From: Candidatus Micrarchaeota archaeon | Lineage (GTDB): Archaea; Micrarchaeota; Micrarchaeia; Norongarragalinales; SBBD01 | Length of the DNA: 10,451 nt | Assembly: GCA_038046605.1 (NCBI GenBank) | Contig: JBBSVW010000050.1 | Coordinates: 1-10,451, forward strand | Direction of reading: 5' to 3' | Position numbers and translations under genes: made by a program | Shown here: positions 1 to 10,451 of the stretch, in pieces | Layout of the letters: the number at the start of each line of letters is the position of its first letter | How positions within the stretch are numbered: the stretch's first letter is position 1 | The notes under the pieces: model-generated | Told to the model about the DNA's origin: nothing | Seen by the model: only the letters and a program-made list of their open reading frames with translations | Databases searched by the model: none

Positions 1-849
1 GTTTGCCATCGCAAAAACAATCGCCTTCTTGCTCATTCCCCTAACCATTTCTCCGCTTACAATATTTGGCGCTGAAACCCCAATGAAAACATCCGCTCCA
101 TTCATCGCATCCTTCAAGGTTCCGGTTATTGCATTTGGGTTAACAGTTTCAGCCAAATCGTTGCGGTATTCATCAGAAAAGCTGCCCATTGCAACAATTC
201 CACTCTTATCGCACAATATTATTTTCTTTGCTCCAGATTCCAAAAGGAGTTTAGTTATAGCAGTTCCAGCTGAACCCACGCCATTTACCACAATTTTGAT
301 TTTGCCCATCTCCTTTTTAGCCAATTTGAGGGCGTTTTTTAGGGCGGCAAGTGTTACGACGGCCGTTCCCCATTGGTCGTCGTGCATGGCCGGAATATCC
401 AATCTTTCCTTGAGCATCCGCTCCACATCAAAGCATCTGGGGGCGGAAATATCCTCCAGATTGATTGCTCCAAAAGAGGGTGAAATATTAACTATTGTTT
501 CGACAATTTCCTCCACATCCTTTGTTTTCAAGCAAATCGGATAAGCATCAATTCCTGCGAATTCCTTGAATAAAACCGCCTTCCCCTCCATGACGGGTAA
601 GGCCGCTTCAGGGCCAATATCCCCCAAACCTAAAACAGCGGTTCCATCGGTTACTATTGCAACAGAATTCCACTTTCCGGTCAAATTGTAAACTTCTTTC
701 CGATCCTTTGCAATCGCCAATGAAGCTTCCGCAACCCCCGGAGTGTATGCAAGGCTCAAATCATCCTTGTCCTTAACCTTCCTCTTCGGCTCCACGGTGA
801 TTTTGCCCCTAAGTTTGCGGTGGTATTCGAGCGCTCTAGAAATCGTCAT
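1..849 (-). CDS. NAD(P)-dependent malic enzyme (MaeB-type N-terminal/NAD-binding domains), 3' end beyond window
   Basis: Manual translation from ATG at 849: [17 protein letters not shown]...[11 protein letters not shown]...[38 protein letters not shown]...[12 protein letters not shown]...HDDQWGTA...NGVGSAG...ADVFIGVS...IVFAMAN. These are standard malic enzyme motifs. The frame is open to base 1. Confidence 0.96.
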
Positions 850-936
850 ATTAACCAGACAATTGTTTTATTTATTATATGTTCTATTTGCCAAACTCCC
901 ATTCGGCTATTCTACGACCGCATTTGTTTTATCCGT

Positions 937-1698
937 TCATTCCACAACCTGTTCCCCTTCCTCTTTTGTCCGGATAACGACTTCCTTGATGAACTTTTTC
1001 GCGACCACCGCCAGCTCCACAAGCCTGATTTTCGGAGTGCTTCCGTATTTTCTCAATTTTTCATCCGCCAGTTTCGATTCTGCCACAAACTGCTGCAACG
1101 CATACCTGTCCGCAAAGGGCACTTCCTTCACTATCTTTTCCACAATTTCTTGCGTATCGTTCACATTTGGGATGATGGTCGTCCGGAATTCAATGTGAAA
1201 ATTTGGGTTCTTTGCTTTATGTGCCTTGAGTATCCGAATGCTCCTAAGCGTATCTTGCATCAAAGTTGCCGGCTCGCCCCTAAAGCCGGTAAGTTCTGCG
1301 TATTTGTCAGCATCGAATTCGGTTTTAATGTCCATTGCAACAGCATCCAGGTAGGATAGCAATGACTCCAGCTTATCGGCATAAAATCCAGTTGTCTCCA
1401 GTTTCACCAAATAGCCAGATTCCTTAAGGCTCCTCATTATGGCGGCAATAGCATCAAACTGCTGCAGCGGTTCGCTTCCGGTGAAAACAACCGCTTCCAT
1501 GTTCGCCTTTTGCAAATTAAGGTGCGAAATAAGCGATTCAACTGAAATTTCCGAGCAATCCTCCGGTGCGAGTGCCACTGGGCCGAAGAAGCCGAATTCC
1601 GTGCGCAATCCAGAGCCGCCCAGCACAACTACGCACGCGGCCTTCCCCGGATACGCGCCTTCCACGCCGTTTATTATGCATGCATATTTCAGGTCCAT
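937..1698 (-). CDS. NrdG/PFL-activating-enzyme-like radical SAM-fold protein lacking the CxxxCxxC cysteines (likely catalytically inactive), 253 aa
   Basis: Family-like segments YPGKAACVVVLGG, AVVFTGSEP, VKLETTG, AMDIK, IEFRTTIIP, YALQQF. The cluster motif reads GSGLRTEFG. ATG at 1698 is preceded by GAGGG and overlaps the upstream stop. The longer 1800 start lies well inside the upstream gene. Confidence 0.82.
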   Translation of the reverse strand: MDLKYACIINGVEGAYPGKAACVVVLGGSGLRTEFGFFGPVALAPEDCSEISVESLISHLNLQKANMEAVVFTGSEPLQQFDAIAAIMRSLKESGYLVKLETTGFYADKLESLLSYLDAVAMDIKTEFDADKYAELTGFRGEPATLMQDTLRSIRILKAHKAKNPNFHIEFRTTIIPNVNDTQEIVEKIVKEVPFADRYALQQFVAESKLADEKLRKYGSTPKIRLVELAVVAKKFIKEVVIRTKEEGEQVVE

Positions 1699-2060
1699 GT
1701 CCAACCCTCTAGCATCTGTGTTCCTAAGGATATTCCTGCCCAAACTAGCAGCATGCCAATTAATATGCCAATTAATAATCCAATTATTTGAGCCCGCCAA
1801 CCATCAAAATATTTATAGGGCCCCCTTTCCAACGGGAAATAGATTTTTTTATTCAAAATTGCATATATCCCCAAAACAATATTATTCAAACCAGCAACAA
1901 ATAGCAACAATGGGAACAAAAATATTAAGTATGCAGATTCTGTTGGAGGTTTCAAATTCAAATAAAAAAGTCCATGCATAAAAACCAATAATAAGACATT
2001 AAGAATCAGGATCAAAATAGCTACTTTGCCTATTTTATTCGCTAAATTTTCCAAATTCAT
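1689..2060 (-). CDS. Small hypothetical membrane protein, 123 aa, about 3 TM helices
   Basis: ATG at 2060 preceded by GGAGTGA, 4 bp after the upstream stop. Hydrophobic stretches VAILILILNVLLLVFM, YLIFLFPLLLFVAGLNNIVLGIYAIL and IIGLLIGILIGMLLVWAGISL. It fills the gap between its neighbours exactly. Confidence 0.75.
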   Translation of the reverse strand: MNLENLANKIGKVAILILILNVLLLVFMHGLFYLNLKPPTESAYLIFLFPLLLFVAGLNNIVLGIYAILNKKIYFPLERGPYKYFDGWRAQIIGLLIGILIGMLLVWAGISLGTQMLEGWTWT

Positions 2061-2064
2061 AATA

Positions 2065-2964
2065 TCACTCCAAAATCTCAACGGCGTCAACAATTCCATC
2101 GCCGTCGTCATCAAAGCCCTGCACCACTTTTGCAAGAACAGTGGCATCGTAATTGTTCCCCTTCTCGATTTTATCCCTTTCCTTGAGGAGCGCAAGCACG
2201 GCTGCTCTGGTTCCCTCATGGTCAGATCCTGCCAAAACGAGGATTTTTTTATTCTTGGAGAACGGATTATCCACCAATTCCACTACGCCGTAATTCTCGC
2301 TGTACTTCTTGTTGGATAGTTTGGAATGGAGCTCGAATGTCTTTTCGTGGAAATAGATGGGGAGGTAGTTGTTGATTTCGGAGATTAGCATATTCACCTT
2401 TGGGCCGCCGAAAAGCACCAAATTGTCCTTCTTGTTTTTTTCCTTGAGCTCCGTATCCAGATAATAGAGGGGATAGTCGAATGTCGCAAAATTCCCAAGC
2501 ATCATCGCAAATTCCGTTGCGCAAAACTCAGATGCGCGGGCGCGGAATTTCCCATGCGGATCCGGTGAGCCTAGCACGATTTTCCCATCAAAATGGCTTC
2601 CTGAGATGAAATGCGAAAGGATTGATGGCGGTTTCTTGAATGCGGCAGAAGAGAACGGATGCCAATGCTCTCGGATCACAATGCTAAGCGCTTCCAGGTT
2701 GCAATTGTACTTGCGCGCGATTGCGCCGCGCTGCTCAGAATACCCTTCCAATTCAATGAGCTTTGCTTCCAATAGCTGCTTGAAATGGTAATATAGCGAT
2801 TGCACGGGCATCTTAAGCTCGCGTGCCATCTCCGCCGGGTATTTGGGCTCCTTGGCCAGCGATTTGAGAATGGTAATTCTTTCGGGCGAAAGCAATGAGA
2901 GTTCCCTTTCCCCTACAATTGAGCTTTCCAAACTCTTGTTCTCCAAAACTAATTTAGCCTGCAT
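2065..2964 (-). CDS. Winged-HTH (ArsR-like) transcriptional regulator fused to an S-layer-C-like domain; start 2964 or 2973
   Basis: N-terminal LSPERITILKSLAKEPKYPAEMARELKMPVQSLYYHFKQLLEAKLIE is an ArsR-type HTH pattern. C-terminal NLVLFGGPKVN and ILVLAGSDHEGTRAA resemble the archaeal S-layer C-terminal domain. Terminal DDDGDGIVD loop. Confidence 0.8.
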   Translation of the reverse strand: MQAKLVLENKSLESSIVGERELSLLSPERITILKSLAKEPKYPAEMARELKMPVQSLYYHFKQLLEAKLIELEGYSEQRGAIARKYNCNLEALSIVIREHWHPFSSAAFKKPPSILSHFISGSHFDGKIVLGSPDPHGKFRARASEFCATEFAMMLGNFATFDYPLYYLDTELKEKNKKDNLVLFGGPKVNMLISEINNYLPIYFHEKTFELHSKLSNKKYSENYGVVELVDNPFSKNKKILVLAGSDHEGTRAAVLALLKERDKIEKGNNYDATVLAKVVQGFDDDGDGIVDAVEILE

Positions 2965-2972
2965 ATAAAACA

Positions 2973-2990
2973 TTTAATACTAGTATGAAA
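2973..2990. promoter_or_regulatory. Candidate operator palindrome TTTaATACTAGTATgAAA
   Basis: Perfect 10-bp palindrome ATACTAGTAT at 2977-2986, extending to 18 bp with one mismatched pair, between the divergent regulator and glmS. Confidence 0.45.
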
Positions 2991-3006
2991 AAATTAATAA
3001 ACATAT

Positions 3007-3024
3007 GCAAAATCTTTATATATA
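3007..3024 (+). promoter_or_regulatory. Putative archaeal BRE/TATA promoter for glmS operon (possibly bidirectional)
   Basis: GCAAAATC followed by TTTATATATA (TATA from 3015), about 35-40 bp upstream of the glmS ATG at 3057. Confidence 0.6.
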
Positions 3025-3056
3025 TTGCCAACCTAAACATGATCTCCGTGATATGT

Positions 3057-4841
3057 ATGTGTGGAATAATCGGTTTTGTTTCGAATGAGGATGAGCCTGC
3101 AGGAAGGCTGCTATTTGATGGCCTTCGAAAGGTCGAATATAGGGGCTATGATTCCGCCGGCATGGCAATCCTGAATGGAGATAAGCTGCTTGTGGAAAAG
3201 GAGGTTGGCAAGCTCGACCAATTCGAAAAGCTCGTTGATGTGGATGAACTTTACGGTTCAAGCGGCATCTCCCACACCAGATGGGCAACGCATGGGGGGG
3301 TAACAAAGCTTAATGCCCATCCGCACACTTCCTGCGATGGCAAAATTGCAATCGTTCACAACGGGATAATTGAGAATTACCAGGAGCTGAAAAAGGAGTT
3401 GGTTGCCAAAAAGCACAAATTCACATCCGAAACCGATACGGAGGTAATTGTCCACCTAATTGAGGAAAAAATGAATGGGGGTTTGGGTTTTAGGGAAGCA
3501 TTCCATTCCGCGCTTAGAATGCTCGAAGGCTCATATGGAATTCTTACTATCTCAAGCAAGGAAAAAAACCTCATTTTGGCGGCAAAAAACGAATCGCCCT
3601 TGATTTTAGGAAAGGGAAATGGCAAAATGTTTGCCGCAAGCGATCCGGTTCCCATACTCAAGCACACAAAGGAAGTGATTTACCTTGATGATGGCGAATA
3701 TGCCCAAATAACAAGCAATTCCCATCAAATTTACAATATTTCAACCGGTGCACTTGTGCAAAAGCAAATCTCCAAAATCGAATGGACTGCGCAAAGCTCC
3801 GATAAGGGAATGTTCGACCATTACATGCTAAAGGAGATTTACGAGCAGCCGCAGGCGATGAAGAATTCACTCGAGCAGCCTTATGGTGCAGTTGAAGAAT
3901 TTGCCAAAGCGATCCACGAGGCAAGGGGCGTCATGTTAATTGGCTGTGGAACCGCGCTTCATGCCGCAATGACCGGCCAATACTTATTCGATAAGATTGC
4001 AGGAAAGCATGTGAACGTGATCAATGCCTCTGAATTCCCCTATTTGGAAACCTCACTTGAAAAAAGCTCCCTTGTGATTGCAATTTCCCAAAGCGGTGAA
4101 ACCGCGGATGTTCTGAATGCGATACGCACCATCAAATCAAAAGGCGTGAAGGTTCTTTCGATTGTCAATGCAGTTGGCAGCTCCATTGCCAGGATGAGCG
4201 ACAAGACGATTTACATCAATGTGGGACCGGAAATTGCCGTTGCAAGCACGAAGGCGTTTTTAGGGCAACTGTCCGTCCTCTACCAGATCGCTTTTGCACT
4301 CAAGGGCAACCTTCCTGAAGGCAAAAAGAAGCTCTCGGAAATAACCGTCCTTTCAAAGGTATGCCTTGACATGAATTCGGAGCGCGTAAAGAAACTGGCC
4401 CAAATTCTCAAATCTAAAGAGCACATATATTTCATAGGCCGGGGCGTAAATTACCCAATTGCCCTTGAAGGCGCACTTAAAATGAAGGAAATTTCCTACA
4501 TACATGCGGAAGGGATGGCTGCCGGTGAACTCAAGCACGGAACCCTAGCTCTCATTGAAAAAGGCTCACCTGTGATTGTGCTAAACCCGCACGATGACAT
4601 GTTTCATGCCACGTTGAGCAATGCGATGGAAACAAAAGCGAGGGGGGCGCACATTATTGCGATAAGCAACTCTAAGAATGAGGCTTACGATGAACTTTTA
4701 CAAATTCCGGAATCCGTTAAGGAGTTTTACCCCCTGCTTTCCGTGATCCCAATGCAGCTTCTAGCATATCATCTGGCAGTTTTGAGAGGATACGATCCGG
4801 ATAAACCAAGGAATTTAGCGAAAAGTGTTACAGTTAAATAA
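3057..4841 (+). CDS. glmS: Glutamine--fructose-6-phosphate transaminase (isomerizing), 594 aa
   Basis: Starts MCGIIG with the catalytic N-terminal Cys, which fixes the start at 3057 rather than 2985. Motifs YRGYDSAG, HTRWATHG, HNGIIEN, SETDTEV, SQSGET, ASTKA, EGALKMKE, ELKHG and PRNLAKSVTV. Confidence 0.98.
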   Translation: MCGIIGFVSNEDEPAGRLLFDGLRKVEYRGYDSAGMAILNGDKLLVEKEVGKLDQFEKLVDVDELYGSSGISHTRWATHGGVTKLNAHPHTSCDGKIAIVHNGIIENYQELKKELVAKKHKFTSETDTEVIVHLIEEKMNGGLGFREAFHSALRMLEGSYGILTISSKEKNLILAAKNESPLILGKGNGKMFAASDPVPILKHTKEVIYLDDGEYAQITSNSHQIYNISTGALVQKQISKIEWTAQSSDKGMFDHYMLKEIYEQPQAMKNSLEQPYGAVEEFAKAIHEARGVMLIGCGTALHAAMTGQYLFDKIAGKHVNVINASEFPYLETSLEKSSLVIAISQSGETADVLNAIRTIKSKGVKVLSIVNAVGSSIARMSDKTIYINVGPEIAVASTKAFLGQLSVLYQIAFALKGNLPEGKKKLSEITVLSKVCLDMNSERVKKLAQILKSKEHIYFIGRGVNYPIALEGALKMKEISYIHAEGMAAGELKHGTLALIEKGSPVIVLNPHDDMFHATLSNAMETKARGAHIIAISNSKNEAYDELLQIPESVKEFYPLLSVIPMQLLAYHLAVLRGYDPDKPRNLAKSVTVK

Positions 4842-4874
4842 GAAAATTTGAATTCTAATCTGGCGTGGTAAACA

Positions 4875-5564
4875 ATGACAATTAAACTCATCGCATTCGA
4901 TTTCGATGGTGTAATTCCCCTTGAGGAATCGCCGCAATACCTATTGGAAAAGCTGGGGCTGAAAAAGGAAAACGACGCCCTTTCAGCTGAGTTTTACGCC
5001 GGGCTTGCCGCCGCAAAAACCGATGCGGAGAGGGATTTGGTGCCGGCAAGGGTGTGGGCAAAATCATTTGCACTCTACCAGCGGTTCCCAGTAAGGCGGA
5101 TGAAAAAGGTTATCGAAAGCCTTCCACTTATTCTGGGTTCAAAGGAAACCTTCAATTATTGCAAGGAAAAGGGGATCAAAACGGCGATACTGTCTGCGAC
5201 GATCATCCCATTGCTCAAATGGAATCTCTCGAAACACGATATTGCTCCTGATTTCATTTTTGGTTCGGAGTGCACGATTAAGAATGGAAGGTTCGAAAGG
5301 CTGCTCTTCGTGCTCTCACCCCAAAGTAAAAGGCTTGCCTTGGAAAATCTGCTCCGCCAATCTAAAATCCTCCCTTCCGAATGCCTCGTTGTTGGTGACT
5401 CCTTTTCGGAGGTACCCATGTTCCGGCTTGTAGGCAAGAAAAATTCCATCGCCTTCCACTACCGTCAAGACATCTCAGAGTATTGCGACCATTTGCTATT
5501 CAAGCAAAACGATGCCGATCGAAATCTGAGTAAAATAATTGATGTTGTTGAAAAATTCAAGTGA
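4875..5564 (+). CDS. HAD-superfamily hydrolase, phosphoserine-phosphatase-like (HAD-IB), 229 aa
   Basis: Motif I FDFDGVI, motif II ILSA, motif III Lys in SKR, motif IV VGDSFSE. A cap insertion follows motif I. Confidence 0.85.
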   Translation: MTIKLIAFDFDGVIPLEESPQYLLEKLGLKKENDALSAEFYAGLAAAKTDAERDLVPARVWAKSFALYQRFPVRRMKKVIESLPLILGSKETFNYCKEKGIKTAILSATIIPLLKWNLSKHDIAPDFIFGSECTIKNGRFERLLFVLSPQSKRLALENLLRQSKILPSECLVVGDSFSEVPMFRLVGKKNSIAFHYRQDISEYCDHLLFKQNDADRNLSKIIDVVEKFK

Positions 5565-5570
5565 TGAGCT

Positions 5571-6815
5571 ATGACGAAATTCGATTTTGTTCTATTGGCG
5601 GCAGGGCAAGGAAAACGTTTGCGTCCAATTACGAATAGCTACCCCAAAACCATGGTCCGGATTCTTGATAAGCCCCTGTTGGAGTGGATAGTTGAGGGAA
5701 TTGTAACAAATTTCGGGGATTCCCTTGGCAAAATTATCATTGTAGTGGGTTTTGAGAAGCACAAAATCACCGAATACTTCCAAAAACATAGGCACGCCCA
5801 AAAAATAGTGTTCGTGGAGCAAAAAGAGCAGAAGGGAACGGCTGATGCAGTATTGCAAGCGCAAAAGGTCGCCCAGAGCCCCTTCTTTTTCGTTTTCAAT
5901 GCGGATACCTTCTTTGATCCAAAATTCTTCGAGCTAATAAAAAAGAATGCAGATTCTCGTCCCTTCATAGTCACAAAGCGCGAGGAGGATGCCTCAGCCT
6001 ACGGTGTGGTGGAGGTGGAGGGGGGAAATCTGGTGGGTTTGATTGAAAAGCCAGCAGATGCCAAAAACAAGCTGATTTCAACTGGGACTCTATTCATGCC
6101 AATAACGTTTTTCGATTATTTGAAAAATGTGAAAATCTCAAAACGCAACGAATATGAAATAACGGATGCCCTCTTGGAGTTTGCCAAAAGCCAAAAACTC
6201 CGGGTTCTCGAATTCGATGGTTATTGGACCGATGTTGGCTACTATTGGAACTACCTTTCCGCATCCGAATACGCGCTCCAGAACTTGATGGAATCAAAAA
6301 TAGAAGGGAAGGTGGAGGATTTTGTGGTCGTTAAGGGAAAATTACATGTTGGCAAGGGATCGGTTGTGAAAAGCGGAACATACATCGAGGGGAATGTTTT
6401 CATTGGCGAAAATACCATCGTGGGGCCAAGCGCCTACCTTCGCAAGGGTGTTGTTATCGAGGATAATTGCCACATAGGAAACTCTACCGAAGTAAAGAGC
6501 TCTATAATCATGCACAACTCCAATGCCGCCCACCTCTCCTACATCGGCGATTCGATCATCTGCGAAAACGTGAATTTTGGAGCCGGCACCAAAATCGCCA
6601 ATCTGAAATTTGACCATTCTGCAATTGCTATAAAGCAGGAGGCTGGAAAAGTGGTTTCCGGAAGGGACAAATTGGGCGCTGTTATTGGGAAAAACACCAA
6701 AACCGGAATCAATGTTTCCATAAACTGTGGAATAATGATCGGAGAGAACTGCAAAATCTCTCCTGCCGCATACGTCTATAATAACCTCGAGAACGATGCT
6801 GTTTTCAAAGGTTAG
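5571..6815 (+). CDS. glmU: Archaeal-type bifunctional sugar-1-phosphate nucleotidylyltransferase/acetyltransferase (GlmU), 414 aa
   Basis: LAAGQGKRLRPIT..PK nucleotidyltransferase signature, EQKGTADA, YGVV, IEKP, EYEITD, WTDVG. C-terminal hexapeptide repeats with HLSYIGDS, GAGTKIANL and GRDKLGAVIG. Lies downstream of glmS. Confidence 0.9.
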   Translation: MTKFDFVLLAAGQGKRLRPITNSYPKTMVRILDKPLLEWIVEGIVTNFGDSLGKIIIVVGFEKHKITEYFQKHRHAQKIVFVEQKEQKGTADAVLQAQKVAQSPFFFVFNADTFFDPKFFELIKKNADSRPFIVTKREEDASAYGVVEVEGGNLVGLIEKPADAKNKLISTGTLFMPITFFDYLKNVKISKRNEYEITDALLEFAKSQKLRVLEFDGYWTDVGYYWNYLSASEYALQNLMESKIEGKVEDFVVVKGKLHVGKGSVVKSGTYIEGNVFIGENTIVGPSAYLRKGVVIEDNCHIGNSTEVKSSIIMHNSNAAHLSYIGDSIICENVNFGAGTKIANLKFDHSAIAIKQEAGKVVSGRDKLGAVIGKNTKTGINVSINCGIMIGENCKISPAAYVYNNLENDAVFKG

Positions 6816-6830
6816 GGCGGGTGCAGTTTT

Positions 6831-7457
6831 GTGTTCAAGGATCGTTGTGAAGCAGGAAAATTGCTTTCATGCAAGCTCGAACATTTTCGGGGAAGGAAGG
6901 ATTGCCTCATCCTTGGAATACCCAGGGGCGGGGCAATAATAGCTTCCGAAATCTCCAAATCGCTTGATCTGCCATTTTCCCTCCTGGTTGTCCGCAAACT
7001 ATGCGCGCCAAACAACCCCGAGCTTGCAATCGGAGCAGTTGGGATGGATGGAATGCCTTATTTGGATGAAAGTATTGTGAAATCGGTTGGCGCCTCGGCG
7101 GAATATATTGGATCGGAATGCGAAAAACAATATTCCGAAGTAAAGCGCAGAATGAAAGAGTTCCGGATTGGCAAAACCATTTTGGCAAACAAGACAATTA
7201 TTCTGGTGGATGATGGGATAGCAACCGGCGCAACTGTCATTGCCGCAATCCAAATACTTAGGTCGCAAAAAGTGAATAGGATAGTTCTTGCTGTTCCGGT
7301 TTGCTCGATTGATACATCAATTGAAATGAAACGCTTGGTTGACTTTTTTATCTGCCTAAATCTTCCGGAATCCTTTTCCGCCGTTGGGCAGTTCTATTCG
7401 GATTTTAGGCAGGTTAGTGATCAGGAAGTGAAAGAATTGCTTTTGAAGGGGAAATAA
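6831..7457 (+). CDS. Type I phosphoribosyltransferase of the uncharacterised COG1926-like group, 208 aa (GTG start)
   Basis: FKDRCEAG, GIPRGG, VVRKL, ELAIGAV, PRPP-binding ILVDDGIATGAT, LAVPV and AVGQFYSDFRQVSDQEV. Confidence 0.92.
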   Translation: MFKDRCEAGKLLSCKLEHFRGRKDCLILGIPRGGAIIASEISKSLDLPFSLLVVRKLCAPNNPELAIGAVGMDGMPYLDESIVKSVGASAEYIGSECEKQYSEVKRRMKEFRIGKTILANKTIILVDDGIATGATVIAAIQILRSQKVNRIVLAVPVCSIDTSIEMKRLVDFFICLNLPESFSAVGQFYSDFRQVSDQEVKELLLKGK

Positions 7458-7528
7458 AGTAACTGTTATGGCGGGAGGATATCCAATTAGTGGCGATATA
7501 TTTTCCTCGATACGAAAAATAACTTTCT

Positions 7529-8230
7529 TTACTTCCCAAACCTTCTTTCCGTCTCGTTGTAGAATTCGACCGCCTCCTTGAAATCCTCCTTGGTGAATTC
7601 CGGCCAAAGCTTATTGCTGAAATACAATTCGGAATACGCCGTTTGCCATGGCAGGAAGCCGGATAACCTGGATACGCCGCCTGTCCTGATGATAAGATCG
7701 GGCGATAGCGGTGAATAGAGGTATTTTTCAAATTCCTTCTCGTTCAATTTGCCTGCCTTTGAAAGTGCATCCTTCCTTCCATAAAAGTCCACGAGGATTT
7801 TCCTTGTTGCATTTAGGATTTCCTCCCTTCCGGAATATGCAATGGCGATTTCCAACGTGGAGGCGAATTTGGATGTGTTGGACTCCAATTCCGAAATCAT
7901 TGCCTGCAAATCCTTTGGCAGCAATTCGAGTTTCCCGAAGAATTTCACCTTGATTTTCTTCTTTTCGAAAGTTTTATCGCGAAGGGTCTGCCGAAGTTTG
8001 TGCCTCATTAGCGAAAAGAGGATCCGAAGCTCGAATCTGCTTCTCTTCTTGAAATTTTCAAGGCTTAGGGCCCAGAAAGTGATATTGTTTATGCTGGTCC
8101 CTTCCGCCCAATCCAGCACCTCCTCCACTTTCCTGAAGCCCGCGCCATACGCATTCTGCACGCTAAGCTTGCCCTTCGAAGCGAACCTGCGGTTTCCATC
8201 CGGAATAATCGCTATGCTTTTCAGTCTCAT
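7529..8230 (-). CDS. uppS: cis-prenyltransferase (polyprenyl diphosphate synthase, UppS family); alternative GTG start 8239
   Basis: IAIIPDGNRRFA, LSLENFKKR, AIAYSGREEI, PDLIIRTGG.SRLSGFLPWQ, YSELYF..KLWPEF and ERRFGK. Confidence 0.96.
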   Translation of the reverse strand: MRLKSIAIIPDGNRRFASKGKLSVQNAYGAGFRKVEEVLDWAEGTSINNITFWALSLENFKKRSRFELRILFSLMRHKLRQTLRDKTFEKKKIKVKFFGKLELLPKDLQAMISELESNTSKFASTLEIAIAYSGREEILNATRKILVDFYGRKDALSKAGKLNEKEFEKYLYSPLSPDLIIRTGGVSRLSGFLPWQTAYSELYFSNKLWPEFTKEDFKEAVEFYNETERRFGK

Positions 8231-8270
8231 GTTTCCCACTCGAAAAGTGATATTTTTAGTGCCGCCATCA

Positions 8271-8280
8271 TTTATATAAG
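8271..8280 (-). promoter_or_regulatory. Putative TATA box for uppS
   Basis: Minus strand reads CTTATATAAA about 40 bp upstream of ATG 8230, within the 8231-8300 intergenic gap. Confidence 0.55.
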
Positions 8281-8300
8281 TTTAGATTTGTTTTCCGCCT

Positions 8301-9182
8301 TCATGGGAAGGTGGCGCTCTCAATTAACGCTCCAACAAATACCAATCCTACTGCAAATCCCATGAGCTTTATTACATCGAATGTGATTGGCTTGAACTCG
8401 GGCGTCCCCCAAATTTTCCTGGAAAGGGCGGAACTGAGGATGCCGCCTGCGAGCGCGCCGACAAGGTATGCGATTGCTTCGAATGTACCGTGGGGTATGA
8501 GCCCTAGAATTCCATAGCTTATTCCCGGAATCAGGGAAAATGCCGGAGCCTCGTTGAAAACGAATTTTTTCGCCACGTTGCCGATAAATACCCCGATTAT
8601 TGATGCATTCCAGATGATTATGAATACGGAGCCCGCCCCGTAAATCAAGGAGCCCAGTATAACTAGGGCAAGAACCCTAAGGTTTTGGGTCAGTATGAAA
8701 AAGAAGGGATTCGTTGGGCCCGATGCGCTTGCGGATAGGGGGCTTGCGCCATTTTCCAGGAATTTGCCGGAAAGCTGGTTTGAAAGGCTCTGGATGCGCT
8801 TTAGCTCATTCAACTGGGGCTCGAAAAATTTAGCGCCCCTGACCGGATCGGTTTGCTCGAGGAAAAGATACCAGAAGGTGTATGCAATTGTTAGCCCTAT
8901 GAAAAATGCCGCAAGCACCAACACGACTGAAAAATGCCTCCTTATAGTCCTGCTCCCAAGGACAATTTCATGCTCCATCTCCTCCTCTTCCAGCTTGAAG
9001 AGGTTTAGGATGAACGGTATTGATGGGATTAGCGTGAACATTATGAGCATTGCCCCCGGCGGCTCGACTTTAAGGTAATCGACAATTCCAATTGCAAGTG
9101 ATACGAAAATGAACGCAAGGACAATGATTTCGGATGGATTCCTTTCAGCGGTCCTTGGCCCGATGAATGCTTCAACGACCAT
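8301..9182 (-). CDS. SpoIIM/DUF95-like integral membrane protein, 293 aa
   Basis: Multiple hydrophobic helices. ILTQNLRV, IIIWNASIIG and IPHGTFEAIAY match the N...N...PHGxxE pattern of the stage II sporulation protein M family. Confidence 0.8.
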   Translation of the reverse strand: MVVEAFIGPRTAERNPSEIIVLAFIFVSLAIGIVDYLKVEPPGAMLIMFTLIPSIPFILNLFKLEEEEMEHEIVLGSRTIRRHFSVVLVLAAFFIGLTIAYTFWYLFLEQTDPVRGAKFFEPQLNELKRIQSLSNQLSGKFLENGASPLSASASGPTNPFFFILTQNLRVLALVILGSLIYGAGSVFIIIWNASIIGVFIGNVAKKFVFNEAPAFSLIPGISYGILGLIPHGTFEAIAYLVGALAGGILSSALSRKIWGTPEFKPITFDVIKLMGFAVGLVFVGALIESATFP

Positions 9183-9203
9183 GATTTGTTATTTTTTCCC
9201 GGC

Positions 9204-9211
9204 TTTTAAAT
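9204..9211 (-). promoter_or_regulatory. Putative TATA box for the SpoIIM-like gene (leaderless spacing)
   Basis: Minus strand ATTTAAAA ends about 22 bp before ATG 9182. No Shine-Dalgarno is evident. Confidence 0.45.
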
Positions 9212-9304
9212 CTGATAGTTGAACATTTAATTCCGGAAATAATGGGAAACTAAATCGGAATTGCATATCTCTTCAGCTATATTTTTTTATGCCAGAACCC
9301 ATCC

Positions 9305-9326
9305 CCAACCAACAATATTTAAACAA
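9305..9326 (+). repeat. 22-bp direct repeat copy 1 (CCAACCAACAATATTTAAACAA)
   Basis: Identical to 9424-9445. Confidence 0.95.
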
Positions 9327-9361
9327 CACCTCTAGGGAACCAAGGTTCCCTACGCGTGTTG
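9324..9361. repeat. Inverted repeat/hairpin CAACAC-ctc-TAGGGAACC-AA-GGTTCCCTA-cgc-GTGTTG
   Basis: Perfect 9-bp arms at 9333-9341 and 9344-9352, plus outer 6-bp arms at 9324-9329 and 9356-9361. Confidence 0.9.
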
Positions 9362-9423
9362 CCTCTACCCCCCTAATTTGTTTTGGCAATTTCATATCAC
9401 TTGAATTTTATGCGAACGTTTCA

Positions 9424-9445
9424 CCAACCAACAATATTTAAACAA
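9424..9445 (+). repeat. 22-bp direct repeat copy 2, containing a probable TATA box (ATTTAAA) for the nuclease gene
   Basis: Identical to 9305-9326. TTTAAA at 9437-9442 lies 21 bp before ATG 9464. Confidence 0.9.
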
Positions 9446-9463
9446 GAAGCGGTTTCTTTTTCC

Positions 9464-10451
9464 ATGCTCGTGCCCACCATTTCGGGAGTTGCCCTCCAGC
9501 TTGAGGAAGAAAAGCTCATCCTTGATGGAAGGGGCGATTTGGTTTTCATCTCCCATGCCCATTCGGACCATTCCGCCGGGGCAAAAACCAGCCGGCGCAT
9601 TATTGCTTCCGAGGAAACCATTGATTTGATGCACTCGCGCAATTATGCAGATTCCCTTGTTACCCGCTCAAAATTGATGAAAAACCCTCCATTCAAATAC
9701 GAGCTTTTGGATGCCGGGCATGTGCTAGGTTCAAAGCAGCTCTACATCGAAAACAGCTCCTCTTTTATTTATACTGGAGATTTCAAAACCAGGGATTCGC
9801 TAACAAATAAGGGTGCGGTAGTTAGGCAAGCAGACCTTCTCATGATGGAAACAACATACGGTTTGCCCTTTTACAAATTCCCCCCAATGGAGCACGTTTA
9901 CAACGAAATGGCGCACTGGGTGAATCAAACCCTCATAACCGGCTCATCGCTCATCATTGGCGGCTATTCGCTTGGGAAGGCGCAGGAGATAATCAAATTG
10001 CTAAACGACTATTGCCAGATAACGCCGGTAGTAAGTTCTGAAATTTATAGGATCTGCCAGGTTTACCGCAAATACGGGGTAAATCTCCAGGTGATAAATG
10101 AAACCTCGGAGGAGGCAAAGGAGATTCTTGGCACCCAATTCGTAGCCGTTGTTCCCCATCATTTCGCGAATTTCAACTATGCAAGAAGGCTCTGCGAATT
10201 CTACGCCTGCGATGTGAGGGTGGCTGTTTGCACCGGCTGGGCAATAGATGGGAATTACTCGGCTGACCGCTCTTTTTGCCTCTCCGACCACTGCGATTTT
10301 GATGATCTGATCAATTATGTTGAAGGTGTTGCCCCAAAGCGCGTGATCACAATGCATGGATTTGAAAAGGAGTTCGCAGCCGAATTGAAAAAGCGCGGCT
10401 ACAATGCGGAGCCCATTTCAAACCTTAAGCTTAGGCCCCAAAAAGTGCTGG
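9464..10451 (+). CDS. Metallo-beta-lactamase/beta-CASP family nuclease (COG1236-like), 3' end beyond window
   Basis: Manual translation: MLVPTISG...FISHAHSDH...AGHVLGS...YTGDF...METTYG...GYSLGKAQE...TGW...LSDHCDFDDL...TMHGF. The frame is open to the window end. Confidence 0.93.
   Translation, partial: MLVPTISGVALQLEEEKLILDGRGDLVFISHAHSDHSAGAKTSRRIIASEETIDLMHSRNYADSLVTRSKLMKNPPFKYELLDAGHVLGSKQLYIENSSSFIYTGDFKTRDSLTNKGAVVRQADLLMMETTYGLPFYKFPPMEHVYNEMAHWVNQTLITGSSLIIGGYSLGKAQEIIKLLNDYCQITPVVSSEIYRICQVYRKYGVNLQVINETSEEAKEILGTQFVAVVPHHFANFNYARRLCEFYACDVRVAVCTGWAIDGNYSADRSFCLSDHCDFDDLINYVEGVAPKRVITMHGFEKEFAAELKKRGYNAEPISNLKLRPQKVL

Follow-up and report, generated by a model that had tools for sequence, protein, structure and literature searches.

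A Micrarchaeota homologue of NrdG-type radical SAM activases that lacks the three cluster cysteines and is retained by purifying selection

The described systems closest to the protein analyzed here are the NrdG2 type of class III ribonucleotide-reductase activase (TIGR02495) and the PFL-activating enzyme (PFL-AE). PFL-AE, whose substrate is a glycyl-radical enzyme, binds a [4Fe-4S] cluster via a CxxxCxxC motif. The unique iron of the cluster anchors the methionine end of SAM in radical SAM enzymes. Proteins of this kind are usually annotated from their fold alone, and in the open-access library searched, no paper is, judged by title and the opening of its abstract, about a cluster-less protein of the activase type. 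A homologue without the three cluster cysteines is encoded in a 10,451-nt stretch of DNA (hereafter the window) from Candidatus Micrarchaeota archaeon (assembly GCA_038046605.1, contig JBBSVW010000050.1, positions 1-10,451). The gene occupies positions 937..1698 of the minus strand and specifies a protein of 253 aa plus stop, termed P0001. An upstream TTG at position 1800 would extend the frame; every homologue begins at MDLKY.

The best-scoring family for P0001 is TIGR02495 NrdG2 (E 7.8e-29), with 100.4 bits and thus below the curated cut-off of 131.15. The alignment covers model positions 13-193 of 193 and thus includes the motif region. PF04055 is matched with 31.4 bits (cut-off 29.5), and the scores for TIGR02493 PFLA (55.6 bits, cut-off 231.75) and TIGR02494 (39.3 bits, cut-off 174.35) are too low for a glycyl-radical activase, for which the genome also contains no PF01228 substrate enzyme. 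An AF2 model (pLDDT 93.4, pTM 0.91) displays six beta-alpha units, i.e. the partial (beta/alpha)6 barrel. The structure search that the earlier note had proposed returned the radical SAM fold: the top Foldseek matches of the model are the PFL-AE structures 3cb8, 3c8f and 8fo0 (TM 0.72-0.76; best 3cb8_A, E 7.1e-14), and of the 205 PDB matches at E <= 0.001, all those listed are radical SAM enzymes. Among solved structures, PFL-AE is also the closest by sequence profile (E 1.8e-13), at a sequence identity of 14-16%, and a search of the ESM Atlas recovered NrdG-type clusters only. P0001 is therefore an NrdG2/PFL-activase-type radical SAM homologue with a predicted radical SAM barrel.

At the former cluster motif (1591..1614, minus strand), CxxxCxxC is replaced without an indel by G28-S29-G30-L31-R32-T33-E34-F35-G36. 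The three-cysteine [4Fe-4S] motif is absent, with S29, T33 and G36 at the positions aligned to GGCP[FL]RCG[YF]C in sister proteins. The earlier note had described a full-length homologue without the three cysteines, and its reading was confirmed base by base: the codons are TCT (S29), ACG (T33) and GGC (G36), of which TCT and GGC are each one base away from a cysteine codon and none is TGA. The translation also contains the GSEP and ETTG motifs that had been listed, and C7, C22 and C48 as the only cysteines. Because the three cluster cysteines are replaced, P0001 cannot hold a SAM-cleaving [4Fe-4S] cluster in the canonical manner, as had been proposed together with its NrdG/PFL-AE-type ancestry. 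Judged from the sequence, reductive cleavage of SAM to the 5'-deoxyadenosyl radical is not expected.

The proximity of two of the three replacement codons to cysteine codons is what might be expected of a relic in decay or of an error in sequencing or assembly. Both explanations are refuted by comparison within the window's own Micrarchaeota genus (g1). The same S/T/G form is found in 7 of 7 g1 genomes and in all 10 database proteins or protein clusters of about 65-100% identity, with no stops or indels, so that the closest homologues do not all keep CxxxCxxC. Against an artefact, the loop codons are identical in contigs of three other public runs, one from the same study (X2) and two from a second study (X3 and X6). 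None of the 8 public runs containing the gene is an RNA run. Synonymous codon turnover has occurred across the loop in the seven genomes (S29 TCT/TCC/TCG, T33 ACG/ACC, E34 GAA/GAG, G36 GGC/GGA/GGT), and 7 of the 8 strain-level differences listed for the gene are synonymous. By NG86, 13 of 21 g1 pairs were computable and gave dN/dS values of 0.057-0.167, against 0.14-0.21 in cysteine-containing clades; these values are rough since dS is saturated (dS >= 1.4 in the g1 pairs) but, being well below 1, argue against decay. The Cys-less form is thus retained by purifying selection, and the suggestion of repurposing rather than decay made in the earlier note is borne out, including the Cys-less clade with low dN/dS that it had asked to be sought.

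P0001 belongs to a separate, order-specific family, here called paralogue B, which is distinct from true NrdG. In the tree (a quick search, as were all trees here), the paralogue-B clade comprises 40 of 60 rows with an SH-aLRT of 100, apart from the NrdG genes that adjoin NrdD. Against TIGR02495, two canonical NrdGs of related genomes reach 210 and 226 bits, and seven cysteine-containing paralogue-B proteins 96-145 bits. A profile census of the order is likewise bimodal: paralogue B reaches at least 186 bits in 52 of 68 genomes, and canonical NrdG at most 156 bits. In related genomes, canonical NrdG is found beside NrdD and paralogue B is located elsewhere. The family has invariant residues of its own (Q80, Y106, N180, D181 and D197), and its acidic C-terminal tail, RT-x-EEGEQ, is conserved. 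P0001 resembles NrdG2 in its length class, barrel and GxEP, [DE]TxG, DxK, EFRTT and YxLQQF residues; it differs in its score below the cut-off, the missing cluster cysteines and its placement in this separate clade with the family's own invariant residues and tail.

Loss of the cysteines is confined to paralogue B. The Cys-less form occurs in 12 of the 51 genomes in which the N-terminus was read, representing three genera (g1, g7 and g136), and 7 further full-length Cys-less representatives were present among the best 150 of a search of 1.84 billion proteins. All 17 Cys-less rows fall inside the paralogue-B clade, compared with 0 of the 72 rows outside. On the tree, the distribution needs at least four changes, also with the loop columns removed, and constraining all Cys-less rows to one clade was rejected (delta lnL 116.5, p-AU 1.3e-5, for a group defined after inspection of the tree). 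The cysteines were therefore lost more than once: at least twice, and probably four times. At the three sites, the other Cys-less lineages carry GVL, GCL, NK-, QST, GYY, TDS or SFY.

These replacements bear on whether P0001 might still be a radical enzyme, whose cluster would be bound by C7 and C48 together with non-cysteine ligands or supplied by a partner. Within the g1 clade, C7 is a new residue shared by 14 of 14 rows, C48 is likewise invariant, and E34 is a fixed new acidic residue of the loop. The genome encodes three other PF04055 proteins, so that iron-sulfur and radical SAM chemistry is available. However, no more than two conserved cysteines are left, G36 cannot serve as a metal ligand, and the residues that the other Cys-less lineages carry at the three sites are unrelated, with no replacement cysteine in common. 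Such retained radical chemistry is very improbable.

Outside the loop, much of the active site is preserved. The counterpart of the GGE(P) SAM motif, G74-S75-E76-P77 (1468..1479, minus strand), aligns with G77-G78-E79 of PFL-AE; that of the PFL-AE motif DTNG is E101-T102-T103-G104 (1387..1398, minus strand); and D123-I124-K125 (1324..1332, minus strand), invariant family-wide, aligns with PFL-AE D129 and K131. P0001 thus reads G-S-E-P and not G-G-E-P, and it retains E76, P77, T102, G104, D123, K125, R172 and Q202. Apart from the cluster cysteines, the family-invariant residues, namely E76, P77, T102, G104, D123, K125, E170, R172, T173, T174, L201, Q202, F204 and R243, are all unchanged in g1, and conservation in this genus is concentrated on the active-site face of the barrel. 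The sites switched relative to cysteine-containing sisters are V25, S29, T33, E34, G36 and Q63, and C7 and F38 differ too. The earlier note had taken the altered GSEP and ETTG as a coordinated loss of cluster and SAM motifs; this view does not hold, since cysteine-containing sisters carry GAEP as well as GGEP, and ETSG, ETNG or ETAG, and the other family-invariant pocket residues are intact.

In the PFL-AE literature, D104 and T105 are described as binding a monovalent cation, the Glu of GGE as hydrogen-bonding to the following helix, and the Gly-Gly pair of GGE as linked to a cis-peptide (PMC10267522). By alignment to this description of the cation/SAM-carboxylate site, E101, T102, A121 and D123 of P0001 correspond to D104, T105, M127 and D129, so that counterparts of the site are kept, and the change of G75 to S or A in paralogue B breaks the Gly-Gly pair. 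Unlike PFL-AE, which is closest to it by profile and fold (3CB8, 3C8F, 8FO0), P0001 has neither the cluster motif nor a glycyl-radical enzyme to act on. As the methionine end of SAM is normally held by the cluster, affinity for SAM in its absence may be low. In other Cys-less lineages R172, Q202 and R243 are partly eroded, so that whatever function is retained in common may be independent of the full SAM site. Conservation of the pocket residues could also reflect fold stability alone.

The NrdG/PFL-activase-type ancestry of P0001 is clear, and the earlier note had considered a pseudoenzyme serving as regulator or scaffold for a glycyl-radical enzyme, for instance NrdD. Within the order, NrdD co-occurs with cysteine-containing paralogue B in 26 of 39 genomes and with the Cys-less form in 1 of 12, a pattern suggesting that the radical function may originally have been linked with NrdD or an anaerobic lifestyle. 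On the other hand, NrdD is absent from the remaining 13 of the 39 cysteine-containing genomes and from 11 of the 12 Cys-less ones. The exception, G141, is also the only one of the 7 g1 genomes with NrdD, and it has a separate canonical NrdG adjoining it. The window's own genome (90.7% complete) contains no PF13597 (NRDD) and no PF01228 (Gly_radical) match; the class II enzyme NrdJ is present instead. The genome has no intact, cysteine-containing copy of the protein beside P0001. A Pfam scan of the 10 large ORFs of the window detected no nrdD or pfl gene, in agreement with the earlier note. P0001 hence differs from NrdG2 in context as well as in score, as it neither clusters nor co-occurs with NrdD. 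With NrdD present in a single one of the 12 Cys-less genomes and the paralogue family unlinked to it, the regulator role proposed in the earlier note is unsupported and very unlikely. More generally, an 'NrdG' match in DPANN genomes is no proof of a class III RNR or of anaerobic nucleotide metabolism.

Around the target, all neighbouring genes listed here are codirectional on the minus strand. Downstream lies a malic enzyme gene cut by the window end (1..849), which also follows the target in five loci of family f1 (L047, L048, L049, L051 and L052). Directly upstream, a small ORF with hydrophobic segments and no Pfam family (1689..2060; 123 aa from the ATG at 2060) overlaps the target start with its stop by 10 bases. 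Further upstream is a gene for a 302-aa protein with an HTH_20/ArsR-type N-terminus and an S_layer_C-like domain (2065..2973), whose position upstream of the target is conserved in 6 f1 loci. The small membrane ORF was rejected as a conserved partner: such ORFs are upstream in the window, G131, G172 and G125 and absent in G275 and G141, and they do not cluster with one another by BLAST. A soluble protein of 242-249 aa without a Pfam family is encoded upstream in G141 and additionally in G131. Comparison of neighbourhoods revealed no conserved partner gene in g1.

In sister lineages, the neighbourhood points to the mismatch endonuclease NucS, encoded directly downstream. P0001 could accordingly be a protein-partner adaptor, in which the barrel is only a docking surface, the pocket residues are structural and no small ligand is bound. 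Of the 20 genomes first located outside f1, 18 have paralogue B and NucS on one contig, no more than about 4 kb apart. In loci L054, L055, L059, L060, L061 and L065, the last from the Cys-less genus g7, paralogue B immediately precedes NucS in the same orientation, with a spacing that ranges from an overlap to a 64-nt gap. Retention of the gene despite repeated cysteine loss also fits docking. Complex prediction for the Cys-less g7 protein and its neighbouring NucS lends this weak support, with an ipSAE of 0.38 (runs 0.38, 0.39 and 0.02) against 0.01 for the best control, at least 92% of contacts in common between runs and a partner pLDDT of at least 88 (own alignments). In calibration, 116 of 157 solved complexes and 2 of 215 mismatched pairs attained this ipSAE mark, with only 18 of those 157 and both mismatches at <=0.60; by this measure, the g7-NucS prediction is more likely false than true unless the prior is high. 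Moreover, NucS occurs in 0 of 7 g1 genomes, the window's own included, and selection on the g1 protein is at least as strong as elsewhere. In the two cysteine-containing f1 relatives that have NucS, it is on other contigs. The focus of g1 conservation on the active-site face also speaks against a mere docking surface, which altogether is an unlikely account of P0001.

As the cluster cysteines were lost and the gene was kept intact genus-wide, P0001 most likely performs a different, non-radical job. The likely explanation is that it is a selected, cluster-less pseudoenzyme derived from a radical SAM enzyme, which would bind a ligand or a partner. Here, a duplicate of an NrdG2-type activase of class III ribonucleotide reductase would have become the order-specific paralogue B of these Micrarchaeota, with no tie to NrdD. 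In g1, the three cluster cysteines changed to serine, threonine and glycine at unchanged loop length. The rest of the active-site face is still under purifying selection: the motif aromatic, the GxE-P turn, the acidic/cation site formed by ETxG and DxK, the EFRTT strand, YxLQQF and the paralogue-specific N180, D181 and D197. The pocket is thus probably still in use, most likely to accommodate SAM or a different adenosyl or nucleotide ligand, a protein partner, or both, without radical chemistry, and P0001 might act as a sensor, an adaptor or a non-radical enzyme. That it binds a ligand or a partner, or has any regulatory role, is suggested here by conservation of sequence.

A bolder and quite unlikely extension would regard paralogue B as a two-function family that can do without radical chemistry. 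What lasts would be its role as a SAM- or adenosyl-ligand-sensing subunit for DNA-maintenance proteins, i.e. NucS where present and another partner in g1, and lineages giving up NrdD and strict anaerobiosis would repeatedly have shed the oxygen-labile cluster and kept the sensor. If true, paralogue B would document, as a natural series, the conversion of a radical SAM enzyme into a non-redox regulator. In any case, one paralogue with and without cluster ligands in one order, its pocket otherwise preserved in g1, represents a natural experiment, and comparing a Cys-less member with a close cysteine-containing sister (about 50% identity) could reveal which parts of the barrel serve non-radical functions.

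A QueE or archaeosine role for paralogue B was considered and rejected: QueE models score at most 28.8 bits against cut-offs of 200-300, PF01702 TGT is present in none of the order's 68 genomes, and the window's own genome is without it, and a QueC search yields PP-loop fragments only. Regarding existing annotation, the chemistry assigned from the fold is impossible for the P0001 clade; one member is annotated as "4Fe-4S cluster-binding protein" by one source and as "PFL-activating enzyme" by another.

The open reading frame at 937-1698 on the minus strand encodes 253 residues and a stop (protein P0001); a longer version could start at an upstream TTG at 1800, yet MDLKY is the start in every homologue. 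Base-by-base reading of the minus strand at the former CxxxCxxC motif gives S29 (TCT, 1614-1612), T33 (ACG, 1602-1600) and G36 (GGC, 1593-1591), and two of these codons, TCT and GGC, are one base from Cys, as the earlier note had stated. GSEP follows at 1479-1468 and ETTG at 1398-1387, both on the minus strand. The protein has no cysteines other than C7, C22 and C48. Profile and structure searches, proposed in the earlier note, single out TIGR02495 (NrdG2) as the best NCBIfam match (E 7.8e-29, model positions 13-193 of 193), with 100.4 bits, under the curated cut-off of 131.15, while PFLA and the other glycyl-radical activase models score far lower; the Pfam Radical_SAM score of 31.4 bits is slightly above its cut-off. 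The best PDB sequence-profile match is E. coli PFL-AE (E 1.8e-13), and the AlphaFold2 model (pLDDT 93.4, pTM 0.91, from a 110-sequence alignment) dips only in the former cluster loop (blocks 31-50, pLDDT 72-78). In Foldseek, this model retrieves the PFL-AE structures 3cb8, 3c8f and 8fo0 at the top (E around 1e-13, TM 0.72-0.76), with NifB, viperin and QueE next in rank, so that the predicted fold is that of a radical SAM protein. PFL-AE and NrdG2 are the closest known families, and the protein falls outside NrdG2 on score, cysteines and link to NrdD. It has the barrel of radical SAM proteins, lacks the cluster ligands and is probably unable to cleave SAM. A QueE role for its family is ruled out because tRNA-guanine transglycosylase (PF01702) was found in none of the 68 genomes of the order by a search that was positive in 14 of 14 control genomes, which also suggests that the order lacks archaeosine.

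The Cys-less form is genuine and under selection. A word-index search retrieves nine more 253-aa proteins with 66-82% identity to the target, from Micrarchaeota where the source is named, and GGS-x-L-[RK]-T-E-F-G is common to all ten. The form is present in all seven genomes of the genus (G000, G131, G141, G172, G275, G317 and G318; 65-84% identity), the copy in G172 being interrupted by a contig end. Across these genomes, S29 is encoded by TCT, TCC or TCG, T33 by ACG or ACC, E34 by GAA or GAG and G36 by GGC, GGA or GGT; the replacement residues are thus maintained despite synonymous codon turnover. The Nei-Gojobori dN/dS is 0.057-0.167 within the genus (13 of 21 pairs computable, dS being too saturated in the other eight) and 0.14-0.21 in Cys-containing clades, values that are rough, with a saturated dS of at least 1.4 in all pairs, yet far under 1. 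A Cys-less clade with dN/dS well below 1, a possibility raised in the earlier note, is thereby found; the gene is kept by purifying selection, which speaks against the rival explanation of decay. The loop codons are identical in contigs from other public runs, one from the same study (X2) and two from a second study (X3 and X6), and the eight differences listed for these contigs over the whole gene comprise seven synonymous changes and one K238R. Among the listed public runs containing the gene, none is RNA.

The next-closest proteins (40-57% identity, Micrarchaeota) retain GGCP[FL]RCG[YF]C. In a 60-row tree (quick search), they are united with the Cys-less proteins in a 40-row clade, here termed paralogue B (SH-aLRT 100), and the remaining 20-row clade includes NrdG genes adjoining NrdD in related genomes. 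Scores against TIGR02495 are 210 and 226 bits for two canonical NrdGs, 96-145 bits for seven Cys-containing paralogue-B proteins, one of them above the cut-off, and 60 and 70 bits for two Cys-less proteins of a second genus (g7). A paralogue-B profile gives a bimodal distribution over the 68 genomes of the order, with at least 186 bits in 52 of them and at most 156 bits for canonical NrdGs. Of the 68 genomes, 33 have NrdD (PF13597). The own genome, at 90.7% completeness, yields no NRDD or Gly_radical match and no second NrdG2-like gene, in answer to the genome check for nrdD and a canonical nrdG suggested in the earlier note, and contains one class II NrdJ (TIGR02504, 690 bits) and three further PF04055 proteins. 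Within the window, neither nrdD nor pfl is among the ten large ORFs scanned against Pfam, in agreement with the same note. Paralogue B is therefore an order-specific, NrdG-derived family without link to NrdD, which speaks against the rival explanation of the target as an NrdD regulator.

In relatives with class III RNR, NrdD itself appears split just ahead of the glycyl-radical tail (locus L041:1299-3498 in genome G056; also locus L036 in G141). In G056, a 681-aa NrdD ORF stops within the C-terminal zinc-ribbon region, and a separate 48-aa ORF with an RVxGY-type motif lies 8 nt downstream, followed by canonical NrdG. This two-piece Pfam match in different open frames recurs in about 20 genomes of the order; a genuine split gene, recoding and a model artefact are all possible causes.

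Paralogue B has shed its cysteines more than once. Its N-terminus can be read in 51 of 52 genomes (in G324 a contig end cuts the gene), and CxxxCxxC is retained in 39 and lost in 12, namely the seven of the target's genus, four of g7 (G192, G077, G326 and G325, with GGP-x-x-[CV]-P-Y-L) and one of genus g136 (G321). When 1.84 billion proteins were searched with a profile, 10 of the best 150 representatives proved to be without the motif, three of them N-terminally truncated and seven full length (P0126, P0131, P0132, P0133, P0134, P0136 and P0212). In a 122-row tree, likewise a quick search, 17 of 17 Cys-less rows fall inside the paralogue-B clade (48 rows, SH-aLRT 99), as against 0 of 72 other rows, and at least four changes of Cys state are required, at least two of them forced by starred branches; dropping 15 loop columns leaves the count unaffected. 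Constraining the 17 rows into one group, chosen after the tree had been seen, costs 116.5 log-likelihood units (p-AU 1.3e-5). Of the 12 Cys-less genomes, one has NrdD (G141, with a canonical NrdG of its own beside an intact 674-aa NrdD ORF), versus 26 of the 39 Cys-containing genomes, a pattern rather than a test in three lineages of kin. All genomes analysed are metagenome bins (the Cys-less ones 62-92% complete), in which "not found" does not equal "absent". The Cys-containing sisters in the target's family (f1) are already without NrdD, and the pattern is consistent with NrdD, or anaerobic life, having been lost earlier than the cluster. A search of an open-access library gave no paper about this family of Micrarchaeota or about any activase-type protein that lacks the cluster. 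Characteristic of the target are its minimal activase type, its solitary occurrence in genomes that have no glycyl-radical enzyme, and the recurrence of the loss within one paralogue family.

Compared with the Cys-containing f1 sisters, the genus has fixed V25 (from F/Y), S29, T33, E34 (from G), G36 and Q63 (from K/R), differs further in C7 (from S/G) and F38 (from S), and has no indels. Retained within the former motif is the aromatic F35; in radical SAM enzymes, this position packs on the SAM adenine. Every residue that is invariant or near-invariant across the 110-sequence family is intact in the genus (E76, P77, T102, G104, D123, K125, E170, R172, T173, T174, L201, Q202, F204 and R243), as are the paralogue-B-specific Q80, Y106, N180, D181 and D197 and the C-terminal RT-x-EEGEQ tail. 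The GGE of PFL-AE aligns with G74-S75-E76, and its D104, T105, M127 and D129, described in PMC10267522 as ligands of a monovalent cation touching the SAM carboxylate, align with E101, T102, A121 and D123. A coordinated loss of SAM motifs, as proposed in the earlier note, is rejected because Cys-containing sisters also carry GAEP and ETSG, ETNG or ETAG. The Cys-less lineages outside the genus have partly replaced R172, Q202 and R243; all of their rows retain E76, P77, Q80, G104, E170, N180 and D197 and, with one row excepted, T102, Y106 and D181. The conserved active-site face in the genus argues that the pocket is still in use, most likely for binding SAM or another adenosyl/nucleotide ligand, and/or a protein partner. 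The less likely rival explanation of a pure protein adaptor would have to accommodate this conserved face; an unconventional cluster, an NrdD regulator and decay are further, unlikely readings.

Outside f1, NucS/EndoMS lies directly downstream of paralogue B on the same strand, the two genes overlapping or standing up to 64 nt apart (loci L054, L055, L059, L060, L061 and L065), and the pair is often preceded by a GT1-AsnB-STT3-GT4 block. Of the 20 non-f1 genomes first located, 18 have both genes on one contig, no more than about 4 kb apart. For a Cys-less g7 protein and the NucS encoded beside it, a complex prediction made with the author's own alignments lends weak support, with an ipSAE of 0.38 (runs 0.38, 0.39 and 0.02; best control 0.01), at least 92% of contacts shared between the runs and a partner pLDDT of at least 88. 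Of 157 solved complexes, 116 reach the ipSAE mark, as do 2 of 215 mismatches; at values up to 0.60, just 18 of the 157 do so, together with both mismatches. This result concerns the family and has no direct bearing on the target, whose own genome is without NucS. NucS (PF01939) is found in 49 of the 68 genomes of the order and in 0 of 7 of the target's genus, which is also the one whose cluster cysteines are gone.

In f1, the gene order is GlmS (opposite strand), an HTH/S_layer_C gene, a variable small gene, paralogue B, malic enzyme and NAD synthase. The Pfam scan of the window recovers malic enzyme, the HTH_20/S_layer_C protein, GlmS, a HAD hydrolase, a GlmU-like nucleotidyltransferase, a phosphoribosyltransferase, UPP synthase, a SpoIIM-like membrane protein and a beta-CASP-like metallo-hydrolase. 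The gene at 2065-2973 on the minus strand, conserved 5' of paralogue B in f1, encodes an ArsR/HTH_20 DNA-binding N-terminus and an S_layer_C-like outer domain in one protein, a combination that is unusual. Between it and the target lies a small hydrophobic ORF (1689-2060, minus strand, 123 aa, no Pfam family), which starts 4 nt past the stop of the HTH gene, overlaps the target start by 10 bases with its own stop and shows no conservation across the genus. The HTH gene, this membrane ORF, the Cys-less gene and malic enzyme form an operon-like chain. In two other genomes of the genus, an inserted gene for a Pfam-less protein of 242-316 aa separates the Cys-less gene from the HTH gene (cluster 22; L048:6510-7457 in G131, and L049 in G141).
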